The notes: generated by a model not told the origin, from the letters alone. A DNA stretch of 64,000 nucleotides from Waterburya sp. (GCA_965217895.1 CBDCJV010000002.1:1568001-1632000); one strand, 5' to 3'; positions 1-64,000 are shown, numbered from the stretch's first letter. Made by a program: numbers and translations.

Positions 1-2116
1 TTGATTTTTCTAATTCTGCAAGTGATGCAGGAAAAATTTTATAAGCAGGAGAGTCGGGTTGTAGTTTGAAGTTATCTTCCTGGGGTGCAACAAATAAGGG
101 ATCTATAATCAAAGAATAGCGATCGCGCCTTTGCCATTGTTGCCAAGATAAATTACCAAATAAGAAAGCAGATTTATCTGTTTGCCAATAGATATTATGC
201 TGAAAAACCGCATGAGATTGATAGTCTTTGTTTAAACCAGTAAACAGTTGACCCGATTGCCAATAGATAATATTATTTTCAAACCTAAAGCTGATAAAGT
301 CTTGCTCGCGAGCAGTTTGCAGGTCTTTTTTATGGCGGTGAATTTGAGATTCTTTTCCAAAGGCAAAGATATTATGACGAATTAGATTTTCTTTGCCGTA
401 GTGTTGAGCAAAACCGCCGTGGCTAGTGCCATAGACTAGATTGTGTTCTGCCACTATATAAGAACTACCTTCATCCAGATAAATTCCCCAACCACCATAG
501 CGTAAGGCATTGATATCGTGAATTTTGTTATGGCAAATTTTAGTTCCTTCTTGGCAGCCTAAGATATAAACACCACCCATATCGCTCATGATGGGACCAT
601 CACCATTGCTTAACTTGCCGATATGGTGAATGTTATTGTCTATAACTAAGTTTTGATAGCTTTGAGTTGGTTGAAAACTCCAATCACCCATAACTGCAAT
701 ACCAGTATAGTAGTAGTCGTGGATCTGATTGTCAGCTATAAGATTGTGGTGGCTTTTCCACACCGCAATGGCTGCTGCACTGTGAAAAAATTTTCCGCCA
801 GCATATAGATGATTGTTAACGATTAGATTGTGATGTGTTCCCCCAGCAGTATTTATACCAGAGTTATTTGGGTGTTTATCTCCAATTTTGATCCCCCCAG
901 CACCCAAATCAAACAAGGAGCAAGAAGAGATTCGGCTGTGTTGGCAGTCTTTGCCTAACTCCAAAGCATAATTGCCCAAATGAGAGAAAGTACAATCATT
1001 CCAGATACAGTTGCGTATAGCGATCGCTCTAACTGCACCTGGCACTTCCCAAGCATTTTGATTATAACCAGAGACGTTAGTAGGTAATTGCCAGTCTGTA
1101 TGAGAGAAAACTAATTGTTCAAAATTTAAATGCTGAATATATTTATTTTCTGCTGCTTCACCTTGAAAAATTAGCAGAGAATCTAGCACGGGAGCAATAA
1201 TTTCGGCGGTATCGATCTCTTCTGCTGGTAATGGCAAATAGTAAAGTTTAGCCTGTAGGCGGTCTAAATACCATTCCCCTGGAGTATTCAACCACTGTAG
1301 GGAATTTTCTAAGTAATATAAATCTCCAGGGGCAAGTTGAAAAACGCTATTTTTACTAAAATAAATCTGACGTTGAGTAGGATCTATTTTAACAACAGGT
1401 AAACGAGACTCTACCCAACGAGTCATCACTACCAGTTCTGCGCCTTCAAAAGCGGTAACGTTAGTATCGAATAAATCTCCTTGGTGATATTCAAAACTAG
1501 AATTTCCCTGTGTCCAAGTTTGTCCTTTAACGTCTACTGCCTTGATCTTTAGGTATCCTTGCTGAGGATAACGCGATCGCGATCGCCTTTTGCCATTTAC
1601 CCATAAATGCTGAAATTGCCATTTAGTCTCAGTGTCTTGGGGTAGCTTTACAGTCCACATTTTAAGCTTGTTAATCGTTTCTTTTTGCCAACCAGCAATT
1701 AATTGACCGCCACTGATAGTTGCTTGCTCTTTGGGGTAAGACTGATAGGTAATTGGCTGATTAATACTGCCTGAATCTTCTGGCTCAAATACTACTGGCT
1801 GAGATAAAAAATAAGTACCGCCTCGCAAGTTTATTTTAATCGGGCGAGCGCTATTTCGTCGTAATTTTAATTCTCTAGCTACTGTTTTCGCTTTAGCTAT
1901 AGTTGCGAATGGACCATCATTATTAAATAAACTTGCTGTTTCCAGCCTTCCTGACCAGGAATCATTACCGTTGAGGGCAACATACAAATTTATTGGCTCT
2001 GCATGGGCAAATAAAGGAGCAGTCAAAGCTGGCTTTTCTGTTGCTTTTAGACCTCTTTTGATGACGACGATGAGCCATCCTAATAAAATCTGTAATAAAA
2101 AAATACGACGCAGCAT
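1..2116 (-). CDS. Secreted right-handed parallel beta-helix repeat protein (putative polysaccharide-active enzyme); 3' end runs off the window
   Basis: Not in the ORF track. Manual translation from ATG 2116: MLRRIFLLQILLGWLIVV...LYVALNGNDSWSGRL...DGPFATIAKA, and near the edge DPLFVAPQEDNFKLQPDSPAY, in the same frame. Both motifs are typical of pectate-lyase-like beta-helix proteins. Confidence 0.85.
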   Translation of the reverse strand, partial: MLRRIFLLQILLGWLIVVIKRGLKATEKPALTAPLFAHAEPINLYVALNGNDSWSGRLETASLFNNDGPFATIAKAKTVARELKLRRNSARPIKINLRGGTYFLSQPVVFEPEDSGSINQPITYQSYPKEQATISGGQLIAGWQKETINKLKMWTVKLPQDTETKWQFQHLWVNGKRRSRSRYPQQGYLKIKAVDVKGQTWTQGNSSFEYHQGDLFDTNVTAFEGAELVVMTRWVESRLPVVKIDPTQRQIYFSKNSVFQLAPGDLYYLENSLQWLNTPGEWYLDRLQAKLYYLPLPAEEIDTAEIIAPVLDSLLIFQGEAAENKYIQHLNFEQLVFSHTDWQLPTNVSGYNQNAWEVPGAVRAIAIRNCIWNDCTFSHLGNYALELGKDCQHSRISSCSLFDLGAGGIKIGDKHPNNSGINTAGGTHHNLIVNNHLYAGGKFFHSAAAIAVWKSHHNLIADNQIHDYYYTGIAVMGDWSFQPTQSYQNLVIDNNIHHIGKLSNGDGPIMSDMGGVYILGCQEGTKICHNKIHDINALRYGGWGIYLDEGSSYIVAEHNLVYGTSHGGFAQHYGKENLIRHNIFAFGKESQIHRHKKDLQTAREQDFISFRFENNIIYWQSGQLFTGLNKDYQSHAVFQHNIYWQTDKSAFLFGNLSWQQWQRRDRYSLIIDPLFVAPQEDNFKLQPDSPAYKIFPASLAELEKS

Positions 2117-2121
2117 AATAG

Positions 2122-2251
2122 TACAGTTAGAGTAGTTTGGACAGTTTTCTTTGACTACAAACTACAAACTACAAACTCAATATTACAGTTAGAGTAGTTT
2201 GGACAGTTTTCTTTGACTACAAACTACGAACTACAAACTCAATATTACAGT
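2122..2251. repeat. 62-bp tandem duplication (2 copies plus 6 bp) containing ACTACAA heptamers
   Basis: TACAGTTAGAGTAGTTTGGACAGTTTTCTTTGACTACAAACTAC(A/G)AACTACAAACTCAATAT at 2122 and 2184, one mismatch. Confidence 0.95.
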
Positions 2252-2339
2252 GTCATAAATTTGAGCTTTAATAGTAATGAACTTTTATTAGACATTGTTT
2301 TGGATTTGAGTCTATTTCCAAGTCAATGATAAATTGTAA

Positions 2340-3737
2340 ATGATCAATGAAATGACTCAAGCTCAACCCTCCCTAGAGTTTGTTCCCCCAGACTATAATT
2401 CTTTAGTGTGGCAAGTGGCAAAGTTAATATCGCCATTCTGGTTACGTTACAACCTTAATATTGTTAGCGTCAAGATTGATAACGCCACGGAATTGATTAA
2501 TTTATTTAGTCAATTTCAGCAGGGAAAAACTCGGTTTATGCTGGCATTTCGTCATCCTGCTGTTACCGATCCTCCCTGTATTGCTCAGTTGTTATGGAAT
2601 CAGTTACCCCAGATAGCTAACCAACAAGGAGTAAATTTAAAATCTCCCGTACACGCTCACTTTATTTACGATCGCGGTATTCCTCTTTGGGCAGGTAATA
2701 AAGTAGGCTGGGGAATCTCTAAATTAGGGGGGACTCCCATTCGCAGGGGTGCATTGGATCGAGTTGGTTTACGTTCGGTGCGAGATTTATTTGTGCATGG
2801 CAAGTTGCCCATGGCTGCTGCACCCGAAGGCGCAACTAACGGTCATAATGATTTAATTAGTCCTCTAGAGCCTGGTATTGCTCAGTTTGGCTTTTGGTGC
2901 AAGGAAGATTTGCTCAAGGCTGATCGTGCTGAAAATGTGGCGATCGCCCCTTTAGGCATAAGATATTATTATCAAACCGCACCCTGGCAATATTTAGATG
3001 AATTGCTAGCTCAATTAGAAGTCGATAGTGGCTTACTAGATATCATCCCAAACAGCATGGGATTAGCAAACGGTGTTGCCCCTACCAAAAGCCAAGAAGA
3101 TATTCTTTATCAAAGACTTTATACTCTAGCAGAATATCTTTTAGCTTTAATGGAGGAGTTTTATAGTAAGTTTTATCAGCAGCAGCTAGTTGCCAAAAAT
3201 CAAGATTTACCTAGTCGCCTTCAGGCTTTATTAGATGCTGCTTTAAAGGTGGCTGAACAGTCTTTGGGAGTTAAACCTAATGGGAGCATCAGCGATCGCT
3301 GTCGTCGTGTAGAACAGGCAGGCTGGAATCGTATTTATCGCGACGATCTATCAACATTAGATAATCTTGCCCCTGCCGTCAAAGGTTTGGCGGATCTGAT
3401 CGCCTTAGAAGCAGAGTTGCGCTTGTGGCATATGCGCTTGGTAGAAAATTTTGTCAGCGTCACAGGACACTACGTAGCCGAAAAGCGAACTGTAGAAAGG
3501 TTCGCCGACACTATTTTACTATTGTGGAAAATGGTAGCCCGACTTAAGGGAGAATCTGACGGTAAAACCCCTTATCTTGGTAAAAAAACTGTCCAGATGA
3601 CGGCTATGCCCGCGCTTTTTATCGATCAATACTGGGAACAATATAAATCTAATCGTCGCCTAGCAGTTGAAGATCTAACCCAAGATCTTAGCTCAGCTTT
3701 AGGAAAATCAATTGATAGCAGTACAAACTGTGCTTAA
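2340..3737 (+). CDS. Phospholipid/glycerol acyltransferase (PlsC-domain) family protein
   Basis: HxxxxD motif (FRHPAVTDP), GGTPIRRG, APEG motifs. Confidence 0.8.
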   Translation: MINEMTQAQPSLEFVPPDYNSLVWQVAKLISPFWLRYNLNIVSVKIDNATELINLFSQFQQGKTRFMLAFRHPAVTDPPCIAQLLWNQLPQIANQQGVNLKSPVHAHFIYDRGIPLWAGNKVGWGISKLGGTPIRRGALDRVGLRSVRDLFVHGKLPMAAAPEGATNGHNDLISPLEPGIAQFGFWCKEDLLKADRAENVAIAPLGIRYYYQTAPWQYLDELLAQLEVDSGLLDIIPNSMGLANGVAPTKSQEDILYQRLYTLAEYLLALMEEFYSKFYQQQLVAKNQDLPSRLQALLDAALKVAEQSLGVKPNGSISDRCRRVEQAGWNRIYRDDLSTLDNLAPAVKGLADLIALEAELRLWHMRLVENFVSVTGHYVAEKRTVERFADTILLLWKMVARLKGESDGKTPYLGKKTVQMTAMPALFIDQYWEQYKSNRRLAVEDLTQDLSSALGKSIDSSTNCA

Positions 3738-3750
3738 AATAATACGAATC

Positions 3751-3777
3751 GTAGGGGCAATCGCGATTCGCCCCTAC
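3751..3777. repeat. REP-like palindrome GTAGGGGC...GCCCCTAC
   Basis: GTAGGGGCAATCGCGATTCGCCCCTAC; related copies at 7686, 49135, 49433. Confidence 0.85.
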
Positions 3778-3802
3778 ATAAACCTGATGTCATATTTTAA
3801 AA

Positions 3803-5134
3803 ATGAAACTTCTCTACCGCCTGTTTTGTTTTAGCTATGGAATACAGCAGTGGTTAGTTAGACGTTTTACTACTGGTGGATTCGCTATTTTAGTTTGCCT
3901 GTTGGCTGCTGCAATCATTGGTCTGGATACTAAGCAGACTATGGCATATCAGGTTTTTGCTTTTCTGTTGGCGGTTTTAATTATGGCGATCGCCTTTAGC
4001 TTTTATTTCCGCTGGCGATTCAGCGCAACCCGCACATTACCCAGGTTTGCTACAGTCGGCGTTAAAGTTTTTTATCCCCTAGTTATTACTAACAAAACTA
4101 AGAAAATACAGACGGGATTAAAATTCATCGAAGAGATTGCTCATCCTAAATTAAGTTTAGGCGAATTTAAGCAAGTAGTAAAATCTTCTACCAAAAAAGG
4201 CAGAATTAATTCGATCACCTATATTTATATTCGTTGGTTAAAAGCGATCGCTCGCCAAAGAAAAGCTCAAGCCAAGGCGATCAATTTACCTATCCTCAAG
4301 CCCGACATCGAAACCAAAATTCGAGGCGAAATCACGCCAACTCATCGAGGAGTCGTTCGACTGACCCGAATTACAATTTTACGCCCCGATCCATTTAATT
4401 TATTTAATGCCATAAAAACCATCAGCCTGCCTCAATCACTATTAGTTTTACCCCAAAGATATCAGCTACCAATAATTAATTTACCAGGATCGAGAATGTC
4501 TCAATCTGGTAGCGTTAGTTTAGCTTCTTCTGTAGGCGATTCAGAAGAGTTTGTCTCTTTGCGAGATTATCGCCCAGGCGATCCCCTACGTAAAATTCAT
4601 TGGCAAAGCTGGGCAAAAACAGGTAAACCAGTAGTTAAGGAAGAAAAAAGCGAGTATTTTGTGCGTCATGCCCTAGTACTAGATACTTTCCAATCCCAAA
4701 GCCAAAGCGAAATTCTCGAAGAAGCCATTTCTGTAGCAGCATCTTTTGCTTGGGATCTCCATACTCAAGAATCATTGTTGGATCTCATGTTTGTAGGCAT
4801 AGAATCTTATTGCTTTACGGCTGGGAGAGGTTTGGGCAGTAGCGAACAAATGCTAGAGATTTTAGCAGGGGTTACGGCTTGTCAGGATAAAACTTTTAAT
4901 TATCTAACTGCTGCCCTAATAGAGCGAATATCAGTGCTGAGTGGCTGTATTTGTATTTTTATTGATTGGGATGAAGAAAGAAAGAAGCTAGTGGAATATC
5001 TCCAAGGATTTAAAATTCCGCTTTTGCTGTTGCTCATTACCCAGGAAGAAAAGCAGTACAGTCATCTCAATGTAGAAAATTTACATATATTACCATTGGG
5101 CAAAATACAGTCAGCACTTATGAATATTAGTTAG
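3803..5134 (+). CDS. DUF58 domain-containing membrane protein (MoxR-associated family)
   Basis: EEFVSLRDYRPGDPLRKIHWQSWAK motif; two N-terminal TM helices. Confidence 0.9.
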   Translation: MKLLYRLFCFSYGIQQWLVRRFTTGGFAILVCLLAAAIIGLDTKQTMAYQVFAFLLAVLIMAIAFSFYFRWRFSATRTLPRFATVGVKVFYPLVITNKTKKIQTGLKFIEEIAHPKLSLGEFKQVVKSSTKKGRINSITYIYIRWLKAIARQRKAQAKAINLPILKPDIETKIRGEITPTHRGVVRLTRITILRPDPFNLFNAIKTISLPQSLLVLPQRYQLPIINLPGSRMSQSGSVSLASSVGDSEEFVSLRDYRPGDPLRKIHWQSWAKTGKPVVKEEKSEYFVRHALVLDTFQSQSQSEILEEAISVAASFAWDLHTQESLLDLMFVGIESYCFTAGRGLGSSEQMLEILAGVTACQDKTFNYLTAALIERISVLSGCICIFIDWDEERKKLVEYLQGFKIPLLLLLITQEEKQYSHLNVENLHILPLGKIQSALMNIS

Positions 5135-5143
5135 TTTTTAGCT

Positions 5144-5178
5144 AAAAAAAACTCCCAGTAGTTTAATACTGAGAGTTT
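5144..5178. terminator. Probable intrinsic terminator between convergent genes
   Basis: A-run followed by AACTCCCAGTA-gtttaa-TACTGAGAGTT hairpin. Confidence 0.55.
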
Positions 5179-5224
5179 CGATAAAACTGAATATTAGGTC
5201 GCTGAATTTAAATTCAACGCTAAG

Positions 5225-6889
5225 TTAATTATTTTTAAAAGAATTAACCCAAGATTTGAGTTCTTCTCTAGCGACTTCTCGACCACCTAAGCCAAATGCC
5301 AGAGCGATCGCCACAGCAATTCCCCCTAGAATCAACCCGAAAGCCAGGTTAACAATATTAGGAGCAATTCCCATACGGTTTAACGCCATCGCGCCTACAA
5401 GAGTAATAATCGCCACACGAGCAGATTGTGCCAGCAAACGCGATTGAGTAGTTCCTGAAGCTACGATCATTTTGTAAGCAAAATTTGCCAGGTACAGACC
5501 AATAGCAAAGACAACTACTCCAATCAAAACTTGGCCAGCGATCGCTAGAATGATGCGGAAGACATCTTCTAAGGCAGGGATTCCTAGAATATTTACGGCT
5601 GTTAAAGTGGCAACCAGCATGATTGCTACTAAACAAATCAAGCCAACTAACTCTGAAGGCGTTTTGGAACTTACACTAGGTCCAGTTTGAATTCTGGTAG
5701 GTTGCTCGCTAGCTAAACCTAATTCTACTGGTCTGTCTAAAGGTTGCGATCCTGAAGGAGGAAAGTCAGTGCCAGCACCAGCAGTAGTAGATGATATTCC
5801 TAGCCACTGGAACAAGTTGTTAAAGCCAATATTAGTCAGAATATTGGTAACAAATTCAGATACAAACTGTCCTGCAAAGTAGAAGAAAGCAAGAACTATA
5901 GCTGCTGCAAATAGTTTTGGAACCAAGTCTAAAACTTGATTCAGCATCTCAGTAGCAGGTTCTGAGATAGCACTAATTTGTAACTGTTGTAAGGCAGAAA
6001 TAATACCTGGAATCAAAATCAGTACAAAAACTACTGTGCCGATAATGGAAGATAAAGATTGGCTTCCAGTAGTACGCCCTAGTCCAACTTTACGACCGAT
6101 ATTATCTACACCAGTAGCAGCTAATAGATTAGTGACAATGCGCTTGACAATAGTTGCTACAAACCAAAATACAGCAGCAATTATGATTGCTCCTAAAATA
6201 TTTGGCAATAGTGCCAAAATCTCATTGAGCATTCCTTGAACTGGCTCAAGGGTTCCGTTTAACTCTAGTGCATTAAGTATTGCTGGAAGGAACAAAAGAA
6301 AGATCAGCCAATATAGGGCATTGCCTAAAGTATCAGTCAAGGAAAAATCGCCAGTGTCTGACGAAGTTAAGCCTAAACGCTGCTCTATATTCAACGCGCC
6401 CAATCCTCTAGTCACTATTGTTTTGACAACAGTTGCTACTACCCAAGCAATACCCAGTAAAAAGGCTGCTCCCAAAATTTTGGGAATAAAGCCTGTTATC
6501 TGGTCTAAGAGCGTATTTAAAGGGCCAGATACCGCCTGCAAATTAAGCGTATTCAAAGCAGCTATAATGACAAAGAGCATTATTAGCCAGAAGCATAAGG
6601 TGGCAATCCAGCTTTCAATCGGGAAAGACTCTCCGCCTCTTTGCCCTGTAACAGCAGCAGCAATTCGATTATCTATACTGGTGCTGTTAAGTATCTTTTT
6701 AACAACTCCTTTGACAATGGCGGCTATAATCCAGCCGACAATCAAGATAAGAAGTGCTTTAACAAAGCTCCAGATATCAACTCCTAATTGACCCTGAAGT
6801 TGCTGTATGGGATTTGCCTGAGCCTGAGGATTTGCCTGAGCCAAAAGCAAAGGATCTAGGAACGAAATATTACTAAGTATTTGTGTCAT
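5225..6889 (-). CDS. TM-helix-repeat / mechanosensitive channel-related (CmpX-like) membrane protein
   Basis: Repeated 'P.I/L.gA...L...W..A..V..IV..LL' units; C-terminal AIALAFGLGGRE. Confidence 0.8.
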   Translation of the reverse strand: MTQILSNISFLDPLLLAQANPQAQANPIQQLQGQLGVDIWSFVKALLILIVGWIIAAIVKGVVKKILNSTSIDNRIAAAVTGQRGGESFPIESWIATLCFWLIMLFVIIAALNTLNLQAVSGPLNTLLDQITGFIPKILGAAFLLGIAWVVATVVKTIVTRGLGALNIEQRLGLTSSDTGDFSLTDTLGNALYWLIFLLFLPAILNALELNGTLEPVQGMLNEILALLPNILGAIIIAAVFWFVATIVKRIVTNLLAATGVDNIGRKVGLGRTTGSQSLSSIIGTVVFVLILIPGIISALQQLQISAISEPATEMLNQVLDLVPKLFAAAIVLAFFYFAGQFVSEFVTNILTNIGFNNLFQWLGISSTTAGAGTDFPPSGSQPLDRPVELGLASEQPTRIQTGPSVSSKTPSELVGLICLVAIMLVATLTAVNILGIPALEDVFRIILAIAGQVLIGVVVFAIGLYLANFAYKMIVASGTTQSRLLAQSARVAIITLVGAMALNRMGIAPNIVNLAFGLILGGIAVAIALAFGLGGREVAREELKSWVNSFKNN

Positions 6890-7222
6890 GTTTGTTTAGT
6901 TTTAATTCATCTAGTTATTCTCGCCATAAATAGTAGCGGGAATCAATACAGATGTCTTGTTATTTTTACAAGTAAGTATATTTTCCTGTGGTAATTATGC
7001 CAAATCAAATCCCAGATGCTTAAAAAATTAATGTTCTTAGCTTTTTTTCAGCCAATTTGCTGAGTTTAAACTTAATATTTTTATACCTTTTTCCAAAATC
7101 ACAATAAATTTGCAGTGTCTAATTTTACAAAAACTGGCTGATTATCTAAAAATAAAGAGAAGATTAAATATATAGTACCTACATTTGTTATCGGATTTAT
7201 ATTCGTATTTTCGCTCAAACCT

Positions 7223-7684
7223 ATGGCATCTCCTCAAATTTTTGAACAGTCTATTAAAATCAAAGCCAGTTCTGTAATCACCGAAGAATGTATAACAAAC
7301 TTAAAATTAATGCACCGTTGGCTAAATCCAATGCTTAAGTGTGAACCAATTGGCGTTTGGAGTACGAGTGTAGGCAGCCTGAGTCGTTTTACGCTTAAAA
7401 TTCCTCTATTACAGCCAAGTCTTAGAAGCGTTGTGATCGAAAAAGAACCAGGTCTAATTGTCTGGGAATTTGATGGTTTTTTTAAAGGACGCGATCGCTG
7501 GGAATGTCAACCGACTAAAGATGGTACGTTTCTTTTAAATCGTTTTGAATTTGCTATCCCTAACCCTATTATTGGCTGGGGATTTAACAATTTTGCGGTA
7601 AATTTAACCAAAAAAGATATGCAGGCACAGCTAAGAAGATTAAAAAGAGTGGCAGAGGAAGTCTATCGTGATAGTGACAACTAA
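7223..7684 (+). CDS. SRPBCC (polyketide cyclase/dehydrase-like) family protein
   Basis: Size and START-like pattern (LMHRWLNP, WEFDGFFKGRDRW, C-terminal QLRRLK helix). Confidence 0.75.
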   Translation: MASPQIFEQSIKIKASSVITEECITNLKLMHRWLNPMLKCEPIGVWSTSVGSLSRFTLKIPLLQPSLRSVVIEKEPGLIVWEFDGFFKGRDRWECQPTKDGTFLLNRFEFAIPNPIIGWGFNNFAVNLTKKDMQAQLRRLKRVAEEVYRDSDN

Positions 7685-7685
7685 T

Positions 7686-7732
7686 GTAGGGGCAATTAGC
7701 GTTGGCGAAGCCTTCTCGAATATCGCCCCTAC
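7686..7732. repeat. REP-like palindrome with about 20 nt nested insert; overlaps recJ stop
   Basis: GTAGGGGCAATT-agcgttggcgaagccttctc-GAATATCGCCCCTAC. Confidence 0.8.
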
Positions 7733-10083
7733 TGATTATGCAAAAGTTGTCTATTAATCGTCGGCAAGGGGACTTTGTAAAAGTATTGCCGTTGAAAATT
7801 CTCTTCTTTTATGGTTAACAAAAAAGTGTCTATTTGATTATTCAGATTGGCATCGAGATTTTCTTCAAAGGCAAACTGATATAAATTATCTTTTATTTGG
7901 CATTGAAAACCCAACGTCTTAAGAGCCTGCAATCCTAGATTAAAACTATAGTCGCTTAAGTTTAATTTTGCTTGTATTTGAGCTTTAGTCACCTGTTTTT
8001 GAGTACGGCTTAAAAATTTGGCAATACCTACTAGCTGCTGCCAGACCTCTGTAACATCTGGTAATTTATCAGATGTATATGCCAGGACAAGAGAGCGATC
8101 GCGATTTACTGCCTGATGGTACGAAGAGCGAATATCACCCCAGTTATTAGGACACTGCTCTAGGAGGTTAACCTGAGATAAGGGTACTTCTAAATTGTTT
8201 AATTTTTGAGGAGCAAAACGACGATCTATAACTGCAGGTGCTTGTTCAAAAGTAGAATCGATTGAAGAACTTTCTGACATTAAACGTACTGCGACCAATC
8301 TAATTTCATACTGTTTACTGTAGGTATTAAAATCCAATTCGGCGATCGCTTCACATTTTCCCGTGACGGGTATTTCGTCTTTATAATGTCCCCACCAAAG
8401 ACCAGGAAATCCCTGATTGGCTGAATCATCCCAAATATTAAAAGTAGTCCTGATATATTGAACTTGTTGTCCGCGACTATCTTTAATATTTTTATTCCAA
8501 GCATTTTTAAACCAGCAGTTTTTAATTAATAACTTAGGAATAGGATTTCCCATTCCATAGGGTTCAAGCTGTCTTAATTCATTAAATAAATCTTCTCCCA
8601 AATCCGCCACCGTAACTACCAAATCCGCTTCAATTTGAGGCATCATAGCTGAGACATCAGTTTGCTGTCTTAGTTGCTGGTTTATGCCTTGCTTAAACAA
8701 ATTTAGATTAGCTAGAGGCAAACTCAATCCCGCAGCAAAAGGATGTCCCCCAAAGCGATGTAACAGATCGGACTGGGATTTAACTAACTTATATAAATCG
8801 ATCCCGTTGACAGATCTTGCCGATCCTCTTGCCATTATTTCTTCTGAATTATCACTGTTATCCTGTGTGGTTGCCTTTTTGTTTGCGCTATCGCTACTTA
8901 ACAAAACCGTCGGACGACCATATTCTTGGGCAATTTGTCCCGCAGCCAAACCCAATAATCCTCCCTGCCATTGAGGATCTTCGAGGACAATTACCGAGGT
9001 GGTAGATAAATCTAATTGCTCTAACTTTTTAGTAACCTGTTTAATGGTGTCCTTTTGTAGAGACTTGCGCCGAGTATTAGCCAATTCTGCTTCTTCAGCT
9101 AGCTGGCTGCATTTTTGAGCATCACGACTAGTAAGCAACTCCACACAAAAACTAGCATCACCATGAATACGGCTAACAGCATTAATTCTAGGCCCTAAGC
9201 CAAACGAAATATCCGTCGGGCGATCGCCATTTCGACGGCATAAATCTAATAATTTAGCTACCCCTGGACGAGTCATAGTCTCTGCTTTGACCTGTTTTTG
9301 TAGCTGCTTAATTCCCACCTGTGCTAAATAGCGACAGTCGCCTTTCAACTCAACCAAGTCGGCAATTAGACCAATGGCAACCAGATCTAATAAATTCTCT
9401 AATGGCTGTTGGGGAACATCGGGTAAAGCTGTATATAAAGCTTCAACCAGTTTGTATGCCACTGCTACCCCAGAAAGATTATATAAAGGGTGATCGGTTG
9501 CTAAATAACGAGGATTGATAATTGCTGTTACTTCGGGACGAGTTTCAGGCAAAGTATGATGATCGGTAACGATAATATCAATACCTAGATGCTTTGCATA
9601 TTCAATCTCTGCTAAATTTGTACTCCCCGTGTCGCAGGTAACAATTAACTTTGTCCCCGCCTCTGCCAATCTAGCTATGCCAGAATTATTTAAACCGTGA
9701 GACTCGGTAATTCGATTGGGAATATAGTAATCAAGCTGCAAATATTGCGGAAAAAACTGTCCTAGTCCATCCCATAAAACGCTAGTAGAAGTGATACCAT
9801 CCGCATCAAAGTCCCCCCAGATCGTAACCTTTTGAGAGCGATCGCGAGCCTGCTGTAGACGCTTTATCGCCCAATCCATTTCTATACCAAAAGCACTAGG
9901 ACTACTAGGCTGATATTGAGTAGGATCGAGAAATCCCGATAGGCGATCTAAATCTTGGATTCCTCTTTGCCACAGCAATTGCGCGACATACTGAGAACTT
10001 CTACCCGTAATCTTTGCCACCCCTTCAATAAATTCCTGGGGTATATCTGATGCCGATAAAATCTTCCACTTGGCGTTTAACAT
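7729..10083 (-). CDS. recJ: Single-stranded-DNA-specific exonuclease RecJ
   Basis: GDFDADG, TCDTG, TDHH, RGSARS, FGGHPFAAG DHH/DHHA1 motifs. Confidence 0.95.
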   Translation of the reverse strand: MLNAKWKILSASDIPQEFIEGVAKITGRSSQYVAQLLWQRGIQDLDRLSGFLDPTQYQPSSPSAFGIEMDWAIKRLQQARDRSQKVTIWGDFDADGITSTSVLWDGLGQFFPQYLQLDYYIPNRITESHGLNNSGIARLAEAGTKLIVTCDTGSTNLAEIEYAKHLGIDIIVTDHHTLPETRPEVTAIINPRYLATDHPLYNLSGVAVAYKLVEALYTALPDVPQQPLENLLDLVAIGLIADLVELKGDCRYLAQVGIKQLQKQVKAETMTRPGVAKLLDLCRRNGDRPTDISFGLGPRINAVSRIHGDASFCVELLTSRDAQKCSQLAEEAELANTRRKSLQKDTIKQVTKKLEQLDLSTTSVIVLEDPQWQGGLLGLAAGQIAQEYGRPTVLLSSDSANKKATTQDNSDNSEEIMARGSARSVNGIDLYKLVKSQSDLLHRFGGHPFAAGLSLPLANLNLFKQGINQQLRQQTDVSAMMPQIEADLVVTVADLGEDLFNELRQLEPYGMGNPIPKLLIKNCWFKNAWNKNIKDSRGQQVQYIRTTFNIWDDSANQGFPGLWWGHYKDEIPVTGKCEAIAELDFNTYSKQYEIRLVAVRLMSESSSIDSTFEQAPAVIDRRFAPQKLNNLEVPLSQVNLLEQCPNNWGDIRSSYHQAVNRDRSLVLAYTSDKLPDVTEVWQQLVGIAKFLSRTQKQVTKAQIQAKLNLSDYSFNLGLQALKTLGFQCQIKDNLYQFAFEENLDANLNNQIDTFLLTIKEENFQRQYFYKVPLPTINRQLLHNQ

Positions 10084-10159
10084 TTATTAGTAATTGTAAG
10101 ACTGCTTAAATTACATTTTCTTAGACATATTCTAATTCGCACAGAGTATATTTCTTAGA

Positions 10160-10194
10160 AGCTAAGAGCTAAGAGCTAAAAGCTGATAGCTAAA
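10160..10194. repeat. Heptamer short tandem repeat (AGCTAAG-type)
   Basis: agctaag agctaag agctaaa agctgat agctaaa; similar tracts near 21520 and 61030. Confidence 0.8.
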
Positions 10195-10237
10195 AACAAT
10201 AACATTAACGATTCCAAACTTTCAATTACAAATACCT

Positions 10238-11572
10238 TCAACGATTCCAAAGATCTTCCCACCATGCAAAGGGTTTAGCTTCGACAAACTTAATACGATC
10301 GCGAATATCTTTAATTTTCCAGCCTGTTAAACTAGCAAGGGACTTAGCTTCACGCTCTTGTCTTTCTTTGACCGACTGTTTATATTCTTTGCCAGCATCG
10401 CAGGTAAGCTTTCCTTTAAAGGGATGGCGAATTACGTATTTGCCTTGGAACAAATTGCGATCGCCTGTTGCTTGAAACTTTAGATCTTCAGGGAATTTAT
10501 CTCGACTATAGCGCACATGAAGACGGGTAATAAATACATTACTACCACCCCAACGATTATTGGGATTTTGCCGATCCAACCAAAATACTCCTGCATCTTT
10601 TAACTCCTCTTGGTTCAAAGGTTCAGCCGAACAAGGATCGCAGCTTCCCATATCCCAGGCATATTCTAAGAAAGCCACCTGTCTATTATTTTTTTCATAA
10701 GACTTTTGGAACATGGCAGTATAAAAGCCTTTAAATTCCTCTTTGACAAATTCAGGCACTTCGCTATCGGTCGGAACTTTTACAGTGCGGTAATTAGTAA
10801 GTTCTACTTGTCCTTTGGGAGAGAGTAAATAAATAATCAAATCTTGGTCGCCTTGAGCGTTCATCATGCCTAAACGAATTGGTAACATAAACTTTGGTGA
10901 CTCAAAGGCTATAGAGATTGGTCTTAATTTCTCGAATCCACTGCTATCAAATTCTTCTAGGTTGACTTTCGCCACAAAGAACTTGAGATTTTGGCGAATA
11001 TAGGGCTGAAGTAATTCCTTTGCACCTTGGGGAATTTTATAGTCATTTTGAATCAGCCAAGTTTCCAAGCCATCAGATTCTTTGGCACTAAGAATTACAA
11101 TGTCATATTCTCCGACGCTAAACTGTTCTTCTACCGTTACCCCTAAATCCGCTGCTGCTTTTCTTTGTGTAGGTGATGGAAAGGGTGCTGACGATATTTG
11201 TTGCCGATCAGTTTCTCCGTAAGCTCTAACTTCACAAGGATCATCATCAAAATACTCTACCAATCTTGGCGCACTAAAATCATCCAGTCGTTGCAGGATT
11301 TTTCCTTCGCCGACATGAACCTGTTCCTTTTTTAAGACAACAGGTACAGGGACGACCATCGCAAAGTCTTTTACTTCACCCTGATAGTCGTTGGACATAG
11401 TTAAAACAGTCCTGTCCCCATCTCTAGCGATGATTACCTGAGAAGCCTGGTTATATAGACTGCTATCGGCTTTTGCGACATAGAAGCCACAGAAAGCCAG
11501 CGCGGGTTTGATGCCGAAGATAAATATTACAAATGTTAATAAGCAGGAGAATAAAATTCTAAATATTTTCAT
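10238..11572 (-). CDS. DUF2330 domain-containing secreted protein
   Basis: Signal peptide then AFCGFYVAKAD; FAMVVPVP, APRLVEYFD, LTRLH-like motifs. Confidence 0.9.
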   Translation of the reverse strand: MKIFRILFSCLLTFVIFIFGIKPALAFCGFYVAKADSSLYNQASQVIIARDGDRTVLTMSNDYQGEVKDFAMVVPVPVVLKKEQVHVGEGKILQRLDDFSAPRLVEYFDDDPCEVRAYGETDRQQISSAPFPSPTQRKAAADLGVTVEEQFSVGEYDIVILSAKESDGLETWLIQNDYKIPQGAKELLQPYIRQNLKFFVAKVNLEEFDSSGFEKLRPISIAFESPKFMLPIRLGMMNAQGDQDLIIYLLSPKGQVELTNYRTVKVPTDSEVPEFVKEEFKGFYTAMFQKSYEKNNRQVAFLEYAWDMGSCDPCSAEPLNQEELKDAGVFWLDRQNPNNRWGGSNVFITRLHVRYSRDKFPEDLKFQATGDRNLFQGKYVIRHPFKGKLTCDAGKEYKQSVKERQEREAKSLASLTGWKIKDIRDRIKFVEAKPFAWWEDLWNR

Positions 11573-11601
11573 GGTTAGAAATGGTTATCTAATCGCTATT
11601 T

Positions 11602-11660
11602 GGTGGGCAACAAAAGCTTGTTATTCGATAGATAGCAAATTGAGGTTTTGCCCACCCTAC
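11602..11660. repeat. REP-like inverted repeat GGTGGGCA...TGCCCACCCTAC (second family)
   Basis: Inverted arms with variable spacer; relatives at 17227 and 36829. Confidence 0.75.
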
Positions 11661-11688
11661 AATCTACTAATTTTGTTGGGTTAGCAAG

Positions 11689-12564
11689 TTAGGTTGTGAT
11701 CGGTAATTTTGATTCCCGCAACCAATTAAACCTAGGTGCAGACCAGATCGTGTCTAATAAGACTGTTAGAGGAGAAATGATAAACAACGACCAGAAAATC
11801 GCTGTAGAAAGATAGAAATAGTGTTGCAGAATAAAGGTAGAAAATGCGATCGCCATACTCCAAATCAATCTACCAGTCTTAGAATCGGGTATAGATCGCG
11901 GATCGGTCAGCATAAACAAAGCAAACAGCAACAGGCTACCACTCATAAACTGATGCTGCCAGACATCCCAACTCCAGCCCAGCCACAGGTTACGCACTGC
12001 TTCTAAAGTGCCGTAAGCAAGTAGAAATGCGATCGAGGTGTCCCAACGACCAACTTGTTTTAAGATAACGCCACCTAAGCCCAGAAACAGCAATAGATAC
12101 CACCAGTCTGTACCCCATTGACCAGGAGAAATCCAAGCATCATTAGTGAGTGTAATCGCTGCGATAATGCCAAAATTAGCGGGGTTAAAGAAGTGTTTAT
12201 GGTGGTGACGAAAAAGAAATTTACTTGAGATTGCTAAAAAACCGGCAATCATCATTGTTTGAGGACTATTACTCCGCAGCAGCAGACATAAACCCAGGGA
12301 AGTAATTAAGGCACTACGGAGAGAAGTTAATACTTTAGAACTAACAAGAATATTTAATTCGCTATAAATATTATCTAGGGTGTATTCTCTGCTTTGTTTA
12401 GCATATTCCACTACTGCCGATAACAGCCACTGGGTAACTAAACAGCTAGCTACCACAACCAATATAAGATCGGGCTGTATTGTCCAATCCCTAGTGCTAA
12501 CACCTAAAAATAGAAATAAACTGAGAAAAATAATTTGCGTTACGCGGGCATCTTTAATTAGCAT
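11689..12564 (-). CDS. RnfD/NqrB-like integral membrane protein (stand-alone)
   Basis: SKFLF...HFFNPANFG and FALFMLTDPRS motifs. Confidence 0.8.
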   Translation of the reverse strand: MLIKDARVTQIIFLSLFLFLGVSTRDWTIQPDLILVVVASCLVTQWLLSAVVEYAKQSREYTLDNIYSELNILVSSKVLTSLRSALITSLGLCLLLRSNSPQTMMIAGFLAISSKFLFRHHHKHFFNPANFGIIAAITLTNDAWISPGQWGTDWWYLLLFLGLGGVILKQVGRWDTSIAFLLAYGTLEAVRNLWLGWSWDVWQHQFMSGSLLLFALFMLTDPRSIPDSKTGRLIWSMAIAFSTFILQHYFYLSTAIFWSLFIISPLTVLLDTIWSAPRFNWLRESKLPITT

Positions 12565-13109
12565 TGATTAGTAATAAATAACAAATTAATCAACGCCTCT
12601 AGTATGTCTGCTGCAATTTTAAAATGGGTCAACGTTACCGTTTTTGTAACATAGAGCTATTTGTACAATTTTCTTGAATCCTTGATTAAGCAAGTCAAAA
12701 GTCAAAAGCCAAAAGTATTAATTTTTGATTTAAAATGAGCATCGATAAAAAACTTTTCAGGAATTTTCTTCCGCTTCGAGATCTTTGATTAAACTATTTT
12801 GTTTACGAATATGAATTAAAAAAATCACCAGGGAATAACAACTGTATACCCAAAATCCGCTATATATCAGTAAAATCAGCCAGGATTCAGGACTATCTAA
12901 ATTAAAGCTAGATGTATTAAACTGCATTTGGCTTCCTCTAAAACGTCTCTTTTTTTAAGTTACCCGATCGCTCCTAAAGTCTATGTTTTGAGCAATACTA
13001 ATTCAGCAATTTTTAGTTAATTTAAATTTCTTCGGGTACTGGCTGTGAATTGGGTGCAAATTTTCTTAAACTAGATCACGATAGAGTAATAAAAGTTAAA
13101 ATAGTAAAT

Positions 13110-13763
13110 ATGTCAGATAATACCGCACGCGATCGCTTTCGCGCAGCCTACGAAAACCGTTACACCTGGGATAGTAATTTCCCTGGCTACACTACCAAGC
13201 TAGAGCTAAAGCAAGGAGACGAAGTATATACGGCAGACATTAAAGTTAATCGTGACTTGTCTGTAGACGTTACTGGTATTGAAGATGAGAAGGTATCAGA
13301 AAGCGTCTATAACCACATGAGAGATGTGATTACCCACCGCAAGCGCAATACCTTTGAAAATGCCCACGGTAAAAGTACTTTCACTTTGGGTGAAGAAGAT
13401 GCTTCTGGTGCAGTAGAAATTTTGGTTAAGGGAGATTCTATGGGATCTAACTACAAAATTCGCGGTACAGAAATATCTCAGGTTAGCCGTGTTATGGGGC
13501 CAATGGCTTTTGTGATTAACACCAACGAAAGTTTGGACACTGGAGAAGGCTATATTTCTACTGGTTACAATGCAATTTTCCGCGACTCGAAAACCAATAA
13601 TTTAAAAGCTAAACGGGAGTTTAACGAAAGCTATGAAAAGTTAGGTAACTACTATGTTCCTAAACATCAGGTTATTGAATCTATCGATCCAGATAACGAT
13701 AAAATCATCACTGAGTTTAGCTTCTCGGAAACTAAGTTATTAGAACCCGCAGCAGTCGCGTAA
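13110..13763 (+). CDS. DUF3386 domain-containing protein
   Basis: ARDRFRAAYENRYTWDSNFPGY signature; ATG 13110 preferred over TTG 13050. Confidence 0.85.
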   Translation: MSDNTARDRFRAAYENRYTWDSNFPGYTTKLELKQGDEVYTADIKVNRDLSVDVTGIEDEKVSESVYNHMRDVITHRKRNTFENAHGKSTFTLGEEDASGAVEILVKGDSMGSNYKIRGTEISQVSRVMGPMAFVINTNESLDTGEGYISTGYNAIFRDSKTNNLKAKREFNESYEKLGNYYVPKHQVIESIDPDNDKIITEFSFSETKLLEPAAVA

Positions 13764-13825
13764 ATTTTTCTTACTACAAGCTAGGATAAGTTTATAGTAA
13801 TACAAATAAATCAACTGAGTAAATT

Positions 13826-14062
13826 ATGTCATTAGCATTAACTCAAGATAACGTAGAAACCGTCTTAGACGAACTGCGTCCTTATCTTATGGCTGACGGC
13901 GGTAACGTCGAATTAGCTGAAATTGAAGGGCCTATTGTGAAATTAAGATTACAGGGTGCTTGTGGTTCTTGTCCTAGTTCGGCAATGACCCTCAAAATGG
14001 GTATTGAACGTCGTCTAAGAGAAAAAATTCCCGAAATCGTTGAAGTAGAACAAGTGGTTTAG
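13826..14062 (+). CDS. nfuA: NifU C-terminal (Nfu) Fe-S scaffold protein
   Basis: [13 protein letters not shown]...GACGSCPSS. Confidence 0.95.
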
Positions 14063-14117
14063 AAAGCCATTATCTATTAGCCTTTAGCCTGTATCAAGCT
14101 AATAAATATTTTAAATG

Positions 14118-14148
14118 GAGGGATGATTAGATTTTATCCCTCTTTTTT
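14118..14148 (+). terminator. Intrinsic terminator
   Basis: GAGGGAT...ATCCCTC followed by T6. Confidence 0.7.
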
Positions 14149-14166
14149 GTCTATGCACACGGCGTA

Positions 14167-15333
14167 TTATTCAGTTGTTTTAGCTAACAATCCACCTGCT
14201 GCGCCTAAACCTAATAAATTTGGCAACCATGCTGCTAGCCAAGGAGGGACAACCCCCGAAATTCCCATTGATTGAGAAATAAAAGATACAAGATAATAAG
14301 CAAAAATTAGTCCAATACAGATACCGAAACTCGTGGTTTTACCTGAGTTTTGAGGAATAACACCCAGGGCGGCACCGATTAAGGCAAATACCACACAAGC
14401 AAAAGGGATCGCAATTTTTTCTTGAATCCGAACTTGCCATTTACGAACTCTCTGTTCATCAGCACTACGTTTAATTATTTTTAAATATTTCCTAGCTTCA
14501 AAGATATTCATTTCATCGGTGTTTTTGCCTTCTTTAGTAATATCTAGAGCAGTTTTAGGAAGTGCCAGTTGTTGATGCTGAAAACGCACTATGTTGTTGT
14601 AGCTACCGTCTATGCCAACTAAATAAATTGTGCCATTGTAAAAGTCCCAAATATTTTCTAACACATTCCATTTAGCCGATCGCGCCGTGACGATTTGACT
14701 AACCGAGCCGCGAGAACGATCTAATACCGTTAGGTTTTTCATTTGCTCACCGTCAAATTCTTCGGCATAAAACAACCGCGTTAGTACTTCTTTGGTTCGA
14801 TCTCCCTTTATGGGAATTTCTGTATATTCGTCATATAAAATATTCTCAGTCTTAAAATTAGGTTTAGTTTCTCCGAGTGCTTTTTCGAGGGTGACTGAAG
14901 CCTGATAATTGGCAGCAGGAGCAATAAAATTATTAAATACAAAGGCAAGGGCAACAATACACAAGCTAAAGGCGATCGCTGGCATAATTAAACGATAAAT
15001 ATTAACCCCAACACTACGTAGGGCGATTAATTCGCTATCGTTAGATAAACGGCTATAGCTCATTAGCGTCGCTAGCAAGATAGACATAGGAAACGCCAGT
15101 ACAATAAATCCTGGCATTTTCAAAATCAGCACCTTAACAGCTACTCCCCAAAATAAGCCTGAATCAGTGACTTTGCGAATCAATTCAAATACTGCGCCAA
15201 TAGATAAACCCAAGGAAGTAAAAATTCCCATGCCAAACAGAAACGGTAAAATTAACTCCTTGACGATGTAGAGGTTCATCACCGACAAACCTAAACTTGC
15301 TCGCTCAAATCGCTTAACTGCACCGATTTTCAT
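14167..15333 (-). CDS. LptF/LptG (YjgP/YjgQ) family permease
   Basis: SRLSNDSELIALRSVG and AAWLPN motifs; 3+3 TM layout. Confidence 0.9.
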   Translation of the reverse strand: MKIGAVKRFERASLGLSVMNLYIVKELILPFLFGMGIFTSLGLSIGAVFELIRKVTDSGLFWGVAVKVLILKMPGFIVLAFPMSILLATLMSYSRLSNDSELIALRSVGVNIYRLIMPAIAFSLCIVALAFVFNNFIAPAANYQASVTLEKALGETKPNFKTENILYDEYTEIPIKGDRTKEVLTRLFYAEEFDGEQMKNLTVLDRSRGSVSQIVTARSAKWNVLENIWDFYNGTIYLVGIDGSYNNIVRFQHQQLALPKTALDITKEGKNTDEMNIFEARKYLKIIKRSADEQRVRKWQVRIQEKIAIPFACVVFALIGAALGVIPQNSGKTTSFGICIGLIFAYYLVSFISQSMGISGVVPPWLAAWLPNLLGLGAAGGLLAKTTE

Positions 15334-15406
15334 ATTTTAGAACTGAAGAAAATTTAGCTGTAGCCTAACCTTTATTTTGCTATTTATTGGTAATCTTTGA
15401 CTTTTT

Positions 15407-15781
15407 TTACCGAGCGTTTTTATAACGACGATTACAAATTATCTTTAGTTCTTTTTGATGTTTCCAAGCCCAATCTGCCAAAACTTCTATAGGCTCAATT
15501 AACTTATCACCAAAAATAGTCAAATTGTACTCTGTCTTGGGAGGGATGACGGCATAAACCTTCCGCCTTACAATCTTATCGGATTCTAACCTTCTCAATG
15601 TTTGAGTCAGCATTTTTTTAGAAATCCCAGGAATTTCTCGCTGTAGCTCACTATACCGTTTAGTGTCTTGTTTTAAGACATACAAGACTGGCAATGTCCA
15701 TTTGTCACCCACAATATTGATTAGCTGACGTACTGGGCAATCTCTATCTAGGAGGGGTTCTTGTTCTTCCTTGGAAACCAT
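15407..15781 (-). CDS. HxlR-family winged-helix transcriptional regulator
   Basis: CPVRQLINIVGDKWT, ISKKMLTQTLRRLE, PPKTEYNLT. Confidence 0.95.
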   Translation of the reverse strand: MVSKEEQEPLLDRDCPVRQLINIVGDKWTLPVLYVLKQDTKRYSELQREIPGISKKMLTQTLRRLESDKIVRRKVYAVIPPKTEYNLTIFGDKLIEPIEVLADWAWKHQKELKIICNRRYKNAR

Positions 15782-15882
15782 AGGGTAACTATAATACTAA
15801 ACAGTACCTACTTGCGATTAAGAGTCTATCTGCGTCATATTATAGACCAGGGATAAAGTTTTAATTATATATTTATATTGCT

Positions 15883-17226
15883 ATGAGACATAATAGTGCA
15901 ATCGCCAGCAAAACTATTAGCGTATCCTTATTATTTTTTGCTTTAGCAGGCTGTGGCAAAAAGCCAGAAGCTCAAGCTCCCCCGCCCCCGGCTGCTGTAG
16001 AGGTCAAAGATTTAAGTAAGTCTACTGTACAAACTGGCTCTGAATATGTAGGTAACCTAGAAGCAAAACAAAGAGTAGCTCTCGCCCCCAGAGTTGCTGG
16101 TAGAATTATCAATATTGTTGCTCGAGAGGGAGATCCAGTCAAAAAAGGAGATCTGATTGTTGAACTGCAATTAAACCAAGAGCAGGGACAAGTTAATGCT
16201 GCTGAGTCTGAAGTAAACATTCAGCGAGCTAACGTCAATAGTGCTGAGGCAGATTTAAGAGGCGCACAGGCAGAAGTAGCTCAAGCTGAAGCAGCAGTTG
16301 AGCAAAGTAAAGCAGACTTGGAAGAGCAACAAGCCCAATTCAAATCAGCCAAAACTGACCTAGGCAGGAGTCAGTTTTTAGTCAAAGAAGGGGCGCAGTC
16401 CCAACAGATTTTAGACGATCGCACCAGGGACGTAAATGCGGCACAAGCAAAAAGTAATGCTTTAAAAGCGGCAGTCAATTCTAGTCAAAAAGCTCTTGGT
16501 GCAGCACAGCAAAAAGTTGAATCCGCCAGATCGGCGATCGCTGGACAACAGGCTGCTCTAAAACAAGCACAAACAAGAGTAGGCATTGCTAATGACACTC
16601 TTGACTATAATCGACTTACTGCACCTATAGATGGGACAGTGGGCAATATTCAGCCCAAAGTGGGTGATTATGTTCAGGTAGGACAGCAAATAACCAGCAT
16701 CACTAAAGATGATGCTTTTGAGCTAAACATTAGCGTTCCTATAGAGCAGGTTTCTAAGCTAAAAAGCGGTTTACCCGTTGAGATTATCGACCCCCAAGGA
16801 AAAACGATCTCCAAAGGAAGTATTAGCTTTATTTCACCAAAAACTGATAGAAGTAGTCAGGGGATTTTGGTTAAGGCAGCATTCAATAACGACGGTAGAT
16901 TAAGAGACGATAGTTTTGCTAGAGCTAGAATAATATGGTCACAAAAGCCAGGGCTTCTAATTCCCACTGAAGCGGTATCTAGTATTGCAGGCAGAGACTT
17001 TGTTTTTGTGGCGGTAGAGAAAAAACAAAAAGATGGTTCAACTGCTATGGTTGCCAAACAAAAGCCTGTGGAGCTAGGAGAGATTCAAGGCCAGTCTTAT
17101 CAAGTAATTTCTGGGTTAGAGTCAGGGGACAAATTAATTACCTCTGGCATTCTTAATCTAGCCGATGGTATGCCGATCAATCCTGGAGAAGAAACCGCCA
17201 CCAGTAAAGCAGTGAGTAGTAAGTAG
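15883..17226 (+). CDS. RND efflux periplasmic adaptor (membrane fusion lipoprotein)
   Basis: Lipobox LAGC, lipoyl halves, long coiled coil, APIDG motif. Confidence 0.95.
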   Translation: MRHNSAIASKTISVSLLFFALAGCGKKPEAQAPPPPAAVEVKDLSKSTVQTGSEYVGNLEAKQRVALAPRVAGRIINIVAREGDPVKKGDLIVELQLNQEQGQVNAAESEVNIQRANVNSAEADLRGAQAEVAQAEAAVEQSKADLEEQQAQFKSAKTDLGRSQFLVKEGAQSQQILDDRTRDVNAAQAKSNALKAAVNSSQKALGAAQQKVESARSAIAGQQAALKQAQTRVGIANDTLDYNRLTAPIDGTVGNIQPKVGDYVQVGQQITSITKDDAFELNISVPIEQVSKLKSGLPVEIIDPQGKTISKGSISFISPKTDRSSQGILVKAAFNNDGRLRDDSFARARIIWSQKPGLLIPTEAVSSIAGRDFVFVAVEKKQKDGSTAMVAKQKPVELGEIQGQSYQVISGLESGDKLITSGILNLADGMPINPGEETATSKAVSSK

Positions 17227-17296
17227 ATAGGGTGGGCAAACCTAAAAATGAAGTCAAATAAATAACGTACTGGAAAAACATCCTTGCCCACCTCAC
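17227..17296. repeat. REP-like inverted repeat (GGTGGGCA family) inside the RND operon
   Basis: ATAGGGTGGGCAAA...CCTTGCCCACCTCAC. Confidence 0.7.
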
Positions 17297-17357
17297 AAGA
17301 TTAAAACCCGACGCTTGGGGTTAATCAGTAATCAGTAATCAATAACTAGTAATTAAA

Positions 17358-20300
17358 ATGCTTCTGAGTATCTCTGACCCATTTATCAAACGTCCAGTTT
17401 TAACGACAGTTTGCGCTGCCATTATTGTGATCGTGGGAGCAATAAGCATTCCTATGTTGCCTATTTCTCAATTACCCCAGATAGCCCCAATTCAAGTCGA
17501 AGTAAGTTCGACTTATATTGGCGCAGATGCAGAAACCGCTGAGACCAACGTTACCACCATTATTGAACGAGAAATCAATGGGGTGGAAAACATGAGCTAT
17601 ATCTCCTCCAACACTAGTAATGATGGTGTCAGCAATATCACAGTTTCTTTCCCTCCAGATGTAGACCGCGACATTGCTCAGGTAAATGTGCAAAACAGAG
17701 AGGCTTTATCAGAAGCGCGGTTGCCAAGCGTTGTGCAACAAACTGGTGTAACGGTACAAAAATCATCTCCAGACTTGCTGTTGGGGATTGCCTTTTTTGC
17801 GGAAAACGGCGAATATGACGACCTGTTTATCAGTAACTATCTCGATCTTTATTTACTCGATCAGGTGAAAAGAATCGAAGGGGTAGGACGGGCAGTTATT
17901 TTTGGCGAAAGAAAATACGCCATGCGTCTCTGGCTCGATCCTGATGCTTTGGCTGCACGTAATTTAGGGCCACAAGATGTAGCTGATGCCCTAGAAGAAC
18001 AAAACATTCAGGTGGGTGCAGGAAGCATTGGTAAACAACCAACCCAAGACAATCAAAGGTTTGAATTTACGCTGCGGGCGAGCGGTAGATTAAAAAGTGC
18101 TGAAGAATTTAGCAATTTAATAGTTGCTACAGGAGAAAACGGTAATTTAATTAGGCTACAGGATATTGGTAGAGCGGAATTAGGCGCGGAGAACTATAAT
18201 ACTTCAGCAAAATTTAAGGGTAAACCTGCGGTGGGGATGGGGGTATTTCAACTTCCAGGCAGTAATGCCTTACAGGTTGGTGGCGCAATTAAAGAAGCCG
18301 TTGCCGAACTAGCTAAAAACTTCCCCCCAGGAATGACATACGAAATTGCCTTGGATACCACAGAATTTGTCCAAGTATCTATGGAAGAAGTGATCATAAC
18401 TTTGGTGCAGGCGATTTTGCTGGTAGTTTTAATCATTTTTATCTTCCTACAAGACTGGCGCACCATGATTATTCCAGCGATCGCCATTCCCGTATCTTTA
18501 GTTGGTGCTTTTATCTTCCTCAATATTTTTGGCTTTCAAATTAACACCCTGACTCTATTTGCGATGGTGCTGTCTACAGGCTTAGTGGTAGATGATGCAA
18601 TTGTGGTAGTAGAAGCGATCGCTACTAAGGTCGAACGAGGCATGAAGCCGCGTATTGCAGCAGTCGATACCATGAACGAGTTGAGCGGAGCGGTAATTGC
18701 GACCTCGTTGGTCTTGATGGCAGTATTTATTCCCGTGTCTTTCTTTCCTGGTTCAACGGGGGTAATTTTCAAACAGTTTGCCTTAACGATTGTCTTTGCG
18801 ATCGCGCTTTCAACCTTTAATGCCCTTAGCTTTTCCCCCACCATAGCAGGTATTCTATTACGCCCGCCCAAAGAAAGAAGAGGTATTTTGGGCAAGTTTT
18901 TTAATAAGTTTAATCAGGGTTTTGACTGGATTAATGTTAAGTACACCCAAGGTATTACCTTTTTATCAAAAAAAATCGTCCGTCCTTTTATAGTAGCGGG
19001 TTTTACCGCTCTAATTATCTTCACCTACTTTCTCTATAGCTCAATTCCTACAGGCTTTATCCCAGAAGAAGATCAAGGCTATTTTTATACCATTGTTCAA
19101 GCACCTGATGGCGTATCTTTAAACTACACCCAGGACATAATGGAACAGGTAGGCAATAAAATGAGCCAAATTCCAGATATTAGCAGCTATTTTGCCTTAA
19201 GTGGTTTTGGTTTTGAAGGTAACGGTAGCAGTCGCGGTTTTGTTTTTAGTAAGCTCAAGCCTTGGGACGATCGACCAAACCAAGACCAGTCAATTTATTC
19301 AATTCTTGGTCGTCTTAATGCTTCACTCGGCGAGATTAAAGGTGCTAGAGCCTTGGCGGTTAATGCTCCACCTGTTAGGGGTTTAAGTACCTTTGGCGGA
19401 TTTGAATTTGAACTTCAGGATCGTGTTGGTTTGCCGATCTCAGCCCTGGTGGAAAATTCCAACAAAATGATTGCTGCTGCCAACCAAAGACCAGAAATTG
19501 GCGCAGCATTTACCCAATTTGTAGCCAATACGCCCCAAATTGAGGTGAATGTAAATCGCGATCGCGCTAAAGCAATTGGCGTTAATATCGACGACATATT
19601 TAATACTCTCCAGTCTTATCTCGGTTCTAGATACGTTAATGATTTTGTCCTAGGACAAAGACAATACCGCGTCTATATTCAGGCAGACGGTAATTTTCGC
19701 TCTAACCCGCAGGATATCAATAAGCTCTATGTTAAATCCGCCAGCGGACAGTCAGTCTCTTTAGGTACTCTAGTCCAGCTTAAAAAATTTACAGGACCTT
19801 CAACTATTACTCACTACAACCTTTTCCGCGCTATCAAAATTCAAGGATCTCCCGCCCCTGGCTTTAGTACAGGACAGGCAATCAAAGCCATGGAAGAAGC
19901 AGCAGCAGAAACTTTACCTACTAGCTTGGGGTATGAGTGGACTGGTACAGCTTTACAAGAAAAATCCGCTGGGGGACAGTCGGGACTGATCTTTGGCTTG
20001 GGCTTATTGATGGCGTTTTTAGTCCTTGCTGCTCAATACGAAAGCTATGTAGACCCGATTATTATCATGCTAACCGTACCTTTAGCAGTCCTAGGTGCGA
20101 TCTCAGCTATTTGGTTTCGAGCTAATATCCTCCAGGCTGGCAGTATTTGGCCGCTCATTAACAACGATGTTTATGTTCAGGTTGGTTTGGTAATGTTGAT
20201 TGGGCTAGCTAGTAAAAACGCAATTCTAATTGTGGAATATGCTAACCAGTTAAAAGCCCAGGGACTAAATACGGTCAAAGCAGCGATTAGAGCAGGGCAA

Positions 20301-20630
20301 GAGCGTTTTCGACCCATTTTAATGACGGCCATCTCTAGTTTGGTTGGTTTTTATCCTTTGGTAGTAGCCACAGGCGCGGGTGCATCTAGCCGTTGGTCAC
20401 TAGGGACAGCCGTATTTGGGGGATTGCTCTTTGCTACGGTCTTGAGTTTATTCTTAGTTCCTTCTTTATATATCGTCATCAAAAGTCTAGAATCTTTTTT
20501 CACAAAAGATAAAGACTCTGGAAATAATGGCAATGGCAAGACTAATGATTCTAATCATGGTCGCCTTGCACCCAAGGAAACATCGGCAACAGACCTAGCT
20601 CCTAACTATCAACTCGATTCAAATCAGTAA
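17358..20630 (+). CDS. HAE1/AcrB-family RND efflux permease
   Basis: FIKRPV, GLVVDDAIVVVE, GLASKNAILIVE, RFRPILMT. Confidence 0.95.
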   Translation: MLLSISDPFIKRPVLTTVCAAIIVIVGAISIPMLPISQLPQIAPIQVEVSSTYIGADAETAETNVTTIIEREINGVENMSYISSNTSNDGVSNITVSFPPDVDRDIAQVNVQNREALSEARLPSVVQQTGVTVQKSSPDLLLGIAFFAENGEYDDLFISNYLDLYLLDQVKRIEGVGRAVIFGERKYAMRLWLDPDALAARNLGPQDVADALEEQNIQVGAGSIGKQPTQDNQRFEFTLRASGRLKSAEEFSNLIVATGENGNLIRLQDIGRAELGAENYNTSAKFKGKPAVGMGVFQLPGSNALQVGGAIKEAVAELAKNFPPGMTYEIALDTTEFVQVSMEEVIITLVQAILLVVLIIFIFLQDWRTMIIPAIAIPVSLVGAFIFLNIFGFQINTLTLFAMVLSTGLVVDDAIVVVEAIATKVERGMKPRIAAVDTMNELSGAVIATSLVLMAVFIPVSFFPGSTGVIFKQFALTIVFAIALSTFNALSFSPTIAGILLRPPKERRGILGKFFNKFNQGFDWINVKYTQGITFLSKKIVRPFIVAGFTALIIFTYFLYSSIPTGFIPEEDQGYFYTIVQAPDGVSLNYTQDIMEQVGNKMSQIPDISSYFALSGFGFEGNGSSRGFVFSKLKPWDDRPNQDQSIYSILGRLNASLGEIKGARALAVNAPPVRGLSTFGGFEFELQDRVGLPISALVENSNKMIAAANQRPEIGAAFTQFVANTPQIEVNVNRDRAKAIGVNIDDIFNTLQSYLGSRYVNDFVLGQRQYRVYIQADGNFRSNPQDINKLYVKSASGQSVSLGTLVQLKKFTGPSTITHYNLFRAIKIQGSPAPGFSTGQAIKAMEEAAAETLPTSLGYEWTGTALQEKSAGGQSGLIFGLGLLMAFLVLAAQYESYVDPIIIMLTVPLAVLGAISAIWFRANILQAGSIWPLINNDVYVQVGLVMLIGLASKNAILIVEYANQLKAQGLNTVKAAIRAGQERFRPILMTAISSLVGFYPLVVATGAGASSRWSLGTAVFGGLLFATVLSLFLVPSLYIVIKSLESFFTKDKDSGNNGNGKTNDSNHGRLAPKETSATDLAPNYQLDSNQ

Positions 20631-20767
20631 AATAACTTTTTACCGCCCTGAAGTGATTGGTAATTTTTAAGCAATAAGCTTTTACAAGTAGCAATTAGTA
20701 ATTAAGAAAGTCTGAACTTGCTACTTGCTACTTGTTATCTGCTACTTGTAAGATGATGCTGTTTAGT

Positions 20768-21457
20768 TTACAGAAGAAATTCAATTTTTTCTTGAGCCTG
20801 ACGATGTAATTTCCCTGCAATTCTAAATATTTCTTGACCTGTATGTAAATACTGATCGTTATAGTTCATAGTGAAACACTTTAATTCTTTGATACCGTCA
20901 CCGATCTGGTTCAGACAATAGTAAAGATTAGCTGCTACTGCTGCTACTTGAGGCGGATTTGGCTGAGAGGCTTGCTTTTGCTGTGCTTGTTCCCAATAAT
21001 CGTTGCAGGTATCTAAGTAAGTCTCAAAATCTCCCATTAATATGTCATCAAAAGGATCTGCTGCTAACTTTTCGATTTCTATCTTTAGAGGATGAAGAAT
21101 CTTGGCTACCAAATAATCAATAGGAAGATAAACTTCTCTCAACCATTGCTGATAGCTGATTTCTGGACGACCAGCTGCTTTATGTCGGCGATACTGTTGT
21201 TGTGCTGCTGCATTTCTTGCCTGTCGGTCAGCAAAAAAGTCGTTAGTTTGACCAAGTTGTTGCTGTCGATCGTATAAGCGTCGGCTACGGCGATCGCCTA
21301 GTATTTCATAAGCAGCATTAAGAGCAATAATTCTGTCACAGTCTTGGTTTTCTGATTGGCTATCGGGATGAAACTGCTTGGCTAAACGACGATATGCCAG
21401 CTTAATTTCTTGCTGGGTGGCTTTGGAGTTAAGTTGGAGTGTTTGATAATGATTCAC
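20768..21457 (-). CDS. DnaJ-domain protein
   Basis: N-terminal J domain with HPD (AYRRLAKQFHPD). Confidence 0.9.
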   Translation of the reverse strand: MNHYQTLQLNSKATQQEIKLAYRRLAKQFHPDSQSENQDCDRIIALNAAYEILGDRRSRRLYDRQQQLGQTNDFFADRQARNAAAQQQYRRHKAAGRPEISYQQWLREVYLPIDYLVAKILHPLKIEIEKLAADPFDDILMGDFETYLDTCNDYWEQAQQKQASQPNPPQVAAVAANLYYCLNQIGDGIKELKCFTMNYNDQYLHTGQEIFRIAGKLHRQAQEKIEFLL

Positions 21458-21550
21458 GACTCGAAATTGATTTATACGTGCTTGATCCTAAATGTTGGAG
21501 AATAAAGAAAACTATAAGAAGCTTAGAGCTTAAAGCTGATAGCTAATAGC

Positions 21551-22504
21551 TTAATTAAATACAGGCTGTTCTAAATCAGCAAACAAAGGAGTACTAAGAT
21601 AACGTTCACCAAAGCTAGGCTGGATCATCACAATTAGTTTATCTTTGTTTTCAGGTCTTCGCGCTACTTTAACTGCTGCTGCTAGGGCTGCACCAGTGGA
21701 AATGCCTGATAACAATCCTTCTTCACGAGCCAAACGACGACCAAAATCAATTGTCTCATCGTCTGTAACCGTTATAACCTCATCAATTAAATCTAGTTTT
21801 AGCACTTCTGGGATAAACCCTGCGCCAATGCCCTGTATTTTGTGTGAACCTGGATTTCCTCCTGAAAGTACAGGGCTGCCTGTTGGTTCAACGGCGATCG
21901 CTTTTAGTTCGGGCCTATATCTTTTGAGAAGTTCTGCTATGCCTGTGATTGTTCCACCTGTACCAACTCCCGCCACGATTATATCCACCTTTCCATCTGT
22001 ATCCGCCCAGATTTCTTTGGCAGTGCTGCTTTTATGAACCTCAGGATTAGCAGGATTATTAAACTGTTGCAACATATAAGCATCAGCAAGACTATCACTT
22101 ATTTCCTGTGCTTTTCTAATACAGCCTCCCATTCCTTCAGTACCAGGGGTTAGTTCGAGCTGTGCGCCATAGGCTTTTAACATTGCCCGTCTTTCTTTGC
22201 TCATAGTTTCGGGCATAGTCAGAATTAGCTTGTATCCTTTAGCAGCAGCAGCCATGGCTAGGGCAATTCCTGTATTCCCAGATGTGGGTTCAACTAATAT
22301 TGTTTTGCCAGGAGTGATTGTCCCTGTAGCTTCAGCAGCATTGATCATATTGACCCCTATACGGTCTTTTACCGATGCTGCGGGGTTCATTCCCTCTAGC
22401 TTGACCACTATTTGAGCGACGCACCCTTCTGCTTGGGGAATACGATTAAGTTTTACTAAAGGAGTGTTACCAATCAACTCCGTAACGTCGTTCGCAATTT
22501 TCAT
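21551..22504 (-). CDS. cysK: Cysteine synthase A
   Basis: SVKDR PLP lysine, TSGNTG, GVGTGGT, HKIQGIG. Confidence 0.97.
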
Positions 22505-22772
22505 GGGCGGGTAGCGAGGTAAAAATTAAAATTCTCTCTAATCTCTATTGTTACAAATTTCGTCAGTTAATTTATAAAAAAGCATTCTTCTAGTAACTTT
22601 CAGTAACCTTAAATAAAGTTCTTAAGGATTAATCTCATAATCTAATTTTAAGCAAACAAAATACATTAGCATAGCTTACAGTTTGTCCTCAAGAAAACAT
22701 GATATCTTATTAGCTAAATAGATGAATTTTTGTTACACTCGTTACAAAACCTCACACCCCTAAAAATAAATT

Positions 22773-23468
22773 ATGACTAATAAAAAAACTGTTATTTCTC
22801 CTTCAATTTTATCGGCAGATTTTAGCCGTTTAGGCGCAGAAATCGAAGCTGTAGACAAAGCTGGTGCAGACTGGATTCATATTGATGTTATGGACGGTAG
22901 ATTTGTACCTAACATTACTATTGGTCCAATGATTGTTAAAGCGGTTCGTCCTCACACTAAAAAGCCTTTGGACGTACATTTAATGATTGTTGAACCAGAA
23001 AAGTATGTCGAAGATTTTGCGAAAGCTGGTGCAGATATTATTTCCGTTCATGCAGAACACAACGCTTCGCCTCACCTACATCGCACGTTAGGACAAATTC
23101 GCGAACTAGGTAAGCAGGCAGGGGTAGTGTTAAATCCTGGAACTCCTTTGTCTTTTATTGAATATGTTCTTCCTCTTTGTGATTTAGTCTTAATCATGAG
23201 CGTCAATCCTGGTTTTGGTGGTCAAAGCTTTATTGAAGGAATGGTAGACAAAGTAGCCAGATTACGTCAAATGTGCGATGAAAAAGGCTTAGATCCTTGG
23301 ATCGAAGTTGACGGTGGACTAAAGCCTAATAATGCTTGGCAGGTTCTAGAAGCTGGTGCTAATGCGATTGTGGCAGGTTCTGCTGTATTTAAAACTCCTG
23401 ACTATGCTGAGGCTATCGAAGGTATTCGCAATAGTAAGCGTTCTCAGCCTGAATTTGCTACTGCTTAA
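22773..23468 (+). CDS. rpe: Ribulose-phosphate 3-epimerase
   Basis: [27 protein letters not shown]. Confidence 0.97.
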
Positions 23469-23489
23469 ATATTAAGTAAGTCGATCGAC

Positions 23490-23534
23490 AGAGGTTCACT
23501 ATTACTATTAAGACAAAAATGAACCTCTCTTTTT
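23490..23534 (+). terminator. Intrinsic terminator after rpe
   Basis: AGAGGTTCA...TGAACCTCT plus T-run. Confidence 0.65.
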
Positions 23535-23583
23535 GGCGATCGCCTTAACCTCGGCGGATATCGTCCATTGATAAGCAAATTTA

Positions 23584-24009
23584 ATGAGCAAAGTTGTCAT
23601 TGGGGTTATGGGTGCAGGGAATACAGCCACTCCACAAGATCTTGAACTAGCTTATCAGTTAGGTAAATCAGTTGCTAAACAAGGTTGGGTGCTGCTTACT
23701 GGAGGGAGAAAAGCAGGGGTAATGGATGCAGCAAGCCGCGGTGCAAAAGCTGCTGGGGGATTAGTAGTAGGAATTTTGCCGAGTAACAATACTTTAGGAA
23801 TGTCGGAGGCTGTAGATATTCCTATTGTCACGGATTTAGGTAATGGACGAAATAATATTAATGTCTTGTCTTCTAACGTCGTAATTGTCTGTGGTATGGG
23901 TTTAGGAACTGCATCAGAAGTAGCCTTGGCTTTAAAAAACCTTAAGCCAGTAATTTTATTAAGTCGAAATGAATTAGCCTATCAGTTTTTTGCTAAATTT
24001 ATGAACTGA
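23584..24009 (+). CDS. LOG/TIGR00725-family protein, probably C-terminally truncated by the adjacent island
   Basis: IGVMG, LLTGG, GVMDAASRGA, RNNINVLSS, GTASEVALA; ends abruptly, overlapping a convergent ORF. Confidence 0.8.
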   Translation: MSKVVIGVMGAGNTATPQDLELAYQLGKSVAKQGWVLLTGGRKAGVMDAASRGAKAAGGLVVGILPSNNTLGMSEAVDIPIVTDLGNGRNNINVLSSNVVIVCGMGLGTASEVALALKNLKPVILLSRNELAYQFFAKFMN

Positions 24010-24622
24010 TATCTAAAGTTATACCTTTTTTAACTTTTTCTTTTCCCACTCTACTGAGTATAGTAGGAGTTTCATAATTCCCGAACCATTTACCACCTCC
24101 ATCAATCATACGCTTGTCTCGCGCTTCAACAAGTTCGATTATCGAAAAAACTTCAAAATCGATAATGCGCGGAATAGCAGCATTAGATTGTTGGTCATCT
24201 GTTTCCATTTGATAAGCAATTAATAGAAGAACATCAAGTGCGGGATTAACGTTTTTTACAGTAACTTTTTGAGTAAGACGAGCAGATGGCTCTCTAGGGG
24301 TGGGAGGTTTCTTCATTTCGAGATTGGGATTGTCCACGTATAAAAGCTTTAGTTCTACTCTTTTGCCTGAAGAGTGTTCGTAATCAGGATATCCTTCTCG
24401 TTCACCCAAAATTCCCCTATGCTTTTCCAATCCTAATCCTTTAATACTAAGATGAGGAATAAGCGCATCCATTAAAGCACCAACAATTGTACCTATCTGA
24501 GATGGCTCAAAAGCTTTAATTGCAACTTTCGGTAATCTAAGACTGCGGAAACTTTGCCCTATGAGTGGCTCAAATTGTTTTTTCAACTCTACCAACTCAT
24601 TATCAGAAATACGACTACTCAC
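23999..24622 (-). CDS. Putative PD-(D/E)XK restriction endonuclease, possibly 3'-truncated
   Basis: GYPDY...RVELKL motif; GTG start overlaps the stop of the upstream XRE gene. Confidence 0.6.
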   Translation of the reverse strand: MSSRISDNELVELKKQFEPLIGQSFRSLRLPKVAIKAFEPSQIGTIVGALMDALIPHLSIKGLGLEKHRGILGEREGYPDYEHSSGKRVELKLLYVDNPNLEMKKPPTPREPSARLTQKVTVKNVNPALDVLLLIAYQMETDDQQSNAAIPRIIDFEVFSIIELVEARDKRMIDGGGKWFGNYETPTILSRVGKEKVKKGITLDISS

Positions 24623-24878
24623 ACTTATCTTCTTCTTTTTGAAATTGTTTGCTGATTTCAGGAGGAAGAATATTCTCTAAGCTAATTCCCAAGGCTATAC
24701 ACCATCTAAGAGCTTCAATTACATCAATTCGCCTTTCACAAGTTTCTACTTTGGAGATAAAAGTCTGAGCTTTGCCTAATTTCTCTCCAAGTTGACGTTG
24801 AGATAACTTTTGATTTTTTCTTGCGCTGCGAAGACGGGCAATAAACTCAATATACAAAGGATCGTGCGCTCCAGACAT
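24615..24878 (-). CDS. XRE-family HTH protein, probable R-M controller (C) protein
   Basis: LRSARKNQKLSQRQLGEKLGKAQTFISKVETCERR; 87 aa; coupled to the nuclease gene. Confidence 0.85.
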   Translation of the reverse strand: MSGAHDPLYIEFIARLRSARKNQKLSQRQLGEKLGKAQTFISKVETCERRIDVIEALRWCIALGISLENILPPEISKQFQKEEDKCE

Positions 24879-24888
24879 AATCTAAAAT

Positions 24889-24972
24889 ATGCCTATTTGG
24901 GGTAAGACTAGAGAATTCGAGATAAGTGAAAGTTTCTTAAAATTCCGTCTTCAAGAAAAAATTAATTTTTAA
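24889..24972 (+). pseudogene. Possible C-terminal remnant of a deleted N6-adenine methyltransferase (M subunit)
   Basis: 27-aa frame MPIWGKTREF-EISESFLKFRLQEKINF* ending 21 bp before the S-subunit gene; the tail resembles HsdM-like C-termini. Confidence 0.35.
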
Positions 24973-24993
24973 TATTTGTATTAAAGCATAGCA

Positions 24994-25656
24994 ATGGCAT
25001 TAATTTCGATTATATCCAACAAGCATTTGGTATCACCATTAATTCTAGCTCCAGAACGATATGACCCCCGAAGAAAACTTGAGATAAATAGGGAAGAAAT
25101 TATTGAACTTGGCGAAATTACTGTTTCTATTCGAGAGATGATTAAACCTTCAGACGACTTAGAAAAATGCTTAGTAATAGACACATCAGATGCAAGAGAA
25201 GGCATAATTATTGCCCGAAAGAAATTTGTTATAGGAAAAAAAATTGGTAGCACTAAAAAGAAGGTAACAAATGGTGATGTAATTGTCTCTAGGCTCAGAC
25301 CATACTTGCGCCAAGTAGCTTTTATAGATGAAGATATACCTAATACTAAAGATGTTCAAATATTGTGTTCCACAGAATTTTTTATTCTACGATCAATTGA
25401 CAATCAATCGATAGCATTTTTAGTTCCATTTATTCTCTCAGAAAAAGTTCAAAAAGTTCTAGCTGTTTCACAGGAAGGAGGTCATCATCCAAGATTTATT
25501 GAATCAACACTTCTTACTCTCCCCGTTCCTAAAAAGTTGCTTTCCCAGCGTGATGAAATATCTAAAATAGTTGTGTCAGGCATAAAATCATATCGTTTTT
25601 CGGAAAATGCTATACAAAATTCAATTGAGAAATCAGATCGAGCTTTTGAAAGCTAA
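24994..25656 (+). CDS. Single-TRD type I-like restriction-modification specificity (S) subunit
   Basis: GDVIVSRLRPYLRQVA, CSTEFFILR, GGHHPR...LLTLPVP; 220 aa, about half an HsdS. Confidence 0.8.
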   Translation: MALISIISNKHLVSPLILAPERYDPRRKLEINREEIIELGEITVSIREMIKPSDDLEKCLVIDTSDAREGIIIARKKFVIGKKIGSTKKKVTNGDVIVSRLRPYLRQVAFIDEDIPNTKDVQILCSTEFFILRSIDNQSIAFLVPFILSEKVQKVLAVSQEGGHHPRFIESTLLTLPVPKKLLSQRDEISKIVVSGIKSYRFSENAIQNSIEKSDRAFES

Positions 25657-25683
25657 TAGAGATAAGTAAAAAGAAGAGACAAG

Positions 25684-25948
25684 ATGGATAAACTTAAGTA
25701 TCAAATGATTATTCAGTGGAGTGATGAGGATAGTTGTTTTTTAGTTGCTTTACCAGATTTTCGCGAGTGACCCCGCGTCGTCCGAAGGCGCAAGGGAATG
25801 CGCTCGTGAAGGGCAACATTGGCGCACTCATGGGGATACTTATGAGGAAGCGGTAGTTAATGGCAAGGAAGCTTTAGAATCTTTGATTGTTTTTTATGAA
25901 GCCGATGGCGAACCTTTACCAAAACCTACCATTGCTACCGCTGCTTGA
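25684..25948 (+). pseudogene. hicB: HicB-family antitoxin interrupted by a ~46-nt hairpin insert
   Basis: MDKLKYQMIIQWSDEDSCFLVALPDF, then insert with TGA at 25768, then GQHWRTHGDTYEEAV...GEPLPKP in another frame. Confidence 0.85.
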
Positions 25949-26010
25949 GATTTAAAGGTTATCTCGCAATATGTTGAGAAAGACCAATTGCTTCTTACTT
26001 AAATTGGATA

Positions 26011-29000
26011 CTAAACAAATTCCGCATCATTTATTTCAGTCTTAGGTGTGAACTGAAGATAGAGACAGGGAACGATGATTAATGCCGTCAAGGTAGCAGC
26101 AATCAAGCCAAAAATAATGGCACTACTCAAGGGCATCCAAGAAGGATCGCTTAGTGCCAGAGGAATCAACCCGACGATAGTAGTAATACTGGTGGTTAGA
26201 ATGGGTCTAAGGCGATCGCTCACCCCAAAAGCAGCAGCCTCACGAACTTTCATTCCTTCTTTTTGATAGGCGTTCATGGTATCTACCATAACGATCGCAT
26301 CATTAACGACAATACCGACTAGGGCGATGATGCCGATAAATGCGGAGAAGGAGAAGGGAATCCAAGCCAGGAAGAAACCGCCCATCGTACCTATGAGTGC
26401 TAGAGGAATTGCCAACAGGATAATAAACGGCTGTCGGAATGAGCCAAGCTGTAGGACTAAGACAGCAAATACCAGGAAGATTGCCAAACCCAGTGCCTGA
26501 CCAGCCGAACCAAAGGTTTCAGCTTGTTCTGCTGTTTCCCCGCCAAAGCTATAGGTATAGCCAGAAGACCAGTTTTGCTGCATCTGTTTTAGCTGGGGTT
26601 CTAAATCGGCGAGAATTTCTCCTACGGTACGATTGACATTCTTTGACAAAACGGTAACGGTACGTTTGCCCCCACGGTGAGTTATAGAAAGCGGTGCTTG
26701 GTCTTGAACTGTATTGACTAACGAACCCGCAGGAATTATTTCTTCATCATTGTTAAAGAAGCGGATTAGTCTTAGCTCATCTCGTTGAGTAGGACCGCCG
26801 ACAGCACCATTACGCGATCGCCATGCGGTACTAAGCTTGATATCTAAGTCTTCCTGGTTGCCACCGAGGTTAAAGCTGCCTACTTCAGTAGCAGTCATAT
26901 AGTAGCGTGCCTGATTTGTTAGTTCTTCTTCAGTGATGCCATAGAAGTCTAGTGCTTCGCGTTTGGGTAATAGTTTTAAATCGGGCTGTAAGTCGCCTAA
27001 ATTATCGCGCACGTCGCTAGTGCCTGGAATCTGTCTCAAAGCCTGTTGTACTTGGTCAGATATGCTTCGTAGCTCGTTCATGTCACTACCTGCAATCTCA
27101 ATCTGAATTGGTTCGCCACTACCTGTAGAACTTTCAGAATTTAAGACCAAAGATGCCCCTGGATAGTTAGCTAGAACTGGGGTTAATTCGTTTCTAATTT
27201 CATCTAGATATTCGTAGGATAAGCGATCGCGTTCTTCTTCAGGAGTAAATACCACGGAAAAGCCAAGTAAATAACTGCCTTGATTGGGCTGTAGCTCTCC
27301 CGAACCAACCAGATTACTCTTTTGCCCGACATATTTGGTAACGCTGGTAAAAAAGTCTTTTTCTTGTAAAATACTGCCCAGTTCATCGGCTATCTGTTGG
27401 GATTTAACTAAGGTCGTAGTTGGGGGCATTTCTACGTTAATACTCAGCTTACGTCCATCCTGTTCGGGGAAAAAGGTTGTGGGAATTTGGGTAAATGCTA
27501 ATATCGCGACAACAAATAGAGCCAAAGCTCCCAAACTCCAGGCACGAGCCGTAGCTTTGTTACGGACTGTATAGTTTAAACTCCAGCGCGCAAAACGTTG
27601 GGATGCCGTTTCACTCAGGCGATCGATCTTGGATGGTTGATGATTACCCTTAACTTTTGCTAATAAGAAACGAGATAGGGGAATATCAATCAACAGGGCA
27701 ATGACAAAGCTTAAAATCAAACAGACGATCGCCGTAATTGGTAAGACGCGGATAAACTTACCCATTGTCCCGCCAATTGCCATCAAGGGAGTCATGGCTA
27801 AGATGGTGGTCAATTGTCCCGCAAAGGCTGCTGCTGCATAGGTGCGGACTGTTTTAAGTGCTGCTTGGTTAAAGGAAAGTCCAGATACAAAGATTGCTTC
27901 GTGCATCCCTTCCATCATCAGGATAAAGACATCAACTAAGATACCCAGTGCTAACACCATGCCAATTAGCACCATGTTATTTAAGGTTTGTCCGAGCAAC
28001 CACAGTACTGCTAACGTTCCCAAAAAGGTTAGGGGTATCGAGAGTCCAGCAATTAAGGCTTCACGCCAAGATAAGGCAATAAAGAGAATTACAAACACCG
28101 CTACCATTGCCTGTAGGGAATTGACAAACAGACTGCCAAGCTGATCCCAAATAATCTCTGAATCATCGGCAATGACCTGATATTCCAAACCGTAAGCCCA
28201 GTCATCAGGATTGGTTTTAGCTGCTTCAATCTCAGCGATCGCTTTTTCAATCACTTTAATTGAATCCTGTCCTGGTACTTTTTTGATTGCCACACTGACT
28301 ACAGGTTTATAGGCTTCTCCTTCCCAGCTAATAAATGCCCTGGTGTCTTCCTGTTCTAGTTCCTGACGGACTTGAGCAATTTCTCCTAAGCGAATTACCC
28401 GCCCATCTAAACGAGTTATGGGTAACTGCTCTAGCTCCTTGAGACTGCGGAATCGACCAAAAAACCTAACCTGAGTACCAATGGTGCTGCTTTCAATTTC
28501 ATCAAGGGGAGCATCACGGTTAGCAGTGCGAAGGCGATTAGCTACGGTAGTGGGTGAAATACCTAGAGATGCCAAACGACTCGGGTTTAGCTGGATTTGA
28601 ACCACGCGATCGCGACTCCCTCCCAATGTTACCTCTGTTACCCCAGCAACGCCTTCTAAACGATCCTGTAACCGCTCTGCTGACTGGTTGAGAACCGCTA
28701 GATCTAAATCGCCAAATAAAGCCACCGTTAAAATCGGCGCATCAGTTACCGAAACCTGCTGCACTACTGGCTGCTCTGCTTCTCTGGGTATTTCCGATTC
28801 GGCTTTGGATACCGCATCTCGTAAAAGCTGAATCGAGCGATTAACATCGGCATTGGAGTTAAATTCAACGCTAATCTGTGAATAACCGCTATAGGAAGCA
28901 CTTTTGAGAGTTTTCACTCCTTCGACGGATTTAATTTCTTTTTCCAGTTCGTTTGTTACCTGCTGTTCGATAGTTTCGGGGTCAGCACCACCCCAGGTAG

Positions 29001-29226
29001 TAGTTACGCTTGCTGTAGCAATATTTATATCGGGATTGGACTCTTTGACCATCGAGCCATAAGCCAGTAGTCCACCTACTACTAATAAAAGAGTTAATAA
29101 AATTCCAAATACGGTGCGGAGAAAGAAAAATCGGGCAAAGGGTGAGGCTTTGATAATTTTTGATTGAGGTTCGGGGGAATTAGAATTATGTCGTTCGTTG
29201 TTAGGAGAGGGTTCTATCTGACTCAT
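26011..29226 (-). CDS. RND efflux permease (AcrB/AcrD/AcrF superfamily)
   Basis: GADPETIEQQVT, RLRPILTTSITT, duplicated 1+5 TM layout. Confidence 0.93.
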   Translation of the reverse strand: MSQIEPSPNNERHNSNSPEPQSKIIKASPFARFFFLRTVFGILLTLLLVVGGLLAYGSMVKESNPDINIATASVTTTWGGADPETIEQQVTNELEKEIKSVEGVKTLKSASYSGYSQISVEFNSNADVNRSIQLLRDAVSKAESEIPREAEQPVVQQVSVTDAPILTVALFGDLDLAVLNQSAERLQDRLEGVAGVTEVTLGGSRDRVVQIQLNPSRLASLGISPTTVANRLRTANRDAPLDEIESSTIGTQVRFFGRFRSLKELEQLPITRLDGRVIRLGEIAQVRQELEQEDTRAFISWEGEAYKPVVSVAIKKVPGQDSIKVIEKAIAEIEAAKTNPDDWAYGLEYQVIADDSEIIWDQLGSLFVNSLQAMVAVFVILFIALSWREALIAGLSIPLTFLGTLAVLWLLGQTLNNMVLIGMVLALGILVDVFILMMEGMHEAIFVSGLSFNQAALKTVRTYAAAAFAGQLTTILAMTPLMAIGGTMGKFIRVLPITAIVCLILSFVIALLIDIPLSRFLLAKVKGNHQPSKIDRLSETASQRFARWSLNYTVRNKATARAWSLGALALFVVAILAFTQIPTTFFPEQDGRKLSINVEMPPTTTLVKSQQIADELGSILQEKDFFTSVTKYVGQKSNLVGSGELQPNQGSYLLGFSVVFTPEEERDRLSYEYLDEIRNELTPVLANYPGASLVLNSESSTGSGEPIQIEIAGSDMNELRSISDQVQQALRQIPGTSDVRDNLGDLQPDLKLLPKREALDFYGITEEELTNQARYYMTATEVGSFNLGGNQEDLDIKLSTAWRSRNGAVGGPTQRDELRLIRFFNNDEEIIPAGSLVNTVQDQAPLSITHRGGKRTVTVLSKNVNRTVGEILADLEPQLKQMQQNWSSGYTYSFGGETAEQAETFGSAGQALGLAIFLVFAVLVLQLGSFRQPFIILLAIPLALIGTMGGFFLAWIPFSFSAFIGIIALVGIVVNDAIVMVDTMNAYQKEGMKVREAAAFGVSDRLRPILTTSITTIVGLIPLALSDPSWMPLSSAIIFGLIAATLTALIIVPCLYLQFTPKTEINDAEFV

Positions 29227-30809
29227 TACTGTACCTCCCCATTGTTAAACTGATTCTGAGACTGCATAACTTTGACTGTCGCACCATCAACCAAACGGTT
29301 TTGTCCTTCTGTAACTAATAGTTCTCCTGGTGATACCCCTTCAATAATTTCTCGCTGGTTTAGTCCTTCGATGCCTAACTTCACCTGACGTTGTTCGACT
29401 TTGCCCGTTTCAGGATTAGCCACGAATACATAAGGATTGCGATCGCGAAACACTACCCCGTTGAGAGGAACTACCACCGCGTTATCTTTTTGCGCCACGG
29501 CAATCCAGAGAGTAACGTTAGATCCATGCAGTAGATTACCCGTGCCGATAGTCATTCTGGAGGTAACTTGAATTGCTCTGCCTCCAGGACTGACAGCAGG
29601 GTTAACCGCAAAGACTTTACCCTTAGTTTGCGCCGAATCAATTAAATCCTCGTTATCTAAATCGGCTCGAACATTATCATCAGGGGCAATAACTGTAGTT
29701 TGACCAGGGCGCACCTGTTCCCCAACAGAGGAGGAAAGATCGGCAGTAACTTCAAACTGGCTGGGGTCAATCACCACAATTGGCACTCTATCCAACAATC
29801 CTTGGTAATTACTTAATTGAGAAGAAACCGACTGAGTAGAATAGTATTCATTTTCACGGATATTTTTATAAGCGACGATGCCGTCAAAGGGAGCGTAGAG
29901 CTTTGTTCCTTCAAGAGCTATCTGTGCTTGGGCTAGCTGTGCCTGTGCTGTAGCAATTTTGGAATCCGATGCTCTTAGTCGATCTTGTGCAGCCTGTACC
30001 TGAGCATTAGCAGTACCTACCTGGGCTTCTGCTGAAATTATCTGAGCTTCTACCGACTGCACTTGAGCTTCCGCATTTAAAAGATCGTTACGGCGAGAGT
30101 CAATGTCACTGGCAGATAATGCACCCTGGTTAAAGATTTGCTGATAACGATTTAACTCCGACTGTGCCAGATTACGAGCAGCTTTAGCCTGATTCAATTG
30201 TGCCTGCATTTGTCCCACCTGGGCGCGGGCTTGAGCTACCTGAGACTGTGCCTGTGCTACTTCGGCTGCCGTTGCTGCCTTTTGCTCTCGCGCTTCGGTA
30301 ATGCCAGCCTGTGCCTTATTGACATCTGCCTGGAGTTCGCGATCGTCAATTTGTGCTAGGAGTTCACCTTTAGTTACGCGGTCGCCTTCTCTTAAATTAC
30401 GTCCATCGCGATCGGCTATATATGTTACTTCTCCATCCACATCAAAGGCTAAGTGCTTAAAACGAACTGCTCTTACAGTCCCCTCGCTAGCTACCCAGTT
30501 ACGAATCGGACTTTGCAGTGCTGCTACAGTACGGACATTTAGCGGGGCGGTTTTTGTTACTACCGCCTGTTCGCTATTTTTATCCCGAATCCGCATTACC
30601 GAAACTCCTCCAACAGCTAGAACTAAGCCGATTATGGGAATTAGCCACCAGAAGTTTTTAGTTTTCTTAGGTTCGGGCTGTTTATTGGGTTGGTCTATAG
30701 TCGATTCAGTTTCAGCTAAATCGCGATCGCTTGCGTTATCCGTTGAGGGTTCTAAATTGGTGAACCCCTCGGATGGTTCGGGGTTGAATGATGTATTAGA
30801 TAAGGACAT
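29226..30809 (-). CDS. RND efflux periplasmic adaptor
   Basis: TM anchor, coiled coil, LYAPFDG; 1-nt overlap with the permease start. Confidence 0.93.
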   Translation of the reverse strand: MSLSNTSFNPEPSEGFTNLEPSTDNASDRDLAETESTIDQPNKQPEPKKTKNFWWLIPIIGLVLAVGGVSVMRIRDKNSEQAVVTKTAPLNVRTVAALQSPIRNWVASEGTVRAVRFKHLAFDVDGEVTYIADRDGRNLREGDRVTKGELLAQIDDRELQADVNKAQAGITEAREQKAATAAEVAQAQSQVAQARAQVGQMQAQLNQAKAARNLAQSELNRYQQIFNQGALSASDIDSRRNDLLNAEAQVQSVEAQIISAEAQVGTANAQVQAAQDRLRASDSKIATAQAQLAQAQIALEGTKLYAPFDGIVAYKNIRENEYYSTQSVSSQLSNYQGLLDRVPIVVIDPSQFEVTADLSSSVGEQVRPGQTTVIAPDDNVRADLDNEDLIDSAQTKGKVFAVNPAVSPGGRAIQVTSRMTIGTGNLLHGSNVTLWIAVAQKDNAVVVPLNGVVFRDRNPYVFVANPETGKVEQRQVKLGIEGLNQREIIEGVSPGELLVTEGQNRLVDGATVKVMQSQNQFNNGEVQ

Positions 30810-30902
30810 GAATAAATAAAGGGGATAAAAGAATGGATAGTAAGAATTAAGTAATTAAAAAACACGGGGTTACTAGGTGCTAGAAGTAAACGAGATAGTT
30901 CT

Positions 30903-31619
30903 TTATTTGCTTGCAGAAGAAAGTTTTTTACCAGTTTTGGTTACAGCAGATTTGGGCTGATTAATTTTGCTGCCTAATCCGTGTTCGAGAATCTGAAATA
31001 AGTCATCATAGATTTGATTGATTGCTTTCATATCAATATCTTTATCGACTCCCTTTTCAGCTAGCTGTTTAGTATCTAAACCAAGTTGGGCAGGAATATA
31101 GTGTCTCAATCCTTCTCCCAAAGTATTGATGGCAAAAACTGCCATATCTAGATTGATATCATTGGCTACATCTCCCTGTTCGATACCGTTTTGAACCAAC
31201 TGCTTCATATACTCGTTAGATGATGCTTGAGTCATAGCTAAAACATCTTCGCGAAAAGGTATATCGCCATATACGGCACGATTGATAATTTGGCTTAATG
31301 CGGGATGAGTCAGGTCAAATTTAGTCCCTACATCGAATAACCAACGCAGATAGGGAAAGAAACCCATCTTAGGTTCGGGTAGTTTTGCCTGCTGCACAAA
31401 GGCTAATTTCTCTTTATTGGCTAAATCCACCAAATACAAATAAAGCTCTTTTTTGTCTTCAAAATACTGGTAGAAACTGCCTTTAGCTATTTTGGCTTGT
31501 TTAACAATCTTGGTAATCGAAGCATTTTGATAATCGTTATTAGCAAACTCGGCGATCGCCAAGTCGGTAATTGTCTGTCGCTTTTTATCTGGGAGATTGA
31601 AAAATGTTTGGTTTGGCAT
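30903..31619 (-). CDS. TetR/AcrR-family regulator
   Basis: MPNQTFFNLP...ASITKIVKQAKIAKGSFYQYFEDK. Confidence 0.95.
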   Translation of the reverse strand: MPNQTFFNLPDKKRQTITDLAIAEFANNDYQNASITKIVKQAKIAKGSFYQYFEDKKELYLYLVDLANKEKLAFVQQAKLPEPKMGFFPYLRWLFDVGTKFDLTHPALSQIINRAVYGDIPFREDVLAMTQASSNEYMKQLVQNGIEQGDVANDINLDMAVFAINTLGEGLRHYIPAQLGLDTKQLAEKGVDKDIDMKAINQIYDDLFQILEHGLGSKINQPKSAVTKTGKKLSSASK

Positions 31620-31643
31620 AGCAAAAAGCTATTGATTTATATT

Positions 31644-31705
31644 GTGACCTAACAGTCACGTGACCTAATAGTCATATAATGGCACGAAGATAACCTCACT
31701 GTCAA
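31644..31705 (-). promoter_or_regulatory. Sigma70-type promoter with two abutting TetR-type operators
   Basis: GTGACCTAACAGTCAC (31644-59) and GTGACCTAATAGTCAT (31660-75); minus-strand TTGACA (31705-31700), 18 bp, TGc-CATTAT. Confidence 0.75.
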
Positions 31706-32142
31706 CATATCTAAAAATTACAATAGCTAAAATTATTGAATTCCCGTTATTATCATTTCGGGTAATTATTACTAAAAGTCTTATTTCTTCGCATCTGTTG
31801 CAGTGAGCCTCCCCATTCCGAAATTTATTGCCCTAAAGGACTAGCTTCGCGTCGCAAAACATAGTGCATAAATCATCAAATTTTGCCATTAACATTTGCA
31901 GCACTAAAAGGGGTCTGAAACGTAGAAACGTCGTCAAGCCCAAAACCGTCGCAAAAGTTAGTAGTTTTGCAACAATAAAGTTCTACTTAATAGGTTTATC
32001 TTTGGGCGATCGCCTTGGCGACAAGGTGGCTCAGTTTAACACTGTTCGCTACACTCAGTTAAATCCTGCGATCTGTGAGAATTTTTGGCTCGATTAACAA
32101 GTATGCTGACTATTGCTGTGTTTTTTGAGGAAATTAACGCTC

Positions 32143-32322
32143 GTGCCAACTGTAGCGGAAACCGCCTACCCGCGACTTAAAAATCAGGTTAGAGAAAAAG
32201 AGCTAACTAAAATTTATACTCCTACTCTTGAAGAGTTAAATTTAGCCAGTCAACACACTAGAAAAGGAGCAATCAAGCTAGGATTTTTGGTAATGTTGCC
32301 AGAAATTGAAGAAGCAACATAG
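32143..32322 (+). pseudogene. Tn3-family transposase N-terminal fragment (DUF4158-like)
   Basis: VPTVAETAYPRLK...ELTKIYTPTLEEL...KLGFLVML then early stop; GAGG upstream. Confidence 0.75.
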
Positions 32323-32378
32323 TAGTATATATTTACTGTCTAAAACTCAACATTAATGAATTCAAAATCCCCCTTCAA

Positions 32379-32793
32379 ATGGCGACATTTTCTACTGTAG
32401 TAAGAGTGATTAATACAGACAAGGCGAAAGCTTATCCCAAAGCAATCGAAGAGCTAAAAGAATCTGACTTATTACCTGAATCGGTTGAACATCGAGCAGT
32501 TAAATACCTGAATAATTTAATTGAACAAGATCATAGATATACGAAACTGCGGGTTATAACCAGTCAAAACTTTAGGAATTTTTGGACTGCTGGTCGTACC
32601 ATCGCAGGATATGAATCGATGAACATGATTCGTAAAGGACAAATCAAAAATGTAAGACGAGATGAATTTTTAGGTCAGATTAGGTTTATTCATTCTCTAT
32701 TTGGGATAACTGTGTAAATTTGAGAGAAAATCAAATTAATTTAAAGTTTACCTTTATTTTTATTCTTTTGTTTTTTCTTTTCGCAACACTGCC
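32379..32793 (+). mobile_element. IS6-family remnant: transposase C-terminal part (32379-32717) and right terminal IR
   Basis: RVINTDKAKAYP, KYLNNLIEQDHR; end TTTTCGCAACACTGCC (reverse complement GGCAGTGTTGCGAA). Confidence 0.88.
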
Positions 32794-34309
32794 TCTTTTA
32801 GATAAGCTAGAACAAGATCCTAATTGGCAAGGGCTAATTAACTGGTCACAGGTAGGAGTATTGGGTCATTCTCTTGGAGGAACTACCGCCTTATTGCTTG
32901 GGGGTGCTTCCTTGAACTGGAACAGAATTCAGGCTGTATGTCAGGGCGATCGCTTTATTTTTAATGTTTCAATTTTCTTACAGTGTCGGGCTAAGAATCT
33001 ACCCCCAGGAAACTATAATTTGCGCGATTCTCGGATTAAAGGAGTAGTAGCATTAAATCCTGTTGGTAGCCTGCTTTTGGGTCAAGAAGGTATGGGAGAA
33101 ATAGAAATTCCGACTTTAATGGCTGGAGGAACTCAAGACTTTATTGCACCCTTTGTAGACGAACAGGTGCATCCTTTTTTATGGCTAAATACCAAGCATA
33201 AATATTTGGCTACGTTAGTTGGTGGCAATCATGTTTCTAGCACCAGTGAAAATAACTTGGCTGGGGTTGGCGATATGTTCCAAAGTTCTTCGGATCTAGA
33301 TAAAAGCTATTTTAAGGCACTTAGTTTAGGCTTTTTGCAAGCTCATATTCGCAACCGCTCTCAAGATCGATCTTACTTGAAGGCAGCCTATGCCCGTGAA
33401 ATCAGTAAACCAGAACTACCACTACATTTAGTTAACTCCTTGACTCCAGAACAGTTAGAACTAGCCTATGGCGATAAACCTCCCATAGCACCCATTCCTG
33501 AAACTATCGTTACTAGCACTACACGAGAACGTAACGTCCTGGCTGAAATTGAACAGACAGGAGTATTAAAGGTGGCAATGAGAACTGATGCAGCACCGTT
33601 TAGCTATTACCAAGATAATAACTGGGCTGGTTATTGTGCCGACTACGCTGATGCTTTGGGCAAGCAGTTGACAGAACAATTAGATACAAATTCCCCCATT
33701 AAAGCGATCATAATACCTTCATCTTTATCAAATAGATTTGAATTAGTCGAACAAGAAATAGTTCATTTTGAATGTGGTTCAAACTCGATAGACAGCGATC
33801 GCCAAGAAGTTAGCTTTTCCGATCCTATTTTCGCCAGTGGCACTCGTCTTTTGGTTAACAGCAGTAGTATCGATAAATTCGACCTCGATAGTAATTTAGT
33901 AGGATTGAAATTAGGGGTTTTAGACAAAACTACTACCAAACAATTCTTAGAAGAAAACTATCCCGATGCTGAAATAACTAGCTTTGACGGTACGCAAGGT
34001 CGAAGTGAAGGAATACGAGAAATTTACAATGGTCAATTGGATGCTTTCGTAAGCGATGAAGTGCTATTGACAGGGGAATTAGATCGTCAGAATCTTAACT
34101 CAGAAAACTATCAAACCATACCTAAAGATCCTTTAACTTGTGAGTACTATGGCATGATTTTGCCTCCGAACGATCCTCAATGGCGCAATACCATAAATGG
34201 TTTTATTCGCGATCGCAATTCTCGGCAGGTTTTTGATAAGTGGCTAGCAAGTCATTATGCCCAAGCTATTTCTGATTTAGATTACTGCCAAAATCGGCGC
34301 GGTTTATAG
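32720..34309 (+). CDS. 5'-truncated alpha/beta-hydrolase fused to a family-3 (amino-acid ABC) solute-binding domain; first ~25 codons are IS6-derived
   Basis: GHSLGG, GGTQD, GGNH triad; then GVLKVAMRTDAAPFSY, FSDPIFASGTRLL, LDAFVSD. Confidence 0.75.
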   Translation: MRENQINLKFTFIFILLFFLFATLPLLDKLEQDPNWQGLINWSQVGVLGHSLGGTTALLLGGASLNWNRIQAVCQGDRFIFNVSIFLQCRAKNLPPGNYNLRDSRIKGVVALNPVGSLLLGQEGMGEIEIPTLMAGGTQDFIAPFVDEQVHPFLWLNTKHKYLATLVGGNHVSSTSENNLAGVGDMFQSSSDLDKSYFKALSLGFLQAHIRNRSQDRSYLKAAYAREISKPELPLHLVNSLTPEQLELAYGDKPPIAPIPETIVTSTTRERNVLAEIEQTGVLKVAMRTDAAPFSYYQDNNWAGYCADYADALGKQLTEQLDTNSPIKAIIIPSSLSNRFELVEQEIVHFECGSNSIDSDRQEVSFSDPIFASGTRLLVNSSSIDKFDLDSNLVGLKLGVLDKTTTKQFLEENYPDAEITSFDGTQGRSEGIREIYNGQLDAFVSDEVLLTGELDRQNLNSENYQTIPKDPLTCEYYGMILPPNDPQWRNTINGFIRDRNSRQVFDKWLASHYAQAISDLDYCQNRRGL

Positions 34310-34357
34310 ATATATCAAAGGTTATAAATTTTCAGACACCAAAAACAGCTCGATTTC

Positions 34358-34387
34358 AAGTGTCCGAAAAGTCGTTTTTGGACACTT
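34358..34387. other. Near-perfect 30-bp palindrome, res-site- or operator-like
   Basis: AAGTGTCCGAAAA-gtcg-TTTTTGGACACTT. Confidence 0.5.
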
Positions 34388-34676
34388 ACAAGAGATCTCA
34401 TATATTGTTCAATAAAACGTCCGTATAGTTGAACTTTGTACTATATTAATTAGTATAAAAATGAGCGGACTCTAAAACCATGATCGCATCTCAGATTTCT
34501 AATTTTTCATTTTGCAGATTTTGTTCATTATTGTGGTTTAGTCAATCAAAGTCCAAAATATTATCTTTTAGATGAGATTACTGTACTCAACCAAAAATTA
34601 TAAAGATTTTTGTCTGATATTATTAGTGGGGCGAAAACAAGTCATCCAAACCAGGACGAATTGCTGAAAGATACTC

Positions 34677-35399
34677 GTGGTCAGTGATGTAGGGGGATAT
34701 GGGAGTAAAATTCACGAATCGTTGCCATCCCCCGACTTGTCCGAACAGATTTCAATGGCGGGGAAAGAAGCATCGGGTACGGGTAACATGAAGTTTGCCC
34801 TCAACGGTGGACTAATTATCGGTACTCTTGACGGGGCAAATGTAGAGATTCGCCAGGAAGTAGGAGAGGAGAATTTCTTTTTGTTTGGCTTAAGAAGCGA
34901 TGAAGTAGACGAACTAAAAGCCCAGGGCTACCAACCCTACCAATATTATGAAAATAATAGCGAATTAAAAGCGGTAATAGATTCTCTAGCTGCGGGAGAT
35001 TTCTCTAGAAATAATAAAGAACTATTTCAACCTCTAGTAAATAAACTGCTACATCAAGATCCCTTTTTGTTGCTAGCTGACTATCAATCCTATATCGAAT
35101 GCCAAGAGCGAGTAGATCTGGCGTTCAAAGACCAAAAGAATTGGACGCAAATGTCTATTCTTAATGTAGCGCGGATGGGTAAGTTTTCAAGAGATCGCTC
35201 TATCCGCGAATATTGCCAAGACATCTGGAATACTAGAGCAGTACCAATTAAATTAGCTGAATATTCTCAAAATATCTCCCTTAGAAAACAAGGTAGCAAT
35301 TGGTCAAAAGTCAACAAAGAATATGTAGGTAAATTGCAACAGGCTGGATTAATTCATCAATCAGGTTGGCAAAAAATTGAACAAGCTAAAAAAGATTAA
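34677..35399 (+). pseudogene. glgP: Glycogen phosphorylase C-terminal fragment fused to a YdeI/OmpD-associated family fragment
   Basis: [25 protein letters not shown]...[23 protein letters not shown]; tail [23 protein letters not shown]. Confidence 0.85.
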
Positions 35400-35427
35400 T
35401 CAACATATCAACCGTTCGACATATCGA

Positions 35428-35991
35428 TTACTCCAACAACCACCCGAATAATTCCCCTAAAGTTAATTGAAACGATTTAGCAAAATCGGGAACAGGTAAA
35501 ACATCCTTGGCATCCTCAAAAAATGCTAGTTGTTTTGTGGGATAGTAAGCAAAGATAGACTGTTCGCTAGGATCGATGAGCCATCCTAACTGTGTCCCAT
35601 TATCCAAACAGTGCAGAATATTTTTGGTCACTCTGGTATGATTTTGTTCGGGTGATAAAATCTCAATTGTCCAATCAGGTGCAATTTTGAAAGCGTTAGC
35701 GATACTTCCATCATCATCGCGAGGTATTCTATCCCAGGTAAACACAGCTACATCTGGTACAGTCGAACGCCCACCAAAAGTACATCTTAATTCAGAGAAG
35801 GCACGAGCAGTTTTTGACGGTTTTAAAGCAGCATTTATAGCAGTTGATAGTTCTGTTTGAATTGTGCTGTGTTTTCCTTTCGGCATAGGTTTCTGAAATA
35901 TTTTCCCGTCTATATATTCGCTGGCTGGCTTAGTTTCTGGCAATGCCAAAAACTCTTCTAGGGTAATAAGTTTTGACGGTGTTGTAACCAT
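35428..35991 (-). CDS. Uma2-family endonuclease
   Basis: PETKPASEYIDG, VPDVAV, APDWTIEILSP, GWLIDP. Confidence 0.95.
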   Translation of the reverse strand: MVTTPSKLITLEEFLALPETKPASEYIDGKIFQKPMPKGKHSTIQTELSTAINAALKPSKTARAFSELRCTFGGRSTVPDVAVFTWDRIPRDDDGSIANAFKIAPDWTIEILSPEQNHTRVTKNILHCLDNGTQLGWLIDPSEQSIFAYYPTKQLAFFEDAKDVLPVPDFAKSFQLTLGELFGWLLE

Positions 35992-36196
35992 AATTAGATT
36001 TGGTTAGAGAATACTTCAATGCTTAGTTGTATTTTAAGGTAGATGTTTGAAAGTTTGGAACGAGCGATCGCTTTTAAGAGAAAAAATATCTCATTTCAAC
36101 CACAGCAGTATGTCTGAGTTAGTGTATTTGCTAAAGTTCTATTAACTTTGGACTAATAAATTCAAAATTAAACAATCGCAATCACTACTGCAAATA

Positions 36197-36811
36197 ATGA
36201 CACTTAACATTTATTTCCTTCGACATGGTGAAACTGTTGCTAGCAAGACAGACGAATTTTGCGGATCTTCTGATGTTGAGCTGACCACAGAAGGAATAGT
36301 TATGGCAAAAGACTTTGCCGTAGCATATCAATCTGTAGCTTGGAAGGCTGTCTATTGTAGCCCAATGCGTCGCACTATTGCTACTGCCAAACCTTTATGC
36401 GATTTGCTAGGAATAGAAATGCTGCTGAGAAAGGACTTGAAAGAAATAGACTTTGGCAAATGGGAAGGTAAATCCCAGGCAGATGTTAATCGCCAATTTC
36501 ATGATGATTATCTACGCTGGCAGTCAGAACCTGGTTGGAATGCGCCTCCAGGAGGAGAAAGAGCAATCGATATTGCTCGCCGTAGTTCAGAAGTAATTAA
36601 AGAAATAGAGCAAACTTACCAGAGTGGAAATATATTGATCGTCTCACACAAAGCCACAATTCGGATTATGTTATGTTCTTTATTAGGAATTGATGTCGGA
36701 CATTACCGCGATCGCCTCGATATGCCTGTAGCGGCAGTTAGCGTGGTTGAGCTTACCGCCCACGGTCCATTGCTTAAGAAGTTAGGCGATCGCTCTCATT
36801 TAAATCATTGA
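36197..36811 (+). CDS. Histidine phosphatase (phosphoglycerate mutase) family protein
   Basis: LRHGET, SPMRR, EIDFGKWEG, VSHK. Confidence 0.93.
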   Translation: MTLNIYFLRHGETVASKTDEFCGSSDVELTTEGIVMAKDFAVAYQSVAWKAVYCSPMRRTIATAKPLCDLLGIEMLLRKDLKEIDFGKWEGKSQADVNRQFHDDYLRWQSEPGWNAPPGGERAIDIARRSSEVIKEIEQTYQSGNILIVSHKATIRIMLCSLLGIDVGHYRDRLDMPVAAVSVVELTAHGPLLKKLGDRSHLNH

Positions 36812-36828
36812 ACATTTATCAATCAGTA

Positions 36829-36893
36829 GTAGGGTGGGCAATAAGGCAAATTACAATCTTGCAAAACATCTTGCTGATGCCCTGATGCTCACC
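36829..36893. repeat. REP-like element (GTAGGGTGGGCA family), degenerate right arm
   Basis: GTAGGGTGGGCAA...AAAACATCTTGC...TGCTCACC. Confidence 0.6.
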
Positions 36894-36921
36894 ATTGGTA
36901 TTTATTAGTAATCATCTAATC

Positions 36922-38157
36922 ATGCTTGTTTTAGTTTTCAATGCGGGTTCTAGCAGCCAGAAAAGTTGTCTTTACGATTTTGCTGAATCTATTCCAGAAG
37001 ATCCTTTGCAACCCTTATGGGAGGCTGATATTGACTGGACAGGATCAGAACAAGGGGGCATTCTTACCGTTGAAAGTAACAACGTCAAACAAGAAATTAA
37101 GCTACAAGAGCGAGATACGGCTTTAAAAGTCCTTTTGAATACTTTAATTGAAGGAGAAACCAAGGTTATAGACAGTCTTGATAAGATCGATGTGGTTGGT
37201 CATCGAGTAGTTCACGGTGGGGCAAAATATAGCCAGCCTGTAATTATAGATAATGATGTCAAAAATGCGATCGCCGATCTAATTCCGCTTGCCCCCAGCC
37301 ATAATCCTGCTAATCTTGAAGGAATTAATACCATTGAGAAAATATTACCCGAAATACTCCAGGTAGCAGTTTTTGATACGGCTTTTCATACTACAATTCC
37401 CGAACCTGCTAAAGTTTACCCGATACCCTATAAATATTATGAACAGGGCATTCAACGCTACGGCTTTCACGGTATATCCCATCAGTATTGCGCCCAGCGT
37501 ACAGCCCGAATCTTACAACAGCCCTTAGATTCTCTCAAAATAGTTACCTGTCACTTAGGCAATGGCTGTTCTTTGGCTGCTATTAAAGATGGGGTTTGTA
37601 TTGATACCACGATGGGATTTTCTCCCTTGGAAGGATTAATGATGGGTACGCGCTGCGGTTCAATCGATCCGCAAATTATTATCTATATGATGCAGGAATA
37701 TGGAATGGATGTAGAGGAAATTAACCAAGTACTTAATAAAGAGTCTGGTTTAAAGGGAGTAAGTGGCGTATCCAACGACTTAAGAGCGATCGCCAAAGCA
37801 ATGAGTAACGGTAATATTCAAGCACGGTTGGCTTACGACATTTATCTTCATCGCCTTAAAAAAGCTATAGGTGCAATGGTTGCCAGTCTTAACGGCTTAA
37901 ATGCCTTGGTATTTACAGCGGGGGCAGGAGAAAATCAGAGTTTGCTGCGCTCAAAAACCTGTGAGAGGTTATCTTATTTGGGCTTGCAGCTAGATTTGAC
38001 TAAAAACAATGCCGATCCTGTCGATACTAATATCGCTACTGAAAATTCTCAGGTACAAATACTAGTAATTCATACTCAAGAAGATTGGGCGATCGCTACC
38101 GCAGCTAAAAAAGTAATGTCAAAAGAGGCGATCGCAGCTAGGGGACTAGGGGACTAG
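36922..38157 (+). CDS. ackA: Acetate kinase
   Basis: NAGSSS, GHRVVHGG, FDTAFH, YGFHG, HLGNG, MMGTRCG. Confidence 0.96.
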   Translation: MLVLVFNAGSSSQKSCLYDFAESIPEDPLQPLWEADIDWTGSEQGGILTVESNNVKQEIKLQERDTALKVLLNTLIEGETKVIDSLDKIDVVGHRVVHGGAKYSQPVIIDNDVKNAIADLIPLAPSHNPANLEGINTIEKILPEILQVAVFDTAFHTTIPEPAKVYPIPYKYYEQGIQRYGFHGISHQYCAQRTARILQQPLDSLKIVTCHLGNGCSLAAIKDGVCIDTTMGFSPLEGLMMGTRCGSIDPQIIIYMMQEYGMDVEEINQVLNKESGLKGVSGVSNDLRAIAKAMSNGNIQARLAYDIYLHRLKKAIGAMVASLNGLNALVFTAGAGENQSLLRSKTCERLSYLGLQLDLTKNNADPVDTNIATENSQVQILVIHTQEDWAIATAAKKVMSKEAIAARGLGD

Positions 38158-38187
38158 GGGACTAGGGGACTAGGGGACTAGGGGACT
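38138..38187 (+). repeat. (CTAGGGGA)x6 octamer tandem repeat overlapping the ackA stop
   Basis: Six perfect copies read directly. Confidence 0.95.
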
Positions 38188-38308
38188 GGAGGAACGTTTA
38201 TTTGTATTATTCTTTCTTGGATTTCATATAAACATCCAGTACCGCAGTAGTATAACCGTATAAAGAGCGATTGCTGAGGATGGAATGAGTATAACTCATA
38301 CGCTTGCG

Positions 38309-39397
38309 TTACTTTTTTGATAATCTATTTTTTGCTTTTAATTTGTGAGGAATAAAGCTATTTCTATCTGATTCTGGCTGCCAGCGATCTAAGATATCCT
38401 TAACCATTATTTCTTTGAGCCAAACTTGAGCCACCACAGTAATCGGCAAAGCCAAAAACAAGCCTAAAATACCAAAAAATACAGCAAAAGCTACTTGAGA
38501 AAGTAAAGTAATTGCAGGCAATAAAGATACCTGTTTCTTCATCACAATAGGAGTAAGAATATTGCTTTCAACTTGCTGAATAACAATATAAAGAATAACT
38601 ACGGCTAATGCTTTCCAGGGCGCATCTAATAAAGCCATTGCTGTTGGAGGAACAACACTTAAAACAGGTCCTAAGTTAGGTATAAAGGTTAACATTCCTG
38701 CTAATAGACAGTTTGCCAAAGGTAGCCTAACTCCTAATGCCCATAGTCCAATGCCACTTAGAATAGCAATAACCGCCATGTTAAACAAGATGCCGATTGA
38801 CCAACCTCCCAAATTTTTTTCACACTTTTTTAAAATAGTTTGAATTCGGCGACGATAAAAAGCAGGAAACATCAATAAGAAAATCTGCTTATAAGGAGTA
38901 GGATCGGACAGGAACATAATCGTTACTACTATTACTAGTAATGAATTAAGAACTACTGTTAATGTGCCAGAAAATAGATCGAAGAAATTACTAATTAAGC
39001 CATTTATCCAGGATCTAAGATTTTGAGTTAAAGCTTCTATACCCTGAAAATCTTCAATGAACCTACCTGGTAGTAAATCACGCAGCCATTCATTCCAACC
39101 ATTAAGCTTTTCCAAACCATCAGGAACTAAAGTAACTAGCTCTTTAAATTGTTCGATAAAAGGCGGTATAACTAAAGCTATAAAGCCAATAATAAAGATT
39201 AAAACTCCACCTACGGAAATCGCGATCGCAGTTTTGCGGTTTAACTTAAATTTTGCTTGTAATAGTTTGACAAGTTGATTAATTGCCGTAGCAAATATCA
39301 CCGCAGCAAAAGCTAGTAGCAAAACCTGTTTAATTCGCCACAAAATATAAAGAGCAATTAAAATAGCTAAAAAGCCGACTAAAGTTCCCAAACGCAT
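38309..39397 (-). CDS. AI-2E family transporter
   Basis: TFIPNLGP, QQVESNILTP, GILGLFLALP. Confidence 0.93.
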   Translation of the reverse strand: MRLGTLVGFLAILIALYILWRIKQVLLLAFAAVIFATAINQLVKLLQAKFKLNRKTAIAISVGGVLIFIIGFIALVIPPFIEQFKELVTLVPDGLEKLNGWNEWLRDLLPGRFIEDFQGIEALTQNLRSWINGLISNFFDLFSGTLTVVLNSLLVIVVTIMFLSDPTPYKQIFLLMFPAFYRRRIQTILKKCEKNLGGWSIGILFNMAVIAILSGIGLWALGVRLPLANCLLAGMLTFIPNLGPVLSVVPPTAMALLDAPWKALAVVILYIVIQQVESNILTPIVMKKQVSLLPAITLLSQVAFAVFFGILGLFLALPITVVAQVWLKEIMVKDILDRWQPESDRNSFIPHKLKAKNRLSKK

Positions 39398-39686
39398 AAG
39401 ATAAATTTATTAATACAAGGTTATTGTAATTGAATATAGTTGTCGCCTAATAAACTGTTGTCTTTCTTTAGATTGTCTTTTTTGTCTTGCCAATAAAGCT
39501 TTACAAAGCCAAGCGAGGTTTTAAAACTATGCCAATTTTTGCTAAAGATTATTGCCAAAAGTTATCTGGCTAAAGATATATATTTCTGTAGGCAAAATAA
39601 TTAGATAGATGTAATGATAGAGCCTGTATTAATTTCTCTAATGAGAATAAATGCAGGTACATATTTGAATTTAACTGAATTATTTT

Positions 39687-40790
39687 ATGAACTTAGATTT
39701 TCTCTCCTGGGAATTATTAAACAACAAGCTGGGAGACTATTTACTAGCTCTAGCAATCTTCTTATCCAGTATTATTGTCATTAGAGTATTCAAGCTTTGG
39801 GCATTTAAAAGCTTGAGAAAATGGGCAGCTAAAACTGAAAATATTTATGACGATGCCATCATCAGAATTTTAGAAAAAAATTTCATTCCGATTACTTATA
39901 TTGGTGGTATTTATTTAGCCATTAGCAATTTAACTTTACACCCGATTTTAAGTCGCGTGGTTGAAGTCTTAGTAATTCTCGCCTCAACAATATTGGCTAT
40001 TAAATTACTAACGGCGATCGCCGAATATGCTGTCAAATTATATTGGATTACCTATCACCATGACAATGCCAATATAGAAAGTAGTATTAATGCTTTAGTT
40101 CCCGCAATTAAAGTTGTTGTTTGGTTGATTGGAATTATATTTTTATTAGATAATTTAGGCTTTGATATCTCGGCGGTAGTAGCTAGTTTAGGAATTGGCG
40201 GTGTAGCGATCGCTCTTGCTTCTCAAGGCGTATTACAGGATCTATTTAGCTACTTTTCAATTCTTTTAGATCGCCCTTTTGAGTTAGGAGATTTTATTAT
40301 TGTGGGCGATTATTTGGGTACAGTCGATTATGTGGGTATCAAAACTACAAGGCTAAAAAGCATTAGTGGCGAAGAAATAGTTATTGCTAATACAGATTTA
40401 ACTGGTTCTCGAATTCGCAATTTTAAGCGGATGCGTCAACGTCGAATAGTATTTAAGTTGGGCGTAGTCTACGAAACCAGTACAGAGCAATTAAAGCAAA
40501 TTCCTGCTGTATTAGAGCAAATTGTTAATCGAACTCAACATACAGTTTTCGATCGCACCCACTTTTCGGGCTATGGAGAATATAGCTTAGATTTTGAAGT
40601 AGTCTACTTTATTGATAGTAATGATTACAGCATCTATATGGATGCTCAACAGCAAATTAATTTAGGCATTAAATCTGAATTTGCCAAACGCAAAATTGAG
40701 TTTGCCTATCCAACTCAAACAAATTACTTGGATAGTTTACTTACAGATTTACAAGAAATTGAGTCAGAAATCAAGCAAGTACAAACTTAA
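39687..40790 (+). CDS. MscS-family mechanosensitive channel
   Basis: LGIGGVAIALASQ, DRPFELGDFI, IEFAYPT. Confidence 0.93.
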   Translation: MNLDFLSWELLNNKLGDYLLALAIFLSSIIVIRVFKLWAFKSLRKWAAKTENIYDDAIIRILEKNFIPITYIGGIYLAISNLTLHPILSRVVEVLVILASTILAIKLLTAIAEYAVKLYWITYHHDNANIESSINALVPAIKVVVWLIGIIFLLDNLGFDISAVVASLGIGGVAIALASQGVLQDLFSYFSILLDRPFELGDFIIVGDYLGTVDYVGIKTTRLKSISGEEIVIANTDLTGSRIRNFKRMRQRRIVFKLGVVYETSTEQLKQIPAVLEQIVNRTQHTVFDRTHFSGYGEYSLDFEVVYFIDSNDYSIYMDAQQQINLGIKSEFAKRKIEFAYPTQTNYLDSLLTDLQEIESEIKQVQT

Positions 40791-41020
40791 GATCTTAGTA
40801 TAAGGCGATCGCCCAAAATCGTTTTGAGGAGTATATTCATTCCAATTAATTTCCTTATGGTAGTTTTGTATTGATTGTCAGGTTGAATATTATTTGCTAC
40901 TTGCTATTTGCTACTTGCTACTTTCTTCAAAGACAATCTGGTTGCTATTTAAAATGACTATAAGTGGGGTATTGGGGTGTTTGGGGCGGTGAAGTTTCTA
41001 CTCCATTGTCTAATCTGAAC

Positions 41021-41054
41021 AAAAAAGAGGCAATCTAATCAAAGATTTGCCTCT
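41021..41054 (-). terminator. Intrinsic terminator downstream of groEL
   Basis: AGAGGCAAATCT...AGATTGCCTCT plus T-run on the minus strand. Confidence 0.75.
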
Positions 41055-41116
41055 GAGTTGTAAATTATTTTACTAAGTGCATCATGAGCTAGAAAATGAT
41101 ATCTAGCAAGCAAGGG

Positions 41117-42796
<1,680 letters not shown>

Positions 42797-42833
42797 TTAT
42801 TCGTTAATTCCGCTACATATTCCACTTGCCAAT

Positions 42834-42860
42834 TTAGCACTCATCGAGGACGAGTGCTAA
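42834..42860. promoter_or_regulatory. CIRCE element (HrcA operator)
   Basis: TTAGCACTC-N9-GAGTGCTAA, perfect match. Confidence 0.97.
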
Positions 42861-42895
42861 GCTATATTATCTAAATTTTTGAATTGGTTAGTCTT

Positions 42896-42911
42896 GTAGT
42901 GATTACCGAAA
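42896..42911 (-). promoter_or_regulatory. K-box-like element
   Basis: Minus strand TTTCGG-TAAT-CACTAC versus consensus GTTCGG-NNAN-CCNNAC, upstream of CIRCE. Confidence 0.6.
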
Positions 42912-42942
42912 CATTTACAAGTTTTAAAATGACTATAAAACT

Positions 42943-45900
42943 TCAGGGAATTAGCTTATTTGTTAAAGCTACGGCACTGCTGATAATTTTTGCCAAAGCT
43001 GAGGGGGCTTCTAGAGGGAGATTGTGACCACCAGAAACTACAACTTTGGTAGCATTGGGCATAGCTTCGTGCTGTTGGTTTAAGTCTTCTATGCGGTTAA
43101 AGCTACTTTTGTCACCGTAAACCAGCGTAATCGGTACTTTGATTTTTTTCAACAGCTTTAGATAGCGCGATCGCCCGATCCCATTTAAGCTAATACCAGC
43201 CCTAGTCCGCAATAAGGGTTCCCAACGCCATCTTACCCCGCCTTCACAAGGTTCGGTAATTCTTTCGGCTAAGATCATTGCCAAAGAATGAGTAATAGCT
43301 GGAGTGGCTTTTCTCAAACGTTTGGCTGCTGCTTCAACATTAGGAAACACTGGATGTTCTGGAGGTGCAGCCATAGAGTCTAGCTGATTAGTTAAGCTAG
43401 CTGTAGGATCATCATCTTCGTTGGCTGTAGGTAATATTGTTTCAACTAGCACAATATTTTTGATCCTTTGGGGTCTAATAGTGGCAAATATAGCTCCTAA
43501 GACCGAACCTAGAGAATGCCCCACCAAAATAAAGGCTCTACCTGCTAAATTTTCGACAACAGCGTCAATATCTCCCAAAAAGTCAATCAGATTATAAGAT
43601 CCGCCCTTGCCAACGCGATCGCTTCTGCCATGTCCTCGTAAATCTGGGGCAATTACCCGATAGCCTTTTTGCGCCAAGCGAATTGCTACTTCTGACCAAG
43701 CTGCACCCTGTTCTAAAATACCGTGTAGGCAAAGAACCAAAGGTCCTTCTTCTGGCCCCCAGGTACAGAGACATATTTTTAAGCCTCTAATAGTGATCAG
43801 AGTTTCCTCCATCAATAAATCTACTACGTCAGCATTCGCTTCTTGAGGCAGTTCGTATTTGAGTTGCTTGGCAAGTTGCCCTGAGTATGTACCTAACATA
43901 GAAGGCAATTTTATTTCTCGCCAAGTTTCGGCTAGTTCGGCATCAATCTTTTGGTGATTGAGAAAATTAGGATCGCCCAAAGACATTGCGGTATCGTTAA
44001 CTCCATCGGTCAGGCGATCGCCTTGGTAAGGAGTTAATACAGCCTCATGATAGGGAACTTCTAAGAAATTACAAATCTGGGTCATCACTGCTTGAGGCTT
44101 GCTTACCAAGTCTTCGTAATAGACTAAATGGTATCGTTCAGGGTCAATATCTTGGGCAAAGTCGAGGATATTTTGATTACTGTCGCGCCAAATTAATTCC
44201 GCAAGCTGATAGGCATCCCCATCGACCGCTCCCACCAGCTTATCCATCCGCATTCGTGCAAAGGATTCTATAACTGCGTAGGGATGACGGACTAAATGGA
44301 TATACTTGGCATTGTTAAAGATAGTTTCTGCTTTGGCTAAAGTCTCTCGGTTGCTGGCGTAGGTAGGAGATTTATCAATCAAAAGGCGATCGCCTGCTAG
44401 CTGCTGAAGCATCTGATAAGCCTCTGCTACAGAAAGATTTTCTTGGGTTAATTCTGCGACTAATGCTTGGCTTTCGGCTGCACTAATACCTTTAAGTGCC
44501 ATAAAGGCGCGTTTTAGTCCTTCCCCTAGTTGAGAAACTCCCAATTGCGCTTCTCTCTCTGCCATGTTTTCAAAAGGAAGTAAATGCAGTTCTGGAGGAG
44601 AAAATAATCCAGAATGTCCTGCTAACATGACTCTTAACAAAGTTGAACCAGAACGAGGACTAGAGAGGATAAAGGCCGCAGGGGGTAATTTAGCTTTTAA
44701 GAGATTTAATTTTGGTTGCGAACGAACTTCACTAGTTGGCTTAACTTCTTCCTCATGGGTTTTAGTAAATTCCCCAGCTAAATATTCAGCTAGATCGACA
44801 ATTTGGGGGCGTTCATAAAATTCTCTAGGATAGAGAATCAACCGTAAGTCGGTTTTTAACTGGTTGATAGCTTCCATCACCATCAATGAATCCATGCCAA
44901 TATCCAGCAGACTTGAGTTAACAGAAAGATCATCTGCCTCAATCTGAAGTATTTCGGCGAGAGCCTTTTGCAAATATTGAGTTAAATATTCTGGTCGTAG
45001 ATCGGCTTTGGTTGCCAACAATTCTGGGAAAATCAGGTTATCTGCTGGCTGATTATTATCCTTGGACTGACTAACTAATTGCGAAAAATAATTGGACTCA
45101 TTTAAATGAGCGAACTTTTGACTTAACTGCTGCCAATCTGCGCTGATAACACCCACCTGAGTTAACTCAGTAGTTAATAACTCTTCTAAAGCTGCTAATC
45201 CCGCCTGAGGATTAATCAAATCCAAGCCTTTAATCTCAACTCCTTGCTTAACCGCCATTCCGCTTTCTCCCCAAGCACCCCAATTGATGCTCAAAGCTGG
45301 TAAATTCTGACTTTGACGATAACGAGCGATCGCATCTAAGCCTGCGTTTGCCACAGTATAATTACCTTGTCCTGGTGAACCAATCAAAGAAGCAACAGAA
45401 GAGAATAAAACCAAGAAATCTAGCTCAATATCTTTGGTACAGCGATGTAGATTCCAAGCACCAGTAACTTTGGGCGCAATTACCCTATCAAATCTTGCCC
45501 AAGTTTGTCCTTGTAACAAGCCATCATCTAATATTCCCGCAGCGTGAATTACACCCTTTATTGACGACTGAGAAAAAATGTCTTTTAGTGCCTTATAGTC
45601 TGTAATATCAACCTGGACAACATTAACCTTAACCCCCTGTTTCTCTAATTCACTTATTTCCTGTTGAGCAAATTCTGATGGTTTGCTTCTACCGATTAGT
45701 AATAGATTTTTCGCTCCTTTATCTACTAGCCACTGAGCAACCTGTAATCCTAATGAACCCAAACCGCCTGTAATTAAATAAGCAGCGTCATCTTTAATTT
45801 CTAAAGTTTGCGTCGGTTTAATATTTGCTGTTTTACTTAGACGGGGTACATAAATATTTTCTTGTCGTAAAGCCAAACGATCTTCTTTATTCTTATTAGT

Positions 45901-48900
45901 AATAACCGCAAGCAAACTATCAACTTCATGAGCTTCAGGTTCGATAGCCAAGTCAACAATTCCACCCCAATATTCAGGATGTTCTATAGCGATCGCATTA
46001 GCCAATCCCCAAAGACAGCTTGATGCCAAGGCGTTACTTTGGATATTATTAGCAATATTTTGATTTCCTCTAGTAGCTAACCAAATAGGTGCAATAATCG
46101 AGTTTTGACTCAAAGCCTGAAGTAAATTTAAAATATTAGTACAGTGCTGCTGTTGATAATTATTAATTTCCTTAATAGTTGACAACTCAGGATTATCTAA
46201 GCCTGTCAAATAAATAATTCCTGCTAGTTCTTGATACTGTGTAAATAGCTGAGTAAGATTATCAGAATCGAGATGGCGATCGCTAATTAAAATACTATTT
46301 TGTTTTAACTGTGCTGCTGTTTTTGCACCTAAACCATTTGTATCTGCAAAAATTAACCAAGGTTGATTGCTTTCTTGAGCAATAACTTTGGTATTTAAAC
46401 TATTTTCATAAACTTGCCAATCTATCTGATAAAAATCAGGCTGCTTAGACTTAGACTTATCTCTAGATGGTAAAAATACCTCGACTTTACTATTAGCAGA
46501 TGTTGCTTTTTTCGTTAACCAATAGCTCTGTCTTTGGAAAGGATAAGTAGGTAAGCTAACTTTTTGTCTGCTATTTCCCCGCTCAAAACTGTGCCAGTCT
46601 ATCTCTATTCCTTTGACATATAAAGAACCTAAACTTTGTAGTATTTGCTGCCAATCTTCTTTGCGTGGACGTAAACTAGGCAACCAAAAAGTTTCAGTTT
46701 GACCCTGAGTTGATACTGAACGCCCCATTCCCAATAAGATAGGTTTTGAGCCAATTTCTAAAAAGATATTACATTCTTGCTGCAATATTTCCATTCCCTC
46801 AGCAAACCTTACTGGTGCGAGTATATGATCTATCCAGTATTGCGCCGTAGAAATTTCCGCTGTTGCTGCTTTGCCTGTAATATTAGAAATTAATTTAGTG
46901 TGAGGCAGATGATATTCAATCGACTCAGCAACCTTAGCAAAATTTTCTAAGATAGGATTCATTAAGGGCGAATGAAAAGCATGAGAAACTTTTAATTGCT
47001 TGCTCTTGATCCCTTGGGTATTAAATTTACTAATTATTGAGCGTATTGCGGTTTCTTCACCAGAAATAACAACGCTTTGATGGCTATTAATAGCTGCGAT
47101 CGCAACTTGCTCTCGAAAGGATTTGATTACTGATTTAACCGTAGTCTCATCAGCAAAAACTGCATACATCTCCCCGACTTGGGATAAGCTTTGCATTAAT
47201 TTACCCCGCGTAGCCAACAGCTTGAGTCCATCAGCCAAACTAAATACTCCAGCAACCGTAGCAGCAACGTATTCACCCACGCTATGTCCAAGTAAGGCTG
47301 ATGGTTTAATTCTCCAGTCCATCCACATCTGCGTCAAGGCGTATTCTATGGCAAAAATTGCTGGCTGAGTATAAACAGTTTCGTTAAGTAAGGATGAGGG
47401 ATGTTCGGGATATAAGACTTCAAGTAGAGGTTTTTCTAGATAGGAATCAAGAATTTCGGCACATCGATTGAGGGCTTTTTTGAATACTGGTTGGGTCTGA
47501 TATAGCTGATAACCCATGTTCACATATTGCGAACCTTGTCCTGTAAATAGAAAAGCTACCTGATTTTGATTGCTATTGCTGGTTTCACCGTAAGCAATAC
47601 CTTTAAATTGTCCTGCGGTAAAGTTAGCTAATTTATCCTGAAGCTGAGTTTTAGATTTGACAGCGATCGCCAAACGATGATTAAAATGGCTACGTCCATT
47701 ATTAGCAGTATGGCAAATATCAGCCAAAGCTATATCAGGGTTTTCTACTAGATAATCTTTATAACTTAAAACTAGATCGTTTAAAGCAGATTTGCTTTTT
47801 GCTGAAAGGGTTAATAGATGTAAAGTACGTTCAGATAATATTTCTTTCTCTCTATTCCCCACGTCCTCTAAGTCATTATCTTTTTTACTGACATCAAGTA
47901 CATCTCCTACAATTAGATGGGCATTTGTGCCACCAAAGCCAAAAGAGCTTACTCCAGCATATTTTGTGTCGCCCGAAGTTATCCACGGCTGTAACTGCTG
48001 AGGAATAGTCATGCCTGTATCAGCTAAATCTATTAAAGGATTTAGCTGCTTAAAGTGGAGATTAGGGGGAATAGCATGATGTTGCAGACAAAGTACTGTC
48101 TTAATCAAGCTAGCAATTCCTGCTGCTGATTCTAAATGTCCAATATTGGTTTTGAGTGAACCAAGATAACAAGATCGATCCTTTTCTTGACCTAAGACAG
48201 CCTTGAGAGAATTAACCTCAATCGGATCGCCCAAAGATGTCCCTGTACCGTGAGACTCCACATAGCTAATCTCGGCAGGGGAAACATTAGCATTAGCCAA
48301 AGCCTGACGAATTACCGCCTGTTGAGATAGTCCGTTAGGGGCGGTCAAACCATTGCTACGTCCATCCTGGTTAATAGCCGAACCCTTGATAACTGCTAAA
48401 ATGCGATCGCCATCTCGTTGAGCATCTGCTAACCGCTTAAGAATAACTACGCCACAGCCTTCACCACGCACATAGCCATCCGCGTCCGCATCAAAGGTTT
48501 TACAGCGTCCATCTTCTGCCATCATGCCAGCGACCGTAAAGGTTTGAGTCAGTTCAGGAGATAGCATCAAGTTAACTCCGCCTGCGATCGCCAGATTGCA
48601 TTCTCCTGTTTTTAAGCTTTGACTAGCAAGATGGAGCGCTACTAGAGACGAAGAACAAGCCGTATCTACCGCCATCGAAGGCCCTTTTAGGTCAAACAGA
48701 TAGGAAAGACGGTTTGCAGCAATGCTATGGGCATTTCCTGTGCCTACATAGGCATCAACATCTAAGTCGTAATGAAAGCGTAACTGAGAATAATCACTGC
48801 TGCTAATGCCGATAAATACGCCCGTATTGCTACCTGCTAAATTCTTATTGGCGACTCCTGCATCTTCTAAAGCTGACCAGCTAACCTCTAGTAAGAGTCT

Positions 48901-51237
48901 TTGTTGTGGATCGATACTTTGTGCCTCACGGGGAGTAATGCCAAAAAACTGCGGGTCAAACTGGTCTACATTCTCAATAAAGCCACCCCAGCTTGAATCT
49001 GACCAGCGATTGCTTTTGGCGATCGCGTCTTTGCCATCTCGCAACATTTGCCAGAATTGAGCGGGATTATTCGCCCCAGGAAAACGACAGCCAATACCTA
49101 TAATAGCTATTTCAGATTGGGTATTAGATATTCCGTAGGGTCGAACGGCTGTTTGCCCAGTTAAAATCGGGGTTGAAATATTTTCAGTTTGATTATTTGT
49201 TAGATAAACAGCAAGTTCAGCAATATTGGGATAGTCGTAAACAATAGTGGGGGACAGCTTTATATCCAGCCAGTCTTCCAACTCTGCCGATAGGCTAACT
49301 GCTGCAAGTGAACTTAAACCAGAACTGGCAAAGGGTTCATAAATGTCTATCTTTGATGCAGCTATGCCTAATTGCTGTGCCAGATTTTCAATTAACCAAT
49401 TTTGAATTTGATCCTGTTTTCGATCAAACCCCGTAGGGGCGAACGGCTGTTCGCCCCTACCATTATTTGGTTGTGATAAACGACCGTCTTCTGCCAGCGA
49501 TTTATATTCCCCAACAACATCCAAACTGCCATCTAAATATCGAGCTTTACAAGCATGACGCTGTATCTTTCCGCTAGAAGTTTTAGGGATACCGCCTGTT
49601 TTGAGCAATATGATAGCGTGGATTTGTAGTTCATGATTTTGAGCTACTGCTTGCAGAATTGCCTTAGTAACCTCATCTACATCAAGCTTACGCAGATAAG
49701 TCCGTTTAATTTCTGCGGTGACAACTAGCTTTTCTTCTCCTGCAACTTCCACAGCAAAAGCGGCTACATTACCTGCTCGAATTGCTTCATGGGCAAGATC
49801 TAAAGTTAGTTCAATGTCTTGAGGATAATAATTGCGTCCACGAATAATAATTAAATCTTTCAAACGCCCTGTAACAAATAGCTCTCCTGCTTGTAAAAAG
49901 CCTAAATCTCCTGTACGTAACCATCCTGATTCTTGAGTGTCGGCTAATACTGCATTAAAGCTAGTAGCTGTAAGTTCATCTAGACCCCAGTAGCCTTGGG
50001 CTATACTATCGCTTTTTGCCCAAATTTCTCCAATTTCGACCTCTGAACATTTTGTTAGAGTCTGGGGATTAACAATAACCAGTCTTTGTCCTGGAAGATT
50101 GCGCCCACTACTAACCAAAGTAGTTTTATTTTCTGCATTGCTAGTAGCAACGGCGAGGTTTTCTTCAAGTTTTTGAGTGTCAAAGCTGGCGGTAACTGGC
50201 TTTTGATGCTTATCTCCTGCTGTAATCAGGAGAGTAGATTCTGCCATGCCATAGCTAGGATAAAAAGCTGCCGTGCGAAAACCACAGTCGCGAAAGTATT
50301 CACTAAAACGCTCAATAGTTTCGGCTCTGACTGGCTCTGCACCTGAAAAAGCTAGTTCCCAGCAACTTAAATCTAGGTTGGCTTTTTGTTCGGCAGTAAT
50401 GCGATCGACACAAAGATCGTAGGCAAAATTAGGCCCTCCATTAGTTACCCCTCTATAACGAGAAATTGCCTGTAACCAACGGTAAGGACGCTGTAAAAAG
50501 GTTACAGGAGCCATTAAATACATCGATAACCCAACATACATTGGTTGGACAATACAGCCAATTAAACCCAAGTCATGGTATGGAGGCAGCCAAGAAACGG
50601 CAGTGTGTTTCCGTTCATTTTGGAAACAATGATTGATTGTGGCGGAGTTAGCCATTAAATTGCCATGACTGACCATCACGCCCTTAGGTCTACCTGTTGA
50701 ACCACTGGTATATTGCAAAAAAGCTAAATTTTTTGGGGTGATCTCTGGATGCTGCCAAGCTGAAGATAGATTAAGTTCAAAAGTATCAGTGGCGATAAAT
50801 CTTACTTTTGAACTAGCATTGTGATTAGCAAACTTGCTAGCAACTTGCTCCCGAATCAATTTGGTCGTTAAAGCAAAACTTGCCTCCGCATCGGTAACGA
50901 TCGCTATTAAACGTTCAAGCGAACGATTGGCACGGGGTGGATAAACGGGAACAGCTACCACTCCCGCGTATAAGCAACCCAAGAAAGCCGTAATAAAATC
51001 TAATCCTGGCTGGTATAGCAACAATGCTCTTTGCCCCTGAGCATTATGGCTTTGCAACACAGAAGCGATCGCCTTAGCTTTTTCATTCAATTGTTGATAT
51101 GTGAGACTATCTATTTCAGTCTCACCATCGGCTAAAAAAGTAAACGCCCTTTTATTAGGCTGAATACTCGCTTGTTCTTGTAATCGTTGTACCAGGGTTA
51201 TTTGCTTGCTCAATCGTTTCCTCTCTTTGCCACCCAC
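42943..51237 (-). CDS. ols: Olefin synthase, type I PKS FAAL-ACP-KS-AT-KR-ACP-sulfotransferase-thioesterase (1-alkene synthesis)
   Basis: QYTSGSTG; GLSSL ACP; DTACSSS and HGTGT KS; GHSVG and HAFH AT; GGLGSLG KR; GMDSL ACP; SPRSGSTL ST; GHSLG TE. Confidence 0.95.
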   Translation of the reverse strand: MGGKERKRLSKQITLVQRLQEQASIQPNKRAFTFLADGETEIDSLTYQQLNEKAKAIASVLQSHNAQGQRALLLYQPGLDFITAFLGCLYAGVVAVPVYPPRANRSLERLIAIVTDAEASFALTTKLIREQVASKFANHNASSKVRFIATDTFELNLSSAWQHPEITPKNLAFLQYTSGSTGRPKGVMVSHGNLMANSATINHCFQNERKHTAVSWLPPYHDLGLIGCIVQPMYVGLSMYLMAPVTFLQRPYRWLQAISRYRGVTNGGPNFAYDLCVDRITAEQKANLDLSCWELAFSGAEPVRAETIERFSEYFRDCGFRTAAFYPSYGMAESTLLITAGDKHQKPVTASFDTQKLEENLAVATSNAENKTTLVSSGRNLPGQRLVIVNPQTLTKCSEVEIGEIWAKSDSIAQGYWGLDELTATSFNAVLADTQESGWLRTGDLGFLQAGELFVTGRLKDLIIIRGRNYYPQDIELTLDLAHEAIRAGNVAAFAVEVAGEEKLVVTAEIKRTYLRKLDVDEVTKAILQAVAQNHELQIHAIILLKTGGIPKTSSGKIQRHACKARYLDGSLDVVGEYKSLAEDGRLSQPNNGRGEQPFAPTGFDRKQDQIQNWLIENLAQQLGIAASKIDIYEPFASSGLSSLAAVSLSAELEDWLDIKLSPTIVYDYPNIAELAVYLTNNQTENISTPILTGQTAVRPYGISNTQSEIAIIGIGCRFPGANNPAQFWQMLRDGKDAIAKSNRWSDSSWGGFIENVDQFDPQFFGITPREAQSIDPQQRLLLEVSWSALEDAGVANKNLAGSNTGVFIGISSSDYSQLRFHYDLDVDAYVGTGNAHSIAANRLSYLFDLKGPSMAVDTACSSSLVALHLASQSLKTGECNLAIAGGVNLMLSPELTQTFTVAGMMAEDGRCKTFDADADGYVRGEGCGVVILKRLADAQRDGDRILAVIKGSAINQDGRSNGLTAPNGLSQQAVIRQALANANVSPAEISYVESHGTGTSLGDPIEVNSLKAVLGQEKDRSCYLGSLKTNIGHLESAAGIASLIKTVLCLQHHAIPPNLHFKQLNPLIDLADTGMTIPQQLQPWITSGDTKYAGVSSFGFGGTNAHLIVGDVLDVSKKDNDLEDVGNREKEILSERTLHLLTLSAKSKSALNDLVLSYKDYLVENPDIALADICHTANNGRSHFNHRLAIAVKSKTQLQDKLANFTAGQFKGIAYGETSNSNQNQVAFLFTGQGSQYVNMGYQLYQTQPVFKKALNRCAEILDSYLEKPLLEVLYPEHPSSLLNETVYTQPAIFAIEYALTQMWMDWRIKPSALLGHSVGEYVAATVAGVFSLADGLKLLATRGKLMQSLSQVGEMYAVFADETTVKSVIKSFREQVAIAAINSHQSVVISGEETAIRSIISKFNTQGIKSKQLKVSHAFHSPLMNPILENFAKVAESIEYHLPHTKLISNITGKAATAEISTAQYWIDHILAPVRFAEGMEILQQECNIFLEIGSKPILLGMGRSVSTQGQTETFWLPSLRPRKEDWQQILQSLGSLYVKGIEIDWHSFERGNSRQKVSLPTYPFQRQSYWLTKKATSANSKVEVFLPSRDKSKSKQPDFYQIDWQVYENSLNTKVIAQESNQPWLIFADTNGLGAKTAAQLKQNSILISDRHLDSDNLTQLFTQYQELAGIIYLTGLDNPELSTIKEINNYQQQHCTNILNLLQALSQNSIIAPIWLATRGNQNIANNIQSNALASSCLWGLANAIAIEHPEYWGGIVDLAIEPEAHEVDSLLAVITNKNKEDRLALRQENIYVPRLSKTANIKPTQTLEIKDDAAYLITGGLGSLGLQVAQWLVDKGAKNLLLIGRSKPSEFAQQEISELEKQGVKVNVVQVDITDYKALKDIFSQSSIKGVIHAAGILDDGLLQGQTWARFDRVIAPKVTGAWNLHRCTKDIELDFLVLFSSVASLIGSPGQGNYTVANAGLDAIARYRQSQNLPALSINWGAWGESGMAVKQGVEIKGLDLINPQAGLAALEELLTTELTQVGVISADWQQLSQKFAHLNESNYFSQLVSQSKDNNQPADNLIFPELLATKADLRPEYLTQYLQKALAEILQIEADDLSVNSSLLDIGMDSLMVMEAINQLKTDLRLILYPREFYERPQIVDLAEYLAGEFTKTHEEEVKPTSEVRSQPKLNLLKAKLPPAAFILSSPRSGSTLLRVMLAGHSGLFSPPELHLLPFENMAEREAQLGVSQLGEGLKRAFMALKGISAAESQALVAELTQENLSVAEAYQMLQQLAGDRLLIDKSPTYASNRETLAKAETIFNNAKYIHLVRHPYAVIESFARMRMDKLVGAVDGDAYQLAELIWRDSNQNILDFAQDIDPERYHLVYYEDLVSKPQAVMTQICNFLEVPYHEAVLTPYQGDRLTDGVNDTAMSLGDPNFLNHQKIDAELAETWREIKLPSMLGTYSGQLAKQLKYELPQEANADVVDLLMEETLITIRGLKICLCTWGPEEGPLVLCLHGILEQGAAWSEVAIRLAQKGYRVIAPDLRGHGRSDRVGKGGSYNLIDFLGDIDAVVENLAGRAFILVGHSLGSVLGAIFATIRPQRIKNIVLVETILPTANEDDDPTASLTNQLDSMAAPPEHPVFPNVEAAAKRLRKATPAITHSLAMILAERITEPCEGGVRWRWEPLLRTRAGISLNGIGRSRYLKLLKKIKVPITLVYGDKSSFNRIEDLNQQHEAMPNATKVVVSGGHNLPLEAPSALAKIISSAVALTNKLIP
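49135..49460. repeat. Two REP-like palindromes inside ols linkers flanking ACP1 (49135-49161, 49433-49460)
   Basis: GTAGGGTCGAACGGCTGTTTGCCCAGT and GTAGGGGCGAACGGCTGTTCGCCCCTAC. Confidence 0.85.
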
Positions 51238-51371
51238 GAAGCTAGGTATATATCTAGCTTATCCAAAAGCGAGAGATGTTTGTTAATCTCGCTGATGAAT
51301 TAAATATTCTCAGACAAAGAATAACCGATAAAGGTATAAAAACATAGTAAGACTTTAAAGGTTAGTCTTAT

Positions 51372-51550
51372 TTCACGCCAAGACGCAAAGGCGCAGAGAA
51401 AGAACGCAGAAGATTTGAAAAATATAGAGAATAGCGATCGCTTTATTATGTAGAGAGGAGAAAAGCGATCGCGTTTTTGAAGGTAAGGAGCTATTTAGTT
51501 TTTATCTCTCGCACCAGACGCAGAGGCGCAAAGAAAGACACAGAACAGAG
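51372..51550 (+). repeat. Two related ACGCA(A/G)AGGCGCA(G/A)AG repeat units downstream of the GxxExxY gene
   Basis: CGCCAAGACGCAAAGGCGCAGAGAAAGAACGCAGA and CGCACCAGACGCAGAGGCGCAAAGAAAGACACAGA. Confidence 0.7.
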
Positions 51551-51551
51551 A

Positions 51552-51890
51552 TTAAAGGTTATTTGCTATGCGAGTAATACCGTTTTTGATTAAGTCGGTG
51601 TTGAAGTTGATTAATAAACCCAAACGTTTGTTAGTCAGACGGAGATAAGTTAATAGTTGCTTCTTATGAACTGGGGCGATATGTTCTACAGACTTTAACT
51701 CAACAATTACCAGATTTTCTACAATAAAATCTGCCCTAAAACCTTCCCCCAAGTGCATTCCTTCATACACCACAGGAATAGGCTTTTGCCGTTCAAACCT
51801 CAACCCTCGCTTTTGCAACTCATAAGCCATTACCGCTTCATACACCGACTCCAACAAACCTGCACCCAATCTTGTATGGATAGCGATCGC
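51552..51890 (-). pseudogene. GxxExxY (PD-(D/E)XK-like) protein, N-terminally truncated at a HIP1 site
   Basis: AIAIHTRLGAGLLESVYE...RADFIVE...VELKSVE...GLLINF; in-frame TAA two codons upstream of GCGATCGC. Confidence 0.85.
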
Positions 51891-51961
51891 TAATTAAAGA
51901 AAGGTGATTGAATCTTCCCTTTCAACTGACCTTGGGCAATTACCCAATTACCATATGTGCC

Positions 51962-52021
51962 TTTTAACGCTTGAGTTAATCGACTCTGCAAGGCGATGTC
52001 GGCTTGGATGAATTGTTAGAT
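51962..52021 (-). mobile_element. Integron attC site (60 bp, 59-base-element type)
   Basis: ATCTAAC-AATTCATCCAAGCCGAC-ATCGCCTTGCAGA-GTCGATTAACTCAAGC-GTTAAAA. Confidence 0.85.
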
Positions 52022-52332
52022 GCACTCGACGCGCTGCCAGAACGCCAAGTCTTAATCGCAGCAATGACACGCGCCCCGTGCGATGAAGAAAGATCCCGAT
52101 CTTTAAATATCGACTGGCTAGCTATGAGGATCGGCGCACTGTTCTGAATCTGCTGAGCCAGCCAAGTTAGGTAGCTTCTACCAGTCTGACCATACTCCCG
52201 TATCTCTTCAGAGCTAAGTTCGATTAGGAAACTGTAGTCAACCATGCTAAGACTGCAATTTGTATCAAGGAGCAGTGAATCGGCATCGCGAAGCAGAAAC
52301 CATGTATGTGGTTCATGGTCAAGAACATTCAT
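51976..52332 (-). CDS. Hypothetical gene-cassette protein reading into its attC
   Basis: AGGAG RBS; appears GC-richer than flanks; last codons encoded by the attC. Confidence 0.7.
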   Translation of the reverse strand: MNVLDHEPHTWFLLRDADSLLLDTNCSLSMVDYSFLIELSSEEIREYGQTGRSYLTWLAQQIQNSAPILIASQSIFKDRDLSSSHGARVIAAIKTWRSGSASSASNNSSKPTSPCRVD

Positions 52333-52447
52333 TACTGCGCTCCTAATTATTCCACAATAGTTCCATTATCTATTATATGGTTTTGTCAGTCACAATCAGC
52401 ACCAACGGATAACTTTCAGGCTACTATCTTAACCCAGAAACGAAGCC

Positions 52448-52519
52448 AGCTAACGAACAAACTCACCAGCGGTAAGGAAGCGTAGCGGAATTGCCGTCTA
52501 GTGCAGTGTCTTGTTAGCC
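52448..52519 (-). mobile_element. Integron attC site (72 bp)
   Basis: GGCTAAC-AAGACACTGCAC-TAGACGGCAATTCCGCTACGCTTCCTTACCGCTG-GTGAGTTTGTTC-GTTAGCT; the upstream gene's TAA lies in the R'' box. Confidence 0.85.
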
Positions 52520-53146
52520 TGTTTTTCTGCACTCAACCCCAAGACAATTTTCCCATCTGTCTTTGTCTTCTACTGTTTGAAAAAATGGATCAGATGAATC
52601 TCCGAAATAAGCTCTTCTTATTTCAATATAACCCGCATCTTCAAGTTCTCGTGCAATTGACTTGAAATCCCACATCCAAAGGTGCTGCGAATTCCCAAGC
52701 CATGTGCTAAGAATACCTTTTAGCCCCCTCGCTCGTCTTTCATGACCAAGGCAGGTCTCTCCCATAAACTCCAAAGCTGCGCTATTTGAGGGATTATCCT
52801 TATATTTTCTGATTGAATATTCCAAATCTGGCAACACGAAGCGAAACACTCCACTAGCCCTTAAAATTCTTTTTGTTTTACGTAACGCTATTCTAAAATC
52901 ATTAAGAGAAAGATGCTCAAGAACGTGAGAACAATAAACTCCTTCACATGAATCTGGCACTATTGGTAAGCCTTTGACAATATCACCGTACTCCACATTG
53001 TTTGGGAATCGAGATTCATTTTTCGTATACAGACCACCTATGAGTGGTAATCTTTCGAAACGTAGTGCAGGAGAGGCATCGAAATTTCGCCACTGGTTAG
53101 GTGCAGACCATCCACACCCATATTGAACATACTTACTCTCTCTCAT
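52514..53146 (-). CDS. Class I SAM-dependent methyltransferase-domain cassette protein
   Basis: VQYGCG, WRNFD, YCSHVLEHL, RILRASGVFRFVLPDL. Confidence 0.85.
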   Translation of the reverse strand: MRESKYVQYGCGWSAPNQWRNFDASPALRFERLPLIGGLYTKNESRFPNNVEYGDIVKGLPIVPDSCEGVYCSHVLEHLSLNDFRIALRKTKRILRASGVFRFVLPDLEYSIRKYKDNPSNSAALEFMGETCLGHERRARGLKGILSTWLGNSQHLWMWDFKSIARELEDAGYIEIRRAYFGDSSDPFFQTVEDKDRWENCLGVECRKTG

Positions 53147-53726
53147 CCTGTTGGTTTCCTTGTTTGAAGGCTAGTTATTTATTCGGAAACTTTCTGAATA
53201 TCAACCCTATGTGGGACAAGAAACAGGAACTTGCCATATATTTACCCTGTACATGGTGATATCGTGAAACTTTCGGTATATTCGTCAATGATATGCCGAC
53301 TTTTTCTGGATGTCATTTGTTTTTAATCGTGTGGGTAGAGGCGTAAGAAGTCCTCTCAATCCTTGAAAATTTTAATTAGAAGGATTGAAGAGATCGTAAA
53401 CGAAGCAGAAATATCAAGAGTCTTTAATTAGAGATTAGCGAGATAACGATGTTTTTTCAATTTTTATTTTATATTCTCTCCTGTATCATAAAGAGATCGC
53501 CCCAAAGCCCATAGCCAATTCAAGTAAAGTAGCTGTGCAGCAATTTCTTTAATTTTTTCTTTTATGGCTGGGGTCAAATCATCGAGAGTCATGGCGACAT
53601 TTCAAGGGAACTAGATTAATTTTAACGACTCACATAAACATTTTTTGTAACAGACTTTTTGTCTTTTAGTATTGTTTTCTATTTGCTCGATAGCTAGATT
53701 CTTTAGTAAACGGTAAAGTCAAATAA

Positions 53727-55136
53727 TGAACTACTCACACTAAATCAAAGATTTAGAATGAGTTTCTAGCTTCGCTGGGTGCTGCCTTACCTTGGTCTTT
53801 CGACCCCGATCTGGTCTTACGCTCCCTTCACTAGCAGAGACGGCTGTTCCATCCGTCTTTATTATCCTGATGCCTTCTGCTCTGATATTTCGACTTGCAG
53901 CTTCATCCCGATCATGAGTTTTACCGCATGAAGTATTCAAACAAGTCCATTCTCTAATACTCAGATCCATCTTTGGAGTTTGAGTTAGACAATCAGGACA
54001 GATATGAGATGAGGGAAACCATCTGTCTATCTCAACCAGGCGTTTATCTTCCCGCTCTAATTTATAGTCTAGAAAGTTTACGAACATTCCCCACCCAACA
54101 TCAGATATAGCTTTGGCTAATTTGTGGTTACGCACCATGCCTTTCACATTGATATTTTCTATCACAATGACTTTGCTTTCGTTTGTCAATTTTCTACTCA
54201 ACTTGTGTAAGAAATCTTGACGGGCATTACTTATGCGTGCATGAACCTTAGCTACTAATTTTTTGGCTTTTTGTCTGGTTTTACTACCCTTCTGCTTTCT
54301 AGATAATTTTTGTTGTTTACGAGCCAGATTTTTCTCATGCTTTTTAAAGTGTCTAGGATTAGCATACTTGCTAGTCTTAGTCCCATCATGAGCTATACAA
54401 AAATCCTTGATTCCTAGATCTAAGCCAATTATCTTGTCACCGTTGCCAGATACAAAGCAAGCTTCTAGTTCATAGAGAATCGAAGCAAAATATCGATCTG
54501 AACTATCTTTGGTTATAGTTACAGTCTTGATTGTGCCAACATAGCGACGGTCAAATACTGCTTTAACTAATCCAATTTTAGGTAACTTAATCCAGCCTCC
54601 ATCAATTTTTACTGACTGAGGGAAACCAACAGACTGCTTACCATGCTTAGATTTGTATCTAGGAAATCTAGCTCGTTTTTCAAAGAAATTGATAAAAGCA
54701 CGAGACAGATTGAGTGATGTCTGTTGCAGTGATTGAGAATAAACTTCTGTTCTCAACCATTCATGTTCTTTTTTTAGATTAGGCAGCAAAGCATTTAGTC
54801 CTGCACGAGATAGTCCTTTGCCTGTCTCTTTGTAGGTTTCAATACTTTTATTGAGAGCAAAATTCCACCACCAACGAGAACAACCCATAGCACCTGCTAA
54901 TTGCTGTTTTTGCTCGTCAGTCGGATAAATTCGTACTTTCTGTGCTTGTCTAATCATGTCTACCATTATATAATAAAGTGATAGAACTGCGCTAGATAAT
55001 TAATTCTGCGACGCACTCTGGTCTTGGCGGTTTCCGCCGAGGAAGAAGTGCGTCAAGAAGCTTAGTGTCTAGCTCGATTCATCTCCTCCTAAATTCCCAT
55101 CCTTTAAACTTAGAAGGAGAATTCTCTCACAATCCG
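53727..55136 (-). mobile_element. tnpB-only IS200/IS605-family element (IS1341-like); boundaries approximate
   Basis: Left-end hairpin 55083-55119 after TTTAA; right-end hairpin ACTCA-TTCTAAATC-ttt-GATTTAGTG-TGAGT then AGTTCA; no tnpA. Confidence 0.8.
53740..54966 (-). CDS. tnpB: RNA-guided endonuclease TnpB
   Basis: HTH N-terminus (RIYPTDEQ), RuvC GLDLG / IVIENINVKGM / HDRD, zinc finger CPDC...C..C. Confidence 0.95.
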   Translation of the reverse strand: MVDMIRQAQKVRIYPTDEQKQQLAGAMGCSRWWWNFALNKSIETYKETGKGLSRAGLNALLPNLKKEHEWLRTEVYSQSLQQTSLNLSRAFINFFEKRARFPRYKSKHGKQSVGFPQSVKIDGGWIKLPKIGLVKAVFDRRYVGTIKTVTITKDSSDRYFASILYELEACFVSGNGDKIIGLDLGIKDFCIAHDGTKTSKYANPRHFKKHEKNLARKQQKLSRKQKGSKTRQKAKKLVAKVHARISNARQDFLHKLSRKLTNESKVIVIENINVKGMVRNHKLAKAISDVGWGMFVNFLDYKLEREDKRLVEIDRWFPSSHICPDCLTQTPKMDLSIREWTCLNTSCGKTHDRDEAASRNIRAEGIRIIKTDGTAVSASEGSVRPDRGRKTKVRQHPAKLETHSKSLI

Positions 55137-55183
55137 TTAAAATCAATAAAAATTTTAGCTATTGTTTTGAATTTATCGACATA

Positions 55184-55669
55184 ATGAAGCAGAAATACCA
55201 AGACTTTGTAGTCAGAGATTGGCAGAAAAGCGATCGCACCGCAGCAGCAGAAGTAATTAGAACGGTATTAGAGGAATATGGTTTGCCTTGGCAGCCACAA
55301 TTGGCAGACCTCGATGTGATTGAAGTTGAGTCGGCTTATTTAGAAACTGGAGGGGAATTTTGGGTAGTTGAGAAAAATTCGACTATAGTAGGCACGGCAG
55401 CATATCAACCCATAAGTAGAGGACAAAAGGCTGTTGAAATTCGCAAAATGTACTTATTACCAAAGGTTAGAGGCAAGGGATTGGGTAAATATTTATTGCG
55501 GGAGTTAGAAAAAGCGATCGCTATTAAAGATTATCAAGAAATTTGGCTGGAAACTGCATCTATATTAAAAGAGGCAGTAATATTATACGAACGCAGTGGC
55601 TATCAACCTGTCAATGATGTGGAAACAGAAAGATGTGATTTAGCTTATCTTAAAAAAATACATCCTTAG
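55184..55669 (+). CDS. GNAT-family N-acetyltransferase
   Basis: EIRKMYLLPKVRGKGLG, LETASILKEAVILYERSGY. Confidence 0.93.
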   Translation: MKQKYQDFVVRDWQKSDRTAAAEVIRTVLEEYGLPWQPQLADLDVIEVESAYLETGGEFWVVEKNSTIVGTAAYQPISRGQKAVEIRKMYLLPKVRGKGLGKYLLRELEKAIAIKDYQEIWLETASILKEAVILYERSGYQPVNDVETERCDLAYLKKIHP

Positions 55670-55694
55670 ATATATAAATAGAAGCAAATAAGAT

Positions 55695-56735
55695 ATGTTT
55701 TTATTAGCTGGAGATATTGGCGGAACCAAGACTATTTTACGTTTAGTAGAGGTCACTGAAGTCACGTTGACAGAAAAGACTTTTAAAACGGTCAAGGATA
55801 CACAATACATTAGTGCTAGTTTTCCTGATTTAGTGCCGATGGTGCGGGAGTTTTTGGCACAGGATAAATATATTAAACCGCAAATAGCCTGTTTTGCGAT
55901 CGCTGGCCCAGTTGTTAATAATACCTGTAGCCTCACTAACCTTAACTGGGTTTTGGATACACAACGGCTAGAAATAGAATTAGACATACCCCAAATTAGC
56001 CTGATCAATGATTTTGCTGCCAATAGCTTCGGCATTTTGGGCTTAAAAGATTTTGATGTCCATACTCTACAGGCAGGAGAAGCCAGAGAAGATGCTCCTA
56101 TCGCCGTAATTGGTGCAGGAACGGGATTAGGGGAAGCTTTTCTAATTCCTCAAGGGAAAAAATATAAAATTTTTGCCAGCGAAGGAGGACACGCAGATTT
56201 TGCCCCTCGCAATGACTTGGAAATCAAGCTGCTGAAATATTTGCGGAATAAATTGAAAGTCGAACATATTTCAGTAGAAAGAGTAGTTTCTGGACAGGGA
56301 ATTGCCTCGATTTATCAGTTTTTGCGGGATACTAAATTTGCCAGCGAATCGCCTGAAATTGGCGATCGCATCAGGGCTTGGGAAAGAGAACCGAAAAAAA
56401 CTATCGATCCTGCTGCAATTATTGCTCAAGCAGCATTTAAACAAAGCGATCGCCTTTGTGAGAAAACCATGACCATATTTATTGAAGCTTATGGCGCAGA
56501 GACGGGTAATCTAGCTTTAAAACTGCTTTCCTATGGTGGAATTTACATTGCAGGAGGTATTGCAGCCAAAATTTTACCTTTAATGCAGGAAGGTAGATTC
56601 CTAAATACTTTCAAGGACAAGGGTAGAGTCAGTACTCTGATCCAAGAAATTCCTGTCCATATTGTTTTAAATCCCCAGGTAGGTCTAGTTGGTTCGGTAC
56701 TTTATGGATTGCAGCACCAAGAGATAGATCGTTGA
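55695..56735 (+). CDS. glk: Glucokinase
   Basis: LAGDIGGTKT, LINDF, GAGTGLG, SEGGH, GGIYIAGGI. Confidence 0.96.
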   Translation: MFLLAGDIGGTKTILRLVEVTEVTLTEKTFKTVKDTQYISASFPDLVPMVREFLAQDKYIKPQIACFAIAGPVVNNTCSLTNLNWVLDTQRLEIELDIPQISLINDFAANSFGILGLKDFDVHTLQAGEAREDAPIAVIGAGTGLGEAFLIPQGKKYKIFASEGGHADFAPRNDLEIKLLKYLRNKLKVEHISVERVVSGQGIASIYQFLRDTKFASESPEIGDRIRAWEREPKKTIDPAAIIAQAAFKQSDRLCEKTMTIFIEAYGAETGNLALKLLSYGGIYIAGGIAAKILPLMQEGRFLNTFKDKGRVSTLIQEIPVHIVLNPQVGLVGSVLYGLQHQEIDR

Positions 56736-56795
56736 ACTTTAGCCAAATTAGTTAAACTCAAGTTTATTCTTAACTTGTCAGCTTTTTTGTCTTAA

Positions 56796-58547
56796 ATGTT
56801 GAAACAAATTAAAGATCGTCATAACAACAGCAGTAATTGGCTGCATCTACTGTTATTATTAGGCTGGCTAGTAGTTGGGATGGCTCTAAGATTCGCCAAT
56901 TTAGATGCTAAACCTGCTTCCTCGATTGAAATTGCGACTATGGGTTTTAGTTTGGGTCATGGTTTTGCCCAAATTCCCCTAGATCGAGTTATTTCCGAAT
57001 CAACTTTGCTATCTCCCTTGAGATTTGATGCAGCAGTTAGTTATGGTGATATAGTCAATCACTTGATGACGGAAAGTACTCATCCACCACTCTATTTTTG
57101 GCTAACCTTTTGGTGGACAAAGTTATTTTCCAGTAATGGAGAAATAGATGCTTCTTTAGAGATTGGGCGATCGCTAAGTGCTATTTTCGGTAGTTTAGCA
57201 ATTCCCGCTATCTTTGGTTTGAGTTGGGTAGCTTTTCGTTCTCGGTTAGTAGCTCACCTAGCAGCTTTACTGATGGCTATTTCTCCCTATGGTATTTATC
57301 TTGCTCAAGAAGCTCGTCACTATACCTTGAGCATCTTATGGATTATTGCTTCACTCACCTGTCTAATGGTGGCTACTCAGTGTATAAATCGGCGAACTAA
57401 GCTGCCAATTTGGGTAGGCTGCGTTTGGGTATTAGTTAATAGTCTTGGTATGGCTACTCATTATTTCTTCTGTTTGGCTTTAGGGGCAGAAGCTTTGGTA
57501 ATAATGGGACTATGGTATTGGGACTTTAACAGTCAAGAAAGAGCTTCGTTTAGCTTTAGTTATTGGTGGCGTATTGGTGCGGTGGGTTTAGGAACTTTAG
57601 TCGGCTGTTTGGTATGGCTACCTGTAGCTAGCGGTGTTTCTGATAACGAATTAACTGATTGGATTCAAACCAGCTATGACTTAGATGATATTTGGCAGCC
57701 CATTCCTCGTCTACTGGCTTGGTTAATTACGATGGTGATGCTGTTGCCCATTGAAGGTACGCCGACGGCAGTAATAGTCATCTCAGCTTTGGTAGTTGTG
57801 CTGGTTTTAGTCTGGCTGATACCAGCTTTAATTCGAGGCGGTAAATCATCACTGGATAGCCAATTTGGTCTGCCTCTCAAAGTTTTAATCGGTTATTGGC
57901 TAGGAGCAATCCTAATCTATTTAGTGGTTATCTATGGATTGGGTAAAGACATTTCTTTAGCTGCTCGCTATCATTTTGTTTATTTTCCAGTAGTTATAGT
58001 TTTGATTGCTGTGGCTTTGGCTAATCGGTGGCAAGTTAAAGCATCGATAAGTACTAAACGCCATTGGTTTTATGGAGAGGGAAAAAGAGTAGCTGTAATT
58101 GTTCTCTTGATGGGATTTATTGGCTCTCTAACTGTGATTAATAATTATGGGTTTCAAAAATCTCGACACTCAGATAGTCTAGCGGGTCATATTTTAGCTA
58201 CTTCAACAGTTCCCGCTTTAGTTACCACGACCTATGAAACCTCTTCTCAACTGCGAGAATTAATCGCTCTGGCACTCTCTTTTGAGCGTGTAGGTCAGAC
58301 TAAATTTTTGTCTCGTAAGCCGAAATTTCCTCAATTTTTATTAGTTCGACAGAAAGATACGAATAACCAAGATGTAAGCTTTTCTACCTTAAGTAAAATT
58401 TTGGCATCCCAGCCCAAGCCATTAGATTTATGGGGTATAAATTTAAAAATAGATTCAGAGAATTTAAGTCAGCTTAACTGTATTGAAGATAGTGAATCTC
58501 AATTATCAGATAGTGGTTATCAAAATCATTTGTATCATTGTCGCTAG
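56796..58547 (+). CDS. GT-C (GT39/PMT-like) membrane glycosyltransferase
   Basis: HPPLYF, SPYGIYLAQEARHY; multiple TM helices. Confidence 0.85.
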   Translation: MLKQIKDRHNNSSNWLHLLLLLGWLVVGMALRFANLDAKPASSIEIATMGFSLGHGFAQIPLDRVISESTLLSPLRFDAAVSYGDIVNHLMTESTHPPLYFWLTFWWTKLFSSNGEIDASLEIGRSLSAIFGSLAIPAIFGLSWVAFRSRLVAHLAALLMAISPYGIYLAQEARHYTLSILWIIASLTCLMVATQCINRRTKLPIWVGCVWVLVNSLGMATHYFFCLALGAEALVIMGLWYWDFNSQERASFSFSYWWRIGAVGLGTLVGCLVWLPVASGVSDNELTDWIQTSYDLDDIWQPIPRLLAWLITMVMLLPIEGTPTAVIVISALVVVLVLVWLIPALIRGGKSSLDSQFGLPLKVLIGYWLGAILIYLVVIYGLGKDISLAARYHFVYFPVVIVLIAVALANRWQVKASISTKRHWFYGEGKRVAVIVLLMGFIGSLTVINNYGFQKSRHSDSLAGHILATSTVPALVTTTYETSSQLRELIALALSFERVGQTKFLSRKPKFPQFLLVRQKDTNNQDVSFSTLSKILASQPKPLDLWGINLKIDSENLSQLNCIEDSESQLSDSGYQNHLYHCR

Positions 58548-58658
58548 ATTATCCAAAATAGTTTTGGCGATTTTACTACGCACTGCTGCTTTTAATCTTG
58601 CAAACTTCTTGACATTTATGTTTTATGTTCCAAGAATTTAGTTTAATAAATAATCTGC

Positions 58659-60290
58659 ATGAAACAAGAGCGATATCTTTATTTAACTCTGGCGATCGCC
58701 TTAATCTTACTACTGATTAACCTCAATAGTTGGGGTGTTATCGAAGCTAGCGAAGCCCGCTATGCAGAAATTAGCCGTGAAATGTTTCGTTCTGGCAATT
58801 TACTTCAGCCGACGCTGCTTAATATTTTTCACTTTCATAAGCCACCTGTAACCTTTTGGCTGACAGATTTAGGGTTTGAATTATTTGGCATAAATGCCTT
58901 TGGAGCAAGATTTTTTTTGCAGTTTTCCCTAATTTTGCAGGGTATACTAATCTATCTCATTAGCCAGCGATTGTTTGCAGTGCGGGTTAGATCGATTTTA
59001 GCTGTTATGATCTATCTTTCTTTTCCCCTCAGCATAATGTCGGCTCGCAATCTAACTACCGATAATTTTCTAACTACGTTAACGTTAGCGGTTATCTATG
59101 CCATGACGGTTTACTATTGTCAGAGGCAGATATGGGGTATTTATGCTGCTGCCTTATTTATTGGCATCGGCTTTTTGACTAAAGGACCAGCAATTTTTGT
59201 CGTACCTTTTTTCTATTGGTTTTATTTGCTAATTGCGCGTCGGCTGAACTACCGAGTGCCAATTAAGCATCTAATAATTTCCTTGGTTTTGTGTCTGACT
59301 TTGGGGCTTTCCTGGTATGTGGTGGTTGCTCAACAGCTACCATCCCTCACCGATTATTTTCTAGGAAGACAACTGGCAGATAGGGTACTAGACGCAGAGA
59401 CTTTCCATCGAACCGAACCAGGATGGTATTACCTGCTTGTTTTTAGTACCACTACTCTACCCTGGTTTCTCGTTTATATTGCTAGCTTATTTCGTCCAGG
59501 CTACAGGCTAGTAAAAAATGTTGATGCTTGTCAACTTTCTCTTTATTGGCTGCTGCTGCCATTTATCATTTTCAGCTTAACCAGTTCAAAACTAATGATG
59601 TACCTGTTGCCAATCTATCCAGGGTTGGCGATGATTTTGGCTGGTTTGATTACCGAGATGAATAACTCCGACCTCAAATGGTTTACCAGAATATTCATTG
59701 GGTTTTACTGGCTGTTAGGAGCGATCGCTTTGTTTGCTCCATTTTTCATCAGCGTCTCAGGAGCAGATTTGACAATAACTTGGCAAATGATAATTTCAGC
59801 ACTGCTTATATTTGCCTTACCAATATCAATCTATCGATTAGTGAAACATGATTCTAGATTGCGACTGAGTGCGATCGCTTTATTTTCTATGCTGACTTTC
59901 ATTATCTACGGTGGCTATTTAATCGGCGCAAATGAGCTATCGTTTGGGGGAACTCGTCCGATTGCCAAATTTATTGAGGCTAAAGGGCTAGAAGATGAAC
60001 CTGTTCTAGTTTATAACAAGCTCTTGCCATCTCTAGCTTTCAATCTTGACCGCAATATTATTACTCTCAACGACGGTGGCGTAGAGCGCGAAACTCAATT
60101 TCAAACTAACGATCAATGGAAAAAATTTTGGATAGACATCCGTGAGCCAACTTCAGCAGAACCTTTGAGAAATCTTGTCAAATCGCCTTCGGTTTTAGTG
60201 ACGAAAAAAAAGCTGCCTGACGAGTGGAGTTGGCTTACACAAAGCTACGATCGGTCTGAATTCTTGGGCAAATGGACTATCTACTATTAA
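58659..60290 (+). CDS. ArnT-like (GT83/GT39) glycosyltransferase
   Basis: EARYAEISREM, HKPPV, GFLTKGP, SSKLMMYLLP. Confidence 0.9.
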   Translation: MKQERYLYLTLAIALILLLINLNSWGVIEASEARYAEISREMFRSGNLLQPTLLNIFHFHKPPVTFWLTDLGFELFGINAFGARFFLQFSLILQGILIYLISQRLFAVRVRSILAVMIYLSFPLSIMSARNLTTDNFLTTLTLAVIYAMTVYYCQRQIWGIYAAALFIGIGFLTKGPAIFVVPFFYWFYLLIARRLNYRVPIKHLIISLVLCLTLGLSWYVVVAQQLPSLTDYFLGRQLADRVLDAETFHRTEPGWYYLLVFSTTTLPWFLVYIASLFRPGYRLVKNVDACQLSLYWLLLPFIIFSLTSSKLMMYLLPIYPGLAMILAGLITEMNNSDLKWFTRIFIGFYWLLGAIALFAPFFISVSGADLTITWQMIISALLIFALPISIYRLVKHDSRLRLSAIALFSMLTFIIYGGYLIGANELSFGGTRPIAKFIEAKGLEDEPVLVYNKLLPSLAFNLDRNIITLNDGGVERETQFQTNDQWKKFWIDIREPTSAEPLRNLVKSPSVLVTKKKLPDEWSWLTQSYDRSEFLGKWTIYY

Positions 60291-60313
60291 CCTTAAATTT
60301 CTAAGTTACTAAA

Positions 60314-60979
60314 TTGAAGATTAATTTTAATCATCCTTGGGTCAAAACCGTAGCCGAAGCTAAGGAAATTCAGGAGCAATTAAGACATCAGGTAATTACC
60401 ACAGACTCTTTGGGAGAAGTTAAATATGTAGCTGGGGTAGATATTGGCTTTGAAGCTAACTATACTATTTCCAAAGCAGCAGTAGTAATATTGAGTTATC
60501 CAGAATTAGAGTTAGTCGAAAAAGCGATCGCTCGTATTCCTACAGCCTTTCCTTATGTGCCTGGATATCTTTCTTTTCGCGAAATTCCTGCAATTTTGGC
60601 AGCCTTTCCGCAGTTGAATACTCTTCCTGACCTTATTCTATGTGATGGTCAAGGTTTGGCTCATCCTCGTCGCCTTGGGTTGGCATCTCATTTAGGAGTG
60701 CTGTTAGATATTCCCACTATTGGAGTAGCAAAATCCTTGTTTATTGGTAAACACGAAGAAGTTGCTTTAGCCAAAGGTAGCCAGCAGCCTTTAATAGATA
60801 AGGATGAAACTATTGGCATGGTATTGCGATCGCGCACTAAAGTAAAACCTATTTATGTATCAATTGGACACAAGATCAGTTTGCCCACGGCGATCGAATA
60901 TGTGATGGGCTGTTTGACAAAATACCGTTTGCCTGAAACTACTAGATGGGCGGATAAATTGGCTTCTCAAAAGCAATGA
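60314..60979 (+). CDS. nfi: Endonuclease V
   Basis: AGVD, FPYVPGYLSFRE, DGQGLAHPRRLG, IGVAKS. Confidence 0.96.
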   Translation: MKINFNHPWVKTVAEAKEIQEQLRHQVITTDSLGEVKYVAGVDIGFEANYTISKAAVVILSYPELELVEKAIARIPTAFPYVPGYLSFREIPAILAAFPQLNTLPDLILCDGQGLAHPRRLGLASHLGVLLDIPTIGVAKSLFIGKHEEVALAKGSQQPLIDKDETIGMVLRSRTKVKPIYVSIGHKISLPTAIEYVMGCLTKYRLPETTRWADKLASQKQ

Positions 60980-61069
60980 TATTACAGCAGTTTTCATGCT
61001 TGATGGACTACGCTTTTAATTAACTGGTTTTTAGCTTTTAGCTTTTAGCTTTTAGCTTTTTAGATAAAG

Positions 61070-61303
61070 TTACAAGTTAGCTCTTCTTCTTCTAGAAAAT
61101 AATAAGGGAATGAACCAGCCAATAATTATGCCTGCTGCACCACAAAAAGTTAACAAGACTCCTACAGGTATGTTAATAGATTGAAATGTCAGAAACTTAA
61201 GGGATACAGGTTTAATATTTTGAATTGAGAAAATGGCGATCGCTGCAATATAACCTGCCCACATCGAAGAATTTAATAGACCTACAAATGCTTTCATGAG
61301 CAA
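61070..61303 (-). CDS. Small membrane protein, DUF1049/LapA-like
   Basis: AIFSIQNIKPVSLKFL...IPVGVLL. Confidence 0.7.
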   Translation of the reverse strand: MLMKAFVGLLNSSMWAGYIAAIAIFSIQNIKPVSLKFLTFQSINIPVGVLLTFCGAAGIIIGWFIPLLFSRRRRANL

Positions 61304-61311
61304 TAAAAAAG

Positions 61312-61878
61312 TTAAAACAATAAAAGTTGATCTAGGGCAATTTCCAGATCGGGAAAAGCCAAAGGAGAAATTGAACCATCAGTATATTCTGTTATTTTAG
61401 AATAGCTATTGTTTTGAGGATGAATATGAACAATTAGCTTTTTATTGACCAAATCTATTACCCAATACTCTTGAATGTTGTTACTAGCATAAATGATACT
61501 TTTTTCTGCTAAATCTTTACTTAAAGTTTTGTTAGAAACCTCGATCAACCAATAAATATCTTCAGGATATGGATGATGCTCAGTATAAATAGTCTTAGGT
61601 AATCTAACTACTGCAATATCTGGTTCTGGTTCGCTTGCCTTAAAAGAGAGGGAATTGTTTAAAGTAATTGGATGAGATTCACGTATTTTAGCTAATCCTT
61701 TGAGTTTTGTTCGTAGTAGCTCTGCCACATCATCATTAGTATAGCTATGTTCTTCTCGTTCTGGACTCATTTCAACTATTTCACCATCTAACAACTCAAC
61801 AGATTTTCCTTCTAATAGTCCAGATTCAATTAGCAGGTGATATTCTTCAATTGACCATTTATAAGTAGTTATAGTCAT
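61312..61878 (-). CDS. Uma2-family endonuclease
   Basis: ELLDGEIVEM, SEPEPDIAV, LIEVS, EYWVIDL. Confidence 0.93.
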   Translation of the reverse strand: MTITTYKWSIEEYHLLIESGLLEGKSVELLDGEIVEMSPEREEHSYTNDDVAELLRTKLKGLAKIRESHPITLNNSLSFKASEPEPDIAVVRLPKTIYTEHHPYPEDIYWLIEVSNKTLSKDLAEKSIIYASNNIQEYWVIDLVNKKLIVHIHPQNNSYSKITEYTDGSISPLAFPDLEIALDQLLLF

Positions 61879-61948
61879 AATTTCAACTTATAATTCAAGC
61901 AAATTTTTTCTTCATTCCTTATCCCTTATCCCTTATCCCTCAAAAATC

Positions 61949-62662
61949 CTACTGCACACCGATAGACTGACCTCCAGGAAGTTCAGAACCGAGTATAGTA
62001 CGGATTTTTATCGGCGCGTTTTGAGCTTGGGGTTCCCAACCTACCTGATACCCAGCATCCCAAGCTTGTTTTCTAGCTGCGCGAAAAGTCTCAAAGCTAT
62101 CTGGTCTAACAATAAATACCAAATAGTCTTGATTGGGTTTATGTTGAGACAAAACTTCTTTAAACTGAGAATCTGCTGCTGCTAGCTGGCTGTTTGTCTC
62201 CCCTACCTCTTCAGATATTGGTCTGAAGAGCAAAGATACACCTTCGTCTACGGCTTGAACCTCATAGTTTTTGGTGCTAGTTCTAAAGTTGCTTTGACGA
62301 CCCAAAACGCTTAGTAAACAAGACTGGTAATTACTTAGACTCGCAGGTGAATCTAAGCCGTTTGCTGGTTTATTGCAGTTAGGCAGGTTCTCTGTCAATT
62401 CCAGTTCTTTTTCTCTTACTTGACGTAGGTTTAGGTAGATTACTTTGTTGTTTTTTATTTCAAACCACAGAGACTCTTTTTTGGTTGGAGAGGATAAAGG
62501 AGTCTGAATTGTTACCGTAGTTTTAGGATTACTACCAGTGGCGATCAAAGTTACAAACAAACTAATAAACATCAATACGCCAACAGTGTTTGTCAGAATA
62601 TCTAAAAAAGAATCTAAATTTTGGCTGGCATAATTGGTTTTTCGCCTTGCTCTGCTTCTCAT
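61949..62662 (-). CDS. ExbD/TolR-like single-TM protein (TM Asp present)
   Basis: LDSFLDILTNTVGVLMFI TM; C-terminal FIVRPDS...GWEP. Confidence 0.55.
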   Translation of the reverse strand: MRSRARRKTNYASQNLDSFLDILTNTVGVLMFISLFVTLIATGSNPKTTVTIQTPLSSPTKKESLWFEIKNNKVIYLNLRQVREKELELTENLPNCNKPANGLDSPASLSNYQSCLLSVLGRQSNFRTSTKNYEVQAVDEGVSLLFRPISEEVGETNSQLAAADSQFKEVLSQHKPNQDYLVFIVRPDSFETFRAARKQAWDAGYQVGWEPQAQNAPIKIRTILGSELPGGQSIGVQ

Positions 62663-62703
62663 TAATAATTTTAGTTTTTAAATTTTAGTTTATTTTGTTA
62701 GTT

Positions 62704-63168
62704 TTAACTTTCTATTTTTAGTTCCAAGCCAAATTCTAACGGCTCATAACCAATATCAATTCCTTCTTTGTCTACGAGTGCGCGCAGTTTATCAAACATT
62801 TCCAAACCATCGGGACGCAAAATAACAATTAAATACTGTTTATCTTTGTTAGCTTTTAACTTGGCAATTGTTTTTCTTAAGGGAGATTTTGGATCGTATA
62901 TATCGGCTCTAGGAGCAAATTCTTTGCTGGGATGAATTATAAAACCATCTTGACGACATTCAATATAAAGAGGAGTTTTGTTTTTATTAATACCATTACC
63001 ATCCTTTTCAGCTTTAGCAACTACAACAGCCTCTTGGGGTTTTAAAGCTTGGGTAGTTAAAACGATAATTAATAAAATTAAAGTACCAATGGTACAGGCA
63101 AGAACAGAGAGAAAGGGAAATAGCTCTACCTCTGCCTGCTTTTTGCGATAAATATTACGCCTTGACAT
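62704..63168 (-). CDS. ExbD/TolR-like single-TM protein (TM Asp absent)
   Basis: ELFPFLSVLACTIGTLILL TM; C-terminal VILRPDG...GYEP. Confidence 0.55.
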   Translation of the reverse strand: MSRRNIYRKKQAEVELFPFLSVLACTIGTLILLIIVLTTQALKPQEAVVVAKAEKDGNGINKNKTPLYIECRQDGFIIHPSKEFAPRADIYDPKSPLRKTIAKLKANKDKQYLIVILRPDGLEMFDKLRALVDKEGIDIGYEPLEFGLELKIES

Positions 63169-63190
63169 AAAAAATGCTGTCTAGTTTTAC

Positions 63191-64000
63191 TTAAGAATTA
63201 TTACCATTGTCTTGTTCGACAAAAGTGATGCGACGAGGCTTATTTAGCTGTTGGAGAATAGGCTGAAGTAGGGATAAGTTATCTTTGACACCTGCTAGAA
63301 CATTTTCTAGTTGAGCAGTTTTTTCTAAGGAAGCAAAACTTCTTTCTAAACCCTGCTGTATCTGCTGAAAATCAGTCATTTTCTGAGTGGCGGTTTCTAA
63401 AGAACCGACTCTACTTTCCAAAACTTGAGCAGCTTTTTCTAGCTGCTGGCTAATTCCTAGGGTTTGAGCATTGAGATCGTTGGCAACTGCCATATTTTTA
63501 CTTCTAATCTCGTCTAAAATTGCGCGAATTTGCACAACTAACTCTTGGTTTGCTTGCTGTTGCTCGGCAAAAAAGCTTAAAAACTCATGGCGATCGCGAT
63601 CTGCCATTTTTCTGACTTCGGCAACTTGAGCAATGACCTGAGAGCTAACGTCTTGAACCTTACCTATTTCCAATAAAAATCCTTTAGATAGTCTTTTGGC
63701 AGCTTGTTCAGCGTAGGCATTGGCTGGCTGGATCAAGTCTTGAGGTTGAGGAAAATATTCTTTGATTGCACCTTCTACAGCTCGATCGATAGTTTCTGGA
63801 TCTAGCTGTTCATTTTTCTTTTTTAATCGAGGTAACAATTTATCGTTGATAAAGACATCAATTCCCAAAAGTAATTTAGACTCGTACTTTTCAACTATCA
63901 CTAAGGGAATCATCACCAAGACACTCAGAAACAGTGCTAACAAAGTAGTATCAAACGCAACCCCTAAACCTTGTGTTACTGCTCCAATTCCCGCTTTAAT
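63191..64000 (-). CDS. MotA/TolQ/ExbB proton-channel family protein with long helical tail; 5' end beyond the window
   Basis: Frame stays open to the edge: IKAGIGAVTQGLGVAFDTTLLALFLSV. Confidence 0.8.
   Translation of the reverse strand: MKAGIGAVTQGLGVAFDTTLLALFLSVLVMIPLVIVEKYESKLLLGIDVFINDKLLPRLKKKNEQLDPETIDRAVEGAIKEYFPQPQDLIQPANAYAEQAAKRLSKGFLLEIGKVQDVSSQVIAQVAEVRKMADRDRHEFLSFFAEQQQANQELVVQIRAILDEIRSKNMAVANDLNAQTLGISQQLEKAAQVLESRVGSLETATQKMTDFQQIQQGLERSFASLEKTAQLENVLAGVKDNLSLLQPILQQLNKPRRITFVEQDNGNNS

Follow-up and report, generated by a model that had tools for sequence, protein, structure and literature searches.

A cyanobacterial chromosomal integron in Waterburya sp. that has probably died in place, leaving two cassettes, an attI region and the last codons of its integrase gene

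How does a cyanobacterial chromosome come to carry gene cassettes with no integrase beside them? A 64,000-nucleotide stretch of DNA from Waterburya sp. (GCA_965217895.1 CBDCJV010000002.1:1568001-1632000), hereafter the window, raises this question. It lies on the 5.2-Mb chromosome of a genome that is 99.9% complete and has a GC content of 39%. Reading down the minus strand from position 53175, a methyltransferase-like open reading frame (ORF) is followed by a 72-bp palindrome, a 118-aa ORF (ORF2), a 60-bp palindrome, and then a GxxExxY gene. An earlier note, made from the sequence alone, took the palindromes for the attC sites of an integrase-less cassette cluster whose members had been mobilised in trans or by uptake of foreign DNA. 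Both attC sites are real and lie on the minus strand at the positions given there. The mode of capture is a different matter, and we conclude, with a probability of about 0.9, that the element is a cyanobacterial chromosomal integron that died in place. Its features are collected in Table 1.

Table 1. Features of the element and its flanks, in window coordinates.
Feature	Position	Strand	Basis or remark
GxxExxY gene, lacking its first ~11 codons	51552..51890	-	TIGR04256, 136 bits; flank, not a cassette
HIP1 octamer at the element's left junction	51883..51890		Sequence; break in GxxExxY homology
Tail after the last attC	51891..51967	-	Final 23 bp like array tails of G063 and G051
attC2, 60 bp, aadA1/qacF type, decayed	51962..52021	-	46/60 to aadA1 attC; covariance models 14.2 and 22.0 bits
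Cassette 2 ORF (ORF2), 118 aa, unnamed family of ~100-106 aa	51976..52332	-	Reads into attC2, stop within at 51976
attC1, 72 bp, structurally intact	52448..52519	-	Covariance models 42.8 (R1) and 61.3 bits (R2); folding probability 0.4
Cassette 1 ORF, 210-aa class I SAM-dependent methyltransferase-like	52514..53146	-	PF08241, 23.9 bits (cut-off 21.2)
attI/cassette 1 crossover core, mutated	53169..53175	-	ACTAGCC, compared with GTTAGCC in G220
attI and intI upstream region	53171..53316	+	83% over 146 bp to DNA upstream of the intact G060 intI
intI 3' stub, last 15 codons and stop	53319..53366	+	83% over 52 bp to the G060 intI end
GNAT gene start (first ~50 bp), decayed copy	53399..53450	+	79% over 53 bp to 55183-55234
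tnpB, IS605-family, 408 aa	53740..54966	-	PF01385, PF07282, PF12323; neighbour outside the integron
GNAT acetyltransferase gene, resident, full-length	55184..55669	+	PF00583; flank

The attC architecture consists of R'' and R' cores of the forms RYYYAAC and GTTRRRY, paired L boxes, extrahelical bases and a bottom-strand hairpin, and the 72-bp site (attC1) displays it throughout. Its boxes, read from 52519 to 52448, are R'' GGCTAAC and R' GTTAGCT, with six of seven R pairs and six of seven L pairs formed and extrahelical bases present, and the stop codon TAA of the methyltransferase gene does fall within the R'' box, as had been noticed. We evaluated both sites with two covariance models, which are small and home-made and are not those of IntegronFinder. 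Model R1 was built from 16 attC sites (13 from cyanobacterial loci and three of class 1) that were chosen by a box-pairing script and by eye; the window's sites were left out, and the model favours the attC type of 84-93 bp. With R1, attC1 scores 42.8 bits, far above chance (E 7.8e-8 in the window and 6.5e-6 genome-wide), and it also shares the top score in a home-made box-pairing scan of the 5.2-Mb chromosome. Model R2 was trained on 13 short sites that include aadA1, qacF and two attC1-type sites chosen for their likeness to the window, and tests with it are partly circular. The recombinogenic bottom-strand fold has a computed probability of 0.4 for attC1 and of 0.18-0.7 for five short controls; the values for two long cyanobacterial controls were disregarded because their L-box register was misassigned. 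Sites of the attC1 type also occur in G220, a cyanobacterium of another family, and on one plasmid each of Citrobacter and Geoalkalibacter. We conclude that attC1 is a real, structurally intact attC site, and its recombination by IntI is predicted. On plasmid pLNU-11 (L204:3156-4481), a group II intron maturase lies directly before an attC1-type site with an altered R'' box, an arrangement that resembles attC-targeting introns.

The 60-bp site (attC2) has the boxes R'' ATCTAAC and R' GTTAAAA, read from 52021 to 51962. Its proposed resemblance to the aadA-type 59-base element is borne out by identity at 46 of 60 positions with the aadA1 attC and by a BLAST match in a plasmid collection (80.7% over 57 bp, E 4e-5) that starts where aadA1 ends, but taken alone the site is weak. 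With R1 it is the second match in the window at only 14.2 bits (E 0.3), compared with 47.8 bits for the aadA1 attC, which is itself outside the training set. With R2 it reaches 22.0 bits, which corresponds to E 0.0035 in the window and to a non-significant 0.3 genome-wide. Even so, attC1 and attC2 are the top two matches in the window with both models. In its 60-bp length, its R/L box layout and its bottom-strand extrahelical G, attC2 is like the class 1 aadA1/qacF sites, but three of its seven L-box pairs are no longer Watson-Crick pairs, the recombinogenic hairpin is not predicted to form (computed probability 1e-8, compared with 0.27 for the aadA1 attC), and the gene ahead of it, unlike those of class 1 aadA1 cassettes, is not a resistance gene. 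We regard attC2 as a real but decayed attC of the aadA type, for which recombination by IntI is predicted to be lost. A search of the window at Rfam gathering thresholds gave no matches. Could the palindromes instead be fortuitous, or terminator-like repeats behind genes of vertical descent? The unremarkable z-scores of both sites in unconstrained folding (-0.1 to -1.05) would fit, but this notion has practically no chance of being right and is refuted by the covariance-model score, the box geometry, the extrahelical bases, the twin cassette in G220 and the absence of the cassettes from relatives.

Both sites are clearly of types other than the native one, because 39 of the 50 attC sites collected around the integrons of this family (40 of the 44 matches of a cyanobacterial scan after removing duplicates, plus ten from the window's chromosome) measure 84-93 bp. 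Short attC sites are present in other cyanobacterial arrays too, and the aadA likeness of attC2 therefore does not imply a clinical or proteobacterial plasmid donor. The tail beyond attC2 resembles those of two cyanobacterial arrays, with 95.7% identity over 23 bp (E 2.9e-4 among the fetched cyanobacterial loci).

The cassette genes are likewise foreign to the lineage. Neither was found in the 60 family relatives searched, four of which gave short matches only, two of those to attC1, and vertical inheritance in a syntenic setting does not describe them. The methyltransferase occurs in six of 401 cyanobacterial genomes, its own included. Its closest cyanobacterial counterpart, in G220, belongs to the same cassette, with 78% DNA identity through the attC; there the cassette is the first at attI and begins with GTTAGCC, complementary to its own R'' GGCTAAC. 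This twin (L207, G220:C30) is split by an insertion of ~240 bp, and its attI has no adjoining intI. We scanned 85 loci of methyltransferase relatives for attC sites (40 of 80 from genomes, 40 of 80 from metagenomes, and five from cyanobacteria), and 84 had none, G220 being the sole match; the gene family is mostly not cassette-borne. The two best relatives without a cassette sit in glycosyltransferase clusters, and for this reason a surface polysaccharide or similar small acceptor would be the most likely substrate, at roughly even odds. One such cluster (L007) holds a relative with 78% identity and no attC. In another (L008:1934-1986, Thiocystis MAG), a decayed sequence resembling attC1 comes after a relative with 74% identity; either a cassette has become established among biosynthetic genes there, or the sequence records how a cassette is formed. 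Comparison of the methyltransferase with PDB structures gave one weak match (E 0.005), and it belongs to no NCBIfam or PADLOC family.

ORF2 has 264 relatives at E<=0.001 but no Pfam, NCBIfam or PADLOC family of its own, and 65 of the family's members have no Pfam family in common. A word-based homolog search recovered only ORF2 itself, and its Atlas neighbours are unnamed clusters, mostly from Pseudomonadota (scores 0.90-0.93). It was found in two of 401 cyanobacterial genomes, its own included, and in two of 401 genomes of a proteobacterial draw. One relative, in G742, ends at an attC-like match within an array of four; the other three of the four loci scanned (L293, L319 and L323) had no attC match. 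The predicted structure is confident (pLDDT 93), with no Foldseek match at E<=0.001 and a best VIA Z of 3.9, values that indicate neither a new nor a known fold. Each gene does end in a palindrome, as had been proposed, but ORF2 reads on into attC2 and stops inside it. Both ORFs are still open. No cassette promoter rises above chance in the window: four matches were found where 4.6 are expected, including one minus-strand match at 10 of 12 positions (53316-53288).

The origin of the array is visible in the DNA ahead of the first cassette. A cyanobacterium of the same genus (G060) has an intact IntI (TIGR02249, 472 bits, cut-off 265), and DNA like that upstream of its intI and like the end of its intI (the latter at 53318-53369) lies side by side in the window. 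The stub reads VFNRVGRGVRSPLNP-stop, which is the IntI C-terminus. A single base separates the two pieces in the window, compared with 960 bp in G060, and by this comparison ~960 bp of intI have been deleted. G060 carries TCATG on both sides of the missing segment, which suggests a deletion by microhomology between short TCAT(G) repeats. The genome encodes no IntI above the TIGR02249 cut-off, and the window has no match at E<=0.001. The earlier description as integrase-less is accurate for an intact recombinase, but an attI region and intI 3' stub occupy 53169-53366, partly within the very interval so described.

Across the attI regions collected, sequence is shared on the intI side of the core, while the cassette side varies among the 25 distinct ones, which is the mark of a true crossover point. 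The first cassette of the window starts exactly at this native core, with the intI stub in the expected divergent orientation, and each of the two cassettes starts at a GTTRRRY-type core and ends in an attC, all in one orientation. The core itself has since changed: GTT is kept in nine of ten other aligned attI regions, and the window has ACT and lacks three bases. The attI-intI spacer, in the window as in the 25 attI regions of relatives, is filled by a repeated 23-bp imperfect palindrome, ATATCCAGAAA-N-TTTCTGGATAT, of which three copies are recognisable here (53179, 53259 and 53291). These palindromes are candidates for accessory IntI sites or a dedicated operator. A genome-wide regulator box was considered and rejected, since matrix scores above 19 are confined to four attI loci of the chromosome. 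The palindrome has no apparent likeness to the cyanobacterial LexA box.

A first cassette docked in a native attI, next to a remnant of the integrase gene, means that loss of the resident integrase explains the cluster, and it overturns the earlier proposal of capture in trans at an orphan site. Under the orphan reading, cassettes would have entered a non-att site (attG) through the action of an integrase whose gene lay elsewhere or was present only in passing. Such insertion has been published (10.1101/2022.09.11.507474), the genome is without an intact intI, and several single attC sites in the chromosome have no adjoining attI-like match (e.g. C2:283746 and 3262053). However, attG insertion requires neither an exact attI core nor a divergent intI stub, and the window has both. 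A trans origin is thereby refuted for the insertion site and survives, as a very improbable alternative overall, only in the form of an IntI from another copy acting on this attI once its own intI had been deleted; given the mutated core, such action is unlikely in the array as it now stands.

How does such an element compare with known integron classes? By the operational definition of a CALIN (two or more attC sites no further than 4 kb apart, with no integrase nearby) it is one, with attC1 and attC2 427 bp apart and only a 15-codon stub of intI, although this call rests on home-made models and IntegronFinder might score attC2 below its threshold. The CALIN label of the earlier note, with its two differing, non-native attC types and foreign cassettes, can therefore be kept. 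The array is like the CALIN that arise by intI loss in the accounts of Cury et al. 2016 (PMC4889954) and Neron et al. 2022 (PMC9024848), with two attC sites on the same strand and no intact integrase, and it corresponds to the dead integron, mechanism (iii) of Cury et al., as in Xanthomonas. The pseudogene test described there needs half of the profile and placed pseudogenes near only 15 of 279 CALIN; a 15-codon stub would escape it, whereas here the origin is visible. In the sedentary integrons of Xanthomonas, as reported in 10.1101/2025.06.18.660453, intI has been lost by frameshifts, stops or large deletions and a short array is left frozen. The window is alike in this respect, but almost every Xanthomonas genome has its intI in one place, downstream of ilvD, whereas the 21 intI ends studied here lie at about 17 loci, and single genomes have several copies of the platform (attI and intI). 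It is consequently not a sedentary chromosomal integron in the sense of a locus conserved across the genus. Nor does it belong to the mobile classes 1-5, which have a class-type IntI and a transposon or plasmid location, since it is chromosomal and its platform matches native cyanobacterial integrons. It resembles a SALIN or attG insertion (10.1101/2022.09.11.507474) in being a short chromosomal array without an integrase, but it sits at a true attI. A complete integron would retain an intact intI; of that architecture, the window keeps attI with a first cassette at its (mutated) core.

Chromosomal integrons of cyanobacteria are already known (PMC4889954, PMC2426708, PMC8618304) and have an attC type and model of their own (PMC8352920), and about a third to 46% of intI genes have been reported inactive (PMC2426708, PMC3108266). 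As far as the accessible text of the four former papers goes, the attI sequence, the 23-bp palindromes, the many loci and the HIP1 junctions discussed below are not among the features they describe. We found no earlier description of the platform in the literature searched, which was mostly outside subscription journals, and the supplements of PMC4889954 and PMC8352920 may list such genomes or sites. The element itself is an ordinary decayed integron.

The platform recurs widely. DNA like 53160-53400 is present in 34 of 61 family genomes, with up to ten matches per genome, and IntI exceeds the cut-off in eight of the 61 and is full length in four. One full-length IntI (L110, G014:C174) is unlike the others of the family and lies on a short contig, possibly a contamination of that assembly. 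Among the fetched loci, 21 distinct intI 3' ends adjoin about 17 different downstream regions, shared ones having been merged by us. The window's own chromosome (G000:C2) has six platform pieces at five loci, five of them besides the window's piece, and eight attC matches. At G000:C2:1074450-1078330, two platforms lie side by side. The first consists of attI, a 5'-half intI pseudogene, two cassettes and then an IS630-like gene; the second has an attI-like sequence, an intI end and a GNAT start fragment that ends exactly at HIP1. The two cassettes of the former are presumably glyoxalase-like. Further attI pieces, an intI scrap and single attC sites occur at G000:C2:1691500-1692700, 3673250-3675150, 3794570-3795710, 283746 and 3262053, and two of these loci carry what we take to be BrnT/BrnA-like toxin-antitoxin pairs.

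The platform is not ancestral at the window's locus. Upstream of GNAT, none of the 12 loci examined in relatives has an attI or intI match, although one genome (G017) retains ~25 bp of the post-intI spacer. In eight of the 12, the upstream gene is one that we take to be miaE-like, an arrangement that differs from the window's, and this presumed miaE-like gene has no tblastn match in the whole genome. For these reasons the GNAT locus was rejected as the ancestral integron site of the genus. The tnpB gene flanks the array on one side only; it is intact, has no adjoining tnpA ORF, and separates the GNAT fragment from the full GNAT gene. On the other side, beyond the GxxExxY gene, the window encodes a polyketide synthase of 2,764 aa (42943-51237), whose domain order, from the sequence, we presume to be olefin-synthase-like. 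A public contig covers 51415-55247 without differences, but it probably stems from the source sample and so argues only against mis-assembly. A joint 53373-55181 was considered as a deletion variant and rejected, since its letters are those of a paralogous piece at C2:1077450.

The way in which the platform reached this locus may be recorded in the octamer HIP1, GCGATCGC, which occurs once per ~900 bp in the genome. In all seven relatives' copies of the GxxExxY gene examined, the start is intact and resemblance to the window sets in at the position of the HIP1, which none of the seven has there. On the opposite side, the GNAT fragment of the window ends at the position of the GNAT gene's HIP1 (near 53445), and the same joint of intI end and GNAT start is found at C2:1077478 and in G069. 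The absence of HIP1 from the cassettes, which the earlier note had remarked upon, extends from 51891 to 55229, but 1,555 bp without HIP1 are expected by chance with p 0.18, too weak alone for us to accept it as proof of foreign origin.

Beyond the death of this integron, one further proposal, an addition to the main explanation and not a replacement for it, is possible but doubtful: attI-intI with its cassettes would move as a block between loci and strains by recombination at HIP1, and then decay. The route would be natural transformation followed by illegitimate or site-specific recombination at HIP1 octamers, and the window would hold one insertion bounded by the HIP1 at 51883 and the HIP1 position of the GNAT fragment near 53445. 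Published work associates HIP1 with deletion and with recombination of plasmids (PMC13756078, PMC4390886), and in another report the octamer raises transformation (10.1101/2024.09.10.611283). The proposal accords with the many loci at which intI ends are found, with the GxxExxY gene cut at HIP1, and with the GNAT fragment at C2:1077385, which ends exactly with the octamer. A HIP1 (7/8 or better) lies +18 to +36 past the intI stop in seven of the 21 ends, compared with 4.0% of 3,383 ordinary ORFs, but the other 14 have no good HIP1 at that place, the site at +28 may be a single inherited one in kin that are not independent, and identity before and after it (0.57 and 0.49) differs little from a control of 0.47 +/- 0.08. 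Similarly, an exact HIP1 follows within 100 bp (<=100 bp) of the last attC in ten of 34 cases, compared with none of 14 internal attC sites and 10.4% of random positions, where 'last' means no further model match within 2.5 kb and two more cases had too little sequence. This excess shrinks to eight of 32 (p 0.03) when shared tails are collapsed, and cassette DNA without HIP1 would yield 0/14 internal sites either way. In two pairs, array tails agree as far as a HIP1, beyond which the resemblance is lost. In the tails of L190, L149, L309 and L151, short HIP1-delimited segments recur after the last attC in differing order, like shuffled tiles.

Other evidence speaks against movement at HIP1. Gene order is generally scrambled in the genus. 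Upstream of the polyketide synthase gene, four different neighbours were seen among five relatives, the window's neighbour in none, and no HIP1 marks the breaks there (51350-51361). The GNAT fragment of G069 continues ~25 bp beyond HIP1, no clean empty site was found, and low-copy duplications in the chromosome have a terminal HIP1 in common at only 12 of 374 ends, which is still about four times the expectation, partly through alignment bias. It is consequently no better than a tentative and rather unlikely generalization that the integrons of this family are neither sedentary nor transposon-borne and that their platform hops by HIP1-junction recombination during natural transformation. On this reading the hopping platform would have a fixed HIP1 ~28 bp past the intI stop and HIP1-ended tails, and would capture a few cassettes before intI is deleted.

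The history of the integron that died in place can be sketched from established integron biology. For each cassette, the resident IntI would have bound the attC in its folded bottom-strand form and placed the cassette at attI, the unnamed-protein cassette presumably first and the methyltransferase cassette last, hence nearest attI. Later, ~960 bp of intI were lost, apparently between the TCAT(G) repeats, the attI core mutated and the attC2 fold decayed. The platform probably arrived at this locus, or was trimmed there, by recombination with HIP1 junctions, a step proposed with less assurance, and the platform as a whole may have passed between cyanobacteria through DNA uptake. No order is implied among the deletion, the core mutation and the arrival. 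In its present state the array should be unable to gain more cassettes. Excision of cassette 2 through attC1 x attC2 would be unlikely even with an integrase in trans, attC2 being unfoldable, and both ORFs would remain as fixed accessory genes.

A CALIN can thus conceal an attI and a 15-codon intI stub from profile searches, and integrase loss may be a commoner origin of CALIN than the published figure of 95% without intI pseudogenes suggests. For cyanobacteria, the conserved attI sequence offers a direct probe for such concealed losses. Should the pattern of HIP1 junctions hold, it would link the transposon-free movement of chromosomal integrons with what HIP1 does. If platforms do hop in this way, several frozen mini-arrays would be left per genome, and the process would represent a third mode of integron mobility and give HIP1 a genomic function. 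With the intact G060 integrase, the attI consensus and attC1 at hand, the points about integrase loss and HIP1 can be tested in model cyanobacteria.
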